Shown: in pieces, positions 1 through 64,000 of the stretch
How positions within the stretch are numbered: the first letter of the stretch is position 1
How the letters are laid out: each line of letters begins with the position of its first letter
NCBI GenBank assembly: GCA_964291215.2
Contig: OZ219791.1
Span: 3,232,001 to 3,296,000 of the forward strand
From: Alphaproteobacteria bacterium
Lineage (GTDB): Bacteria; Pseudomonadota; Alphaproteobacteria; MPNO01; UBA830
Reading direction: 5' to 3'
DNA length: 64,000 bases
Position numbers and translations under genes: made by a program
The notes under the pieces: generated by a model
The model's database searches: none
What the model was told of the DNA's origin: nothing
Seen by the model: only the letters and a program-made list of their open reading frames with translations

Positions 1-495
1 GTTACCTTCGGCATCCTGCACAGCCGGTTTCACGAGGCTTGGTCCTTGCGGCTGGGGACGTGGCTCGGCAAGGGCAACGATCCGCGCTACACGCCGACCA
101 CCACCTTCGAGACCTTCCCCTTCCCGGGGGGCCTCTCGCCGGATATTCCCGCCGCCGACTACGCTGCCGACCCGCGCGCCGTCGCCATCGCCGAGGCCGC
201 GCGGCGACTGGTGGAGTTGCGCGACCGCTGGCTCAACCCGCCGGAATGGGTGACGTGGGTGGACGAGCCGGCGCGGGGCTATCCGAAGCGCCCGGTTGCT
301 CGCGACGAAGTGGCGGCAAAGCACCTCAAGACCCGCACGCTGACCAACCTCTACAACGCCCGCCCCCAATGGCTCGCCGACGCCCACGCCGAGCTCGACG
401 CCGCCGTCGCGGAAGCGTATGGCTGGGATACGGATCTGAGTGAGGAGGAGGCGCTTGGAAAGTTGCTGGCGTTGAACTTGGCAGCCGAAGACTGA
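1..495 (+). CDS. MmeI-like (type IIG/IIL) restriction-modification DNA methyltransferase, C-terminal part (5' end outside window)
   Basis: Frame open from base 1: FGILHSRFHEAW...GNDPRYTPTTTFETFPFP...RTLTNLYNARPQWLADAHAELDAAVAEAYGW, the typical target-recognition/C-terminal region of this family. Confidence 0.85.
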   Translation, partial: VTFGILHSRFHEAWSLRLGTWLGKGNDPRYTPTTTFETFPFPGGLSPDIPAADYAADPRAVAIAEAARRLVELRDRWLNPPEWVTWVDEPARGYPKRPVARDEVAAKHLKTRTLTNLYNARPQWLADAHAELDAAVAEAYGWDTDLSEEEALGKLLALNLAAED

Positions 496-517
496 TCCAA
501 AGAAAGCGTAGCAGGCT

Positions 518-925
518 ATGAAACGACATTGTTGCCGAAATTGCCACTTCCTTGCTAAGGAACATGCGGATCGTACGGGAGCAAGACTTTCCTTTTCTTG
601 GAATGACGAAGAAAGGGGAAATATGGAAGTGAAGGACGACTATGCGGCGAAATGTGCTGAAGGCGTCTGGGATACAGGGATCAATCAAAATTTAAATGCA
701 TGTTTGCGCGAGATATTGATGAAAAACAGGAAAAATGCTTGCTTCTTTATAGAGGTGCAGCAGGGAATGTCATTCGATGCTGCTCGAAAGATTCATCGTA
801 TCAAAAGCGAAAATAGAAATTTGAAAAGAAGCTATCGTTATACCCAAATAGGTTTATGGATCGCTGCGTGCAGCCTTCTGGCAAATTCAATTTACTTGAT
901 TCTAAGAGATTCCCCCGTTCCATAG
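518..925 (+). CDS. AT-rich hypothetical protein, Cys-rich with a C-terminal hydrophobic helix; stop codon lies in the IS30 left IR
   Basis: 135 aa ORF with CCRNC motif and further Cys residues, C-terminal IGLWIAACSLLANSIYLIL; TAG 923-925 is inside the IS30 end. Confidence 0.6.
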   Translation: MKRHCCRNCHFLAKEHADRTGARLSFSWNDEERGNMEVKDDYAAKCAEGVWDTGINQNLNACLREILMKNRKNACFFIEVQQGMSFDAARKIHRIKSENRNLKRSYRYTQIGLWIAACSLLANSIYLILRDSPVP

Positions 926-1783
926 TGAAGTGCAACACATGATGGGCTGTGGTCATGTGTTTTTAGACGCATGATGTTGCGGAGCGGTAGCGGCGAGAGT
1001 TCCTGTACAAGATGAAGGGAGCTTGTTCATGTCCAAAGGCTACCGTCACCTACGAAGAGCGATGCCAGATTGAGGCAGAAAAGCGGTCTTTCACAAGGTG
1101 CGATTGCTCGGCAGCTGGGCCGATCAACAATTTTCCGGGAGATCAAGCGCAACACCGGGGGACGGGGTTACCGTCACAAGCAGGCGCAAAGGATGGCAGA
1201 AACGCGCCGCAGGGCCGCCTCGTCTGTTTCTTGGCGGTTGACGCCTCGGGTTGAGGCTCAGAAAAAGCTGCGGGAGGGCCCCGAGCAGCGGCCGTTTTCG
1301 ACTGGAGGGCCGTGGGTCGGCAACGGATCCATGATCGCCGAAGATCGGAGAGCCGGGGGCGTCTTGTGGAAGAAGCTTCGGCGGCGCGGCAAGAAGCCGA
1401 ACTGGAAGGGTGGATGCCATTCCGGCCGGGTGGACATTTCCGAGCGCCCTGCGGAGGCAAAGGAACGGGTTGGCGACCGGGAGCCATCATCGGCAAAGCT
1501 CACAGTGGAGCTGTCGTGTCGATCGTGCCACGAAATACGCCTTGCTGGGTGGACAGAAAGACACGGTTGGTTCGGTCATGATCCGCCTGCTCGGCTCTGG
1601 TGCGCTATTGGTCCACACAATCACGTCAGACAACGGAGTTCGCAGACCACAGGCGTGTCGCACTTGACGCAGATTTCTTCTTCGCCTTTCCATTCCTGGG
1701 AGCGCGGCGGCTGGTACTGTAACTTGATGTCTGGAAATTTGTCTGAGGTTTGCGCTTTGAGGCGTTTCACTGGGGGGCTAGCC

Positions 1784-3800
1784 CTGCCGTGTCATGACAA
1801 ATCTGGTTGACAATGGTTTACGTGTTCACGCGTGTCTTTGTCTATCCCGGAACCCGATTTCCCGGCCGATTTGGTGACCCAGTGCGACGCTGGTGTGTCT
1901 GGCCACATGATCTGGTGACCCGGGCGTGCTGCGGTAGCCGCCGAGATGGGCGACCAGGTGCACCGCATCGGCGAGACGCTCCGGTTCCTTCAGGGCGTAC
2001 TTGTGTGCGTAGTCGCGCGAGTTCGCTGTCGGTGAACATCAGCTGCGGCTCGCACCTGGCGGCCGAGCAGGGTCATGACCATGATGCGCCATGCGATGAC
2101 GGCGTTGATCGCCCGCTGCAGGCGGTGCGGAACAGCAGGTGTTCCACCCTGCATCCGGATTTGAGCACGTAATCCTCGATTCGCCAGCGCTGAAGGTAGA
2201 AGCCGACGATGTCGGCCGCCTCCTTCGCAGTGCCAACCCGCACGGTGGTCAGCAGGCACCACGGGATCCTCACCCTCGGGCGGTCCCTGACCCCGTGCAG
2301 GGACACCGGCTTCGCGCTGGGGGCGGTGCCCGTCACGGGTGACGGACCGTAACTCGCCAGGCGCTTCTGTCGCGCGGGCCTTCTTCCGGCTGGCTTGCTC
2401 CGTCAGTCCCTCGATCTCAATCAGGCCTGCACCGCCGGCCATGACGGCGAACAGCCTTCCCTCCTTCAGCACCCTGTCATGCTTGGCGCGCAGATCGACG
2501 CGGGGCAAGCGCGTGTCGAACAGCTCGAAGATGTCGGCTTCCCGACGGAGATGACGCGCGTCTTGCCGCCGGGGTGGCAGCGCCTTGAACCCCTCGAGCC
2601 AGCGCTGCGGCGTGTCTCCTTCTCCTGCGACCGGGGCTTCACCGGACCCAGCACCCCGAGTGGCAGGTCAGTCACCGCCAGGGTCGCGTGCAGGTGCAGG
2701 CTTGAGGCCCCGGTCTGGTTCTCACCTGCAGGCCGTCGCAGCCGGGAGAAGTTCAGGTCCGTGCCGCAAGAACCGTCTTCTGGCCACGGATGCGCCGGAT
2801 GCTGCGCTCACGGTGCGGCGCAAGAATGTTCGCCGGCGTGATCTCCGAGGGCGACCATCCGGTAAAACGCATTGATCGCGGTGTTGTCGGCGCTGGGAGA
2901 CGCATTGATCTTCTGACCGGCCGCCAGAAGGCCGGCGCTCCAGGCGCGCAGAAAGTCGCTTGTCACCCCCCTCCAAACTCGTTCTGCGCCCAGTCGTTCA
3001 GACCTTCGCCCGGCGAGGGCGCATGATCGACCTCCCCAGCTTCCTGCGCCACGAGCGCTCCAGTTCGGCCACGAAGACCGTCTTCACCGTCTCCCAGTGC
3101 TCCCGGTCCTGCCGGCCTTCGGTCCTGCACAGGAAGTTGGCCGCGCGCAGGCAGGGTAACCTTCATCGGCAAAACTGAGCCATGGTCGAAACGGTCCTCG
3201 AAGTCACGCGGCGCAGGATGCGCACATGGCTGGGCGGGCAGAGCACCTGATCAAGAAACGGCTCAGACAGACGATCCGCTGCAGGTGGTTCCGGCGCTGC
3301 CCGTCGTTCCATCCAGCGGTCCCGCGCCGCGCGGCGGCGGCAAACCCCGCCACCCGTGCGCCGAGCCCACGAGATATTGGCAGCCGGCGAAGGTCGTCGC
3401 GGGTGTTCACGCGCAATCAGCGTGACCGCCCGGTCAATACGATCCCCGACCACGATGATCCCGAATGCGCGCGCCGGAACCTCTGCAGCGATATCATCCA
3501 CCAACAGGCGAGGCCGGCGGTCGATTGTCGGTGACTTCGGCGCCGGCAGGACGATCTCCGGGCGCCCAGCGCCCTCAGGCAGCCGGCAAGCTGCAGACGG
3601 CCGCGCGCGTCGACAAAGGCAAACTCCTCGCAGACGACCCAGAGCCGACCGGCTGTCGAACTGCTCACAGGACAGCAGCGACGCGATCCGCGCAACTGCT
3701 GCCTCGTCCCGCAATGTGCGGCTGATCTGAGACTGTGACATGGGACACTTATGCCACGCCGAAACACCGTTGTCCAGCTAAAATTTCCGTGACATGCGAG
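1784..3800 (-). mobile_element. IS4-family element (Tn5/IS50-like DDE with N-terminal DUF4338-like domain), degenerate
   Basis: Direct repeat ggctagcc at 1776-1783 and 3801-3808; imperfect IRs ctgccgtgtcatgacaaat / atttccgtgacatgcgag; fragments WAQNEFGG..GDKRLSARL and YLQRWRIEDY..LKSGCRVE (YREK-type motif); start MSQSQISRTL at 3741. Confidence 0.85.
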
Positions 3801-3873
3801 GGCTAGCCCCCCAGTGAAATGCGGCGCCATCGTGCTATCCCATGGAGTTGAAAAACATTCATGGAGGAAGCGA

Positions 3874-4931
3874 ATGGAGCTGCGACACACTACGACGATT
3901 GAGGCCGTTTTGGAACATCTGATCGCAAACGGAGCAACGGATCTGGGGCGGGTCTTTGGTCAGCTCTTCGAGCTTGCGATGCAAATCGAGCGCGAGCAGC
4001 ACTTGAAAGCGGGCCGCTACGAACGGACACCGGAACGACAGGGCTATGCCAACGGCTACAAGCGGATCGACACCCCCACTGTTACCGTTCAGGTACCAAA
4101 CGGTCACGGGGACGACCCCCCAGTCGCTTGAACGCGGCCAGCGATCTTCTCGCGCCGTAGCCGAGATGTACATCAAGGGTGTTTCCACACGGCAGGATGT
4201 AATGCGCGAGTTCGGGAGCCTGTCCTCTTCTCAGGTCAGCCGGGCCACCAAGTTGCTCGATGAAGAACTCGCCGCGCAACCGGCCCCTGATGAAATACCT
4301 GATCCTGGATGCGCGCTACGAAAAAGCCCGCCATGACGGCGTTGTGCGCGATGTTGCAGTGCTCTCGGCCATCGGAATAGGGGCTGCAGGCACGTTCTGG
4401 GGCTCTCTGTGGCGCTCTCCGAGGCCGAGGTCCATTGGAGAGCCTTCCTGGAAAGCTTGCTAGCCCTGCATGGTACGACCTTCATCGTCTCGGATGCCGG
4501 GCTGAAAGCGGCACGGTGCTGGGCGCGGCGACGTGGCAGCGCTGCCAGTTCCACCTGGCGCAAAACGCCGTGCACCGAACAACGACATCAGGAAACGTAT
4601 TGGACAACAGCTCGGAGCCATGCGTCCTCACTCCAAACCGCCGAGGCTGAACTGGGCGCCCTCGTGGCCAGCTATCGCGACAAGCATCCAGGCTTCCTGG
4701 CTGGAAAAGAATGCGGGGCTCGCTGTCTTCACCTTGCCCGATGCTCACCGCAAACGTATGCGAACCTCGAACGGCATCGAGCGACCGATCCAGCAAGAGC
4801 TCAAGCGGCGCACCTCCAAAGTCAGGGTCTTTCCGAACCTCGCCTCGTTGGAGCGCCTCTCAACCGCGGTCCTCATCGACGAAAAATGGGAAACCGAAAC
4901 CAAGATCAAATGGGAACAGCTCGATGACTGA
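3874..4931 (+). pseudogene. IS256 (mutator-type) transposase pseudogene
   Basis: ANGYK, AEMYIKGVSTR, YLILDARYEK, WQRCQFHL, RTSNGIERPIQQELKRRT..VRVFPN in different frames. Confidence 0.9.
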
Positions 4932-5293
4932 GAGCTTCACGACAATTTCCAGACATCAGGTTGCGTAATCGCGCGGCTTGAATGAGCACACCAACGGCCT
5001 GGTGCGGGAGTACTTCCCGAAGGGCACGGACTTTCGCGCGACATGCAACGAAGATGTTCAGAAGGTACAGGATCGGCTCAACACTCGGAAAGTCCTGGGA
5101 TCGCCGACGGAGGTAATCTTGAAGTGAAACCGCCCTGACCATCTGCGTTCCGCAGCCGCAACGTGCAGCAGGGTCCATGCTGCGCGACGGCGAAATAGTG
5201 GCTTGAAGCCGACAAAGGCGTTGCATAAGCTCGATGTTGAAGGAACTGAAGCTGTTCCCAGGCGGAATCGAGAGGGGCAGAGGGGGAAAATTT

Positions 5294-5360
5294 GTGCAGC
5301 ATCCGGCCCTCATCTCCGTTCGGACTACGCCCTCACTGCGATGAGGGCCGGATGTTGCAC
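5294..5360. repeat. Long hairpin just inside the IS30 right end
   Basis: gtgcagcatccggccctcatc ... gatgagggccggatgttgcac, 21-bp arms with one G-U pair. Confidence 0.8.
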
Positions 5361-5510
5361 TTCAGACTGGAAGTGGGGTCGTTGAACTTCCTGTAACACT
5401 TCTGCCCGGTTCATTGCGCTTCCTTTCGGGGGCGCGAAGATACCGGACAGATCGCATGTTAGCGACAGATTCCGATTTGAACATTGCCTGTACCTGTCTT
5501 CGAGAGTAGG

Positions 5511-5527
5511 GTCTAATTGTAAAAGTT
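5511..5527 (+). promoter_or_regulatory. Candidate operator GTCTAAT-N4-AAAGTT upstream of the thiolase
   Basis: Same 13 fixed positions recur upstream of the dioxygenase (16652-16668, minus strand). Confidence 0.55.
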
Positions 5528-5589
5528 GAGCGCCGATTTGGTCGCAAATGCGATCAAAGGCTGCTGCGACCGGAGGGAAAGGAAACGGA

Positions 5590-6831
5590 ATGTCCCAGAA
5601 CCGGGTGTATCTGTTGGGTGGATATCAGTCCGATTTCAAAAAAGCGTATCAGTGTACCGGCATCGACCTGAAGTTCCTGATGGGAGAGGCTGTCGATGGC
5701 GCCATGACGGCGACGGGCATCGAGCCTGAGGATGTCGAGGTCGCTCACGTCGGTAATTTTGTGGCCGAGCTTTTCTGCGGTCAGGGGCAACTGGGCGGCT
5801 TCTTCGCGGCGCTTCACCCGGAATTTTCCGGCCTGCCGGCTTCCCGGCATGAAGGGGCGTGTGCGTCCGGCAGCCTGGCGGCGCTGGCGGCCCAAGCGGA
5901 TATAAAGGCGGGGCACTACGATCTGGCGTGTGTCCTAGGCGTGGAAATGATGCGGCATACCGATGCGCAAACCGCTGCAAACAACCTGGCCGCGGCCGCG
6001 CATATCGGCGCCGAGGGCGAGGAGGCGCAATGGATGTGGCCCTGGATGTTCGACAAGTTGGGCGAAGAGTACGATCGTCGATATGGCCTGAAGTACGAGC
6101 ATCTTGCGGCGATCGGCGAAACCAACTTCGGCAATGCCCGGACCAACCCGAATGCGCAGGCCCGGGAATACCGGTTTTTCGAGAACAGTTTCACCCAGGA
6201 CGACGAGGCAAATCCGATCATCGAAGGGATGATCCGAAAGCAGGATTGCGGACAAATCACCGACGGCGCGGCCTGTGTTTTTCTTGCGTCCGAATCCTAT
6301 GCGAAGGACTACGCCGCCAGACGCGGCACGAGCCTTGAGGACACTCCCTATATCAAGGGCTGGGGCCACCGGACCGTGACGATCCGGCTGGAAGACAAGC
6401 TCAAGGAGCAGCACAACAGCCCTTACGTCTTTCCACATGTGCGCGGCACCCTGACCGACGCCTACGGGCGTGCGGGAATTGCCGGGCCGGAAGATCTTGA
6501 TGTCATCGAGACGCACGACTGCTTCACCACTACCGAATATATGGCGATCGATCATTTCGGTATCACAAGGCCGGGCGAAAGCTGGAGAGCGGTGGAAGAC
6601 GGTACGATTCGGCGCGACGGGAAGCTGCCGGTCAACCCGTCGGGCGGGCTCATCGGCGGTGGCCATCCGGTCGGTGCCACCGGAGTCCGCATGCTGGTTG
6701 ACGCTTACAAGCAGGTAACCGACACCGCCGACGGGTACCAAGTGGAAGGCGCAAAGACCGCCGCAACGCTCAATATCGGCGGATCGTCAACGACCATGGT
6801 CAGCTTCATCGTCTCCGCCGGCTCCGCCTGA
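5590..6831 (+). CDS. Thiolase / acetyl-CoA acetyltransferase (SCP2-like type)
   Basis: EGACASG, DGAA, ETHDCF, NPSGGLIGGGHPVGATG motifs; GGAA-rich RBS before ATG 5590. Confidence 0.9.
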   Translation: MSQNRVYLLGGYQSDFKKAYQCTGIDLKFLMGEAVDGAMTATGIEPEDVEVAHVGNFVAELFCGQGQLGGFFAALHPEFSGLPASRHEGACASGSLAALAAQADIKAGHYDLACVLGVEMMRHTDAQTAANNLAAAAHIGAEGEEAQWMWPWMFDKLGEEYDRRYGLKYEHLAAIGETNFGNARTNPNAQAREYRFFENSFTQDDEANPIIEGMIRKQDCGQITDGAACVFLASESYAKDYAARRGTSLEDTPYIKGWGHRTVTIRLEDKLKEQHNSPYVFPHVRGTLTDAYGRAGIAGPEDLDVIETHDCFTTTEYMAIDHFGITRPGESWRAVEDGTIRRDGKLPVNPSGGLIGGGHPVGATGVRMLVDAYKQVTDTADGYQVEGAKTAATLNIGGSSTTMVSFIVSAGSA

Positions 6832-6952
6832 GCCGGCGAACCGCCCTCCGAAAATGCGCCCGGCGGTCGCCCGCAACTTTCGGTGGGTTACAGGTTGCTG
6901 GCGTGTCGGGCAAAACGAAACAGTATTATAAAGTCATCACGGACTGTGCGAA

Positions 6953-7957
6953 TTGACTTCGCTACAACTATCGCAATCCTTGGAAACAGCGCCGGAACTC
7001 TCGATCGACTCCCGCGATTCCGATGCCTGTCACGCCGCCCTGTCCGCCGCGCTCGTGCGCTTCAACAACATATTCGGCGATCCCTGGTCGATTCTGATCC
7101 TGCGAGACTGCTTTCTGGGGATCAGCCGTTTTCAGGAGTTTCGCGACAGCACGGGGGTCACGCGGCAAACGCTCAGCGCACGTTTGAAGGAGTTGACCCG
7201 TCACGGTGTCTTGCGCCGCGTCCGTTACAATGAGCGACCTGCGCGATACGAATATCGACTGACGTCGAAGGGGCTCGATCTCCACCGATTCGCCTACGCT
7301 GTCTGGAAATGGAGCGTCGACTGGTCCCTATCGCCGTCTACGCTTCCGACAATCCTGTTTCACCGGAAGACACTCCAGCCTGTGACCCCGGTGTTGGCCT
7401 GCAGCAATTGCCAGATACCCCTTGTGCTGAAAGACCTGGTTATGGGGGCCGTCGGGCGCGAGTTAGTCGATGTGCAACTCAACCGGCGGGCGCGGCGCTG
7501 GGCCGGCAATACCGCGACGGCCACCATTGGCGACACGTTGTTCGGCAAGCGAACCTTCATTATCGGCGATCGGTGGGTCGGCCTGATCCTCGCCAGCGTG
7601 CTGTTGGGCGTACATTCTTTCGACCGTTTGGCCGACCGACTTGGCATCGCGACCAACATCCTGACGCACCGCCTCAAGATGCTGACGGAATACGGTCTCC
7701 TGTCGGCGCCGGTCTACGACCCGGACCAACGATGCTACGACTATCGGCCGACACAGGAAACAGCGGCCCTTGTCCCGCTGTTCCTCTCGGTGTCGGAATG
7801 GGTGGCGCGATGGGAAACGCCGGTTGGCTTGGCGCATCCGGTATGGTGGCACAGGCCCTGCGGCGAGGCGATTGAAACCTGCCTTGTCGACGAAACGTTC
7901 GGCTGTCGCCTTTTGGTCTCGGATATTCGGTTTTCGGCGTCCGTAAAGGATCGATAA
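6953..7957 (+). CDS. Tandem two-domain HxlR-family winged-helix transcriptional regulator
   Basis: GDPWSILILRD..RF..LSARLKEL..YEYRLTSKG, then a second GDRW..IL..F..LGIATNILTHRLKML domain; start (TTG) uncertain. Confidence 0.85.
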   Translation: MTSLQLSQSLETAPELSIDSRDSDACHAALSAALVRFNNIFGDPWSILILRDCFLGISRFQEFRDSTGVTRQTLSARLKELTRHGVLRRVRYNERPARYEYRLTSKGLDLHRFAYAVWKWSVDWSLSPSTLPTILFHRKTLQPVTPVLACSNCQIPLVLKDLVMGAVGRELVDVQLNRRARRWAGNTATATIGDTLFGKRTFIIGDRWVGLILASVLLGVHSFDRLADRLGIATNILTHRLKMLTEYGLLSAPVYDPDQRCYDYRPTQETAALVPLFLSVSEWVARWETPVGLAHPVWWHRPCGEAIETCLVDETFGCRLLVSDIRFSASVKDR

Positions 7958-7988
7958 CGCCGCGACGCCGACCCGCGCTGGTCCCTTC

Positions 7989-9299
7989 TCAGCCCATTGC
8001 GCCGATGGCAGTGGGCAGCCACAAAACAACGCCCGGAAAGGCAACCAGCAAGCTCAGGCGCATGAGGTCAGCCGCCAGGAACGGGACCGTACCGGCGAAC
8101 ACGGTGCGTAAGGGGAGGTTTGGCGCCATCTTGTGGAGCACAAAGACATTCATCCCGATCGGCGGCGTGATCAGGCCGATTTCGATCACCATCACGTTGA
8201 TGATGCCCCACCAGATTGGGTCGTATCCCAGACCGGTTACCAGCGGAAACACGAACGGTAACGTGATCACCATCGCCGATATGGTCTCGAACACCGCCCC
8301 TAGAATCAGGTACATCACGAGGATCGCGCAAATCACAAGGATTGGTACGATTCCAAGACCGCCGATCCAATTGACCAACGCTTCCGGCACCGTGGACGCC
8401 GTCAGGGCGAATGTGAAGATGGAGGCGCCAACGATAATCAGGAAGATCACAGCGGTCGCCCGGCCCGTTTCGACAAGAATGTCGAAAAGACCGTCGAACC
8501 GGCCATCGGTTCGCAATATCCAGATCAGGAAAGTAAACAGAGCGCCGACGGCGGCGGATTCCTCGACGGTGAAGATCCCCGAATAGATGCCGCCCATGAC
8601 CACAACCACCAGCGCCACGACGGGCCAGCTCTTCAAAACCTGTCTGCTCCGTTCTCTCCATGTCGCTCGTTGGCCGGCCGGACCGGCTGCCGGATCCAAC
8701 GTGACCACCAGTCGGATGGCCGCGAAATGAAACAGGACCGCGATCGCGCCGGGGACCAGCGCTGCGGCAAACAATGTCAGGACGAACTGTTCCGTCAGGT
8801 GACCGTAGACCACCATGACGATTGACGGCGGGATCAACATCCCAAGGGTGCCGCCGGCTGCGATGGATCCGGAAGCCAGCCGGCGCGAGTAATTTCGGGC
8901 AACCATCTCCGGCATCGCCACCTTGGTCATGGTCGCGGCTGTGGCGAGCGAGGAGCCGGAAACAGCACCGAAACCGGCGCAGGCGCCGATCGTTGCATAG
9001 GCCAGGCCGCCGGGGCGATGGCCCAGAAAGGCGTAGACGAGGCGGAACAGATCACCCGAAAGGCCCGCCGCACTCGCGAACGACCCCATCAGGATAAACA
9101 GCGGCAGAATGATCAGGTCGCGGTTGCTGAAGGTCGATGAAGGCTGGGTCGACAGCAGCGAAAGCGCAGCGTTCGGGTCGATTGCGAGAGCAACGCCGAT
9201 CAATCCCGACAATCCCATCGCGACGCCGATGGGTATGTGCAACGCGATCAGGACAAAGAGCAACGCAAAGGACAGGATGCCGATCGTGACGAGGTCCAC
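7989..9299 (-). CDS. dctM: TRAP transporter large permease
   Basis: GSSLATAA, GGTLGMLIPPS, EIGLITPPIGMNVF; GTG start after GAGG. Confidence 0.9.
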   Translation of the reverse strand: MDLVTIGILSFALLFVLIALHIPIGVAMGLSGLIGVALAIDPNAALSLLSTQPSSTFSNRDLIILPLFILMGSFASAAGLSGDLFRLVYAFLGHRPGGLAYATIGACAGFGAVSGSSLATAATMTKVAMPEMVARNYSRRLASGSIAAGGTLGMLIPPSIVMVVYGHLTEQFVLTLFAAALVPGAIAVLFHFAAIRLVVTLDPAAGPAGQRATWRERSRQVLKSWPVVALVVVVMGGIYSGIFTVEESAAVGALFTFLIWILRTDGRFDGLFDILVETGRATAVIFLIIVGASIFTFALTASTVPEALVNWIGGLGIVPILVICAILVMYLILGAVFETISAMVITLPFVFPLVTGLGYDPIWWGIINVMVIEIGLITPPIGMNVFVLHKMAPNLPLRTVFAGTVPFLAADLMRLSLLVAFPGVVLWLPTAIGAMG

Positions 9300-9347
9300 T
9301 AGCGAACCTCGCAGGACGTGAGCCAATACCGGGTCACAAGACCGATC

Positions 9348-9884
9348 CTAGGCAATTTCGGCTCGCTCTTCGTCAGGCACGAACAGTTCGACAAGATGCG
9401 CCAGCGCGCTCAGCCCGATCAGGATTGTCGCCCCGTACCACCACGGGGCGACCGGCCATCCAAGGACTGAGAGTTGACGGTTTTCCTCCGCCATGTCGTG
9501 GCTGTGCAGCAAGAGGTAGTAGGTGATTGCCCCCATGAAAACGGTCATGGACAATGCCCCGGTCCAGTCGAAGATTTTTCGGGCGCGCGGACCGAGGACA
9601 TAGCCGGCGACCGGCAGGGAGACATGTGCAGTTGCACTGGATCCGGCGACGAAAGATGCAGCGGCTATCAGGATGATTACGGTGCCGGCGATATCCATCG
9701 CACCGTGTATCGGTTGCGAGAAGGACCAGCGCATCAACACATCGAACACCGTGACCAGGGCGACCAGGAACAGGCCGACCATCGCCGCGACGGCGGCCGT
9801 GCGGGTCAGAGATCGGTGGAACGACGCGAGCGGCCGAGCCTTTCCCGGACGCGCCGACGCAGCAGATTTGATATCATCCGCCAT
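9348..9884 (-). CDS. dctQ: TRAP transporter small permease
   Basis: Four hydrophobic segments, DVLMRW motif, lies between dctP and dctM. Confidence 0.85.
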   Translation of the reverse strand: MADDIKSAASARPGKARPLASFHRSLTRTAAVAAMVGLFLVALVTVFDVLMRWSFSQPIHGAMDIAGTVIILIAAASFVAGSSATAHVSLPVAGYVLGPRARKIFDWTGALSMTVFMGAITYYLLLHSHDMAEENRQLSVLGWPVAPWWYGATILIGLSALAHLVELFVPDEERAEIA

Positions 9885-9987
9885 GAAGTGGAATCGTCAC
9901 CCGATTGCCTCGGCGACCGCCGGCCAATACCGGCGAGCGGGCGGCCTTCCCGCAGGACAAGCCGCTCCGTTTGCCGGGCCCCAAAGG

Positions 9988-10992
9988 TTAGTTGGTGCCA
10001 CGCACTTCCTTCAACGCCTTTTCATAGGCCTGCCAGCGCGCTTCTCCCACCGTCTTGCGCAGATCGGCATTGATCCCTGCAAAAGCTCTCTTCATCGCTG
10101 CCCGATCGGCGGCGGAAACCGGCGTGTAGGTGCTACCGTCGGCGGCCTTCACCTTGGCGATGGAGGCCGCGGTTGCCGTGTCCGAAGCCGCACCCTGCAA
10201 CCTGGACATTAGAGCAACGCCCTCCGGCACCAGCATCTTAGCCTTGTCCGGGAGCGCCTCGTAGACCTTCTTGTTCATCACCACCATGATCGGCAAGACG
10301 CCCAGCGAAGTGTGAAAGTGACTCTTGGTGACCTTGAGGATCTTGAACGTTTCGGCGGCGTTCCATTCCGAAACTGATCCATCGAGCAGGCCGCGGGAAA
10401 TGTTCTCGGCGATCTTGGTCACGCGCATGCCGACCGGCGTGGCACCAAGGGCCGTGACGATCCGGTTCTGCACCCGTCCGCCGGCACGGAGTTTCATGCC
10501 CTTCAGGTCTGCGATCGTCTTGACCGGCTTGACCGTATGGATAGAATAGGCACCGGTGCTGAAGACTCCCAAAACCTCGATCTTGTCCAGATTCCGGATC
10601 AGGTCGGCCTTGTACAGCTGCCACACCGCATAGGAACCCTCCGTTGAATTCCGCGCCAAGTTCGGCGCTTGGAAAAGGTCGAAATCCGGGAAGGTGCCCG
10701 GTGTGTAGCTGGGCACCACAAAGCCGATGTCCATGATGCCGGAACGCACCAGCTTGTACTGTTCGCGGGGGTTGCGGCCCAGCGTGCCGCCGAAGAAGAA
10801 TTTCACCTTGACCGCGCCCGCCGACTTTTCTTCGAACCACTTGGCCCAAGGCTTCAGAACCTTGCCAACCACATTGGCGCGTTCGCTGAAAAACACGCCG
10901 AAACGCACCTCCTTTGCCTCACCCATGGCCGCTGCCGGCGCGGTCGCGAAAAGCGCGGCGCCTAGGCCAACTGTTGCTAATACTCGTGTCAT
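9988..10992 (-). CDS. dctP: TRAP transporter substrate-binding protein
   Basis: Signal peptide, FFGGTLG, YTPGTFP, DLKGMKLR, LGATPV. Confidence 0.9.
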   Translation of the reverse strand: MTRVLATVGLGAALFATAPAAAMGEAKEVRFGVFFSERANVVGKVLKPWAKWFEEKSAGAVKVKFFFGGTLGRNPREQYKLVRSGIMDIGFVVPSYTPGTFPDFDLFQAPNLARNSTEGSYAVWQLYKADLIRNLDKIEVLGVFSTGAYSIHTVKPVKTIADLKGMKLRAGGRVQNRIVTALGATPVGMRVTKIAENISRGLLDGSVSEWNAAETFKILKVTKSHFHTSLGVLPIMVVMNKKVYEALPDKAKMLVPEGVALMSRLQGAASDTATAASIAKVKAADGSTYTPVSAADRAAMKRAFAGINADLRKTVGEARWQAYEKALKEVRGTN

Positions 10993-11041
10993 GGTTTCTT
11001 CCCCATCGTTGGTATCGGGCGTTAGCATCGGACAGAAGCAA

Positions 11042-11066
11042 TTGCACAGTTGGTTCGTTTGTGCAA
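11042..11066. promoter_or_regulatory. Palindromic operator between divergent dctP and the CoA-transferase
   Basis: TTGCACA-N11-TGTGCAA, perfect 7-bp arms. Confidence 0.5.
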
Positions 11067-11099
11067 GTTCAGGATTTGTCGGCAAGGCAGAGGAGAACC

Positions 11100-12308
11100 A
11101 TGAAGGCAATACTGGACGGCGTCAGGGTGCTCGATTTCGGCCATTTCATTGCGGGACCGTTTTGCGGCGCTCTGCTGGCCGACTTCGGCGCGGAGGTGAT
11201 CCGCGTGGAGAGGCCTCAAGGTGCGAACGACCGGTTCCTCGTGCCTCTGAGCGAACCGCCCGACATCGGTGGAGCCCTGTACCAGCAAGTCAACCGGAAC
11301 AAGCGCAGTCTGGCTCTCGACACCAATCAGCCTGAGGGGATTGCGGTCGTGACAGACCTGATCAGACAGGCCGATGTCGTCATCGCGAACTTTCCCGATC
11401 GCGTTCTACGAGCCCTGAAACTCGACTACGCGACACTGTCGGCAATCAAGCCGGATATCATCTTGTGTACCTGCAATGCGTATGGCGGCGTGGACAGTCT
11501 GTCGGACAAGCCGGGTTTTGATGGTGTTGGCCAAGCGCTTTCGGGCGCCATGGAGATGACGGGCGACCCGTCCGGTCCACGCAAGGCCTATGCTCATTAT
11601 GTCGACTTTTCGACCGCCGCACTCTCCGCTTTCGGCGTCGCCCTGTCGCTAATGAAACGCACCCAGACCGGAAAGGGCGATCATGTGCGGACATCGCTTC
11701 TCCACACGGCGCTTTCGATCATGAACTCCACGCTGATCGAAGCTTCCGTTACCGGTGTTGACCGGCGGGGAACCGGAAACCGAGCTCAGCTCGCCGGACC
11801 GGCCGACTGCTTCGCCACCAAGGACGGCCATATTCTGGTTCAGGTCGTAGGAGGATCCATGTTCCGGCGCATTGCAGACGTTGTGGGCCATCCCGAATGG
11901 CTGACGGACCGGCGATTTGCCACGGACGAAACGCGCGGCGAAAACGGCACTGTCCTGAGCGGTGCTGTCGCCGACTGGTGTCGCACCAAGACAACACGGG
12001 AATGCATTGCGGCGCTGGAAGCCGCCGGCCTGCCGGCGGCGCCGGTCGTCGCCCCGATTGACGTGATGGCCGATCCTGCCGTAGCAAGGCGCGGTTTCTT
12101 TTCGGACGTCTCGGTGCCGGGTGTTGCCAAACCGGTGCCGGTTGCCGGATCGCCGGTCGCGCTGGTTTCCGCCGACGCGTCGGAGCCCACCGTTGCTCCG
12201 GCGCTCGGCGCCCATTCCAGGGAAGTGCTGCAGGGTATCGGCTACGGAGATTCGGCCATTCAGGGGCTAATCGACCGGGGAGTTGTCCTGGCGTCCGACT
12301 CCGTCTGA
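11100..12308 (+). CDS. CaiB/BaiF family III CoA-transferase
   Basis: LDGVRVLDF..IAGPF..LADFGAEVIRVE, NRNKRS, ADVVIANF; AGGAG RBS. Confidence 0.92.
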   Translation: MKAILDGVRVLDFGHFIAGPFCGALLADFGAEVIRVERPQGANDRFLVPLSEPPDIGGALYQQVNRNKRSLALDTNQPEGIAVVTDLIRQADVVIANFPDRVLRALKLDYATLSAIKPDIILCTCNAYGGVDSLSDKPGFDGVGQALSGAMEMTGDPSGPRKAYAHYVDFSTAALSAFGVALSLMKRTQTGKGDHVRTSLLHTALSIMNSTLIEASVTGVDRRGTGNRAQLAGPADCFATKDGHILVQVVGGSMFRRIADVVGHPEWLTDRRFATDETRGENGTVLSGAVADWCRTKTTRECIAALEAAGLPAAPVVAPIDVMADPAVARRGFFSDVSVPGVAKPVPVAGSPVALVSADASEPTVAPALGAHSREVLQGIGYGDSAIQGLIDRGVVLASDSV

Positions 12309-14005
12309 GTTAACCCTGCCTCGACAAAGACCAGTTTGCTGCGCACGATCTTGTTCAAGGGATTGCGCGGAAGCGCTGCGAGAATCTGCAAACGCTCGGG
12401 AAACTTGTACTGCGCCAATCCCTGCTCGGTGAGGAATTCGGCGAGGCTCTCCAGGCTGATCTCAGCCCCGTCTTCCGGTACGACATACGCGCAGACGCGT
12501 TCGCCCAACCGGCCGTCCGGATAGCCGGCCACGGCAGCGTCTTTCAGCAGTGGATGTTTAGACAGGACGGTATCCAACTCCACCGGTGAGATGTTCATGC
12601 CGCCCCGGATGATGATCTCGCGTTTGCGTCCGACGAATCGGTAGTAGCGCGGTCCGAATGCATCTTCCGCTATCTCGAACAGGTCGCCGGATGGATAGTA
12701 CCCCTCGTCGTCGAAGACATCGCGAATGACCATCCCTCTGCGGAAATATCCGGGAAAGACGGAAGGCCCCCGGATAATCAACTCGCCGGGCCGGCCGGGC
12801 TCATCGATTTCCGCGCCCGTCTCGACATCCAGCAGCTTGGTCTCGCTCCAGTTCATCGCTGGGTTTCGCCAGGTAAACCGACTGCGACCGGCGCGCGGAA
12901 AGAACCGGGCGCGAGCCTCCGGATCCCCAACGTCGTCAATACCCGACGTAAGCGAAACGCCCTCGTTGGAGCCGAAAAAATTGGTCACCGTGACGCCGAA
13001 CCCGCGTTCGAAAACCCTCATCATCCAGGCATCCGGCGGCGCCGAGCCGGTCCCAACGCCGTCCAGCTCGCTAAGGTCCAACGACGCCAGCAGTTCCGTG
13101 TCCCGGGCGATCTGGTTGAGCAGAGCGGGTGCCACCACCGTGTAATTGATACGCTCGGTCTGGATCTGATCCAGAAAGCCGTCGAGATCGAAAGGATGGT
13201 GCAGGACAAATGTGCCGCCCGTAATCAGCCATGGCATCCAGATTCCGCCGATGGATGCCATGTTGACCGTCGGAAACGGGTTCAGCAGACGACACCCATC
13301 CCGTAGCCGTCCTCCCACGACGATTCCCTTGCCGGTGGTCATCCAGTTGTTGTGCGTGCGCGGTACCCCCTTCGGCTTCGCTTCGGTACCGGAGGTCCAG
13401 CAAACCGAAAAAATCTCGTCCGGAGATACCCGAGCAGCCTTGCCGATCTCCGCTTCGCGGCCTTGCACACCCTCCGCCAGCCGTGCTTCCAGATCGATCG
13501 CGCCTGGATTTTGGCTGCGCCCCCACGCATAGACCCGCGACGGTGGGCTGGAGAGCCCGGTCAGAAAGAACGCGACGTGATCGAAGCCCTTGAAGTTCGG
13601 CGTTGTGAAACAGGCCGCGGCGCCCGATGTCTCTAGGATGTCGGCAATTTCCTTGTGCCGGTATTGAATCGGAATCGGGCTGATGACCAGACCGAGTTTG
13701 GCCGCGGCCAAATACAATTCGATCTGCTCCGCGACGTTTGGCAATTGCACGACAATAACGTCATCTTTCTCAAGGCCATCCGCTGTCAGGATTGCGGCCA
13801 GCCGGTCTGCCGACTCGGCCAGGTCCCGATAGGTCAATCGCTTCGGCGTTCCGGTGGTGAAGGTTGGCCGGCGCGGATCGTCGATGACAGCATCGCGGTC
13901 CGGCGTCGCATGGCAATTTGCGATGAAGCGTTGCCAGACGGTCTCGTCGCCCCAGGCACCCAATGCTCTGTATCGCTCGATCACATCCGGCGGAAACGGT
14001 GTCAT
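12260..14005 (-). CDS. Acyl/aryl-CoA ligase (AMP-binding)
   Basis: WTSGTEAKPKGV, FGSNEG, SGDL, GRKREIIIRGG, PRNPLNK. Confidence 0.9.
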   Translation of the reverse strand: MTPFPPDVIERYRALGAWGDETVWQRFIANCHATPDRDAVIDDPRRPTFTTGTPKRLTYRDLAESADRLAAILTADGLEKDDVIVVQLPNVAEQIELYLAAAKLGLVISPIPIQYRHKEIADILETSGAAACFTTPNFKGFDHVAFFLTGLSSPPSRVYAWGRSQNPGAIDLEARLAEGVQGREAEIGKAARVSPDEIFSVCWTSGTEAKPKGVPRTHNNWMTTGKGIVVGGRLRDGCRLLNPFPTVNMASIGGIWMPWLITGGTFVLHHPFDLDGFLDQIQTERINYTVVAPALLNQIARDTELLASLDLSELDGVGTGSAPPDAWMMRVFERGFGVTVTNFFGSNEGVSLTSGIDDVGDPEARARFFPRAGRSRFTWRNPAMNWSETKLLDVETGAEIDEPGRPGELIIRGPSVFPGYFRRGMVIRDVFDDEGYYPSGDLFEIAEDAFGPRYYRFVGRKREIIIRGGMNISPVELDTVLSKHPLLKDAAVAGYPDGRLGERVCAYVVPEDGAEISLESLAEFLTEQGLAQYKFPERLQILAALPRNPLNKIVRSKLVFVEAGLTQTESDARTTPRSISP

Positions 14006-14064
14006 CGACAGTTCTCTGAAATCGGTCCTTTCACGACAAGCGTCCGGCGGATCGCGGAGCCCGT

Positions 14065-15006
14065 TCAGACGGACTGAGCATATTCGGACTTGAAGCGGGC
14101 AACCAGATCCCGAACGGGCAGCGTGCCGTCAATCGCACCGACGCCCTGGCCTGCCGACCAGATGCCTGTCCAAGGCTTCACTTCCATGTCCTTCTGCCCG
14201 GTGAAGTTCATTTTCGCTTTCTTGTCGATGAGGTCGTCCGGATTGATCCCCTGGGCTTCGATGCTGGGCCGCAACATGTTGGCGTTCGCGCCCGTGAAAG
14301 CCTTGGTCACGACCAGATCCTGCGCGTTGCATTCAGCGAGCAGTTGCTGATGCTGCGGATCGGCCAGGCTTTCCTCCGTGGCGATGAAGCTGGTGCCGAC
14401 ATAGGCGAAGTCGGCGCCGAGAACCTCACACGCCCGAACCGCATTTCCTGTCGCGATTCCGCCAGCAAGCGCAATGTAGCCATCCCAGAACCGGCGCACT
14501 TCGTCGACGAATGCGAAATGGCAAAGGTCGCCCGTGTGACCGCCGGCGCCGGCGCATACGAGCACGAGGCCGTCAACGCCGGCGCTTGCGGCCTTCCGCG
14601 CGAGCGGTACGCTGTTCACGTCCGCAAACACCAAACCGCCATAGCCGTGGACATCGGCGACCACGCGCTTCGGGCTTCCCAATGCGGTAATGACGATCGG
14701 CGCCCGATACTGAACGACCAGTTCAAGGTCTTCGGGCAGACGTGCATTGGTCGAATGAACCACGAGGTTGGCGGCCCAGGGCGCAATGGGCGTCTCGGGA
14801 TCTTCAGCCTGCGCCCCGGCAAGCCTGCCGGTGATCTCCTTCAGCCATCGTTCCAAGTTGTCGACGGTTCGGCAATTGGGCGTCGGAAAGGTGCCGACGA
14901 CGCCGGCGCGGCAGGCCTCGACAACGAGGTCGGGTCCCGAGACGAGAAACATCGGCGCTACGAACATGGGCAACGAGAGTAATTTCAGTGCCTCCGCAGG
15001 AGTCAT
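14065..15006 (-). CDS. Nitronate monooxygenase family flavoprotein (FabK-like)
   Basis: APMFLVS, GAGGHTG, LAGGI, GTSFIAT, WSAGQG. Confidence 0.88.
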   Translation of the reverse strand: MTPAEALKLLSLPMFVAPMFLVSGPDLVVEACRAGVVGTFPTPNCRTVDNLERWLKEITGRLAGAQAEDPETPIAPWAANLVVHSTNARLPEDLELVVQYRAPIVITALGSPKRVVADVHGYGGLVFADVNSVPLARKAASAGVDGLVLVCAGAGGHTGDLCHFAFVDEVRRFWDGYIALAGGIATGNAVRACEVLGADFAYVGTSFIATEESLADPQHQQLLAECNAQDLVVTKAFTGANANMLRPSIEAQGINPDDLIDKKAKMNFTGQKDMEVKPWTGIWSAGQGVGAIDGTLPVRDLVARFKSEYAQSV

Positions 15007-15008
15007 GG

Positions 15009-16559
15009 TCAGGCCCAACCCAGATCTTCGCCTCGTACCCATGTCGTGTGGAACCCCAACGGGATGCGCTGCGGAATCTTGATTCGCGCGATCGGGCCAT
15101 CACCTGGACTTTGAGCGTCGAACAGATGGCATTCGGATTGCCAGGTTGCCGTATCGGTGACGAAGGTGACAACATACCCGTCGTCCTCCCGGTCGTTCAC
15201 CGTCGCCCCGATTTTTGGCGCGAAAGGCGCCTCGTTTCCGTAGCAGCCCTCACCGTAATCCCAGCGTTCGCAAGATCCGGTCTCGGTATCGTATTTCACC
15301 AAACCGTCGAAGGTTTGGCAGTGACCGGTTACGCTGCCTGGTGCGTGGTCCATCGGCGGGATGAACTGGTTGTAGGAATAGCGCGATTTCAATCCTGCAT
15401 AGAGCGGATTGATCGTCGGGAATTCCGTGTTCAGTTCGTCGATCCGGTGCTCGCGGGTTTCGCCGGTCTTCAGGTTGAAGCGCCAGCGATGCAGCATATG
15501 AATGCGCTGGCGGAGCGACAGCATGGAGGCCAAGCCTTCGTTCCCCGGATCGCGCTCGTAGCTGGGGTCAGGCTGACGACAGCCGTCCATGACGATCCAG
15601 TCGCCCTCTTCCCAACAATTGACGATGTGCAGGATGTAGCAGGGGTCGGCCTCGAACCACCGGACCTCGTCGCTCCGGCCATAGCGCGGAATGATACCGA
15701 AACGCGCTGGCAGATCCGGATGGAAGCGCACTTGGCGCTTGTTCGCCGTATCCAGCACATCGACATCCTGGAAGAAGGGCAGATCGTGGAGGATGGAGTA
15801 GTTCTCCGTCATCCCGATATCGTGGGGCGAACGCGGGCCGGGAATATCGACCGGCACTTCGTGGATCAGTTCGCCGGTCGGGCTGCCGACGCCATATGTC
15901 ATGTAAGGCGCCTCGTTACCGTAGTTGAACATGATCAGTTCGCCGGTCCGCGGATCGGTCTTGGAATGCGCAGACAGCGTATGTCGCAGTTTGCCGCCAA
16001 AATCTTCGGCGCCGCGCGTCTTCAGTGTGAGCGGATCAATCTCGTAGGGGACACCTGCGAGGTACCACAGACTCAGCAGCTTTCCGTTGTAGAAGATGAC
16101 GTCGGTGTTGGAATTGTCCTTGATCGGCGAATGGGGCAGCGAGAAATCGAAAGGACCTGCCAGGCCGGGCCAGATGTTGCGCCCCTCCTCCTCCTCGCGG
16201 CGAAAAGCGAATGTATGGATCCAGCGCGACACGTAAGACGCTTTGCCATCTCGGAAATAGATGGCGTGGAGCATTCCGTCACCGTCGTAGTAATGATACT
16301 TGGTCTCTGGTTTGAAGCGCTGGTTCGGCCCGTTCCGCACATAGGCGCCGACCAGACTGTCCGGTAGTTCGCCTTCGACTTCGAGCATATCGGCCGACAT
16401 CTCGGTCGTGATAGGTGCAAAGACGCCGTGCAGATACGGGTGATCGACGTCCCAGATCCAATCCGGCGTGTCTGTTGGCGGAGTCCCCGCAGCGCCGAGC
16501 GCTTCGACATTGCGAACGGTGATCGGCAATCTGGCTAGCCTTTGCCGGACGGATGTCAT
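15009..16559 (-). CDS. Carotenoid cleavage / lignostilbene-type dioxygenase (RPE65 family)
   Basis: RNGPN, DGDGMLH, four Fe-binding His motifs (SAHSK, SPHDI, ILHIV, GFHTTW), EAPFAP. Confidence 0.93.
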   Translation of the reverse strand: MTSVRQRLARLPITVRNVEALGAAGTPPTDTPDWIWDVDHPYLHGVFAPITTEMSADMLEVEGELPDSLVGAYVRNGPNQRFKPETKYHYYDGDGMLHAIYFRDGKASYVSRWIHTFAFRREEEEGRNIWPGLAGPFDFSLPHSPIKDNSNTDVIFYNGKLLSLWYLAGVPYEIDPLTLKTRGAEDFGGKLRHTLSAHSKTDPRTGELIMFNYGNEAPYMTYGVGSPTGELIHEVPVDIPGPRSPHDIGMTENYSILHDLPFFQDVDVLDTANKRQVRFHPDLPARFGIIPRYGRSDEVRWFEADPCYILHIVNCWEEGDWIVMDGCRQPDPSYERDPGNEGLASMLSLRQRIHMLHRWRFNLKTGETREHRIDELNTEFPTINPLYAGLKSRYSYNQFIPPMDHAPGSVTGHCQTFDGLVKYDTETGSCERWDYGEGCYGNEAPFAPKIGATVNDREDDGYVVTFVTDTATWQSECHLFDAQSPGDGPIARIKIPQRIPLGFHTTWVRGEDLGWA

Positions 16560-16651
16560 CGTAGTCGAACCTCGGTGGCGGACTGCAGAGTGCGCTCATC
16601 GCAAAGCGGAACCGCGTTTTGCGGCGCGCACAATCGGTTGGAGCACCTTTT

Positions 16652-16668
16652 AACTTTCATTATTAGAC
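16652..16668 (-). promoter_or_regulatory. Candidate operator GTCTAAT-N4-AAAGTT upstream of the dioxygenase
   Basis: Plus strand aactttcattattagac; matches 5511-5527. Confidence 0.55.
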
Positions 16669-16751
16669 TTGCTAAATGTCAACCGGGAGAGTGCTGTTGT
16701 CAACCGTCCCCGCGAGTGTCGGCACCTTGTATTGACTTGAGGAGAAGCGAA

Positions 16752-17459
16752 TTGTCGAGACAGCCGGAACTGCCATGGATTTTGCTGCCGGGATTGCTTT
16801 GCGATCGCGAGTCCTGGAGCCCGCTCCGTTCCGCGGTGCGGGATGTGTCGGCAATCTGTCCGACCTATCCGGAGGCGTTCGCCGTCGCCGAGATCGCCTC
16901 GACAGTTCTTGAAGCGGCGCCGGAAAGGTTCTTGGTCGCCGGCCACTCAATGGGCGGCTATATCGCTTTCGAGATGCTCCGCCAAGCGCCGGAGAGATGC
17001 GCCGGCCTGTTGCTGATCTCCACGCAGGCAGAAGCGGACACGCCCGAACAGTCGGTGGCGCGGCGGGAGCTGGGCGACCGCGCCCGGCGCGAGGGCCTGG
17101 ACGGAATCGCTGAGTTCATGTCTAATCTGTGTATTCCCAAGACGAGCAACCGCGCCACAGCGCTCCGGCGGCGATTTGCGGCGATGGCGCACCGTTATGG
17201 CGTGGACGCTTTCGCCGCGCATCAGGAAGCCATAGCCGGCCGCCCGTCGAGCGTGCCGGACCTTCCGGGCATAGGCATACCGACGGTCCTGGTCGGCACC
17301 GCCGATGACAGGATCGTGCCGCCGCATCGCACGTTCGCCATGACCGACGCCCTGCCGGCCGCCCAGACTTTGAGGCTCGATACCGGCGGTCATTTGCCGA
17401 TGTGGACGCAGGGCGAAGATTGTATCGATGCTGTACATCTGCTATCGGATAAACTGTAA
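16752..17459 (+). CDS. Alpha/beta-fold hydrolase
   Basis: LLPGLLCD, GHSMGG nucleophile elbow, DDRIVP, GHLP; TTG start after GAGGAG; stop lies in an IS66-type end. Confidence 0.85.
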   Translation: MSRQPELPWILLPGLLCDRESWSPLRSAVRDVSAICPTYPEAFAVAEIASTVLEAAPERFLVAGHSMGGYIAFEMLRQAPERCAGLLLISTQAEADTPEQSVARRELGDRARREGLDGIAEFMSNLCIPKTSNRATALRRRFAAMAHRYGVDAFAAHQEAIAGRPSSVPDLPGIGIPTVLVGTADDRIVPPHRTFAMTDALPAAQTLRLDTGGHLPMWTQGEDCIDAVHLLSDKL

Positions 17460-17740
17460 GCGTTCGTTCGTGCGGTGATCACGATCTGCGCCGAGCTTTG
17501 TTTTGGCGATTGGTAACTGCTCACCTCCTGGTTCCGGCTTGATGTCGGGGTAGAGCAACGAACGGGTTTTCGTGGAGATTTGACACGGCAGACCGATTCG
17601 TTTAGTTGTGGTCATCGAGAACGATGAGGACCGCCGGTGGGCTACTTTGGATGTGAGCGTTCGTTCGTGCGGTGAGGTGTTGTTGTTCTCGTCCGTTTGA
17701 CGGGCTTTTGTCAGGGAGTTCCAGCGTCATCCGGAGCGGT
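17456..17740. mobile_element. Mosaic of IS66-family ends: gtaagcgttcgttcgtgcggtga (17456), left end of the methylase-carrying IS66 (17513-17652), gtgagcgttcgttcgtgcggtga (17653)
   Basis: GTAA/GTGA-type termini; 17513-17652 is near-identical to the reverse complements of 47124-47263 and 50547-50686; right boundary approximate. Confidence 0.75.
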
Positions 17741-17927
17741 TTCGTGCACCGGGATGCGCGGTTAGGTTGGGCGGGCACTGGCCAAGGCTCTTCTTTTGTC
17801 CGGTTCCGTCCAACGAGGGAGCGTTGTAGGCAGATCTGGAGGTCCATTCGGGGGCGGATTTCGTTGTCGATATGCCGGTTCCGACCTTGAGAAGGTGCCA
17901 CCAGCTTCAAGAACGGCCACTCTGACA
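17740..17927 (-). mobile_element. Possible orphan non-coding end of an IS110-family element
   Basis: Minus strand gagtggccgttcttgaagctggtggcacc...gagccttggccagtg resembles, from recall only, alphaproteobacterial IS110 upstream regions; no transposase present. Confidence 0.35.
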
Positions 17928-18074
17928 CGGTTGTCCGCCGCCGATCGCGACAACAGAATGGTCCTGGGGATCATCGTGCCCGCGTTGCCCCACCCGTTGC
18001 GCCGTGCTAGGTACTTCGGCGGTGCGGAGGCGGACCCGGTTGCAGAGGGCCCCCGCCCGCTGTATCAACTACTA

Positions 18075-18200
18075 ATCCCACACGCGGGGCTGCGGGCCGC
18101 AACCGTCCGGTTGATGGTCCGTTCCGGTATCGGGAAGGCACCGGCAACGAGCCGGTGTTCCCGGTGTTTCCTGCGGAGGTCCAACCGGAAAAGGAAACCG
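18075..18200 (+). promoter_or_regulatory. rpsB leader (S2 autoregulatory RNA)
   Basis: cccacacgcgg ... cggaggtccaaccggaaaagga, the conserved leader ends directly upstream of rpsB. Confidence 0.5.
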
Positions 18201-18202
18201 AC

Positions 18203-19162
18203 ATGACGATGCCAGAATTCACCATGCGCCAGCTTCTCGAAGCCGGCGTGCATTTCGGACACCAGACACGCCGCTGGAACCCGAAGATGGAACCATACAT
18301 CTACGGAGTGCGCAACGGCGTCCATGTTATCGACCTGCGCCAGACCGTGCCGATGCTGCATGCAGCGCTCGAATTCGTTCGCAGCGTGACCGCGCAGGGC
18401 GGGCGGATACTGTTTGTCGGAACCAAGCGGCAGGCCAGCGATCTCGTCAAGACGGCAGCCGTCCGCTGCGGCCAGTACTATGTCAATCACCGCTGGCTTG
18501 GCGGCATGCTGACCAACTGGAAGACGATCACGGCCTCCATAAAGAGGCTTTCGGAGCTTGACGAGCGGCTCGAATCCGCCGAGGCAATCGAGGGCCTTAC
18601 GAAGAAGGAGCGCCTGAACCTGACCCGTGAACGCGACAAGCTTGAACGCTCGCTTGGCGGCATCAAGAACATGGGCGGGCTCCCGAACGTTATTTTCTTG
18701 ATCGATACGAACAAGGAAGCGATCGCGATGGCCGAAGGCCTCAAGCTCGACATTCCGCTGATTGCTGTGATCGACAGCAACTCCAACCCGGATGGAATCG
18801 CCTATCCGATACCCGGTAACGACGACGCGATCCGGTCGATCGCGCTCTATTGCGACCTCTTGGCAACGGCCGTGCTCGACGGCCTCCAGCAGGAGGCAAT
18901 CGGCGCCGGCAGCGATATCGGCGAAGCCGAAGAGCCCCTCCCCGAACCGGCCCTTGAGGCGCCCGATGCGCCATCGGGCGAAGAGGCGGCGGATGCAGCC
19001 GCTGCGCCAGATGCCGCCGCGGGCGATGCAACGGGTGTGGACGCGGGCGATGCGGCGTCAGCCGAAGCCGTGGAGGCGTCCGATGACGAGGCTGGCGGCA
19101 CTTCGGCTTTGCTGCCGGATGGTGGCGGCGGTGATGAGGAGACGTCCGAAACCGGACAGTGA
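18203..19162 (+). CDS. rpsB: 30S ribosomal protein S2 with acidic C-terminal tail
   Basis: [39 protein letters not shown]. Confidence 0.98.
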
Positions 19163-19213
19163 GGCCGGGAAGGGGAACGCGAATGTTTCGCAAGTATGGG
19201 GGACAGGCAAGAG

Positions 19214-20143
19214 ATGACTGACGTGACGGCAGCGATGGTCAAGCAACTGCGCGACAAGTCCGGTGCCGGGATGATGGATTGCAAGCGCGCCCTGACAGAG
19301 TCCGGCGGCGAGATCGAGGCAGCCATAGACTGGCTTCGCAAGAAGGGGCTGGCGACGGCGGCCAAGAAGGCTGGGCGTGTTGCTGCGGAGGGGCTTGTCG
19401 CTGCTGCCACGGATGGCGGCAGGGGCATCATCATAGAGTTGAACTCCGAGACCGATTTCGTGGCGCGCAACACGGAATTCCAGGACTTGGTGGGTGCGGT
19501 CGCGGAGGTGGCCCTCGGCACCGATGGCGACATGGACTCGGTCGCCGCGGCGACCACGGCCGACGGCAGGACCGTTTCCGACAGGATCACGGATCTCATA
19601 GGGGAGATCGGCGAGAACCTCGTGCTGCGACGCACTGCGGCGGTGTCCGTTGGCCGCGGAACCGTGTCGAGCTACATCCACAATGCCGCCGCGCCCGGCC
19701 TCGGCCGGATCGCCGTTCTCGTGGGCCTCGAATCGGAAGCGGACAGCGACGCACTCGGCGAATTCGGCCGCAAGCTGGCAATGCATATTGCGGCCGCCAG
19801 CCCGTCTTGGCTGTCCCGGGATGACGTCGATGCGGCCAGCACCGAGCGCGAGCGCGAAATACTGCGCGAACAGGCGCGGTCCGAAGGCAAACCCGAGCAG
19901 ATCGTCGACAAGATGGTCGAAGGCCGCATGAGAAAGTACTTCGAGGAGGTCTGCCTGCTTGATCAGACCTACGTTATCGACGGGGAGTCGCGGGTGTCGG
20001 CCGCCGTGGAGGCCGCCGCCGCCGAACTTGCCTCGCCCGTCACCGTGGCGGGCTTCGTCCGCTACCAGCTCGGAGAAGGAGTCGAGAGGGCGGAGACCGA
20101 CTTTGCGGCCGAGGTGACGGCTGCCAGGGGTGGTCAAGGCTGA
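19214..20143 (+). CDS. tsf: Elongation factor Ts
   Basis: [28 protein letters not shown]. Confidence 0.98.
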
Positions 20144-20151
20144 TCGATGCG

Positions 20152-20904
20152 ATGACCGATGGGGGCCAGCCGCGGTTCGGGCGCGTTCTTCTCAAGCTGT
20201 CGGGCGAAGCCCTGATAGGTGCCGAGGCATTCGGGATTGATACCGAGGCCGTCGATCGCATCGCCCGGGAAATCCGCACGGTGACCGATCTCGGCACGCA
20301 GGTCTGCGTCGTCATCGGCGGCGGCAACATCTTTCGTGGCGTTTCCGGTGCGGCATCGGGGCTGGAACGTGGGACGGCGGACTACATGGGCATGCTTGCC
20401 ACGGTGGTGAACGCCCTGGCCCTCCAGGGCGCGCTGGAGCGGGTGAATGTGTCGACGCGGGTGCAGTCGGCGATTCCGATGAACACGATCTGCGAATCCT
20501 ATATCCGCCGGCGAGCAGCCCGCCACATGGAGAAGGGCCGCGTCGTGATCTTTGCAGCCGGCACGGGTAACCCCTATTTCACCACCGACACCGCTGCCGC
20601 GCTGCGGGCGACGGAAATGAACTGTGACGGGATCTTCAAGGGAACGCAGGTTGACGGCGTCTATTCGGCGGATCCTCACAAGGTCGCAGATGCCGAGCGC
20701 TACGACCGGCTGAGCTATCTGGAGGTTCTGTCGAAGGACCTCCGCGTTATGGACGCGTCCGCGATTTCCCTCGCCCGTGAAAACCGAATTCCCATCGTGG
20801 TGTTTTCGATACATAATCCGGACGCGTTTGCCGACGTCATCAAGGGTGCCGGCGCATACACGATAATCAACGAAGAGCGGCAAGAAGGGCAATCCGATGT
20901 CTGA
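20152..20904 (+). CDS. pyrH: UMP kinase
   Basis: [27 protein letters not shown]. Confidence 0.98.
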
Positions 20905-21454
20905 CCCGGATATGGGCGACCTCAAGAGGCGCATGAACGGCGCGATCGAGGTTCTGAAATCCGAATTCGGCGGCCTCCGGACCGGGCGGGCGTCGCCGGC
21001 TCTTCTGGAGCCGATTGCCGTAGATGCCTACGGATCGAAGATGCCGATGAGTCAGGTCGGCACCATCAGCGCCCCTGATGCGCGCCTGCTTTCCGTTCAG
21101 GTCTGGGACAAGTCCCTCGTCTCGTCTGTCGAGAAGGCCATTCGGGAATCGGATCTGGGTCTCAACCCGCAGACCGAAGGGACGGTCATCAGAGTGCCGA
21201 TTCCGCAGCTTTCGGAAGAACGGCGCGTCGAGATGACCAAGGTCGCCGGGAACTATGCGGAACAGGCTAAGGTCGCCGTGCGCAATATCCGGCGCGACGG
21301 CATCGAATCTCTCAAGAAGGCAGAGAGGGGCGGCGAGATGTCCCAGGACGAACAGCACGCGTGGGCCGGGGAGATCCAGGAACTGACCGATTCCATGATC
21401 GAACAGATCGATGCCGCGCTCAAGACCAGGGAAGCGGAAATCATGCAGGTCTGA
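20897..21454 (+). CDS. frr: Ribosome recycling factor
   Basis: LRTGRAS, LGLNP, VRNIRRD. Confidence 0.98.
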
Positions 21455-21770
21455 GCGCCGGGGCCGCCGGTTCGCGTCGCCCGTCCGCGGGGCCTGCCGG
21501 CAACCCGGCGGCGGTGGGGAGCCGCTGCGAAAGACCGTTTCTCGCACCGCTGTGCGACATGGGTACCGGAAATCACCATGACAAATCATGAAGATGGCAC
21601 TTGACGGCGGCTTCGGGGTGGCGGCAGGTCCGGCGAAACCGGCTGCGGCCGGCGTACCGGGCGGCGCCGGCTGTCTCCGGCGGGCGGTGTTGTGCACCGT
21701 ATCGACCGGACCAGCGCGGCGCCGGATGGCCCGGACAGCGGCGCGGTGCGGCTGGCGGAGGGGTTGAGAC

Positions 21771-22508
21771 GTGGCGGTGCTAGCTCAAGCCGACGGCGGT
21801 GCGCCGTATTTTCCGGAACATGTGGCCATTATCATGGACGGAAACGGCCGCTGGGCGCTGTCGCAGGGCTTGCCGCGGGCATCCGGGCACCCGGAAGGTG
21901 CCGAGGCGGTCCGGCGCATCATAGCGGCGTCGCTCGAATTCGGAATCCGCCATCTGACCCTCTACGGGTTCTCGATGGAGAACTGGAACCGCCCCCCGGC
22001 CGAAGTGCAGGCGCTGATGACGTTCCTGCGGACAAACCTTGCCGAGGAATCCGCCAAGCTCGATGCTCATGGCGTCCGCCTCGTGTTCATCGGCGACCGC
22101 AGCCGGCTCGGCCATGACATTGCGTTGTGTCTCGACGACGCCGAACGCCGTACAAGGAACAACACGAGACTCGATGTCATCGTCGCGCTCAGCTACGGCG
22201 GTCGGCAGGAAATCACGTCGGCCGTGAGGCGGCTCGCTGGCAAGGTGGCCTGCGGACAGATCGAGGCTGCGGAGATCGACGAGCGGATGGTCAGCGAGCA
22301 CCTGTTCACTTCGGACGTGCCGGATCCCGATCTTGTCATCCGCACCGGCGGAGAGCGGCGCATCAGCAATTTCCTGCTGTGGCAGGTCGCCTATTCGGAG
22401 TTCATCTTCACCGATGTCCTGTGGCCGGATTTCTCGCGCGAGCATCTCGCGGAATGCCTTGACGAGTTCGGGCGCAGAAACAGGCGCTATGGCGCACTCT
22501 CGGCCTGA
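21771..22508 (+). CDS. uppS: Undecaprenyl/polyprenyl diphosphate synthase
   Basis: HVAIIMDGNGRWA, FSMENWNR, IRTGGERRISNFLLWQ. Confidence 0.96.
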   Translation: MAVLAQADGGAPYFPEHVAIIMDGNGRWALSQGLPRASGHPEGAEAVRRIIAASLEFGIRHLTLYGFSMENWNRPPAEVQALMTFLRTNLAEESAKLDAHGVRLVFIGDRSRLGHDIALCLDDAERRTRNNTRLDVIVALSYGGRQEITSAVRRLAGKVACGQIEAAEIDERMVSEHLFTSDVPDPDLVIRTGGERRISNFLLWQVAYSEFIFTDVLWPDFSREHLAECLDEFGRRNRRYGALSA

Positions 22509-23304
22509 AGGGGGGCGCGACAATCTCGCACTGCGCCTGGGTTCCGCCTGCGTGCTGGTGCCGCCGGTCGTTTTCGCGGTCCATGCCGGTTTTCCGTGGT
22601 ACGAGGGGGGCGTCGCCGTCGTCGTGACGTTGATGATCTGGGAATGGACGCGGGTCTGCGGCGCGCGCGCGGCGGCGGCGTCCGGACTGGTCCTCGCTGC
22701 CGCCGTCCTCGGGAGCTGTCTGGCGATTTCCGCGGCTACGCCGCAGGTTGCGGCCGCGACGGCCGCTGCGGCCGCCGTGATTCTCGCCGGTGTCCAGCTC
22801 CGCCGCGGCGTCAGCGAGGCCCTCATCTTCAGCTGTGGTGGATTGACAATCATTTCCTGCGCTGCCGCCCTCCTGTGGCTGCGGATCGGGGCCGAAGCCG
22901 GCCGCGAGCTTGTTTTCGGTCTCCTCTGCGCTGTATGGTGCACCGACACCGGTGCCTATTTCGTCGGCAGAGCGGTGGGCGGCCCCCGCCTTGCCCCCCG
23001 GATCAGCCCCGCAAAGACATGGGCAGGCCTTTGCGGGGGTATCGTCGGCGCGGCGGCATGCGGCTGGATCTGGGCGCGCCTCGCCGGTTTCGGCAGTCAC
23101 GGCTGGGCGATGGCATGCGGCGCGATGATCGCGTTGCTCGCGCAGGCCGGGGACCTGGCGATGTCCGCGGTCAAGCGGCGGTACGGGGTAAAGGATTCGA
23201 GCGGTCTCATCCCGGGGCATGGAGGCGTGCTCGATCGCGTTGACGGAATGCTCCTGACCGCGCCGGCGGTGGTCCTGGCGGTGGTGATCCTGGACGGAGC
23301 GTGA
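22489..23304 (+). CDS. cdsA: Phosphatidate cytidylyltransferase
   Basis: ISPAKTWAG, GDL..S.VKR..GVKDSSGLIPGHGGVLDRVD. Confidence 0.96.
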   Translation: MAHSRPEGGRDNLALRLGSACVLVPPVVFAVHAGFPWYEGGVAVVVTLMIWEWTRVCGARAAAASGLVLAAAVLGSCLAISAATPQVAAATAAAAAVILAGVQLRRGVSEALIFSCGGLTIISCAAALLWLRIGAEAGRELVFGLLCAVWCTDTGAYFVGRAVGGPRLAPRISPAKTWAGLCGGIVGAAACGWIWARLAGFGSHGWAMACGAMIALLAQAGDLAMSAVKRRYGVKDSSGLIPGHGGVLDRVDGMLLTAPAVVLAVVILDGA

Positions 23305-23307
23305 CGG

Positions 23308-24504
23308 ATGGGGACAGCGGACGCGACGCAGGGCAGGCGCAAGACGATCTCGATCCTGGGATCGACCGGGTCGGTGGGTTGCAGCACGATCGATCTGGTA
23401 CGGCGCGATCCCGGATCCTATCGGGTCGAGGCGCTCACAGCGCACCGCAATGTCGCTCTGCTGGCCGAACAGGCGCGGTCCCTCGATGCCGCCTGCGCGG
23501 TGATCGCCGATGGTCGGCTGTATGGCGATCTGCAGCGCGCGCTCGCGGGAACGGACACCGAGGTTGGCGGCGGGCCCGAGGCTGTCGCAGAAGCAGCGTC
23601 GCGGCCGGCCGACTGGATCATGGCGGCGATTGTCGGCGCCGCGGGCCTCGTGCCGACCCTTGAGGGGATTCGCCGGGGCGCGACGGTCGCGCTTGCCAAC
23701 AAGGAAAGCCTGGTCTGTGCAGGAGAGGTCGTGCTCGCCGAGGTCGCCGAGAGCGGCGCCGTGCTGCTGCCGGTCGATTCCGAGCACAATGCGATATTTC
23801 AGGTCTTCGATTCCGAATACCGGCCGGGAATCGAGAAGATAACGCTGACCGCTTCGGGCGGGCCCTTCCTGGACATGTCTGCCGAGGAGATGAGGGACGT
23901 CACGCCGGCGGCGGCTGTCGCTCATCCGAACTGGGACATGGGGGCCAAGATCTCGGCCGATTCCGCGACCATGATGAACAAGGGGCTGGAACTCATCGAG
24001 GCGCACTATCTGTTCGCGATGCCGGAGGACAGGATCGACATCCTGGTGCATCCCCAGTCGATCATCCACAGCATGGTGTCCTATATCGACGGGTCGGTCC
24101 TGGCGCAGCTGGGGACGCCCGACATGCGTACGCCGATCGCCCATGCGCTTGGCTGGCCGGAGCGGATCCCTGCGCCGAGCGGGCGGCTGAAACTGGGCGA
24201 GATAGCGACGCTCACCTTCCAGGCCCCCGACCCGGTGCGGTTTCCGGCGCTTCGGCTGGCGCGTGAGGCGCTGACAGTCGGCCAGTCCTGTCCGACCGTC
24301 CTCAATGCTGCGAATGAAACGGCCGTAGAGGGCTTTTTGGCGGGCCGGCTCGGGTTTCTGGATATCGCCAGGATCGTCGAGGAGACGCTGTCGGGAATCC
24401 CGCGGTCGCCGATTCGGTCGATCGACGACGTCATGGCGGTCGATTCGGAGGCGCGCGCATACGCCGGCGGGGTCGTGTCGGCCCCCCTGGTCACGTACGG
24501 CTAG
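23308..24504 (+). CDS. dxr: 1-deoxy-D-xylulose-5-phosphate reductoisomerase
   Basis: LGSTGSVG, LANKESLV, PVDSEH, HPNWDMGAKIS. Confidence 0.98.
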   Translation: MGTADATQGRRKTISILGSTGSVGCSTIDLVRRDPGSYRVEALTAHRNVALLAEQARSLDAACAVIADGRLYGDLQRALAGTDTEVGGGPEAVAEAASRPADWIMAAIVGAAGLVPTLEGIRRGATVALANKESLVCAGEVVLAEVAESGAVLLPVDSEHNAIFQVFDSEYRPGIEKITLTASGGPFLDMSAEEMRDVTPAAAVAHPNWDMGAKISADSATMMNKGLELIEAHYLFAMPEDRIDILVHPQSIIHSMVSYIDGSVLAQLGTPDMRTPIAHALGWPERIPAPSGRLKLGEIATLTFQAPDPVRFPALRLAREALTVGQSCPTVLNAANETAVEGFLAGRLGFLDIARIVEETLSGIPRSPIRSIDDVMAVDSEARAYAGGVVSAPLVTYG

Positions 24505-24525
24505 CGGCGGAAAGGAAAGCGTGCG

Positions 24526-25665
24526 ATGGAGGTACTTGCCGCCGTCTGGAACTATCTGATTCCCTTTCTCGTGATCTTCACCGTGGTCGTGTTCGTGCAT
24601 GAGATGGGCCACTACCTGATCGCGCGGCGCTGCGGCGTGCGCGTCGAGATCTTCTCGATCGGGATCGGCACCGAAATATTCGCCCGCACCGACCGTCACG
24701 GCACCCGCTGGAGAATCGGCGCGGTGCCCGTGGGCGGTTATGTCAAGATGCGTGGCGAGATGCAGCCGCTGCCCGGTCCGGTGCAACAGGCAATCGCCGG
24801 CACGGAGGGGAAGGACGACGATTCGTTCGAGACCAAGACGGTGATGCAGCGCGCCCTCATCGTCGCCGGCGGGCCCCTGGCGAATTTCGTGCTGGCCATC
24901 GTTCTGCTGGCGGGCATGTTCGCCACCCTCGGGCAGCCATACACGCCGGCGGATGTCGGGAAGGTGCTGCCGGGCAGCGCCGCCGAAAGGGCGGGCTTCC
25001 AGCCCGGAGACCTGATCACAGGGATCGACGGAACCCGCATCGAGCGCTTCGAGGAGGTGGTGCAGGTCGTTCAGCTCCATCCTGCGACGGCGCTGGAATT
25101 CCGGTTGATCCGCGACGGCCGGCAGATAACGCTGACAGCGGTCCCCGACACCGTCGATCTCCAGGATCGTTTCGGGAACCCGATGAGGATAGGCAGGCTT
25201 GGCATCTCGCGCGGTGCGGGCGACACCAAGCTGGTCCGTCACGATCCGTTTACCGCGGTATGGCGCGCGACCGGCCATACATTTTCCCTCGTCGGCGATA
25301 TTTTCTCCAGTATCGGCCAGATCATCGACGGTCGGCGAACGACGGAGGAACTCGGCGGCCCGATCCGCATTGCCAAGATATCCGGCGATGTATGGCAGAC
25401 CGGTTTTCTCGGCGTGTTGACGTTTGTTGTCCTGCTGTCTATCAATCTCGGGCTGGTGAACCTGTTGCCGATTCCGATGCTTGATGGAGGGCATCTTGTG
25501 TTCTATGCGGTCGAAGCCCTGCGCGGCAGGCCTCTTGGCGCCAGGGCACAGGAATTGGGGCTCCGGGTGGGGCTGGGCATGGTCCTCGCGCTGATGGTCT
25601 TTGCAACCTGGAACGATCTTGTCCAGCTGAGAGTTATCGATTTCCTTGTTGGTCTCGCTACATGA
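24526..25665 (+). CDS. rseP: RIP metalloprotease RseP
   Basis: HEMGH, PDZ domain, NLLPIPMLDGG. Confidence 0.96.
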   Translation: MEVLAAVWNYLIPFLVIFTVVVFVHEMGHYLIARRCGVRVEIFSIGIGTEIFARTDRHGTRWRIGAVPVGGYVKMRGEMQPLPGPVQQAIAGTEGKDDDSFETKTVMQRALIVAGGPLANFVLAIVLLAGMFATLGQPYTPADVGKVLPGSAAERAGFQPGDLITGIDGTRIERFEEVVQVVQLHPATALEFRLIRDGRQITLTAVPDTVDLQDRFGNPMRIGRLGISRGAGDTKLVRHDPFTAVWRATGHTFSLVGDIFSSIGQIIDGRRTTEELGGPIRIAKISGDVWQTGFLGVLTFVVLLSINLGLVNLLPIPMLDGGHLVFYAVEALRGRPLGARAQELGLRVGLGMVLALMVFATWNDLVQLRVIDFLVGLAT

Positions 25666-27965
25666 CAATCATCTCTTGGCTTGCGAATACGGGTTTGCAC
25701 CTTCGACAACAGGGAGCCGCGGCGCGATTGTTCGCGCTTGCAACCGCGCTACTGCTGGCCGCGGCGAGCCAGGCGGGCGCCAGCCAGATCCGCATCGAGG
25801 GCAACCAGCGCATCGAGGCTGAGACGGTGCGCCAGTACATGAGGTTGAAGCCCGATCGTGAAGCGACGGACGAGGAGCTCGACAGGGCGCTCAAGGCGCT
25901 TTTTGACAGCGGGCTGTTTGCCGATGTCGAGGTGCGGCGCGATGGCCCGGATGTTGTCGTCCGGGTGGTCGAAAATCCGATAATCAACCGCATAGCCTTC
26001 GAGGGAAACAAGCGGATTTCCGACGAGGATCTGCGCGCCGAGATCGAGTTGCGTCCCCGTATCGTGTTTACACGCCCCCGCGTCCAGCGCGATGTTCAGC
26101 GCATCGTTGACATCTATCGGCGAAGCGGCCGTTACACGACGTCGGTGGAGCCAAAGGTCGTCCAGCTGCCGCAAAACCGTCTCGATCTCATCTTCGAGAT
26201 CGCTGAAGGAAGCCTCACGGAGATTCGCAGCATCACGTTCACGGGCAACCGTGCATTCGACGATGGAGATCTTCGCGAAGTCGTTCAGACCAAGGAAAGC
26301 GCGTGGTACCGCATCTTCAGTTCGGGGGACACATATGACCCCGACCGCCTGGCCTTTGACCGCGAACTCCTGCGTCGTCACTACCTGTCGGAGGGCTACG
26401 CCGACTTTCGCGTGATTACTGCCGCAGGCGAACTCACGCCCGAGAAGGACGCCTTCTTCATAACGTTTTCGGTCAGCGAGGGAAGCCGCTACAAGTTCGG
26501 CAAGATCGATATCGAATCGGCTCTCAAGGAAATCGACATCGAGGCACTCCGGGCTGAGCTGACGGTCGCATCGGGTGACTGGTACGATGCCGAAGAGGTC
26601 GAGAACAGCATTGGCAAGCTTACCGACGCGCTCGGCAATCGGGGCTATGCGCTCGCCGAGGTTCAGCCGCAGATAGCGCGCGATCGCGACAACCTCGCTG
26701 TAGATGTCAGGTTTGTCATAAGCGAAAGTGAGCGAGTGGTTGTCGAGCGGATCGAAATTTCCGGAAACATACGGACCGAGGACAGCGTCATCAGGCGCGA
26801 GATGCTGCTTGTCGAGGGAGACATATTCAATACCTACAGGCTCCGCCGCAGCCGTCAGAGAATCACCAATCTCGGCTTCTTCGACAAGATCGATGTCACC
26901 CGGGAACCCGGCAGCGCCGATGACCGCACGATCATCAAGATCGCGGTCCGCGAAAAAGCCACCGGCGAGCTCTCGGTCGGCGTTGGCTACTCCACGGACG
27001 GCGGTGCGCTGACCGATCTCAATATTCGCGAAAGAAATCTCCTTGGCCGGGGACAGGACCTGCAGCTCAACCTTAAGCTGGGTGTGCAACAGACCGAGAT
27101 CGTCCTTGGCTTCACCGAGCCGTATTTCCTCGAGAAGGAACTCTCGGCCGGGTTTGACATCTTTCGCACCACCGACGACCTCCAGGACCTGAGTTCTTAT
27201 GACAGCGAGAGGATCGGGTTCGGATTGCGCGCGGGTTACAGAATTACCGAACCGCTGTCGCAAAGATGGACATATACCCTTGAGCAGACGGAGATTCAAA
27301 ATGTCCCCGCGAATGCGTCGAGGGCGGTCAGGGAAGAGCAGGGAAAAACGCTAACATCATCGATCGGGCAGACGCTGCTTTATGATACGCGCGACAACCG
27401 TTTTGACCCGAACGAGGGGTATTCCGTGCAGTTGCGCAATGTCTTTGCCGGTCTCGGCGGCGACCGTACCAACCTGCGCAGCGAAGTGGAAGGAGACTAC
27501 TTCCGCCCACTGACGGACGATCTGACCCTGATCGCCTTGGTCGGTGTCGGATATATTCTCGATTTTGGTGAGCCGACGCGCCTGTCGGAACGCTATTTTC
27601 TCGGCGGATCGAATCTGCGCGGTTTCCGGTCGCGCGGCACCGGGCCGCGCGACCGGGCAAGCACCGACGCCTTGGGAGGCAACTGGTTCTACCGCGCTTC
27701 GCTCCGCCTGAGCTTCCCGCTTGGCCTGCCCGATGAGCTGGGACTCAAGGGCAGCGTGTTTACCGATGCAGGGACGCTCAGCGGGATAGACTTGGCTTCT
27801 GCCACACCGATCTGGGACGAGAGTTCGCTGCGGGCCGCGATCGGGGCCGGCCTGTCCTGGGTCTCGCCCGTGGGCCCGATGACATTCAGTTGGGCGTGGC
27901 CGATAGCCAAGGAGAACTTTGACAAGACCGAACTGTTTCGCCTCGGCATAGGCACCAGGTTCTGA
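25662..27965 (+). CDS. bamA: Outer membrane protein assembly factor BamA
   Basis: POTRA repeats, LRGF loop, C-terminal GTRF; start uncertain. Confidence 0.97.
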   Translation: MTIISWLANTGLHLRQQGAAARLFALATALLLAAASQAGASQIRIEGNQRIEAETVRQYMRLKPDREATDEELDRALKALFDSGLFADVEVRRDGPDVVVRVVENPIINRIAFEGNKRISDEDLRAEIELRPRIVFTRPRVQRDVQRIVDIYRRSGRYTTSVEPKVVQLPQNRLDLIFEIAEGSLTEIRSITFTGNRAFDDGDLREVVQTKESAWYRIFSSGDTYDPDRLAFDRELLRRHYLSEGYADFRVITAAGELTPEKDAFFITFSVSEGSRYKFGKIDIESALKEIDIEALRAELTVASGDWYDAEEVENSIGKLTDALGNRGYALAEVQPQIARDRDNLAVDVRFVISESERVVVERIEISGNIRTEDSVIRREMLLVEGDIFNTYRLRRSRQRITNLGFFDKIDVTREPGSADDRTIIKIAVREKATGELSVGVGYSTDGGALTDLNIRERNLLGRGQDLQLNLKLGVQQTEIVLGFTEPYFLEKELSAGFDIFRTTDDLQDLSSYDSERIGFGLRAGYRITEPLSQRWTYTLEQTEIQNVPANASRAVREEQGKTLTSSIGQTLLYDTRDNRFDPNEGYSVQLRNVFAGLGGDRTNLRSEVEGDYFRPLTDDLTLIALVGVGYILDFGEPTRLSERYFLGGSNLRGFRSRGTGPRDRASTDALGGNWFYRASLRLSFPLGLPDELGLKGSVFTDAGTLSGIDLASATPIWDESSLRAAIGAGLSWVSPVGPMTFSWAWPIAKENFDKTELFRLGIGTRF

Positions 27966-28561
27966 TGTTGACGGAACGCCTTCGCCGTCTCGGAATCCTG
28001 GCCATCGTCACCTTGGCGGCGGCGCCCGCAGTCTGGTCGGCACCCCGCGCCCAGACCGCGGACGGTGTCCGTATCGGGATAATCGATGTCCAGCGGGTCT
28101 TCACCGATGCCAAGGCCGCGAAGAGCGTTCGCGGGGAAATGGATAATATTCGCAGGCAATTCCAGGAAGATGTTCGCGCGCAGGAGCGAAAACTGCGCGA
28201 GTCGGCGCGCCAGCTCATGGAGCAAAAGGTGCTCCTCTCCGAGCAGGAATTCTCGAGGCGGCGGCGGGCGCTCGAAGATGAGGGGAGAAGGGCGCAGGAG
28301 GCGGTTCGCGAGCGCAAGCAGAAACTCGACCGGGCTTTCAGCAGGACCAGGAACGTCATCATGAAGGATCTGGTTGCGGTTACCAGAGACCTCCGGAAGT
28401 CACGCGACATAGACATAGTCTTGGAAAAGCGTGACGTGTTCTTGGCCGTGTCGGCCCTCGACCTGACACCGGAAATCATCAAGCGCCTCGACAAGAGACT
28501 GCCCAAGGTCGCGCTGCAGCTGGATGATTCCGGAAGCGACAAGGGCAAGGGAAAGCAGTAA
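27965..28561 (+). CDS. skp: OmpH/Skp family chaperone
   Basis: Signal peptide, IGIIDVQRV, coiled coil, LDLTPEII; lies between bamA and lpxD. Confidence 0.88.
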   Translation: MLTERLRRLGILAIVTLAAAPAVWSAPRAQTADGVRIGIIDVQRVFTDAKAAKSVRGEMDNIRRQFQEDVRAQERKLRESARQLMEQKVLLSEQEFSRRRRALEDEGRRAQEAVRERKQKLDRAFSRTRNVIMKDLVAVTRDLRKSRDIDIVLEKRDVFLAVSALDLTPEIIKRLDKRLPKVALQLDDSGSDKGKGKQ

Positions 28562-28563
28562 AC

Positions 28564-29595
28564 GTGCCGGACGCCCGGTTTTTTCCGCCCGCGGGTCCGT
28601 TTTCCCTCCTTCAACTGGCGGAAATCGCGGGCGCGGAACTGCGCGCCGACGGCGATCACGGGCGCATGCTGGCCAACGTAGCGCCGCTCGACAGCGCGAC
28701 CGCAGACGATGTGAGCTTCCTCGACAACAGGCTCTATGTCGACCAGTTTCGTGTCACGGCGGCCGGCTGCGTCATCGTCGCCGCCAGATTTGCCGGACAG
28801 GCTGCGGACGGAACCGGCCTCCTGATTTCCGAACGTCCCTACCTGTCCTACGCGCGGGTGGCGACGGCGTTCCACCCGGACTCCGACAGCATGTATGTAC
28901 CGACCGCAGGGGAGGCGAACGTTCATGAGAGCGCCGTCATCGGTGCCGGCACGAAGATCGCCAACGGCGCCGTGATCGGACCGCGCGCGCATGTCGGCAC
29001 GAACTGCGTGATCGGCGCCAACGCCTATATCGGCCATGCCGTGCAGATCGGCAATGATTGCCGCATCGCGCCTCTGGCATCCGTGCGCTGCGCCGTGCTT
29101 GGCGACAGGGTGGTTCTTCATGCCGGTGCGCGCCTGGGAGAGCCGGGATTCGGGTTTGCCGTCACGCCGGAGGCAATGGTGACGATTCCCCAGCTCGGGC
29201 GCGTAATTGTCGGCGACGATGTCGAGATCGGCGCCAACAGCACGGTGGATCGCGGCGCCGGGCCCGATACGGAGATCGGGGAGGGGACCCGGATTGATAA
29301 TCTGGTTCAGATCGGGCACAACACGCGGGTCGGACGGCGGTGCGTCATTGCGGGCATGGTTGGCATAGCAGGCAGCACGACGATCGGCGACGGCGTGATG
29401 TTGGGCGGGCAGAGTGGAATTGCGGGGCACCTCACGGTGGGTCAGGGCGCCCGGGTCGCGGCACAGGCCGGGATCATTCGCAGCGTGCCGCCGGGTTCCA
29501 CTGTGATGGGCCTTCCGGCGGTTCCGATAAAGCAATTCTTCCGGCAGGCGGTGGCGTTGTCGAAGTTGTCGCAGAAGAGGGAAGATCGCGAATGA
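28564..29595 (+). CDS. lpxD: UDP-3-O-acylglucosamine N-acyltransferase
   Basis: Hexapeptide repeats, GFGF, IDNLVQIGHN. Confidence 0.97.
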   Translation: MPDARFFPPAGPFSLLQLAEIAGAELRADGDHGRMLANVAPLDSATADDVSFLDNRLYVDQFRVTAAGCVIVAARFAGQAADGTGLLISERPYLSYARVATAFHPDSDSMYVPTAGEANVHESAVIGAGTKIANGAVIGPRAHVGTNCVIGANAYIGHAVQIGNDCRIAPLASVRCAVLGDRVVLHAGARLGEPGFGFAVTPEAMVTIPQLGRVIVGDDVEIGANSTVDRGAGPDTEIGEGTRIDNLVQIGHNTRVGRRCVIAGMVGIAGSTTIGDGVMLGGQSGIAGHLTVGQGARVAAQAGIIRSVPPGSTVMGLPAVPIKQFFRQAVALSKLSQKREDRE

Positions 29596-30065
29596 ACGGA
29601 TCTGAAACTGAAGTCGGCACCGGAAACGTCGAGATGAATGTACAGCGGATCATGGAGATGATTCCGCATCGCTACCCGTTTCTCATGATTGACCGCGTGG
29701 TGGAGATCATTGCCGGCATTAGCGCCACCTGCATAAAAAATGTGTCGATCAACGAGAATTTCTTCGCCGGCCATTTCCCGAAGGAAGCGGTCATGCCGGG
29801 AGTCCTGATCATCGAGGCCATGGCCCAGACGGCGGCGGTGTTCGTCGTCCACACGCTGGGTCGCGAGGCCGAGGGCAAGGTGGTCTATTTCATGTCGATA
29901 GAGAGCGCGCGTTTTCGGCGTCCGGTCAGGCCTGGTGATCAACTCGTGATAAAGGCCATCAAGCAGCAGAGCCGAAAGAATGTCTGGAAATTCAGTGCCA
30001 AGGCCACCGTTGGCGGGGAACTGGTTGCCGAGGCGAACTATGCCGCGATGATCATGGACAGCTGA
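29592..30065 (+). CDS. fabZ: 3-hydroxyacyl-ACP dehydratase
   Basis: IPHRYPFLMIDR, GHFP..VMPGVLIIEAMAQ. Confidence 0.98.
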   Translation: MNGSETEVGTGNVEMNVQRIMEMIPHRYPFLMIDRVVEIIAGISATCIKNVSINENFFAGHFPKEAVMPGVLIIEAMAQTAAVFVVHTLGREAEGKVVYFMSIESARFRRPVRPGDQLVIKAIKQQSRKNVWKFSAKATVGGELVAEANYAAMIMDS

Positions 30066-30877
30066 TGGCGAATATTCACGCAACGGCGATCGTCGACCCC
30101 GCGGCCGGCTTGGGCTCCGGCGTCTCGGTCGGTCCGTACTGCGTTGTCGGCCACGATGTCGTTCTGGGCGACGGCTGCACGCTTCTCTCCCATGTGGTTG
30201 TCGACGGGCGGACTGAAATAGGTCCGAATACCCGAATCTATCCTTTCGCTTCGATCGGGCATCCGCCGCAGGACATGAAATACCGGGGCGAGGCCTCACG
30301 CCTGGAGATCGGCGCGAACAACATCATTCGTGAGCATGTGACCATCAACCCGGGAACAGAGGGCGGTGGTATGCTGACCCGGGTTGGAAACAACTGCCTC
30401 CTGATGGTTGCTGTGCATGTAGCCCACGACTGCATCATCGGCAATCATGTGATCATGGCCAACAACGCCACTCTGGCGGGCCACGTCATTGTTGACGACC
30501 ACGCGATACTGGGCGGTCTTGCCGCCGTGCAGCAGTTCTGTCGAATCGGAAAGCACGCCATGGTCGGCGGCATGTCCGGCGTCAAGAGCAGCGTCATTCC
30601 CTACGGTTCGGTCCGGGGCAGGGAGGCTCACCTGAGCGGATTGAACCTGATCGGTCTGAAACGGAGAGGCTTCTCCAAGGATGACGTATCGGCGCTGCGC
30701 CGGGCTTATCGATTGATGTTCGCCAAGGAAGGCACGATGGCCGAACGCCTCGATGACGTCGTTGAGAGCTTCAGGGAACGACAGGCGGTGATGGAGATTG
30801 TCGATTTCATCCGCTCGGATTCGGGAAACGCCATATGCCAGCCCGAAGAGGCTGCAGCCGAAGAGACCACGGTATAG
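30065..30877 (+). CDS. lpxA: UDP-N-acetylglucosamine acyltransferase
   Basis: IHATAIVD, PQDMKY, HVAHDC, NNATLAGHV. Confidence 0.98.
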   Translation: MANIHATAIVDPAAGLGSGVSVGPYCVVGHDVVLGDGCTLLSHVVVDGRTEIGPNTRIYPFASIGHPPQDMKYRGEASRLEIGANNIIREHVTINPGTEGGGMLTRVGNNCLLMVAVHVAHDCIIGNHVIMANNATLAGHVIVDDHAILGGLAAVQQFCRIGKHAMVGGMSGVKSSVIPYGSVRGREAHLSGLNLIGLKRRGFSKDDVSALRRAYRLMFAKEGTMAERLDDVVESFRERQAVMEIVDFIRSDSGNAICQPEEAAAEETTV

Positions 30878-31350
30878 CGGGATCCGGGCCGCCGCCCGAA
30901 ACGATGACACGCGACAGGATCCGGCTTGCGGCTCCGCCGACAATGCAGTGAGCGGCACCGGCGTTTCGAGCGCCGCTTGGCGTTTCCGCTCGGCGGCGCG
31001 ATCAGGGGCGGACGACTGACAGGTACCCGGCCCGAGTTCCGAGGTGCTCGGCGGCTGTCTGACAACAGACCGCGAAAACCTGTTTCGAGGCGGCCAGCTG
31101 GCTCGGCCTGTCCGCCGCTGTCGTCGAGGACGGGCTCTTTCCCGATAGCCGCGCTGGCCCGTTTCCAATCGGTCGGGATTGCTGCAGGCCGTGCCCGGTC
31201 CGGAGCTGTCCCGGCGGCTTGAGACGAGTGTCGCCTGTATCACGGGTTTGCAACCTGATGCGGCGTGACATAGGTATTGTTCGTCAGTGAGGCGAGGGTT
31301 GCCGGTTTTTCCGTGCAGCCCGTTGACGGGCGGACGCCCCGGAAAGGGAC

Positions 31351-32193
31351 ATGGCTTCGAAACTGGGCATTGTCGCGGGCGCCGGCGGGCTGCCGGGCCA
31401 CCTCGTCGAAGCCTGCCGCCGCAGCGGGCGCGACTTTCACGTCTTCGCGTTCGAAGACAGCGCCGACATCGAAGCGCTGGCCGGCGCGCCGACGGAACGG
31501 ATTCGATTCGGAGCGCTCGGCAAGGCGATCGATGCAGCGCGGCGCCTCGGTATCGTGGAAGTGGTTCTTGCCGGCCGGATTCCCCGTCCGCCCCTGACAC
31601 GGCTCCTGCTCGATCCCGTAGCGGCCCGATTCCTGGCCCGTGTCGGCACCCGCGTATTGGGCGACGACCACCTTCTTGCCGCCGTGATTGGGGAGCTAGA
31701 GGAAAAGGAGGGTTTCCGCCTCGTCGGGGCGGATGAGGTCCTCGTCGAACTTCTGGCCGTTTCAGGAAACCACGGTACCCTGGGTCCCGACGAGGACAGC
31801 ACCGCGGATATCCAGCGGGGGGTTCGCGTAGCCCGCGCCCTCGGTGTGCTGGACGTGGGTCAGGCAGTAATCGTCCAGAACGGAACGGTACTCGGGCTTG
31901 AGGCAATGGAAGGCACTGATGCGTTGATCGAGCGCTGCGCCGCGTTCGTCGAGCGCGGCGCGCCGGGCGGCGTGCTGGTGAAGTGTTCCAAGCCCGGCCA
32001 GGAGCGCCGGGCTGATCTACCGGCGATCGGTGTCTCGACGGTCGAAGCGGCCGTGAGCGCCGGCCTGCGCGGCATTGCTCTCGAGGCTGGCGGCGCGCTG
32101 ATCATCGGACGGGACGCCGTCGTTGCCGCTGCCGACAAGGGCGGCATATTCGTTTTCGGAACCGAAGCCCCGGAAGTCGATGGAGGCCGATGA
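31351..32193 (+). CDS. lpxI: UDP-2,3-diacylglucosamine hydrolase LpxI
   Basis: LGIVAGAGGLP, DVGQAV, EAMEGTD, KPGQERRADLPAIG. Confidence 0.95.
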   Translation: MASKLGIVAGAGGLPGHLVEACRRSGRDFHVFAFEDSADIEALAGAPTERIRFGALGKAIDAARRLGIVEVVLAGRIPRPPLTRLLLDPVAARFLARVGTRVLGDDHLLAAVIGELEEKEGFRLVGADEVLVELLAVSGNHGTLGPDEDSTADIQRGVRVARALGVLDVGQAVIVQNGTVLGLEAMEGTDALIERCAAFVERGAPGGVLVKCSKPGQERRADLPAIGVSTVEAAVSAGLRGIALEAGGALIIGRDAVVAAADKGGIFVFGTEAPEVDGGR

Positions 32194-33409
32194 TCTGGCG
32201 CCGCTGGTCTGGCTGATTGCTGGAGAGCCTTCTGGCGACCTTCTCGGCGCCCGGCTGATGGCGGCGCTACGCGAACAGACTGGTGGCCGGATCAGGCTGG
32301 CCGGCATAGGCGGCGAGCAGATGACGGCCCAGGGGCTGAACAGCCGTTTTCCGATATCCGATATTACGGTCATGGGAATGGCCGAGGTCCTGCCGCGGAT
32401 TCGCCTGATTCGGCGGCGCATCGACGAAACCGCTGCGCAGATTCTCGGCGACAGGCCGGATGTCGTGGTATCCATAGATTCGCCGGGATTCTGCTACAGG
32501 GTCTGGAAAAAGCTGGTGGGCCGCGGCATTCCGCTCATTCACTACGTTGCTCCAACGGTCTGGATATGGAAGCCGGAAAGAGCCCGCAAATTCGCGCGGT
32601 TGCTCGACCACTTGATGGTGGTACTTCCGTTCGAGCCGCCCTATTTCCAAAAGGAGGGGCTGGCCTGCACCTTTGTCGGCCACCCGGTGGTCGAGGAACC
32701 GGATGGCCGGGGGGACGGCGGTGCTTTTCGGAAAGCCCATGGAATTTCACGAAAGACAAAAATCATATGCGTGCTACCCGGCAGTCGGCGCTCGGAGGTT
32801 GTCCGGCTCCTGCCTGCGTTTCGGGATGCAGCCGAACGGGTGAGCCGCCAAACTCCCGGAGTCGTGTACTGCTTTCCGACGCTTCCGTTTCTTGACGAGA
32901 TTGTGCAGTCTGGGACGGCGCGTTGGCCCAGTCGCGCGATTGTCGTGACGTCGGCGGCCGAGAGACGCGATGCGATGGCTGCAAGCGATGTTGCGATGGC
33001 GGCTTCAGGCACGGTGTCGCTTGAACTGGCAAGGGCTGCAATTCCGCATGTTGTCGCTTACCGGGTGCACGGCGTAACGGCGACGCTGTTCCGGGTAATG
33101 CAGAAGGGACGGTTGCGCTATGCGAATCTCGTCAACATACTGCTTGACAGGGAAGCAATTCCGGAATTCCTGCAGCAAAAGTGCCGCGGGGACCGGATAG
33201 CGGCAGCCGTGACCGCGCTCCTTGAGACCGGGGCGGCTGCATCTGCCCAGAAGGAGGCGGCATCACAGGCGCTGGGGATGCTGCGCGCCGGCAGTCGTGC
33301 ACCGAGCTTGGCCGCAGCCGCCATTGTCCTCGCCCATGCGTACGGGCAGGTGTCCCGGGGCGCGGGCGTAGCGCAGACAGACGAAAACACTGACGGAGAG
33401 ACAGCATGA
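32180..33409 (+). CDS. lpxB: Lipid-A-disaccharide synthase
   Basis: AGEPSGD, YVAPTVW, FVGHP, LPGSR, ASGTVSLE. Confidence 0.97.
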   Translation: MEADDLAPLVWLIAGEPSGDLLGARLMAALREQTGGRIRLAGIGGEQMTAQGLNSRFPISDITVMGMAEVLPRIRLIRRRIDETAAQILGDRPDVVVSIDSPGFCYRVWKKLVGRGIPLIHYVAPTVWIWKPERARKFARLLDHLMVVLPFEPPYFQKEGLACTFVGHPVVEEPDGRGDGGAFRKAHGISRKTKIICVLPGSRRSEVVRLLPAFRDAAERVSRQTPGVVYCFPTLPFLDEIVQSGTARWPSRAIVVTSAAERRDAMAASDVAMAASGTVSLELARAAIPHVVAYRVHGVTATLFRVMQKGRLRYANLVNILLDREAIPEFLQQKCRGDRIAAAVTALLETGAAASAQKEAASQALGMLRAGSRAPSLAAAAIVLAHAYGQVSRGAGVAQTDENTDGETA

Positions 33410-33813
33410 CTGCCGATAAAAGCGGATTCCGTTTTCTGCACACAATGATCCGCGTCAGGAATCTTGAAAAATCGATCGACTTCTATTCGCGGCATCTCGG
33501 GATGCAGGTCCTGCGACAGAAGGATTTCCCCGGCGGCAAGTTCACCAATACCTTCATGGGCTACGGGGACGAGGATCTTCATACGGTGTTGGAACTCACC
33601 CACAACTGGGAGCAGGAAGAGCCGTACACCCATGGTTCCGGATTCGGGCACCTTGCGGTCTCGGTTCCTGACATCAATGCCGCCTGTGCGCGGATGGAGG
33701 CCGAAGGGGTGAACATACCGAGGCCGCCCGGACCCATGAAGCACGGTACGACCGTGATCGCGTTTATCGAGGATCCGGACGGTTACAAGATAGAGCTGAT
33801 CGAAAGGAAATGA
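33406..33813 (+). CDS. gloA: Lactoylglutathione lyase (glyoxalase I)
   Basis: LHTMIRV, ELTHNW, GFGHLA, DPDGYKIELIE. Confidence 0.96.
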   Translation: MTADKSGFRFLHTMIRVRNLEKSIDFYSRHLGMQVLRQKDFPGGKFTNTFMGYGDEDLHTVLELTHNWEQEEPYTHGSGFGHLAVSVPDINAACARMEAEGVNIPRPPGPMKHGTTVIAFIEDPDGYKIELIERK

Positions 33814-33835
33814 GGCGGCGGTATCGGCCGGGGGG

Positions 33836-35152
33836 TCAGCGGGCTTCTATGGATACGAACTTTCGTTTTTCGGGTCCGAGATAGAGTTGGCGCGGACGTC
33901 CGATCTTCTGGTCGGGATCCTCAATCATCTCGTTCCAGTGCGCGACCCATCCCACCGTCCTGGCCACTGCAAAAAGGGCGGTGAACATCGATTCCGGAAT
34001 GCCGATCGCGCGGAAGATGATGCCCGAATAGAAGTCGACATTGGGGTAGAGCCTGCGCTCGACAAAATAGTCGTCTTCCAGCGCAATGCGTTCAAGTTCG
34101 ATCGCCAGCTCGAGAAGTGGCTCGTCCCTGATGCGGAGCGCATCGAGAACTTGATGACATGTATCACGCATGATTTTCGCGCGGGGGTCGAAATTCTTGT
34201 AGACGCGGTGACCGAAGCCCATCAGGCGGAACGGATTATGCCGATCCTTTGCCTTGACGATATACTCAGGGATACGGTTCACACTGCCGATCTCGTGAAG
34301 CATGTTGAGGACGGCTTCATTGGCTCCTCCGTGGGCCGGACCCCAGAGGCTGGCAATACCCGCCGCGATGCAGGCAAACGGATTTGCTCCCGACGAACCC
34401 GCAAGTCTCACCGTTGATGTCGAAGCGTTCTGCTCGTGGTCGGCATGCAACGTCAGGATTCGATCCATGGCCCGGGCTATGACCGGATCCACGCCATAGG
34501 ATTCGCAGGGAGTTGCGAACATCATGTGGAGCAGGTCTTCCGCATATGTCAGGTCGTTCCTCGGATACATGAACGGCTGGCCGAGCGCGTACTTGAACGC
34601 CCATGCTGCGATCGTCGGCATCTTGGCGACAAGCCGATAGGAGGCAATCATGCGCTGCTGGGGATCCGAGATGTCGGTGGAGTCGTGATAGAACGCGGAG
34701 AGGGCGCCGACCACGCCGCACATGATCGCCATGGGATGGGCATCACGGCGGAAGCCGTTGTAGAAGTTGTGCAACTGCTCATGCACCATCGTGTGGTAGG
34801 TGATGTCGTGGACGAACCTGTCCCTTTCGTTGGCGTTCGGCAATTCTCCTTTCAGCAGCAGATACGAGATCTCGCTGAAATCGCAATGCTGGGCGAGATC
34901 CTCGATAGGATAGCCGCGATAGAGGAGGATTCCGGCGTCGCCGTCGATATAGGTGATTTTTGAATCGCAGCTTCCGGTCGCCATGAAGCCGGGATCGAAG
35001 GTAAAGCAGTCAAGTTCCGAATAGAGCGCACGTATGTCGATCACCCTTGGACCGGCCGTTCCGCTGAGCAGGGGCATTTCCAGTTTCCTGCCCGTTGAAT
35101 TGTCGGTGAGCGTGACCGTTTCGTTGCCGACTGCTGCCTTGCCCTTGTTCAT
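33836..35152 (-). CDS. gltA: Citrate synthase (type II)
   Basis: [36 protein letters not shown]. Confidence 0.98.
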
Positions 35153-35338
35153 CGTGGCCCTTCTCCCTGTTCCGTTCGCTGATTCTCTTCATCGGCAGGC
35201 AAAGCCTCACCAAAGACCGTCCATCGGTTCCTGATTCCGAAAGGCGGGAAAATACACGCTTTGCGGCGCCAGATCAAAGACGTGCTCGTTGCAGGGAGCC
35301 GTTGCGGGAAACATCTCGCGGCAGGCAGGCGCCCACTG

Positions 35339-36772
35339 TCACGAGGGTGATGCCGGCACGGTGGCGGTTGTTCCGGTGGCCTCAGCGATGCGAGCCAGCG
35401 TCTCGTCGCGGCCGAGGATGGCGGCAACCTCGAAGATTCCAGGCGACACGTTGCTGCCGGTCAACGCTGCGCGCAGCGGCTGGGCGATTGCACCGAGCTT
35501 GAGATTCCTGTCGGCCGCAAACCTCCTTACGGCGTCTTCGAGCCCCTGTTCATCCCACTCCGTGACGTCGCCAAGCGTGGCGCAGAGTTCGGCGAGATGT
35601 CCGGGTGCGGATCCGGCAAGCAGCTTCACCGCCTTCGGGTTCGGTGTAAGCGGCCTCGGGCGGGCGTAAAAAAGGAGGGAATCGGCGAGATCGACCAATG
35701 TCTTCGCGCGCGCCTTGGCGGCCGGAATCCCTGCGAGGATACGTTGTCCGACATGTTCCGGGAGCAGAGCTCCAATCTCGCGTTCGATCACCGGAATTAC
35801 CTGGCCGGCGAGAGCGTCGTCATCGCTTGCCGACAGGTAGAGCCCGTTCAGATGGGAAAGCCTGTCGAGATCGAAACGAGCGGCGCCCCTGTTCACGTCA
35901 GAGACGTCAAACCAGTCGATCGCCTGATCAAGGGTGAAGACCTCGTCGTTACCATGACTCCAGCCGAGCCGGCAGAGATAGTTCAACAGCGCCTCGGGCA
36001 GGACACCCATCTCGCGGTAGGCCTCGACACCCAGCGCGCCATGGCGCTTGGAGAGCTTGGCGCCGTCCGCGCCGTGGATCAGCGGAATATGCGCATATGC
36101 CGGCAAATTCCACCCAAGCGCCTGAAACAATTGAGATTGGCGGGCGGCGTTGTTGAGGTGGTCGTCGCCGCGAATGACATGCGTCACCCCCATATCGTGA
36201 TCGTCAACGACCACCGAAAGAGTATAGGTCGGCGTCCCGTCTGCGCGCACCATGATCAGGTCGTCGAGTACCGAATTGTCGGTTGCGACCGGGCCCTGGA
36301 CCATGTCCTCTACCACCGTCACGCCGTTTGCCGGGGCGCGGAACCGGATGACGGGATCAATCCCTTCCGGGGCTTCGGAAGCCGGACGGTCGCGCCATGT
36401 GCCGTCATAGCGGACGGGTCTGCCCTCGGCCTTTGCCCTTTGGCGCATCTCGGAGAGTTCTTCCGGGGTGCAGTAGCAGTAATAGGCGTGTCCGGCGTCG
36501 AGCAGCGCCCTCGCCACTTCCGCGTGACGCCCCCTCCTGTCGTATTGGAAGACGGGTTCGTCGTCCCAGTGAAGCCCGAGCCACGAAAGGCCGTCCAGAA
36601 TCGCGTCTGTCGCCTCGGGTGTCGAACGCTTGCGGTCGGTGTCTTCGATGCGGAGCAGGAACGTTCCCCCGCCATGGCGGGCATACAACCAATTGAACAG
36701 TGCTGTCCTCGCTCCACCGATGTGGAGAAACCCTGTCGGCGAGGGTGCAAAACGGGTGACAACCTTCGTCAT
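35339..36772 (-). CDS. gltX: Glutamate--tRNA ligase
   Basis: [19 protein letters not shown]. Confidence 0.98.
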
Positions 36773-36813
36773 CGGCGGTCTTCGGGAAACTCTGCAGGGG
36801 CCGTCCGGCCTGG

Positions 36814-37515
36814 TCAGTACTTCCGGACCAGTCCGACCAGGCGGCCCTGGACACGGATCTGGTCGGGGCCAAATATCCGGGTTTCGTGGTTGGCATTCGC
36901 TGGTTCCAGCGCGATCGACGCCCCCCGGCGGCGGAACCGCTTGAGGGTTGCTTCCTGCCCCTCGACCAGCGCAACGACGATGTCGCCGTTCTCGGCCGTG
37001 TCGGTCCGTCTGATCAGGACCACATCACCGTCGAATATGCCTGCCTCGATCATCGAATCGCCCTCGATCTCGAGGGCATAGTGCTCGCCCCGCCCGACAA
37101 GGCCGGGAGGGGCGTCAAAGGTGCGCGAATGGTCCCTGAGGGCCTCGATCGGCGTGCCCGCGGCGATCTTGCCGTAGAACGGCAACTCTGCCGCGCCCGT
37201 GCCGGCGGGCGCTTCGGAATCGGCCGGCTGTTCGCCGCGCACGAACGATCCGCTGATTACCCGGGGCCTGAAGTTGCCGGCGATCTGCCCGGTTCCCGCA
37301 TGTGGCGGCCGGCGCAGGATTTCGAGAGCCCTTGCCTTGTACGGCATGCGCCGGAGGAAGCCGCGTTCCTCGAGAGAGCTGATCAGACGGTAGATTCCGG
37401 ATTTGGATCTGAGGCCCAGCGCTTCCTTCATTTCCTCGTAGGACGGCGACACGCCGGTAGCGTTGATCTGCCGGTCTATGAAGGTCAGCAATTCGCTTTG
37501 CTTTTTCGTCAACAT
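36814..37515 (-). CDS. lexA: SOS repressor LexA
   Basis: MLTKKQ..PSYEEM..SKSGI, IAAG cleavage site, GDSM, TLKR. Confidence 0.97.
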
Positions 37516-37553
37516 TTGCTGCTTTCCGACTGGTTTCAGCGATCGGTCCGAGA

Positions 37554-37587
37554 AAACAAACCGCAGACATATGTTTATGGTTTGTTC
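37554..37587 (-). promoter_or_regulatory. Alphaproteobacterial LexA (SOS) boxes
   Basis: GAAC-aaaccat-AAAC on the minus strand (37573-37587) plus an inverted degenerate copy AAAC-aaaccgc-AGAC (37554-37568); consensus GAAC-N7-GAAC. Confidence 0.7.
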
Positions 37588-37643
37588 CAGATCAAGTCAA
37601 GAATCACCGCACGCCTCTCCGGGTGGCGCGGTGCCGAAGCCGC

Positions 37644-38870
37644 CTAGGTGCTGACTATGCTGCCGCCGAGCTGGATTATCTTGACCCGGTCTCCGGATGA
37701 CGCTGGCGGTGCGAAAGGGGGGCGGACGACGAGCGCATCGGCACGGGCCATGGTGGCGAACATCGAGCTGTCCTGTTTCGAAAAGGGCCTGACGACGAAG
37801 CCGCCGCCGTCGGATCGGTGAAGTGTGCCCCGCAGGTAGTCCTCGCGTTCGTCGTTCGCAGGAAGCGCGCGGTCGAGGCGGGCGCTTCCGGTTCGGGGAA
37901 GGACATCGACCATGCCCATCATCTTCCGTATCGCAGGTGCGAGAAACATGACCGCGCACACGAGGGATGAAACCGGGTTCCCCGGCAGCCCGATCATGTA
38001 GCTGTCCCTGAAGTTCCCAAACATCAGCGGCTTGCCGGGGCGCATGGCGATGCGCCAGAAATCGACTGCAAGCCCGATGTCGCCAAGCACGCTCTGCACT
38101 AGGTCATGGTCCCCGACCGACGCGCCGCCAGTGGTCAGGAGGATGTCGCTGCCGCGCGCGCTGGCAGCCAGGGTGCGCAGTTCGCCGGCTTCGTCAGCGG
38201 CAATGCCGATATCCATCGCTTCCGCGCCTTGGGCCGTGATGAAGGCGCAGAGCGCGAGGGCGTTCGAGCTCACGATCTGGTTGCGGCCGACAGGATCGCC
38301 CGGCATGACGATTTCGTCGCCGGTCGCGAGCACGGAAATCCGTGGCCTGCGGCGGACCATCAGCCACGGGATGTTCATCGCGGCCGCGAGGCCGACGTCG
38401 CGCGCCGTCAGCACGCGACCGGCTTCGAGAAGGGTGTCTCCCTCGCAGAAATCCAGCCCCGCCGGGCGCACATAGCGCCCCGGCGGGGCCTCGCCGGCGA
38501 CGACGCGCACCGATGGCCCGGCCGCTTGCGTGTTTTCCTGAATGACGATGGTGTCGGCGCCATCAGGCAGCGGCGCCCCGGTGAAGATCCGCACCGCCTG
38601 TCCGGCCTGCAAGCGGCCGTCGAAGGCATGTCCGGCCGGAGCGTATCCCACGATGTCCAGATCGGCCGGGAGTTTGGCGGCATCGGCGGCGCGGACAGCA
38701 TACCCGTCCATTGCCGAGACCGGCATTGGCGGCTGGCTTCGCCGCGCAATCAGATTCTCCGCCAACACGCGGCCGAGTCCGTCAGCCACGGGGACCTGTT
38801 CCGCGGCGACCAGCGGCATGGCCTCGACGATGCGGCGCTGGGCATCGGCCACCGGCAGGAGATCGGACAT
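37644..38870 (-). CDS. moeA: Molybdopterin molybdotransferase
   Basis: SAMDGYAV, IFTGAPLP, TGDE, TTGGASVG, GLPGNPVS. Confidence 0.97.
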   Translation of the reverse strand: MSDLLPVADAQRRIVEAMPLVAAEQVPVADGLGRVLAENLIARRSQPPMPVSAMDGYAVRAADAAKLPADLDIVGYAPAGHAFDGRLQAGQAVRIFTGAPLPDGADTIVIQENTQAAGPSVRVVAGEAPPGRYVRPAGLDFCEGDTLLEAGRVLTARDVGLAAAMNIPWLMVRRRPRISVLATGDEIVMPGDPVGRNQIVSSNALALCAFITAQGAEAMDIGIAADEAGELRTLAASARGSDILLTTGGASVGDHDLVQSVLGDIGLAVDFWRIAMRPGKPLMFGNFRDSYMIGLPGNPVSSLVCAVMFLAPAIRKMMGMVDVLPRTGSARLDRALPANDEREDYLRGTLHRSDGGGFVVRPFSKQDSSMFATMARADALVVRPPFAPPASSGDRVKIIQLGGSIVST

Positions 38871-38871
38871 G

Positions 38872-39378
38872 TCAGGCGGCGCTTTCCGGATCCGGTCGCT
38901 CGTCCGACGCCGCGAATTCTCCCGACCGCCCGCCGGACTTTCGGACAAGCCGGATATCGGTGAGGCGCATGGTGCGGTCGACCGCCTTGCACATGTCGTA
39001 GATGGTGAGCGCCGCGACCGAAACGGCGGTCATGGCCTCCATCTCGACGCCGGTGCGGGCCTTCAGGCGGCAGGTCACCTCGATATCGACGGCATTGCGC
39101 CCGTGATTGCAGCTCAGATTCAGATCCACCTGGTCGAGCGCAAGCGAATGACAGAGGGGAATGAGTTCGGCAGTCCGCTTGGCGGCCATGATGCCGGCAA
39201 GCTTGGCCACCGACAGGACGTCGCCCTTTTTCATTGTGCCGGCGGCAACCAGCTCGAGGGTCTGTGGCTGCATCAGCACGCTGCCGCGCGCCGTGGCGGT
39301 GCGCTCGGTGGTGTCTTTGCCCGAAATGTCCACCATGCGCGCGCTGCCGTCGGTGCCGATATGGGTGAGAGAGGACAT
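38872..39378 (-). CDS. moaC: Cyclic pyranopterin monophosphate synthase
   Basis: MVDISGK, LIPLCH, TGVEMEA, YDMCKAVD. Confidence 0.98.
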   Translation of the reverse strand: MSSLTHIGTDGSARMVDISGKDTTERTATARGSVLMQPQTLELVAAGTMKKGDVLSVAKLAGIMAAKRTAELIPLCHSLALDQVDLNLSCNHGRNAVDIEVTCRLKARTGVEMEAMTAVSVAALTIYDMCKAVDRTMRLTDIRLVRKSGGRSGEFAASDERPDPESAA

Positions 39379-40196
39379 CAGGTGCTCGCGCCCTCGAGGA
39401 CATTGTCGGCGGCAAGCAGCCTGGCCGCGGCCTCGACGTCATCCCGGCGCATCAGCGCCTCTCCGATCAGGAAGGCGCGGGCGCCGGCGGCGCGCATGGC
39501 CAGGAGATCGCCCGGTCCGGAAAGTCCGCTTTCGCTGACGATGAGGCGGCCCGCGGCAAGCGCCCTGGGAGCGAGACGGCGTGTGGTCGCCGTGTCCGTC
39601 TTCAGGCTCTTGAGATCGCGGTTGTTGATGCCGAGAAGGGGCGATCCGAGCTTCATCGCGCGGTCGAGCTCGGCGGCGTCATGAACTTCCACCAGTACGT
39701 CCATGTCCCAGTGAAAGGCCGCTGCCTCGAGCTCGGCCGCAAGGACATCGTCGATGGCGGCGAGAATCAGCAAGATGCAGTCGGCGCCGAGCATTCTGGA
39801 TTCAGCGACCTGATAGGGGTCGATGATGAAGTCCTTGCGCAGTACCGGCAGGGAGACGGCCTCGCGGGCCTCCACGAGATGGTGATCCGCGCCCTGGAAC
39901 CAGGGCATATCGGTGAGCACGGACATGCAGGTAGCGCCGCCACGCTCATAGGCGCGGGCAAGGTGGGCCGGGTTGAAGTCCTCGCGAATGAGCCCCTTGC
40001 TGGGCGACGCTTTCTTGATCTCGGCAATGAGTCCGTAGCGGCCGCCGCCGGATTCCCTCTGCAGGGCCTTGGCGAATCTGCGCGTCGGGGACGCGTGCCG
40101 GGCTGCCGCCTCCACCTCGCCGGGCGGCATCGCGGCGCGGCGGGTTGCAACATGTTCCGCCTTGTCGGCGCATATCCGGGTCAGGGCGTCACTCAT
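39378..40196 (-). CDS. trpC: Indole-3-glycerol phosphate synthase
   Basis: IAEIKKASPSKG, LRKDF, GINNRDL, SESG. Confidence 0.98.
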   Translation of the reverse strand: MSDALTRICADKAEHVATRRAAMPPGEVEAAARHASPTRRFAKALQRESGGGRYGLIAEIKKASPSKGLIREDFNPAHLARAYERGGATCMSVLTDMPWFQGADHHLVEAREAVSLPVLRKDFIIDPYQVAESRMLGADCILLILAAIDDVLAAELEAAAFHWDMDVLVEVHDAAELDRAMKLGSPLLGINNRDLKSLKTDTATTRRLAPRALAAGRLIVSESGLSGPGDLLAMRAAGARAFLIGEALMRRDDVEAAARLLAADNVLEGAST

Positions 40197-41238
40197 CGGT
40201 GTCCTCGTCCTCGGGCGGTTCCGGAGGCGTCTCGTTGGAGATCTCTATCATGCGGTCGAGAGCGCGGCGCGCGTGACCGTCGTCAAGCGACCGGGCCGCC
40301 ATCTCGACGCCATCCTTGAGGTTTTCCGCCCGGTCCGCGACGACGAGCGCGGCTGCGGAGGTGAAGAGGACCGTATCGCGAAAGGCGCTCGGCTGGCCGC
40401 CGAGGAGGCGGCGCATCGCGTCGGCGTTGAACTCGGCGTTACCGCCCCGGAGATCGCCGAGCCGGCACACCGGCAGACCCGCGTCGTCAGGAATGACCTC
40501 GAACGTCGTGATGCTGCCGCTCCTCAGCTCGGCGACGCTTGCGGGGCCGCTGGTCGACAGTTCGTCGAGGCCGCCAGAGCCGTGCACGACCCATGCCTGC
40601 CGCGCGCCGAGTTCACCTAGGACCCGGGCGACGGGTTCCACCCATTCGGGTGCGAAAACGCCGACCAGCAGCCGGTCCACCATCGCCGGGTTCGAGAGCG
40701 GACCGAGCATATTGAACACGGTGCGAAAGGCGAGTTCGACCCGCGGGCCGGCGACGTGCCGGGTTGCGTTGTGATGGCGGGGGGCCATCATGAAGCCGAT
40801 CCCGGCCTCGGCGATCGATTTTTCGATCAGCCGCGTGTCAGCATCGATATTGACTCCGAGAGCCCCGAGCACATCGGCCGCGCCGGCGCGCGAGGACAGG
40901 GCGCGGTTGCCGTGTTTTGCGATGGGAACACCGCAGCCGGCCACCGTGAGGGCGGAAGCGGTCGAGATATTCAAGGTGCCGCTGCCGTCACCGCCGGTTC
41001 CGACGATGTCAATGGCGTCGGGCGGGGCCGAGATGTGCAGCGCCTTGGCCCGCATCACGCGCGCAGCGGCAGCAATTTCCGTGACTGTCTCGCCGCGTAT
41101 TCGCAGGCTCATCAGGAACGCGCCGATTTGTGCCGGTGTCGCGTTGCCCGTCATTATCACGTCGAACGCCGTTTCGGCCTGCTCGTTGTTCAGCGCGTTG
41201 CCGTCGGCCACCAGCGCCAGGATACTCTTGAAATCCAT
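40189..41238 (-). CDS. trpD: Anthranilate phosphoribosyltransferase
   Basis: DIVGTGGDG, NIST, KHGNR, GLDE. Confidence 0.98.
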   Translation of the reverse strand: MDFKSILALVADGNALNNEQAETAFDVIMTGNATPAQIGAFLMSLRIRGETVTEIAAAARVMRAKALHISAPPDAIDIVGTGGDGSGTLNISTASALTVAGCGVPIAKHGNRALSSRAGAADVLGALGVNIDADTRLIEKSIAEAGIGFMMAPRHHNATRHVAGPRVELAFRTVFNMLGPLSNPAMVDRLLVGVFAPEWVEPVARVLGELGARQAWVVHGSGGLDELSTSGPASVAELRSGSITTFEVIPDDAGLPVCRLGDLRGGNAEFNADAMRRLLGGQPSAFRDTVLFTSAAALVVADRAENLKDGVEMAARSLDDGHARRALDRMIEISNETPPEPPEDEDTDE

Positions 41239-41613
41239 CGGGTTCCTTTTCCGTGAGCGCCGTCCGTTGCTTCGGGACTCGAGCCTTCGCGAAGCCATGC
41301 GGCCCGCAGCCGGTCGAAAAGGCCTCGTTGTCGGGACCAGCGACGATCCGCGCTCGACCGCCGGGGATCCTGCACAGGCCGGAAACACCCCACTCGTGCA
41401 TATATACACGGGAAGCGGTTCAATGCGAAGGATTCGGTGACGGGTGTCGCGCCGGCCCCTTGACAACACAGACGGCGATGTCGTTCGCCATGCCGTGCAT
41501 TGTGCGCAATGTCAGCGAACCGCTCTGCCTGTTCTTCCAATCTTGCGTTCAGGCGGTCGGAGCGGTAGGTTGGCATCAAGGCGGTACCAAAGGCCGATGG
41601 GTGGAGGGCTCAC

Positions 41614-42201
41614 ATGGAAATGACCGGAGAATACCGGATTGCCGCGCCGCGCGAGAAGGTCTGGCAGGCGCTCAACGATCCCGAAATACTCGCCGAGTGC
41701 ATTCCCGGATGCCAGAAACTCACCAAGGACTCGGACACCGAGATGTCGGCCGTGGTCAAGTCCAGGGTCGGCCCGGTCTCGGCGACGTTCACCGGCAAGG
41801 TGACGCTGAGTGATATCGTTCCGCCGAGCAGCTACCGGATCTCGGGCGACGGACAGGGCGGAGTCGCGGGATTCGCGAAGGGCGGCGCGGAAGTCACTCT
41901 GACCGAGGATGGATCGGAGACCGTGCTCACCTACACGGCGACCGCGCAGGTCGGCGGCAAGCTCGCACAGATCGGATCCCGTCTGATCGATTCGACGGCC
42001 AAGAAACTTGCCGGCGAATTCTTCGGCAAGTTCGCCGAGGAGGTGGCCGAACGAGAGGCGGAGCCGCCGTCCACCGAGGCGCCGCCCGAAACACCTGAGG
42101 AAACAGAGGCGCCGCAAGAGACGGCTGGCCTCAGCCCGAAGATATGGGTGGGCGGGCTGATCGCCGTTGTCGCGGTCGTGCTTCTGCTGCTCACCCTTTA
42201 G
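41614..42201 (+). CDS. coxG: CoxG/SRPBCC family protein with C-terminal membrane anchor
   Basis: VWQALNDPEIL..CIPG, VGGKLAQIGSRLI; hydrophobic C-terminus. Confidence 0.88.
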   Translation: MEMTGEYRIAAPREKVWQALNDPEILAECIPGCQKLTKDSDTEMSAVVKSRVGPVSATFTGKVTLSDIVPPSSYRISGDGQGGVAGFAKGGAEVTLTEDGSETVLTYTATAQVGGKLAQIGSRLIDSTAKKLAGEFFGKFAEEVAEREAEPPSTEAPPETPEETEAPQETAGLSPKIWVGGLIAVVAVVLLLLTL

Positions 42202-42389
42202 CTGCGGGGTGCGCCCCGCAGCGGCGGTCTCGCGGCGGCTTGCGCCTGCGCACGGATGTGTGGCACGATACCCGCAGGTGTCGGCGCACGACTGAAGCCT
42301 CGCGGAAGAACCCTGATTTCCGGCGTTGCGGCCCGAACAGCCGTGCGCCTGTCGTGCCGATGCGCTGCCGTTCGGTTGCGGAAACCATC

Positions 42390-43241
42390 ATGACCCTGCC
42401 TTTCACCAAGATGCACGGGCTTGGCAACGATTTCGTGGTGGTCGATGCGCGGCCCGGCCGGCCGGGCGCGGGCGTCGACATCACTGAAGCGCGCGCCGCC
42501 GCCATTGCCGACCGCCACACGGGGGTGGGTTGCGATCAACTCATTCGGCTGGAGGCGGACATGGAGGACGCAGCGCCACGCGCCGACGCCTTCATGCGGA
42601 TCCACAATGCGGATGGCGGAATTGTCGAGGCCTGCGGCAACGCCACACGCTGCGTGGGCGCTGTCCTGCTGGAGGAGACCGGGCAGCCCGATGTCCGCAT
42701 CCGCACAGCATCCGGGCTTCTGACGGTGCGTGGTGCCGCCGCCGGGCTGGTTACGGTCAACATGGGTGCGCCGGGTTTTCACTGGCGGCAGATTCCTCTG
42801 GCCGCGGAGAAGGAGACCCTGCATCTTCCGCTGGAACTCGGAGTCCTTCGGGATCCTGCTGCTGCCAGTATGGGCAATCCTCATGTGACTTTCTTCGTTG
42901 CGGAGCCCGACGCGGTGCCGCTGGCCGAACTGGGGTCGGTCCTCGAGCATCACGAGATGTTCCCCGAGCGCGTGAACGTAGGTGTGGCCGCGGTCGCCCC
43001 GGACAACCGCATGCGCCTCCGGGTATGGGAGCGCGGGGCGGGCATGACCCTGGCTTGCGGCACGGCGGCGTGCGCGGCAGCCGCCAATGCGCATCGCCGG
43101 GGCCTTTGCGGACGCACCGTGGCCGTCGAGATGGACGGCGGCGAACTCGAAATTGCGTGGCGGGAAGACGGCGATATCGAAATGACCGGCCCGGCGGCGG
43201 TGAGTTTCACCGGCGTCTACGATACGGGAGCCTGGTCATGA
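42390..43241 (+). CDS. dapF: Diaminopimelate epimerase
   Basis: FTKMHGLGNDF, ACGNATRC, MGNPH, ERGAG.TLACGT. Confidence 0.98.
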   Translation: MTLPFTKMHGLGNDFVVVDARPGRPGAGVDITEARAAAIADRHTGVGCDQLIRLEADMEDAAPRADAFMRIHNADGGIVEACGNATRCVGAVLLEETGQPDVRIRTASGLLTVRGAAAGLVTVNMGAPGFHWRQIPLAAEKETLHLPLELGVLRDPAAASMGNPHVTFFVAEPDAVPLAELGSVLEHHEMFPERVNVGVAAVAPDNRMRLRVWERGAGMTLACGTAACAAAANAHRRGLCGRTVAVEMDGGELEIAWREDGDIEMTGPAAVSFTGVYDTGAWS

Positions 43242-44488
43242 CCGGTACCCGGATCCTGACTTTCGGTTGCCGCCTGAACGCCTTCGAGTCCGAGGTGATG
43301 CGGGAGCATGCGGCGGCTGCCGGCCTCTCCGAAACGGTCATCGTCAACAGCTGCGCGGTCACCGCCGAAGCGGAGCGCCAGGTGCGCCAGGCCATCCGCC
43401 GCGCTCGCCGCGAACAGCCCGGTGCGCGGATCGTGGTCACGGGTTGCGCGGCCCAGCTCGATCCCGAAAGGTATGCGGCGATGGAGGAGGTCGATCGGGT
43501 CGTCGGCAATGTCGAGAAGCTGCGCCGCGAGACCTGGGCCGATGGCGAAGATCGGCCGCCCGTCTGGGTGGACGACATCATGGCCGTGCGCGAAACCGCA
43601 TCGCATCTCGTTTCCGGATTCGAGGGCCGCGCGCGCGCCTTCGTCGAGGTCCAGCAGGGGTGCGATCATCGCTGCACCTACTGTGTCATTCCGTTCGCGC
43701 GCGGCAACAACCGGTCGGTCCCGATCGGCATCATCGTCAGCCGCGTCCGCCAGCTGCTGGACAAGGGATTCTGCGAGATAGTGCTGACCGGGGTCGACAT
43801 TACCGGTTATGGTGCGGATCTGCCCGGGCAGCCGACCCTCGGCGCCATGGTCCGCAGGTTGCTCGCGCTCGTCCCGGATCTGCAGAGGCTGCGGTTGAGT
43901 TCTCTCGATCCTGCGGAGATCGATGACGATCTCTGTTCGCTGATTTCGGATGAGCCGCGTCTGATGCCGCATTTTCATCTGAGCGTGCAGTCGGGCGATG
44001 ACCTCGTGCTCAAGCGCATGAAGCGGCGCCACAGCCGCGCCGAGGTGGAAGACCTGGTGGCGAGAATTCGCACGTTGCGTCCGGACGCGGCGTTCGGCGC
44101 CGATATGATCGCCGGATTTCCCACCGAGGACGACAGTGCTTTCGCGAATTCGCTTGCCCTTGTCGAGGATTGCAATCTCGTCTGGCTTCACGTTTTTCCC
44201 TATTCCGCCCGCCCGGGAACTCCGGCGGCATCCATGCCGCAGACGCCGGTGCCGGTGCGGCGGGCGAGGGCAGCGGAGTTGCGCGCCGCCGGCAGGTTGC
44301 AGGCCGGGCGTTTTCTGGATGCGTGTGTCGGGAAGATCGTCGACGTGCTTGTCGAGCAGGACGGGGAAGGACGTTCGCCGAATTTTGCGGTTGTGCGTCT
44401 CGATGAAGAGGTGTCTCCGGGCACGCTGGTGTCCGCGCGGGTTGTTGCCCGGCAAGACGACAAGTTGCTGGCGCGCAAGGCGGCATGA
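43238..44488 (+). CDS. mtaB: tRNA t6A37 methylthiotransferase
   Basis: TFGCRLN, NSCAVT, CDHRCTYC radical SAM motif; dapF-mtaB-ftsY order. Confidence 0.95.
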   Translation: MTGTRILTFGCRLNAFESEVMREHAAAAGLSETVIVNSCAVTAEAERQVRQAIRRARREQPGARIVVTGCAAQLDPERYAAMEEVDRVVGNVEKLRRETWADGEDRPPVWVDDIMAVRETASHLVSGFEGRARAFVEVQQGCDHRCTYCVIPFARGNNRSVPIGIIVSRVRQLLDKGFCEIVLTGVDITGYGADLPGQPTLGAMVRRLLALVPDLQRLRLSSLDPAEIDDDLCSLISDEPRLMPHFHLSVQSGDDLVLKRMKRRHSRAEVEDLVARIRTLRPDAAFGADMIAGFPTEDDSAFANSLALVEDCNLVWLHVFPYSARPGTPAASMPQTPVPVRRARAAELRAAGRLQAGRFLDACVGKIVDVLVEQDGEGRSPNFAVVRLDEEVSPGTLVSARVVARQDDKLLARKAA

Positions 44489-45426
44489 GCGGGGAGCCCG
44501 AAGAAAGGCGGGGATGGCTCGCGCGTCTCCGTGCCGGGCTTCAGCGCTCCTCGTCGCGCCTGTCCGATGGCATCGGCGCCATCTTTTCGGGGCGCCGGCT
44601 GGACACTGCCACGCTCGAGGAGCTCGAGGAGCTCCTGATCATGTCGGATCTCGGTGTCGATGTCGCGGAGCGCGTATCGCGCATGCTGTCGAGTCGGCGT
44701 CTGGGCAAGGATGTTTCGGCGGACGAGATTCGCGAGGCGCTGGCCTCGGAGATCGCGGAAATACTCGAACCGGTTGCCATGCCACTGACAATCGACCCGT
44801 CGTGCAGGCCGCATGTGATCCTCGTCGTCGGTGTCAACGGGTCGGGGAAAACGACCACGATCGGCAAACTTGCCCGGCAGTTTCGTGCCGAGGGGCGATC
44901 GGTCATGCTGGCGGCCGGCGATACTTTCCGCGCTGCCGCCATAGATCAGCTTCGCATCTGGGGTGAACGGAGCGGCGTCCCTGTGATCGCCCGCGATCCG
45001 GGCTCGGACGCCGCCAGTCTCGCTTTCGAGGCTATAGATGCCGCGCGCGCCCGGGATGCGGAGATTCTCATCATAGATACGGCCGGGCGCCTTCAGAATC
45101 GTGACGATCTGATGCAGCAGTTGCAGAAGGTGATCCGGGTAATCTCCAAGCAGGATGAAACGGCGCCACATGACTGCCTGCTGGTTCTTGATGCGACTAC
45201 CGGGCAGAACGCCCTCTCACAGGTCGAGACCTTTCGTAACCTGTGCGCCGTCAGCGGCCTCGTGATCACCAAGCTTGACGGGTCTGCGCGCGGAGGTGTT
45301 CTGGTCGCACTAGCCGAGCGGTTTGGCCTGCCGGTGCATGCCGTTGGGGTGGGTGAAGGCGAGGACGATCTCAGGCCGTTCGAAGCAGGGGAATTTGCGC
45401 GCAGCCTGGTTGGGATGGATGGCTGA
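44485..45426 (+). CDS. ftsY: Signal recognition particle receptor FtsY
   Basis: GVNGSGKTTT, DTFRAAA, DTAGRL, TKLDG. Confidence 0.98.
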   Translation: MSGEPEERRGWLARLRAGLQRSSSRLSDGIGAIFSGRRLDTATLEELEELLIMSDLGVDVAERVSRMLSSRRLGKDVSADEIREALASEIAEILEPVAMPLTIDPSCRPHVILVVGVNGSGKTTTIGKLARQFRAEGRSVMLAAGDTFRAAAIDQLRIWGERSGVPVIARDPGSDAASLAFEAIDAARARDAEILIIDTAGRLQNRDDLMQQLQKVIRVISKQDETAPHDCLLVLDATTGQNALSQVETFRNLCAVSGLVITKLDGSARGGVLVALAERFGLPVHAVGVGEGEDDLRPFEAGEFARSLVGMDG

Positions 45427-45799
45427 CCGTTGGCTTGGCGTGGACCGGCGCCTCACCAATCCGGACGGGGTTCTCAGGGCGATCCGGTCCCGTCCAACAG
45501 CGCATTGCAGGCCTGACTCCGAGGCCAGGCCTCGGTTGCCACTACCATTACCGTTGGGAGATTGCACCGCGGTAAGCTGTTGCGGCTCGGGTGTTGCACA
45601 AGTTTTCCCCCTCTGCCCCTCTCGATTCCGCCTAGGAACAGCTTCAGTTCCTTCAACATCAAGCTTATGCAACGCCTTTGTCGGCTTCAAGCCACTATTT
45701 CGCCGTCGCGCGGCATGGACCCTGCTGCACGTTGCGGCTTCGGAACGCAGATGGTCAGGGCGGTTTCACTTCAAGGTCGAACGTATCTACTCACCCCTA

Positions 45800-47005
45800 A
45801 TTGGGTTCTGATTGGTCGTAGTGCTCGTTGATGATGTCTGCGGCTTTTCCGTCGAGGGCGATCTGGGTGGCGACGAGTGGGTTGTAGCCGAGTGCGGCCA
45901 TGGAGGTGAGGTAGCTTGAGCCCCGGCACCATGCTTTTGCGTGGAGCGGAAGCATCCGGACACCTTGACCTTTGCCATCCTGATTTTCTGTTCTCCGGCA
46001 TTGTTGGTGAAGCTGACGTTGGGGTCGTCTGTGAAGCGCAGGTTTTCGTGTTTCACGAGACGTTCGTGCAGGTTGTGCGCGTTTGCGTCCACGTTTTCCT
46101 TTCGGCGGGATGTCGGGCAGTTCCCTGGCGCCCTGATGGTGCGGTAGCGCTTGCGCCCGGCGTCGTTCAGGGTCTTGGATGCGCTCTTGTTGACCTTGTG
46201 GCAGGGAGCAGGCTCTTCATCAGTCGCGCGGTAGCCTCGACGACAAAGGTCAGTTCGCGCAGCAGGTGGCTGCCGCACAACTGGTGGCTACACTGCCATG
46301 TACGAGGCCCAGGACGCCCTTGTAGCACGGGCCGATCTCTTGCCCGCGCTTGCGGTGCGGGAACTTGCACGTCAGGGTCCCACGACATGGAGCCACTTAC
46401 TGTTGATCCGAAATCGTCGACATCGGGCGTTGCAGGAGGTGCGCCACGGCGGCCTCCTCCCATGACGCATCGTGAAAGCATGGCCGAGGCCTCGGAGAGC
46501 TTGATGCCGGAGATCGCCTGCACGAGCGCGACGGCGCAGGGACAGCATCTGGGCGACCAGCAGGTTGATGACGAGGGCTTGGATGCCGATGCCGTACTGC
46601 ACGGGATGTTGTCGGGGAACCGGCCCCGGGCCTTGCACTTCGGGCATTCCTTGATCTCGGCGCGGCGCTCGACGACCTCGAACACGATGTCGTGCGGCGC
46701 TCCCGATCGACGGGGGCGTCGATGTCGGCGCCGCAGGCGTCGCAGGCCGCGACCGTCTCCTCGACGATGGTCTTGCGCAGTTTGTCGCCCATCTGCCGGT
46801 TCGGCTTCGGGCCGTTGCTTCCGGCACGCTTTTGTCCGTCTGTGACGACGGCAGACCGGAGTTCCGGCTCGTGCGTAGTCTTCTCCAGAAGGACGACGAT
46901 GATGATGTCGAGCAGGATGACGAGGACGCGGATCACGGCCTCTTCCGCCACCTTGCCGGCAGCGCCGCGGTCTTGGCCGCTTCGAACTCCTCGCGCGCCG
47001 CCCGT
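45800..47005 (-). pseudogene. IS66 transposase pseudogene
   Basis: CDACG, KECPKC, QYGIGIQAL, HQLCGSHLLREL, FTNNAGEQKIRMAKVK..SGCFRS in several frames; ends approximate. Confidence 0.88.
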
Positions 47006-47010
47006 CGCCA

Positions 47011-47139
47011 TCACCCGGCCTTGCGTTTCATCAGCGCGCCGCCTCCGAGATGCGTTTCCACATACAGATCATGCGGGGGCTGGAGCCCCGGAAGCAGCTG
47101 GCACAGCCCGCTCGTCGCCTTCGATCCAAAGTAGCCCAC
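47011..47139 (-). pseudogene. N-terminal fragment of a Dam/D12-class DNA adenine methyltransferase inside IS66
   Basis: GTG start; GYFGSKATSGLCQLLPGLQPPHDLYVETHLGGGALMKRK matches motif X (Y.G.K) and motif I (Y.E...GGG). Confidence 0.75.
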
Positions 47140-48236
47140 TGGCGGTCCCCGTCGTTCTCGATTACCACCACTAAACGAATCGGCCTGCAGTGTCAAATCT
47201 CCACGAAAACCCGTTCGTTGCTCTACCCCGACATCAAGCCGGAACCAGGGGGTGAGCAGTTACGGTCGAACATTACCTCCGTCGGCGATCTCAGGACTTT
47301 CCGAGTGTTGAGCCGATCCTGCACCTTCTGAACATCTTCGTTGCATGTCGCGCGAAAGTCCGTGCCCTTCGGGAAGTACTCCCGCACCAGGCCGTTGGTG
47401 TGCTCATTCAAGCCGCGCTCCCGGGAATGGAAAGGCGAAGAAGAAATCTGCGTCAAGTGCGACACGCCTGTGGTCTGCGAACTCCTTGCCGTTGTCTGAC
47501 GTGATTGTGTGGACCAATAGCGCACCAGAGCCGAGCAGGCGGATCATACCGACCGTGTCTTTCTGTCCACCCAGCAAGGCGTATTTCGTGGCACGATCAA
47601 CCAGCGACATCACAGCTCCACTGTGAGCTTTGCCGATGATGGCTCCCAGTCGCCGACCCGTTCCTTTGCCTCCGCAGGGCGCTCGGAAATGTCCACCCGG
47701 CCGGAATGGCATCCGCCCTTCCAGTTCGGCTTCTTGCCGCGCCGCCGAAGCTTCAAGACGCCCCCGGCTCTCCGATCTTCGGCGATCATGGATCCGTTCA
47801 CGGCCCTCCAGTCGAAAACGGCCGCTGCTCGGGGCCCTCCCGCAGCTTTTTCTGAGCTTCAACCCGAGGCGTCAACCGCCAGGAAACAAACGAGGCTGCC
47901 CTGCGTTTCTGCCATCCTTTGCGCCTGCTTGTGACGGTAACCCCGTCCCCCGGTGTTGCGCTTGATCTCCCGGAAAATTGTTGATCGGCCCAGCTGCCGA
48001 GCAATCGCACCTTGTGAAAGACCGCTTTTCTGCCTCAATCTGACATCGCTCTTCGTAGGTGACGGTAGCCTTTGGACATGAACAAGCTCCCTTCATCTTG
48101 TAGAGGGGCTCTCGCCGCTACCGCTCCGCAACATCATGCGTCTAAAAACACATGGCCACAGCCCATCATGTGTTGCACTTCACTATGGAACGGGGGTTCA
48201 GAAAATGGAGTGGCATCGGAGTTTTTCAGCAGCCTG

Positions 48237-48497
48237 GATTACGCAACCTGATGTCTGGAAATTGTCGTGAAGCTGATCGAACTGTTCCCATTTGATCTTG
48301 GTTTCGGTTTCCCATTTTTCGTCGATGAGGACCGCGGTTGAGAGGCGCTCCAACGAGGCGAGGTTCGGAAAGACCCTGACTTTGGAGGTGCGCCGCTTGA
48401 GCTCTTGCTGGATCGGCCGCTCGATACCGTTCGAGGTTCGCATGCGCTTGCGGTGAGCATTGGGCAAGGTGAAGACAGCGAGCCCCGCATTCTTTTC
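48237..48497 (-). mobile_element. IS256 3'-end fragment (copy 3)
   Basis: Right IR gattacgcaacctgatgtctggaaattgtc at 48237; RTSNGIERPIQQELKRRT; cut at the left IR of copy 2. Confidence 0.88.
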
Positions 48498-49730
48498 GGT
48501 ACTGTAACTTGATGTCTGGAAATTTGTCTGAGGTTTGCGCTTTGAGGTGTTTCACTGGGGGGCTAGCCCCCTAGTGAAACGCGGCGCCATCGTGCTATCC
48601 CATGGAGTTGTAAAACCTTCATGGAGGAAGCGAATGGAGCTGCGACACACTACGACGATTGAGGCCGTTTTGGAACATCTGATCGCAAACGGAGCAACGG
48701 ATCTGGGGCGGGTCTTTGGTCAGCTCTTCGAGCTTGCGATGCAAATCGAGCGCGAGCAGTACTTGAAAGCGGGCCACCGGACACCGGAGCGACAGGGCTA
48801 TGCCAACGGCTATAAGCCCAAACGGATCGACACCCCCCTGTTGCCGTTCAGGTGCCAAACGGTCACGGGGACGACCCCCCCAGTCGCTTGAACGCGGCCA
48901 GCGATCTTCTCGCGCCGTAGCCGAGATGTACATCAAGGGTGTTTCCACACGGCAGGATGTAATGCGCGAGTTCGGGAGCCTGTCCTCTTCTCAGGGGGCC
49001 ACCAGGTTGCTCGATGAAGAACTCGCCGCGCAACCGGCCCCTGATGAAATACCTGATCCTGGATGCGCGCTACGAAAAAGCCCGCCATGACGGCGTTGTG
49101 CGCGATGTCGCAGTACTCTCGGCCATCGGAATAGGGGCCGCAGGCACGTTCTGGGGCTCTTTGTGGCGCTCTCCGAGGCCGAGGTCCATTGGAGAGCCTT
49201 CCTGGAAAGCTTGCTAGCCCTGCATGGTACGACCTTCATCGTCTCGGATGACCATGCTGGGCTGAAAGCGGCACGGTGCTGGGCGCGGCGACATGGCAGC
49301 GCTGCCAGTTCCACCTGGCGCAAAACGCCGTGCACCGAACAACGACATCAGGAAACGTATTGGAAAACAGCTCGGAGCCATGCGTCCTCACTCCAAACCG
49401 CCGAGGCTGAACCGGGCGCCCTCGTGGCCAGCTATCGCGACAAGCATCCAAGCTTCCTGGCTGGAAAAGAATGCGGGGCTCGCTGTCTTCACCTTGCCCG
49501 ATGCTCACCGCAAACGTATGCGAACCTCGAACGGCATCGAGCGGCCGATCCAGCAAGAGCTCAAGCGGCGCACCTCCAAAGTCAGGGTCTTTCCGAACCT
49601 CGCCTCGTTGGAGCGCCTCTCAACCGCGGTCCTCATCGACGAAAAATGGGAAACCGAAACCAAGATCAAATGGGAACAGCTCGATGACTGAGAGCTTCAC
49701 GACAATTTCCAGACATCAGGTTGCGTAATC
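48498..49730 (+). mobile_element. IS256-family element copy 2 (both IRs, frameshifted transposase)
   Basis: Near-identical to 1713-1783 plus 3809-4970; no target duplication in the flanks. Confidence 0.92.
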
Positions 49731-50375
49731 CAAGTTCCCGCACCGCAAGCGCGGCCGGGAGGCAAGAGATCGGCATCATCCCGTGCTACAAGGGCGTCCT
49801 GGGCCTCGTACATGGGCCAGTGTAGCCACCAGCTGTGCGGCAGCCACCTGCTGCGCGAACTGACCTTTGTCGTCGAGGCTACCGCTGGGCGCGACTGATG
49901 AAGAGCCTGCTCCGCGAGATCTGCCACAAGGTCAACAAGAGCGCATCCAAAACCCTGAACGAGGCCGACCTCCGGGCCGTGCGCAAGCGCTACCGCACCA
50001 TCCTCACGCAGGGCGCCAGGGAACTGCCCGACATCCCGCCGAAAGGAAAACGTGGACGCAAGTCCGACGCGCACAACCTGCACGAACGTCTCGTGAAACA
50101 CGAGAAGTCCGTCCTGCGCTTCATAGACGACCCCAACGTCAGCTTCACCAACAATGCCGGAGAACAGAAGATCAGGATGGCAAAGGTCAAGCTCAAGGTG
50201 TCCGGGTGCTTCCGCTCCACGCAAAAGCATGGTGCCGGAGCTCAAGCTACCTCACCTCCATGGCGGCACTCGGCTACAACCCACTCGTCGCCACCCAGAT
50301 CGCCCTCGACGGAAAAGCCGCAGACATCATCAACGAGCACTATGAATCAGAACCCAACAAGGGGTGAGTAGATAC
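49731..50375 (+). mobile_element. IS66 3' half with right IR
   Basis: HQLCGSHLLREL, FTNNAGEQKIRMAKVKLKVSGCFRS; ends ggggtgagtagatac. Confidence 0.88.
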
Positions 50376-50686
50376 TTTCACCGAATAGTCGCACCCGAAC
50401 CCATCCAGCGCTCGCCGGTCGATCCCGATCGAGCGCCGGCGCCTTGCGCTTCATCAGCGCGCCGCCTCCCGGATGCGTTTCCACATACAGATCATGCGGA
50501 GGCTGGAGCTCCGGAAGCAACTGGCACAGCCCGCTCGTCGCCCTGAATTCAAAGTAGCCCGCTGGCGGTCCCCGTCGTTCTCGATGACCACCACTAAACG
50601 AATCGGTCTTCCGTGTCAAATCTCCACGAAAACCCGTTTGTTACTCTACCCCGACATCAAGCCGGAACCAGGGGGTGAGCAGTTAC
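50376..50686 (-). mobile_element. IS66 left end with the longest methyltransferase fragment (50376-50562)
   Basis: Left IR ends at 50686; GYFEFRATSGLCQLLPELQPPHDLYVETHPGGGALMKRKAPAL, then frameshifted IGIDR and ALDGFGCDYSV. Confidence 0.82.
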
Positions 50687-50846
50687 GCTTTTTCAAGGCT
50701 GAACCTTGGCCCCGGAGTGTCGGAGTTATTTTTGCTCTGCTTACTGCGGAGCGATCATAGACACTGCACCAATCGGGATGAGGCGACCGAATCCACTGGC
50801 ACTGCCACGAGCCCGTACATTTCTTGTCGGCGGCAGAAAAGAATGG

Positions 50847-52160
50847 CTATCGCTCGGGAATGAGGCCCCGCGGCGAGAACCTGAGCACCAGCAGCAGGAT
50901 GACGCCCATGGTCAGAAGGCGCATGTAGGCCGCCGAGTTCAGGAGGTGGGCGCGAAGGCCGCTGTCCTCCGGCATTCCGGCGGTCACCGTGTGCATGAGC
51001 CACAGCCCGAGGGGCTCCACTTCCACCCACAGGAACCAGATCAGCATGCCGCCGAGCACGGCGCCGAAATTGTTTCCCGAACCGCCGATGATGACCATGA
51101 CCCACACCAGGAAGGTGAAGCGTAGCGGCTGGTAGGATCCCGGGGTCAACTGCCCGTCGAGCGTCGTCATCATCGCTCCGGCAATTCCGCATACCGCCGA
51201 ACCGAGGACAAAGGTCTGGAGATGTCGGGCGGTTACATCCTTGCCCATAGCCTCCGCGGCGGCCTCGTTGTCGCGAATTGCGCGCATCATGCGACCCCAG
51301 GGGGAATAGAGCGCTCTCTGCGAGAGCCAGAGGACGACGGCAAGGACGATGGCGAACAGGATGGCGTAAGACAGCTTGACGTAGGCCGACGAGAGATCGA
51401 TGGGGTCGAGCCCGAGGCGGGTTGCCCAAGCGACGAAGTCCGGTGATCGCTGAAGCTCGACCTCGTAGGCGACCGGGCGCGGAAGGCCGACAACATTCTT
51501 CACGCCGCGTGACAGCCAGTCCTCGTTTTTCAGCACGAAAATGATGATCTCCGCTATGCCGAAGGTAGCGATTGCGAGATAATCGGTTCGGAGTCCGAGC
51601 GCGGTCTTGCCGACAAGCCAGGCCGCGCCCGCTGCGAGAAGTCCGCCGACCGGCCATGCGAGGAGAATTGGCAGCCCGAGGCCTCCCAGATAACCCGTCG
51701 CGGCGGGATTGACCGCTTCGATCGCGGCCACCGCGGGGTCGAAGACAAAACGGTAGGCGAAGAAGCCTGCAAGCAGCGTTGCCGCAAGCGCCAGCCAGCG
51801 CTTTCGCCTGGGCGCCATACGTTTCCACAGAAGGATCGCGGCGCCGATTGATCCGGCGCCGACGGCGAGCGCGACGAGAACGCGCGCGCCACCGGCCGCC
51901 CAGGCGGCGGATACCGGTGGCATCGAGACCAGCACCGCCGCCAGCCCGCCGAGGGCAACAAAACCCATCGTCCCGAAATTGAACAACCCGGCATAGCCCC
52001 ACTGGACGTTCAGGCCCAGGCTCATGATGGCCGAGATCAGGCAGAGGTTGAGGATTGTCAGCGCCACCGTCCAGCTCTGGATCAAACCGACGCCAACCAT
52101 CAGGAGAGAGAATACCGCATAGAGGACGAGAATCCGTGTGCGTGAATTTGTCGCGCTCAT
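50847..52160 (-). CDS. livM: Branched-chain amino acid-type ABC permease
   Basis: GLNVQWGYAGLFNFG, LRTDYLAIAT, MRAIRDNE, GGSGN. Confidence 0.92.
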   Translation of the reverse strand: MSATNSRTRILVLYAVFSLLMVGVGLIQSWTVALTILNLCLISAIMSLGLNVQWGYAGLFNFGTMGFVALGGLAAVLVSMPPVSAAWAAGGARVLVALAVGAGSIGAAILLWKRMAPRRKRWLALAATLLAGFFAYRFVFDPAVAAIEAVNPAATGYLGGLGLPILLAWPVGGLLAAGAAWLVGKTALGLRTDYLAIATFGIAEIIIFVLKNEDWLSRGVKNVVGLPRPVAYEVELQRSPDFVAWATRLGLDPIDLSSAYVKLSYAILFAIVLAVVLWLSQRALYSPWGRMMRAIRDNEAAAEAMGKDVTARHLQTFVLGSAVCGIAGAMMTTLDGQLTPGSYQPLRFTFLVWVMVIIGGSGNNFGAVLGGMLIWFLWVEVEPLGLWLMHTVTAGMPEDSGLRAHLLNSAAYMRLLTMGVILLLVLRFSPRGLIPER

Positions 52161-53170
52161 GTCGCGCGCCCCCTGAGGATGCCCGTGGGCATGAACAGCA
52201 GGACGAGGATGAGAATCCCGAAGGAGACCGCGAGCTTGTAATCCGTCGACAGCAACTGTACGAGCCCTTCGGGGTCGAGGCTGTCCGGAAGGATGTAGGT
52301 AAGAACCTTCTTGAACGCGTAGGTGATCAGTATTTCGGAATAGGCGACCACGAAGCCGCCGACAATGGCGCCGACGGGATTGCCGAGCCCCCCTACGATG
52401 GCGGCGGCAAACATCGGAAGCAGGAGTTGGAAGTAGGTGAGCGGCACGAAACCCTTGTCAAGCCCGTACAACGTGCCCGCAATGGTGGCGAGGGCCGCGG
52501 TGAGAATCCAAGTGATGGCGACGACCCGTTCGGAACTGATGCCGCAGAGGAGGGCGAGATCCTCGTTGTCGGACAGCGCCCGCATCGATTTTCCGGTGCG
52601 GGTGCGCTGGAGAAACCAGAACATCGCGGCGACGACGATGACCGCGGTGACGATGGCGATGGTCTGGGCGACATTGATCGACAGCCCCTCGGACAGGCCT
52701 GTCGCCTGCTTGAACTCGCGCGCCCTGACGATGAAGCGGGCGCCGTCGGCAAAGTGCTGATGATCCGGTCCGATGATCAGGCGGATGATGCCGTTGAGGA
52801 CGAACATCACCCCGACGGACACGATCGTGAAGATGACTGGGTCGCTCCGCCTGCGCCGATAATACCGGTAGACGACGCGGTCGGTGACGTGCAGCAGAAC
52901 GACGGTGGCGGCAATCGCGGCGGGCAGGGCGAGAACGGCCGTTGGCAAGGGGCCCAGACTCACGCCGAGTCCCTGCAGCCACCAGGTCAGCAGCACCGTC
53001 ACCATGGTGCCGAAAGCCATGGTGTCGCCGTGAGCGAAGTTGGAGAAACGCAGGATGCCGTAGACGAGGGTTATGCCGAGCGCTCCGAGTGCGATCTGGC
53101 TCCCGTACGCGGTGGCCGGGAAGAGCACGAAATTGCAGAGCACTAGAACCGCATTGAGAAAGTCCATCAT
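52157..53170 (-). CDS. livH: Branched-chain amino acid-type ABC permease
   Basis: ALGITLVYGILRFSNFAHG, GKSMRALSDN, IVGGLG. Confidence 0.92.
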   Translation of the reverse strand: MMDFLNAVLVLCNFVLFPATAYGSQIALGALGITLVYGILRFSNFAHGDTMAFGTMVTVLLTWWLQGLGVSLGPLPTAVLALPAAIAATVVLLHVTDRVVYRYYRRRRSDPVIFTIVSVGVMFVLNGIIRLIIGPDHQHFADGARFIVRAREFKQATGLSEGLSINVAQTIAIVTAVIVVAAMFWFLQRTRTGKSMRALSDNEDLALLCGISSERVVAITWILTAALATIAGTLYGLDKGFVPLTYFQLLLPMFAAAIVGGLGNPVGAIVGGFVVAYSEILITYAFKKVLTYILPDSLDPEGLVQLLSTDYKLAVSFGILILVLLFMPTGILRGRAT

Positions 53171-53874
53171 CAGTCTCCGAGAAAAGACCCTCGGACTTCG
53201 GGGTCGAGCAGCAGTTCGCTACCGTCATCGGTATACAGGTTCCGTCCATGCACGAGGACATAGCCGGTGTCAGCGATTGCCAGTGCCTGGCGTGCGTTCT
53301 GTTCGACCATGAGCACGGATACGCCGGTGTGCACGATCTCCATGATCTTGAACATGATCTCGTCCTTGACCGCGGGCGAAACCCCGGCCGTCGGCTCGTC
53401 CAGCATCAGGACCTTCGGCAGGGTCATCAGCGCCCGCCCGATCGCCACCTGCTGGCGCTGGCCACCTGACAGTTCTCCGGCTAACTGGCGGCGTTTTTCG
53501 CTCAGGACAGGAAACAGCTCGTAGACCTCCTCCAAGGTTTTCCGGATGTCGTCGCGGCGGATGAATGCCCCCATCTCGAGGTTTTCCTCGACCGTCATGG
53601 TCGTGAACACGTTGTTCGTCTGCGGCACGAAGGCCATGCCCCTGATCACCCGTTCCTGCGGCGACAGGCCGGTGATGTCCTCTCCGTCGATATGCACGGA
53701 GCCGTGCTTCAGCGTGAGCATGCCGAAGATCGCTTTCATTGCCGTCGATTTGCCGGCGCCGTTCGGTCCCACGATGACGGAGATCTCGCCGGCCTCGGCG
53801 GCGATCGTGCAGTCATTGAGGATGTCGGGGCCGCCGTAGCCGCCGGTCATGCTCTCGCCGACGAGAAGACTCAT
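53170..53874 (-). CDS. livF: Liv-type ABC ATP-binding protein
   Basis: GPNGAGKST, LSGGQRQ, LDEPTAG, VEQNA. Confidence 0.93.
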   Translation of the reverse strand: MSLLVGESMTGGYGGPDILNDCTIAAEAGEISVIVGPNGAGKSTAMKAIFGMLTLKHGSVHIDGEDITGLSPQERVIRGMAFVPQTNNVFTTMTVEENLEMGAFIRRDDIRKTLEEVYELFPVLSEKRRQLAGELSGGQRQQVAIGRALMTLPKVLMLDEPTAGVSPAVKDEIMFKIMEIVHTGVSVLMVEQNARQALAIADTGYVLVHGRNLYTDDGSELLLDPEVRGSFLGD

Positions 53875-54647
53875 GGCATCACCTGTCCGGAGAATCCGCT
53901 TCCGAGGTACTTGATCACTACCTCCGGGTTTTCCAGCACTTCCCTGGCCGTGCCCTCGGCAAGAACTCTTCCCTCCGTCATCACGATCACGGGATCGCAG
54001 AGGCGCGATATGAAATCCATGTTGTGCTCGATCACGCAGAAGGTGTAGCCGTGATCCCGGTTCAGGCTGAGAATCGAATCGCCGATGGTTTTCAGAAGGG
54101 TCGGGTTGACGCCGGCTCCGACCTCGTCGAGGAAAACGATACGCGCCTCGGCCATCATCGTGCGGCCGAGCTCGAGGAGCTTCTTCTGTCCACCGGAGAG
54201 ATTACCCGCCGGCTCGTCGGCGAGATGGTCGATAGTGAGGAATTCCATGACCTCTCGGGCGCGCTCGGCAATGGCCCGCTCCTCGTGCGCGACGACCGCG
54301 GGACGGAACCAGGCTTTCGGAAGGCTCTCGCCGGACTGTCCCCCCGGCACCATCATCAGGTTCTCGCGGACCGTCATGGTCGCGAATTCATGTGCGATCT
54401 GGAACGTACGGAGAAGCCCCTTGCCGAAGAGCGTGTGAGGCGGCAGGCCGGTTATGTCCTCGCCGGCGAGATGGACCCGTCCTGCGGTCGGCCGGCACAT
54501 GCCGGCGATGACGTTGAACAGCGTCGTCTTGCCCGCGCCGTTGGGGCCGATGAGGCCGGTGATCGAGCCGGCGGCAATCTCGAGTGACACGCCGTCGACG
54601 GCGCGGACGCCGCCGAAACGCATGTGAAGGTCCTCGACTCTGAGCAC
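53871..54647 (-). CDS. livG: Liv-type ABC ATP-binding protein
   Basis: FGGVRAV, GPNGAGKTT, RTFQ, LSGGQKK, IEHNM. Confidence 0.93.
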   Translation of the reverse strand: MLRVEDLHMRFGGVRAVDGVSLEIAAGSITGLIGPNGAGKTTLFNVIAGMCRPTAGRVHLAGEDITGLPPHTLFGKGLLRTFQIAHEFATMTVRENLMMVPGGQSGESLPKAWFRPAVVAHEERAIAERAREVMEFLTIDHLADEPAGNLSGGQKKLLELGRTMMAEARIVFLDEVGAGVNPTLLKTIGDSILSLNRDHGYTFCVIEHNMDFISRLCDPVIVMTEGRVLAEGTAREVLENPEVVIKYLGSGFSGQVMP

Positions 54648-54718
54648 AGGAAAGGGCAGGCGGCGCGGACAGGTCTCTCCGCGCCGCCGTCTCCGTGCTG
54701 TCCGGGTGAAACCGGAAC

Positions 54719-55906
54719 CTAGTGGTAGCGAGCCGTCTCGATCTTGCCGTTGCGGATCTCGATCTCGCGGTAGTTGCCCTTGGATTCGCCGGGGCCGATC
54801 AGCTCGACTGCCGATGCGCCGACATAATCGACATCGCCGCCGGCGGCGAGGATCTTGAGGCCCTTCGCGAGTTCGCCGGGAAGGATCTTCTCGCCCGGCG
54901 CGTTGGCAACATCCATCACTTTTTTGCTGTAGACACGCGGGTCGGACGACTTGGCGGCCTGCATGGCAAGCATGATGAGTGCCGCCGCATCATAGGATTC
55001 GGGGATGAACGGTCCGGTCTTGAAGCCGTTCTTCTCCGCAAGTTCCGCAATTATGGTCGTTCCCTTGCTGTCGGTGCCCGGGTGCTGGCCGAATGAACCG
55101 TTGAGATCCGCGCCGATGGCGGCGATGAGCGAGTCGCCGATCATGCCGTCGGGAAGCACGAACTTGTCGAAGGCGTCCTTGTCGAGCGCGGCGCGGATGA
55201 CCCCGAGACCTCCCTTGTCGATATAGCCGACCACCGCGAGCGCGTCGCCGCCGGCGGATGCGAGCGCGGCGACTTCGGAGGAATAATCGGCCTTGCCGTC
55301 TTGATGGGCAGCGACGATCGTGATCTTGCCGCCGATCTTCTCGAAGGCCGCCCTGAAGCTGTCCGCAAGGCCCTTGCCGTAGTCGTTGTTGGTGTAGGTC
55401 ACGGCGACCTTGTCGATGCCGCGGTCCTTGATGACCTTGGCCATGACCGCGCCCTGGCGGGTGTCGGACGGTGCGGTCCGGAAGAACAGCCCATCATCCT
55501 TGGCCGTGGACAGTCCGGGGCTGGTTGCCGAGGGCGAAATCATCACCATGCCGTTCGGGCGGGCGACATTCTGCAGCACGGCCCCCGTGATGCCCGAGCA
55601 GTCCCCGCCGACGATGCCCTTCACCTTGTCCGAGGTCACGAGGCGTTCGGCCGCAGCGGTTGCGGCGGCATTGTCCTCGCATGTTGAATCCGCCTTGACG
55701 GCCATGACCGCTGATCCGCCGAGCAAAAGCTTCGATTCGGAAACCTCCTTCATCGCCAATTCCGCGGCGGCGCCCATCGACGGGGTAAGGGTTTCGATCG
55801 GACCCGTGAACCCGAACAGGATTCCGAGTTTTATGGTCTCGCCGCTGGCCGCTCCCGTGGCCATTGTCATTGCCGCAACGGCGGCAAACAACATCTTTCG
55901 CATCAT
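54719..55906 (-). CDS. Liv-type periplasmic substrate-binding protein
   Basis: Signal peptide MMRKMLFAAVAAM, ISPSATSP, FFRTAPSD, NNDYGKG; GGAG RBS. Confidence 0.93.
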   Translation of the reverse strand: MMRKMLFAAVAAMTMATGAASGETIKLGILFGFTGPIETLTPSMGAAAELAMKEVSESKLLLGGSAVMAVKADSTCEDNAAATAAAERLVTSDKVKGIVGGDCSGITGAVLQNVARPNGMVMISPSATSPGLSTAKDDGLFFRTAPSDTRQGAVMAKVIKDRGIDKVAVTYTNNDYGKGLADSFRAAFEKIGGKITIVAAHQDGKADYSSEVAALASAGGDALAVVGYIDKGGLGVIRAALDKDAFDKFVLPDGMIGDSLIAAIGADLNGSFGQHPGTDSKGTTIIAELAEKNGFKTGPFIPESYDAAALIMLAMQAAKSSDPRVYSKKVMDVANAPGEKILPGELAKGLKILAAGGDVDYVGASAVELIGPGESKGNYREIEIRNGKIETARYH

Positions 55907-56032
55907 TGGATGTCTCCCGTTTTCCTGCATGGTCGTTGTCGTGCGTGACGCCGCCGAAAGACCATGGCGTCCGGTTTCTGTAAATGGCCTCGCAGGGCTA
56001 CAATTTAATACGCGCTTTCGATCCTCATGGCA

Positions 56033-56090
56033 ATATGAGCGGATCCATGCCCACGATATGAGCGGATCCATGCCCACGATGAGCCCATGC
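56033..56090. repeat. 23-bp tandem repeat (2 copies plus a partial) in a divergent promoter region
   Basis: atatgagcggatccatgcccacg at 56033 and 56056, then atgagcccatgc. Confidence 0.9.
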
Positions 56091-56350
56091 TGATTCGGAG
56101 ACGCGAAATCCGAATGCGTCGAGATCCGCGTCATCACAGGTCGCCCCTTGATCGCCATTTTTCGTGCCGAGAAGGACCATCAAGCCTTGGCGGCATGATG
56201 GCGGCGCGACGCAGGCTGAGAAATCTCGCCAGTCGTCGCTGGATTAGCGGCGTAGGATCACCGTGGGACCGAATCTCCACCTATTGACTTCGCCTCCCCG
56301 CTCCGGCATAAGCGACGATGTTGTTCATCTGACAAACGAAAGGAACTGTC

Positions 56351-58561
56351 ATGTCGACGAAACCCACCGAGCATTTGGTTGACAGCGAGGAGACGCTGGA
56401 TCTGTCCCGCACTACCGGGGTGAACCATATCTCGCGCGCTGATGGACACTACGGCTCGATGCACGTCCTGGGCGGACAGGGCCACGATGTCTTCCAGGGG
56501 AACTGGGGCGACGACTACTTCAAGGATGCCGGCGGCGGCAGCCTCGCGAAAGGCGGCGAGGGGCAGGACTATCTCGAAGGCGGCTACGGCATGAATGTCC
56601 TCCATGGCGGCCGGGGCAGCGACACCCTGGTCGGGAACCAGGAGGACGCGTTCTCCGACCGTCTCTACGGCGGCGCCGACGGCGACTACCTGATTGCAGG
56701 CCGGGTCAAGGACAGCAGCCGGGTGGACGACGGCACCGGCGCGCTCACCGGCACGACGAGGGGCAGGGGTCCGCAGAGCGACCAGGAGGTCGAAAACCCG
56801 CGGGGGAACATCCTCAACGGCGGCACGGGGTTGGACAAATTCATCCTGAACCCCGACAGCTACGTCTACATTGAGGACTACGAGCGTCCGTGGGGATCGA
56901 ACAACACCAGGGACTCCATCATTGTGACCGGTCTCGGGGACGGACCGAGGCCCACGATCGTTCACCACCCCGATGGCGTATACGGGAACGCCCACTTCCG
57001 GATCATGCTGGGCGACAAGGTGCTCGCCGAGCTCAACTACGGGAAGGCTGTCTCCGGGGAGGCTGTCGATTTCGCGATCGACTGGATCGGCCAGAGCCTC
57101 TCGACGCAGCGCGGGGAGTGGGTCCAGGGTACGCAGGCGGGCGATAACCTTTCGGGCACCGCCTGGGAAGACAAGATCAATGGCCATGGCGGCGATGACC
57201 GGCTCGACGGCGGCGCGGGCGGTGATTATATTCATGGCGGCCACGGCAACGACATCCTTCGCGGCGGGGACGGTTACGACACGATGCTTGGTGGTCAGGG
57301 CAATGACACGCTTTACGGCGGTGCGGACCGCGACGCGATTGTTGGCGGTGGCGGCAACGACCTGCTCTACGGCGGCGCCGGCGAGGATGAGCTAATCGGC
57401 GGCTACGGCCACGACCGGCTTGACGGCGGTGCGGGCCAGGACATGCTCTTTGGCGACAGTGGCCGGGACATCTTCGTCATCAGCACGACCGACGAGGCTC
57501 CCGACATCATCGCGGACTTCAATGTGGCTGAGGACTATGTCCGGCTGCCGTTCGGTCTCGCATGGAACGATGTGCGGTTCGAGGCGGGCACCCTCGACGC
57601 CCCGCGGTGGGGCATCGAAGGCGAGAAGGTGCATTTCCTCGTCACCGGTACAGGGGAGGCGAAGAAACAGCTTGCCGCGTTCCAAGGTCTCGACGCGAAA
57701 GACCTGTCGAGGGTCGAGTTCATCTGGGACTTCGATCCGACCGAGGAGCAGCCGGATCCGGATGCCGGGAAGACGCTCAAGGGCACGAACAGGAAGGACC
57801 TGCTCGTCGGTGGCAAGGACAACGACACCATTGACGGCAAGGGCGCGGCGGATGTGCTCTACGGGCGCGGCGGTGACGACACGCTGTATGGCGGCAATGG
57901 CAAGGACACGCTGTATGGCGGCAGCGGCGACGACTTCCTGTCCGGGGATAACAACAACGACATCCTCCACGGCGGCGCCGGCGGCGACACGCTGAACGGC
58001 GGGAAGAGCGCCGACCGGCTGTACGGCGAAGACGGCGATGACACGCTCAATGGCGGCAATGGCGACGACATGCTGTATGGCGGCGCCGGCAGCGACAAGC
58101 TGGACGGCGGGGATGGCAATGACCGGCTGGAAGGCGGCGAGGGCGATCTCGATGTGCTGGCCGGCGGCGCGGGCGACGACCGGCTGTTCGGCGACGGTGG
58201 CAACGACCGTCTGGAGGGCGGCGAGGGCTCTGACCGTTTGCGTGGCGGCGAGGGCGCCGACGAGTTCCTCTTCCGCGCGGGCGACGGCGTCGATGTCATC
58301 ACCGACTTCTCGGTCGAGGATAATGACACGATCATCTTCCTGGCGCAGACCGAGGCGCAGGCGATAGCCGGAAACGGGGAGAAGTTCCTGGATGTTTCCG
58401 GCCTGAAGATCGTCGACGACTACGGTGCGGGCGGCGTCAGGATCACGTCGAACAAGCTCGACAACGAGATCCTCCTCAAGGGCGTGACGTTCGAGCAGCT
58501 GTCGATCGACAACTTCAGCTTCGTGACGATGGATGAGTACACGGATCTCGTGAACGGCTGA
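56351..58561 (+). CDS. RTX-type calcium-binding secreted protein (T1SS substrate)
   Basis: Many GGxGxDxL nonapeptides, no signal peptide, AAGGA RBS, upstream of T1SS genes. Confidence 0.92.
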   Translation: MSTKPTEHLVDSEETLDLSRTTGVNHISRADGHYGSMHVLGGQGHDVFQGNWGDDYFKDAGGGSLAKGGEGQDYLEGGYGMNVLHGGRGSDTLVGNQEDAFSDRLYGGADGDYLIAGRVKDSSRVDDGTGALTGTTRGRGPQSDQEVENPRGNILNGGTGLDKFILNPDSYVYIEDYERPWGSNNTRDSIIVTGLGDGPRPTIVHHPDGVYGNAHFRIMLGDKVLAELNYGKAVSGEAVDFAIDWIGQSLSTQRGEWVQGTQAGDNLSGTAWEDKINGHGGDDRLDGGAGGDYIHGGHGNDILRGGDGYDTMLGGQGNDTLYGGADRDAIVGGGGNDLLYGGAGEDELIGGYGHDRLDGGAGQDMLFGDSGRDIFVISTTDEAPDIIADFNVAEDYVRLPFGLAWNDVRFEAGTLDAPRWGIEGEKVHFLVTGTGEAKKQLAAFQGLDAKDLSRVEFIWDFDPTEEQPDPDAGKTLKGTNRKDLLVGGKDNDTIDGKGAADVLYGRGGDDTLYGGNGKDTLYGGSGDDFLSGDNNNDILHGGAGGDTLNGGKSADRLYGEDGDDTLNGGNGDDMLYGGAGSDKLDGGDGNDRLEGGEGDLDVLAGGAGDDRLFGDGGNDRLEGGEGSDRLRGGEGADEFLFRAGDGVDVITDFSVEDNDTIIFLAQTEAQAIAGNGEKFLDVSGLKIVDDYGAGGVRITSNKLDNEILLKGVTFEQLSIDNFSFVTMDEYTDLVNG

Positions 58562-58580
58562 GCCGACCGGCCAGCCGGAA

Positions 58581-58617
58581 GACTGCGGCCGCTCCTCGGC
58601 GAGGGGCGGCCGCAGTC
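58581..58617 (+). terminator. Strong hairpin after the RTX gene (terminator or mRNA stabiliser)
   Basis: gactgcggccgctcctc-ggc-gaggggcggccgcagtc; no U-tract. Confidence 0.55.
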
Positions 58618-58822
58618 GCGATTACCGCAATCAGGGCAGGGGGCGCCAACCGGTTTGCGGCAGACCGCAAGCCCGGTGGACAGGGCTATGCGGGAGCGGA
58701 CGGTTTCGTGCGGGCTATGTCGCGGGAACCGGTTCCGTTTCATCTGATTGCACGGGGCGCGCCGGATGCCGGCGCGGGCGGTGACACGTCGGGCGACGGT
58801 GCAGGGGGCGACTTTCATTATC

Positions 58823-60589
58823 ATGCATGCCGGACGCCTTGAGTCCTCCTCGCGGTCGGGATTGCAGCTCCGGGCGGCGCTTTTTCGTTATCGCGGCGCG
58901 CTGGTCGTGGTGGTGCTGCTGAGTGCGGTGGTAAATCTGCTGATGCTCACCGGCCCGCTTTTCATGCTGCAGATCTACGACCGTGTCCTGACCAGCCGGT
59001 CGGAGGCGACGCTTGTGATGCTGCTTGCGATCGTGGTGTATCTGTATGGATTGAAGGGCCTTCTCGACGGTCTTCGCGGGCGCATTCTGTCGCGGGTAGG
59101 GGCGGGGTTTCAGGACGCGCTTGACGAGCGGGTGTTCGATGCCGCCGGGCGGTCGGCGCGCGACCCGTCCCGGCGCGGCGATTCGGGGCAGGCGCTCCAG
59201 CATCTGGAGACGGTGCGCGCGTTTCTGGCGTCTCCGGCGCCCGGGGCGGTCATGGACCTGCCGTGGACACCGTTCTTTGTAGCGGTCATCTTTATCTTCC
59301 ACCCGCTTCTGGGCTGGCTTTCGGTTGCGGGCGGTGTGATTCTGGTGGCGCTTGCGCTGGCGAACCGTTGGGCGACGCGCAAGCCGCAGGACCAGGCAGC
59401 CGCGCTCTCTGCGGAGGCTGCCCGGCGGGCCGAGGATGTCCGGCGCGAGCTGGAGACGGTGACGGGCCTTGGCATGGCGGGGCCGCTTCGGTCGCGCTGG
59501 AAGGAGTTGCGCGGGGCGGCTCTGGACCGGTCGATGCGGGCGTCGGACGCGGGCGGCGGGTATACGGCGGCGAGCCGGGCGTTCCGTCTTCTGCTGCAGT
59601 CGGGGATGCTGGGTCTTGGGGCCTGGCTGGTTCTGGGGGGCGAGTTGACGGCGGGGGCGATGATTGCGGCGTCGATTTTGCTGGGCCGGGCGTTGCAGCC
59701 TCTGGAGCAGACTATCGCGCAGACGGCGCTGATCCAGCGGGCGCGGGCCGGCTGGCTGTCGGTGTCGCGGCTTCTGGAGGAGGTTCCGCCGGAGGTTCCG
59801 CCGATGGCGCTGCCGCGTCCTGCAGCGCGTCTTCTGGTGCGCGACCTGACGGTGCTGTCCCCGACGCGTCGGGAAGTGCTGCTGCGGGGCGTGACCTTCG
59901 ACATTGTGCCGGGCGAGGCGGTGGCGGTTGTGGGTCCGAGCGGTGCGGGCAAGTCGACGCTTGTGAAGGCGCTTGCCGGTCTGTGGCTGCCGGCGCAGGG
60001 CGAGGTCCGGCTTGGCGGGGCGAAACTGTCGGCCTGGGGAGAGGCGCTGTGGCGGGAGCATCTGGGCTACCTGCCTCAGGATGTGGTCCTGTTTGCGGGC
60101 AGCGTTGCGGAGAACATATCGCGTTTTTCCCGCGATGGGGACGAGGAGGCGGTTGTGCGGGCGGCGAGGGCGGCCGGGGCGCATGAGATGATCCTGTCGC
60201 TGCCGGATGCCTACGACACGATGCTCACGGGCGGCGGCGGCGGCGTGTCGGGCGGGCAGCGCCAGCGCATCGGTCTTGCGCGGGCGCTTTACGGCGATCC
60301 GGTGCTTCTGGTTCTGGACGAGCCGGACGCGGGCCTGGACGAAATCGGCACGCAGGCGCTGAACCATGCGATTGCCGGGGCGAAGGCGGCGGGTTGTGCG
60401 GTCGTGGTGGTGGCGCACCGCCGCGCGATGCTTGCCGAGTGCGCCCGGATCGCGGTGCTGGAGGACGGGCGGCTGCAGATGTTCGGTCCGGTCGCGGAGG
60501 TTATGGCGCGCCTTTCGGGGCCGCAGCCGCGGTTGGCCGTGGCGCGCGGGAAGGGGCCGCCGCAGGCGGATGCGTCGGGCGGTGACTGA
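58823..60589 (+). CDS. Type I secretion ABC permease/ATPase (PrtD/AprD family)
   Basis: FMLQIYDRVL, DLPW, GPSGAGKST, VSGGQRQRIGLARA, LDEP. Confidence 0.93.
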   Translation: MHAGRLESSSRSGLQLRAALFRYRGALVVVVLLSAVVNLLMLTGPLFMLQIYDRVLTSRSEATLVMLLAIVVYLYGLKGLLDGLRGRILSRVGAGFQDALDERVFDAAGRSARDPSRRGDSGQALQHLETVRAFLASPAPGAVMDLPWTPFFVAVIFIFHPLLGWLSVAGGVILVALALANRWATRKPQDQAAALSAEAARRAEDVRRELETVTGLGMAGPLRSRWKELRGAALDRSMRASDAGGGYTAASRAFRLLLQSGMLGLGAWLVLGGELTAGAMIAASILLGRALQPLEQTIAQTALIQRARAGWLSVSRLLEEVPPEVPPMALPRPAARLLVRDLTVLSPTRREVLLRGVTFDIVPGEAVAVVGPSGAGKSTLVKALAGLWLPAQGEVRLGGAKLSAWGEALWREHLGYLPQDVVLFAGSVAENISRFSRDGDEEAVVRAARAAGAHEMILSLPDAYDTMLTGGGGGVSGGQRQRIGLARALYGDPVLLVLDEPDAGLDEIGTQALNHAIAGAKAAGCAVVVVAHRRAMLAECARIAVLEDGRLQMFGPVAEVMARLSGPQPRLAVARGKGPPQADASGGD

Positions 60590-61883
60590 GGCGGGGCGGC
60601 GGTCCTGGCCGGTGGGTGGTCCGGTGCGGCTTGGGCTGGTGATTCTTGGTGTGGGGTTTGCAGGCGCGCTGGCGTGGGCCTCGGTGGCGGAGATCCACGG
60701 TGCGGTGATCGCGTCGGGCAGCATGGAGCTGGAATCGCGGCGCCAGGCGATTCAGCATCCGGACGGAGGGGTTGTGGCGGCGTTGCCGGTGCGCGACGGG
60801 TCGCGTGTCGAGGCGGGGGCGGCGATCCTGGAGCTCGACGCCACCGGGCTTGCGGCGGAGCGGGCGATTCTGGTGCGTCAGTTGCAGGAGGCGCGGGCGC
60901 GCATCGACCGTCTTGCCTCGGAGGCCCGGTCCGGTGACGGGGTCTCGTTCCGGGACGCGGCGGCTGCCGAGGAGAACCCGGTGCTGGCGGTTCTGCTGGC
61001 CGGCGAGCGGCGGCTGTTCGAGAACGGGCGCGAGTCGCTGATGCAGACGGTTGCGCAGATCGGCGAGCGCAAGGCGCAGACCGCGGCCTTCATCGAAGCG
61101 TTGCGGCTGCAGGCGAAGGCCGTGCGGGACCAGCTGGCCCTGATCGGGGGGGAGGTTCGCGACAAGCAGTGGCTGCTCGGGAAGGATCTGGTTCGCAAGC
61201 CGGAGGTATCGCGTTTGCTCCGGGAGGAGGCGCGTCTCAGGGGCGTGCTCGGCGAACTGGAGGCGGAGATCGCGCGGGGCCGGAGCGCGCTGGCCTCCCA
61301 CGAGATCGAGCGGCTGCGCCTGCTGGCGGAGCGCCGCGAGCAGGCGCAGGGCGAGCTGCGCGCGCTGCAGCCGCGCGAGGCCGAACTCGGCGAGCGCCTC
61401 CGGGTGGTGGAGACGCGTCTGTCGCGGCTCGTGCTGCGGGCGCCGATGGCGGGCGTGGTGCACGGGCTTCGGGTGTTCACCGTGGGCGGGGTGATCCCGG
61501 CGGGGACGGAGGTAGCGGCGATCGTGCCCGAAGGGGTGCCTCTAGCGCCCAGGGTTCGGGTCGATGCGGCCCGGATCGACGAGATCCGGGCCGGGCAGGA
61601 GGTGACGGTGGTCTTCCCCGCCTTCAATCTCCGCAGCGCACCGGAGTTCATCGGGCGGGTGCGTACAGTGTCGGCCGACGCGCTGGTCGACGAGGCCAGC
61701 GGCACCCGCTACTACACTGCGGAGATCGTCCTGGACGAGGATTCCGAAGCCGAGGCCCGGGCGCGCGGCATCGTGCCCGGCATGCCGGTCGAGGCCTTTA
61801 TCCGGACCCGCGCCCGCACGCCCCTCGCCTTCCTGCTCGACCCCTTCACGGATTATGTCCGGCACGCCTTCCGCGAGGAGTGA
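60582..61883 (+). CDS. Type I secretion membrane fusion protein (HlyD/PrtE family)
   Basis: GAVIASG, IQHPDGGVV, coiled coil, RAPMAGVV, PGMPVEAFI; GTG start overlaps the upstream gene. Confidence 0.93.
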   Translation: MTEAGRRSWPVGGPVRLGLVILGVGFAGALAWASVAEIHGAVIASGSMELESRRQAIQHPDGGVVAALPVRDGSRVEAGAAILELDATGLAAERAILVRQLQEARARIDRLASEARSGDGVSFRDAAAAEENPVLAVLLAGERRLFENGRESLMQTVAQIGERKAQTAAFIEALRLQAKAVRDQLALIGGEVRDKQWLLGKDLVRKPEVSRLLREEARLRGVLGELEAEIARGRSALASHEIERLRLLAERREQAQGELRALQPREAELGERLRVVETRLSRLVLRAPMAGVVHGLRVFTVGGVIPAGTEVAAIVPEGVPLAPRVRVDAARIDEIRAGQEVTVVFPAFNLRSAPEFIGRVRTVSADALVDEASGTRYYTAEIVLDEDSEAEARARGIVPGMPVEAFIRTRARTPLAFLLDPFTDYVRHAFREE

Positions 61884-62272
61884 GGCGTCCGGGGAAGGGG
61901 CGCAATGCACGCCGGGCTCGGGGACGATACCGTGCAGGCGCACCGCCTGCGGGCGGGAGACCGTCGCGCACCGTTCGTGACGGCCGCCGGCTATGATATG
62001 GCGGACATCGCCGACGCTGCCTTGCGGCGCACCCGGCGCCCGATAGGAGGCCCGGAACGCGCGGCTTCGGGCCGAATGCGGGAACAGGCCGGCTCTCGAG
62101 CATGCAGAACGCTGCCCCGGCAGCTTGCCGTGGTTGAAAGTCGCGGCCATATCCTTCACCCGGTTGATGGCGCCCCATGGGGCGGGCAGAAAAGTCTCAC
62201 GCTAAATTCTGATCGATTTTTCAAGGCAGTACCTGGGTTTTGTGGGGCGCGGGTTGGTGCGGAAGATTTTTT

Positions 62273-62512
62273 GTATCTACTCACCCCTTGTTGGGTTCTG
62301 ATTGGCCATAGTGCTCGTTGATGATGTCTGCGGCTTTTCCGTCGAGGGCGATCTGGGTGGCGACGAGTGGGTTGTAGCCGAGTGCGGCCATGGAGGTGAG
62401 GTAGCTTGAGCTCCGGCACCATGCTTTTGCGTGGAGCGGAAGCATCCGGACACCTTGACCTTTGCCATCCTGATCTTCTGTTCTCCGGCATTGTTGGTGA
62501 AGCTGACGTTGG
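62273..62512 (-). mobile_element. IS66 3' end with right IR, interrupted by the group II intron
   Basis: gtatctactcacccc at 62273; near-identical to 45783-46022. Confidence 0.88.
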
Positions 62513-64000
62513 GTGCGCCAGGCAAACTGGTGGAATGTGGCCGGGTGCAAGTCCCGGTAGGAAGAGAGGCTAACCACCACTTTCTCCGTGAACCATGCGT
62601 CGCCAGGCGAAGCGTTGGGGAGCGGCAGGCCAGGCTATTGAGCCACGAGATGCTTTGAAACCGGAGTGCCGAGGTCGTCCGAGTGGGCAACACCCCACGA
62701 GCCGCGTTGGTGAGGCGAACGGGGGCTCCGCGGGGTCCGAGAACCATGGCCGAAGCAGGGACCTGGGAGGTCTTGCCCCTCTGTCGTGGAGGGGCCGCAG
62801 AGGAAAGGAACTAATCCGTAAACCGATGATGAACGAGAAGTCAGATTCGGCCATAGTACCGCTGAAGGCGGCGAACAAGGGTTCTTCGGAGCCTGCGGAG
62901 CTGTTGGAGGGAAGGCCAAGGGCAATGCGGTTGGCCAAAGCCCGCGCCGCGCGCAGAAGCGGGGGTCACAGGCGGCTGAACGCAGGTAGCGAAGAGGAAC
63001 CCGGAAGAGCGTCTTGTGGCGCTACTCCACCACGTGACGGTCGACGTTCTGCACGATGCGTTCCATTCCTTGAGGAAGGACGCGGCGGCGGGGCGTTGTG
63101 TAGCAAGCGTACGCGGAGGGTGTGGAACTGGTTGACCTGCACGCCCGTGTGCACAGGGGTGCGTACCGGGCGCCTCCATCTCGGCGGGTTTACATACCCA
63201 AGGAGGATGGAGGGCAACGACCGCTTGCCTCGGACAAGATTCTTCAGCGGGCGGTGTGATTCTGGTGCCGCGAGACGGAGTTCCTCGGGTTTAGTTACGG
63301 CTTCCGGCCGGGGCGCATCATGCGCTCGATGCCGTCACGGTGGAACGGCGGAAGGTCAACTGGATCGTTGACGCCGACATCCGTGGGTTCTTCGACAATC
63401 TCGACCGCGACCATCTGGTCGCGATGCTCGGGAAACGGATCGGGGGGTCTGATCATCAAGTGACGCCGGCGTCATGGAAGGGACCGACTGGTCGGATACG
63501 GGCAAGGGAACACCGCAAGGGGCGATTGTATCGCCATGCCTTGCGAACGTCTACCTGCACTACGTACGACTGGTTCCAGAACCACTGGCGCAAGCGGATG
63601 GCTGGAGGCGACACGATCATTGTCCGCTATGCGGACGACTTCGTGTGCGGCTTTCAGCATCTGAGCGACGCGCGGCGCTTTCTCCGAGACCTTGGGGAGA
63701 GACTGGCCCACTTGAACTGCACCCGGAAAATCATCGAGTTCGGTCGGTTTGCCAGAGCGAACCACCGGAAGCAGGGCAAGACGTTCGACTTCCTCGGCAT
63801 GACGCACTTCTGCGAACAGACGAGGAAAGGCAGGTTCAGGGTCGGTCCATCTCGCAAACGGGCACCCTGCGGCGGATCAAGGAGGCCTTGCGCAGGCGGT
63901 GGCACGATAACCGGCACGAAACGGCCAAGTGGTGAGTTATCAACGGCTGCTACTACGCCGTTCCAGGAAGCAGCCTGCAGAAGTTCATACACCAATGCAA
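62513..64000 (+). mobile_element. Group II intron (probably bacterial class E), runs off the window
   Basis: Begins GTGCG exactly where IS66 similarity stops; junction aagtcagattcggccatagtaccgctgaaggcggcgaac typical of domains II-III; RT remnants follow. Confidence 0.88.
62925..64000 (+). pseudogene. ltrA: Group II intron reverse transcriptase/maturase, frameshifted
   Basis: ALLHHVT, RRVYIPK, SYGFRPG, WIVDADIRGFFD, GTPQGAIVSPCLANVYLHYV, VRYADDFV (63628), FDFLG, in different frames; start approximate. Confidence 0.88.

Follow-up and report, generated by a model that had tools for sequence, protein, structure and literature searches.

A decayed IS66-family element and the methyltransferase-fold gene that may act as a self-repressor in its relatives

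The IS66-family element at 45783–47263 (minus strand) of the window, the whole 64,000-nucleotide stretch of DNA that was analysed, is a deleted, non-autonomous member of its family. An intact element of this kind consists of a left inverted repeat (IRL), a promoter, a gene for a 219-residue Upf31-like protein, the transposase and a right inverted repeat (IRR). We propose, with a probability of roughly 55%, that this gene and its promoter form a portable self-repressor cassette, which would throttle the transposase operon through a palindromic site lying over the promoter. The window adds the decayed end state, in which both the gene and the operator have decayed. That the family represented in the window is a non-autonomous deletion derivative of about 200 copies is a point absent from the first-pass annotation of this DNA.

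The ends of the element, located by sequence and by comparison with the family ends, are the IRL at 47248–47263 and the IRR at 45783–45798 (both minus strand), which begin with GTA(A) as expected of the IS66 family. They are flanked by a perfect 8-bp target-site duplication, GGTCGAAC, at 45775–45782 on the right side and 47264–47271 on the left side; repeats and duplication are as the first-pass annotation described them. The target is the 3′ end of the transposase of a decayed, multi-copy IS30-like element (47272–48190, minus strand; NF033563, E 4e-14, below the cut-off), a repeat with 43 full-length matches in the genome. Inside the IRL lies a promoter with a degenerate operator remnant (47167–47196, minus strand; TTGACA −35 box at 47196–47191), which retains the AG and TA core bases of TAG-N10-CTA. 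A consensus promoter scan of 47000–47300 gave 0 sites. The frame reported earlier is present: downstream of TTGACA and preceded by GGGGA, it starts with GTG at 47139, 125 bp inside the left end, and translates to VGYFGSKATSGLCQLLPGLQPPHDLYVETHLGGGALMKRKAG followed by a stop (42 aa; 47011–47139, codons 47139–47014, minus strand). By ORF and alignment, it is a 42-codon remnant of the 219-residue Upf31-like, methylase-fold gene, in which an internal deletion fuses codon ~41 in frame to the natural stop. The TGA overlaps the ATG of the transposase, which has the same orientation. The transposase is a pseudogene (45830–47012, low coordinate approximate, minus strand; alignment and profile search) with many short deletions, seen as dozens of short gaps in the alignment with an intact relative. 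Its best ORF scores 19.4 bits against a Pfam IS66 cut-off of 23.1; a fragment of a neighbouring family copy exceeds this cut-off with 44.1 bits, and the transposases of intact relatives are well over the IS66 family cut-off (NF033517, 243 bits). The gene remnant stops ahead of the catalytic DPPY, as had been noted, and the motif is found in full-length copies only. The fragment had been taken for the N-terminus of a methylase; no methylase model in the Pfam and NCBIfam scans matched the 42 residues, which formally counts against that assignment for the fragment, and the full-length copies match below cut-off.

Two other places in the window were thought to repeat the left end together with the methylase gene. 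Sequence comparison confirms both as left ends of the family, but not as usable genes. The copy at 17513–17652 (plus strand) has the promoter and only five codons, the gene being cut after VGYFG by other sequence. The copy at 50376–50686 (minus strand) has a longer gene remnant, which has lost its start codon and carries a frameshift ahead of the IGIDR stretch; it ends abruptly where a further family copy, represented by its right part and IRR (49731–50375, plus strand), abuts it. The 17513–17652 copy is flanked on both sides (17456–17512 and from 17653 onward) by the same short end of another repeated element, which also truncates a full-length family copy on C2. Between 48200 and 49732, there are pieces of a decayed IS256-like (Mutator) transposase with nested end sequences, adjoining the truncated IS66 copy at 49731.

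That the gene belongs to the element itself, as the first-pass annotation held, is supported by its relatives. The protein has 2760 homologue clusters. The locus sets are the best 80 of each of the GTDB, metagenome and viral scans, so the linkage counts describe close relatives only. Among the best 80 from GTDB, an intact gene of 219–222 residues is present in 79 of 79 loci, with DPPY in all 79 (located by other patterns), and an IR pair with an 8-bp duplication encloses gene and transposase in 54 of the 79. Full-length copies in the order IR, gene with DPPY, transposase and IR were found both in this genome and in GTDB, where they span 2.2–2.6 kb; neither TnpA nor TnpB was seen between the IRs of the GTDB loci examined. 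Where at least 600 bp of downstream sequence is available, an IS66 transposase follows the gene in 76 of 78 GTDB loci, 65 of 70 metagenome loci and 0 of 78 viral loci (each among the best 80). Three of the five metagenome exceptions were checked and have two IS701-like transposases and one IS1634 transposase. In all 49 non-redundant pairs (from 113 complete ones), the transposase starts on the same strand no more than 33 nt from the gene stop, overlapping the stop in 8 and lying 2–33 nt beyond it in the remainder. Gene and transposase co-diverge over these pairs, with a Spearman coefficient of 0.79 between their identities, a value obtained from related sequences and not a formal test. One clade in the transposase tree, which is a quick version, joins a close gene to a transposase only 25–35% alike, apparently the result of a cassette swap. 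Gene and operator are kept across elements whose proteins are 57–92% alike. On a Sphingobium plasmid (L286 / L288), a homologue is located 200 bp upstream of the ISSp1 (IS1380-family) transposase; the operator site was not found upstream of this homologue, which is not counted here as a cassette inside an IS.

Judged by its sequence, the cassette protein is not Dam, having no target-recognition domain and scoring below the Pfam and Dam cut-offs. The full-length copies reach 19.7 bits (E 8e-4) with MethyltransfD12 (PF02086; cut-off 22) and 25.4 bits (E 1e-5) with TIGR00571 (Dam; cut-off 114.85), and some homologues bear a precomputed PF02086 label. Motifs X, I, II and IV are near-invariant among the homologues (DPPY in 122 of 122, HLGGG in 120 of 122). 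The best PDB sequence match is DpnM (E 2e-4). The cassette protein resembles Dam and DpnM (D12 class, alpha order) in the position of motif I before motif IV, in DPPY and in the Rossmann fold; it differs in the ~60 residues between motifs I and IV, in a His in motif I where Dam-type enzymes have Phe, and in extra C-terminal helices. In the DpnM alignment, the offset is 13 residues at the first aligned block and 104 at the second. As this growth falls between motif I and the DPPY block, about 90 residues are missing, and it is here that the recognition domain of DpnM lies. The AlphaFold model (pLDDT 80) has a compact Rossmann core and two C-terminal helices (181–200 and 203–218), and the recognition domain is absent from it. 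Foldseek gives a TM score of 0.55 to E. coli Dam, with similar E-values to RNA and small-molecule methyltransferases.

The putative operator was defined from 44 non-redundant IS promoters, derived from 155 anchored loci of 159 (4 had no anchor). An inverted repeat, CATAG-N10-CTATG, begins 2 bases after TTGAC and lies between the −35 and −10 boxes of the IS left ends. The TAG and CTA cores are nearly invariant and the spacer is free, with 1.6–2.0 bits per position in the cores compared to 0.0–0.33 in the 10-bp spacer. The three inner arm pairs are complementary in 41, 42 and 42 of the 44 promoters; outer pairs are often non-complementary (7 of 44 at one pair), and covariation between the arms is weak (Fisher p 0.053, from related sequences). 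The second-position adenine of the −10 hexamer and the left-arm adenine are invariant in 44 of 44. The −10 hexamer lies in the right arm, whose conservation is therefore due in part to constraint on the promoter; the conservation of the left arm is not so explained.

A matrix built from the IS promoters only was applied to 37 non-redundant phage homologues and gave 38 matches in the 300 bp upstream of the gene, compared to 0–5 in every other 300-bp bin. By locus, 17 of the 37 have sites (often 2–4 each) and 20 have none at threshold. The sites are tied to the 10-bp spacer, as other spacers give 0–8 matches, apart from 21 at a spacer of 15, which we read as stemming from adjacent repeats. Four of six plasmid homologues have sites within 100 bp upstream, and the other two have none at threshold. 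A matrix derived from IS thus finds sites upstream of phage and plasmid homologues, so that the site follows the protein and not the IS. The window-family operators score −2.4 to −3.4 (the remnant at 47167–47196, −2.4; full-length copies, −2.4 and −3.4), whereas the 44 related promoters score 5.3 to 17.3; the nearest relatives of the window family have the least symmetric arms among the operators. A second IS66 family in this genome has 12 left ends, with the full 219-residue gene and its DPPY intact in 10 of the 12 and an operator score of 17.3. The strict operator site occurs 14 times in the 6.15-Mb genome, and 12 of these occurrences are second-family promoters. Phage homologues on viral contigs (L190–L269) can have clusters of 2–4 operator-like repeats upstream, resembling the repeats described for IncP-1β plasmids. 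Three plasmid homologues (L283, L284 and L285) have a further strong operator-like site in the coding sequence, 160–240 bp past the start, and a fourth (L282) has one just after the stop.

Plasmid matches identify the protein family as Upf31 of IncP-1β plasmids (upf31.0; pBP136, R751, pB3). Upf31 and the IS-borne protein are homologous over their whole length (45% identity over 220 columns, E 2e-65) and share the motifs and the predicted C-terminal helices. The Upf31 report (PMC11997246) describes repression of the protein's own promoter from 4.76 to 0.09 XylE units (~50-fold), which is abolished by C-terminal mutations, and proposes that the protein binds the CAGCATCG inverted repeat. Upf31 gave no GATC (Dam-like) protection and no methylation signal by SMRT; for the SMRT assay, the coding sequence alone had been placed in an expression vector, with ER2796 as the host. 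The report terms the motif order of Upf31 beta, contrary to the DpnM alignment, in which motif I comes before motif IV (alpha order). The upf31 promoter, TTGAC-AG-CATCG-N10-CGATG, has the same geometry as the IS promoters, TTGAC-NN-CATAG-N10-CTATG, differs by one base per arm and scores only 4.4 on the IS-derived matrix. Upf31 differs from the cassette gene in being located in the plasmid backbone and not inside an IS, with no transposase downstream, and in having a partner, KorB, according to that report; the IS has no counterpart.

In the proposed self-repressor cassette, the protein would bind the TAG-N10-CTA repeat as a dimer via its C-terminal helices. Gene and transposase would share one transcript; given that all 49 pairs have the transposase start on the same strand no more than 33 nt from the gene stop, a repressor acting at this promoter would throttle the transposase too. 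Repression would extend in trans to every copy whose operator matches. The repressing role of the IS-borne protein, which we consider likely, is carried over from a relative with 45% identity whose site differs by one base per arm.

The invariant DPPY argues that catalysis may have been kept and thus against a pure repressor. As the strongest alternative, it is possible, if somewhat doubtful, that the protein is an active adenine methyltransferase specific for the operator, whose dimer would recognise the bipartite site and methylate an adenine in or beside the −10 box, the methylation state gating transposase expression, for example by opening it after replication or on transfer to a new host. 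The near-invariance of motifs X, I, II and IV and the two adenines invariant in 44 of 44 IS promoters would fit this, and a methylation-gated transposase has a precedent in IS10, whose promoter is controlled by Dam. The SMRT assay of Upf31 lacked the promoter and could have missed an operator signal, as, by arithmetic, no more than about 4 occurrences of the 10-base bipartite core are expected in 4.6 Mb, not enough for a motif to be found. However, the Phe of Dam-type enzymes is replaced by His in motif I, no single adenine is common to the IS, phage and Upf31 half-sites, Upf31 showed no methylation of any kind (PMC11997246), and the C-terminal mutations that abolish repression fit simple dimer binding. 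The first-pass annotation had suggested that methylation gates transposition; the gating survives, more probably through operator binding than through genome-wide methylation.

A wider form of this idea is unlikely. Several unrelated IS families, phages and plasmids would share a portable epigenetic switch, in which a dimer of a methyltransferase without a recognition domain binds and methylates only the 20-bp operator over its own promoter; in IS, it would set transposase output and copy number in trans, and families that lose gene and operator would explode, as in the 212-copy family compared to the 12-copy family, in which gene and operator are intact.

A Dam-like or otherwise low-specificity DNA methylase, giving protection against restriction or a new methylome, was part of the first-pass annotation and is now very unlikely. 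The weak matches to MethyltransfD12, TIGR00571 and DpnM, the TM score of 0.55 to Dam, and the occurrence of homologues in prophage-sized viral contigs and conjugative plasmids point in this direction, and recognition-domain-poor non-specific methylases exist in phages. However, every profile score is under its cut-off, the ~90 residues of the DpnM recognition domain are absent, the gene has been lost from most copies in this genome, and a rare 20-bp site fixed over the own promoter would be left unexplained. With Upf31 lacking GATC protection and SMRT signal and repressing its own promoter (PMC11997246), neither the Dam-type assignment nor restriction marking or methylome spread is supported.

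The window family has 212 left ends and 178 right ends in the genome. There are 157 end pairs within 6 kb, and since 107 of these have a target duplication of at least 8 bp, the duplication is not due to chance. The paired copies measuring 1.4–1.7 kb number 112; in the alignment of 112 copies, every one is distinct, and many 5–10 bp deletions are common to several. In a tblastn search with the full-length protein, 137 of 238 matches cover residues 1–40 only. The first gene loss is between two copies of an 11-bp repeat ~450 bp apart and was followed by nested steps; the commonest deletion junctions account for 105, 27 and 15 of the 212 left ends. Copy number is highest and divergence lowest (2.7% compared to 3.1%, 3.8% and 7.7%) in the most deleted class. 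A DETG-coding stretch is retained in 16 of the 112 copies. None of the 2987 long ORFs of the genome is an intact transposase of the family. The copies are therefore non-autonomous and, as their transposase is decayed, are presumably mobilised by a helper transposase in trans. Two copies retain the full 219-residue gene with DPPY. These two genes have a dN/dS of 0.67 (31 differences) between them and 0.26 against the second family, and selection between the two is weak. The family lost the gene through nested deletions between short direct repeats, and its operator has drifted. It is hard to credit that the cassette persists only because it provides the transposase with a promoter and a translated leader, the activity of the protein being useless to the element: the junctions in 105 and 27 of the 212 left ends do retain the promoter and an in-frame leader to the natural stop, and the window family is by far the most numerous, but gene and operator are conserved between diverged elements, the second-family gene escapes the deletions that hit the adjacent transposase region (10 short deletions there and 0 in the gene, P about 0.03), and, as the transposases of the deleted copies are dead, the leader is not now under selection for transposase output.

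An assembly artefact as the cause of the deletions was judged unlikely, as they are nested and common across copies, all 112 aligned copies are distinct and marker completeness is 99%. Deleted stretches are matched by contigs of three further runs, all from one study that may include the source (134 bases exactly; 201 bases with 1 difference and 2 gaps), which makes it probable that the decay is real. A joint that skips the element in two runs was considered as an empty allele and rejected, because the flank is the IS30-like repeat with 43 matches in the genome and other IS30-like copies yield the same joint. Among 401 genomes of the phylum, 14 have a match, with close ones in this genome only; with the left end, 5 of 30 relatives gave weak matches, and the deletion junction was not found among these 30. 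IS66, IS30, IS256 and other IS copies in the genome were seen to have many 5–10 bp deletions, often at short repeats; there is a strong deletion bias on unselected DNA in this genome, with marker completeness at 99%. Several dozen family copies are split at element position ~1242 by inserts mostly of ~1.5 kb, which represent a second element with site specificity or else an insertion passed on within a sub-lineage.

IS elements need to keep their own transposase in check; to our knowledge, few element-encoded repressors of IS are known. The cassette elements resemble transposase-only IS66 elements of the ISBst12 type in their GTAA-type IRs, the 8-bp duplication and a single IS66 transposase, with no TnpA or TnpB seen. 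We take the ISBst12-type subgroup to be defined by the transposase only, with no accessory ORF; the cassette elements differ by the extra gene of 219–222 residues, which precedes the transposase and has a promoter and operator of its own, and the window copy differs in being non-autonomous. A methyltransferase passenger exists in an IS1380-family element. Transporter IS (tIS) are IS with a non-transposition passenger gene inside the ends, as defined in PMC9330008. The cassette elements likewise hold a non-transposition gene between their ends, but this gene lies ahead of the transposase, provides the promoter and appears to have a regulatory role instead of being passive cargo. An example of the proposed mode is Arc, encoded by an accessory gene of IS605-family transposons and shown experimentally to bind the promoter of the element and to repress transposase expression (bioRxiv 10.64898/2026.09.24.754181); it has a ribbon-helix-helix fold, belongs to another IS family and has no methyltransferase fold. 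IS66 elements, passenger-bearing IS, Upf31 and an IS-encoded repressor of another fold are already known. The titles and abstracts searched held no description of an IS66 element with an Upf31-like gene, and prior annotation in ISfinder or subscription reviews is possible; the passages of PMC9296519 consulted hold nothing relevant to the cassette.

If the self-repressor reading is correct, transposase would be limited in a new way, by a methylase-fold cassette that has moved among IS66 lineages, IS701-like and IS1634 elements, phages and plasmids, and thousands of genes labelled ‘DNA adenine methylase’ (2760 clusters) would be reassigned. The common operator gives a family-wide context for the unexplained plasmid repeats of Upf31 and a direct test of the reason for the blank methylation assay of that protein.

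The genome offers a natural contrast between the 212-copy window family, without gene or operator, and the 12-copy second family, with both. Loss of the brake may have favoured a burst in copy number; the contrast fits this as one comparison, a single uncontrolled case, and both families now have damaged transposases. A third IS66 of the same kind is present in two copies (C1:1351300–1353500 and C2:2408300–2410500), with a good operator (9.1), a frameshifted gene and a nearly whole transposase, and is a candidate relative of the missing helper of the window family.
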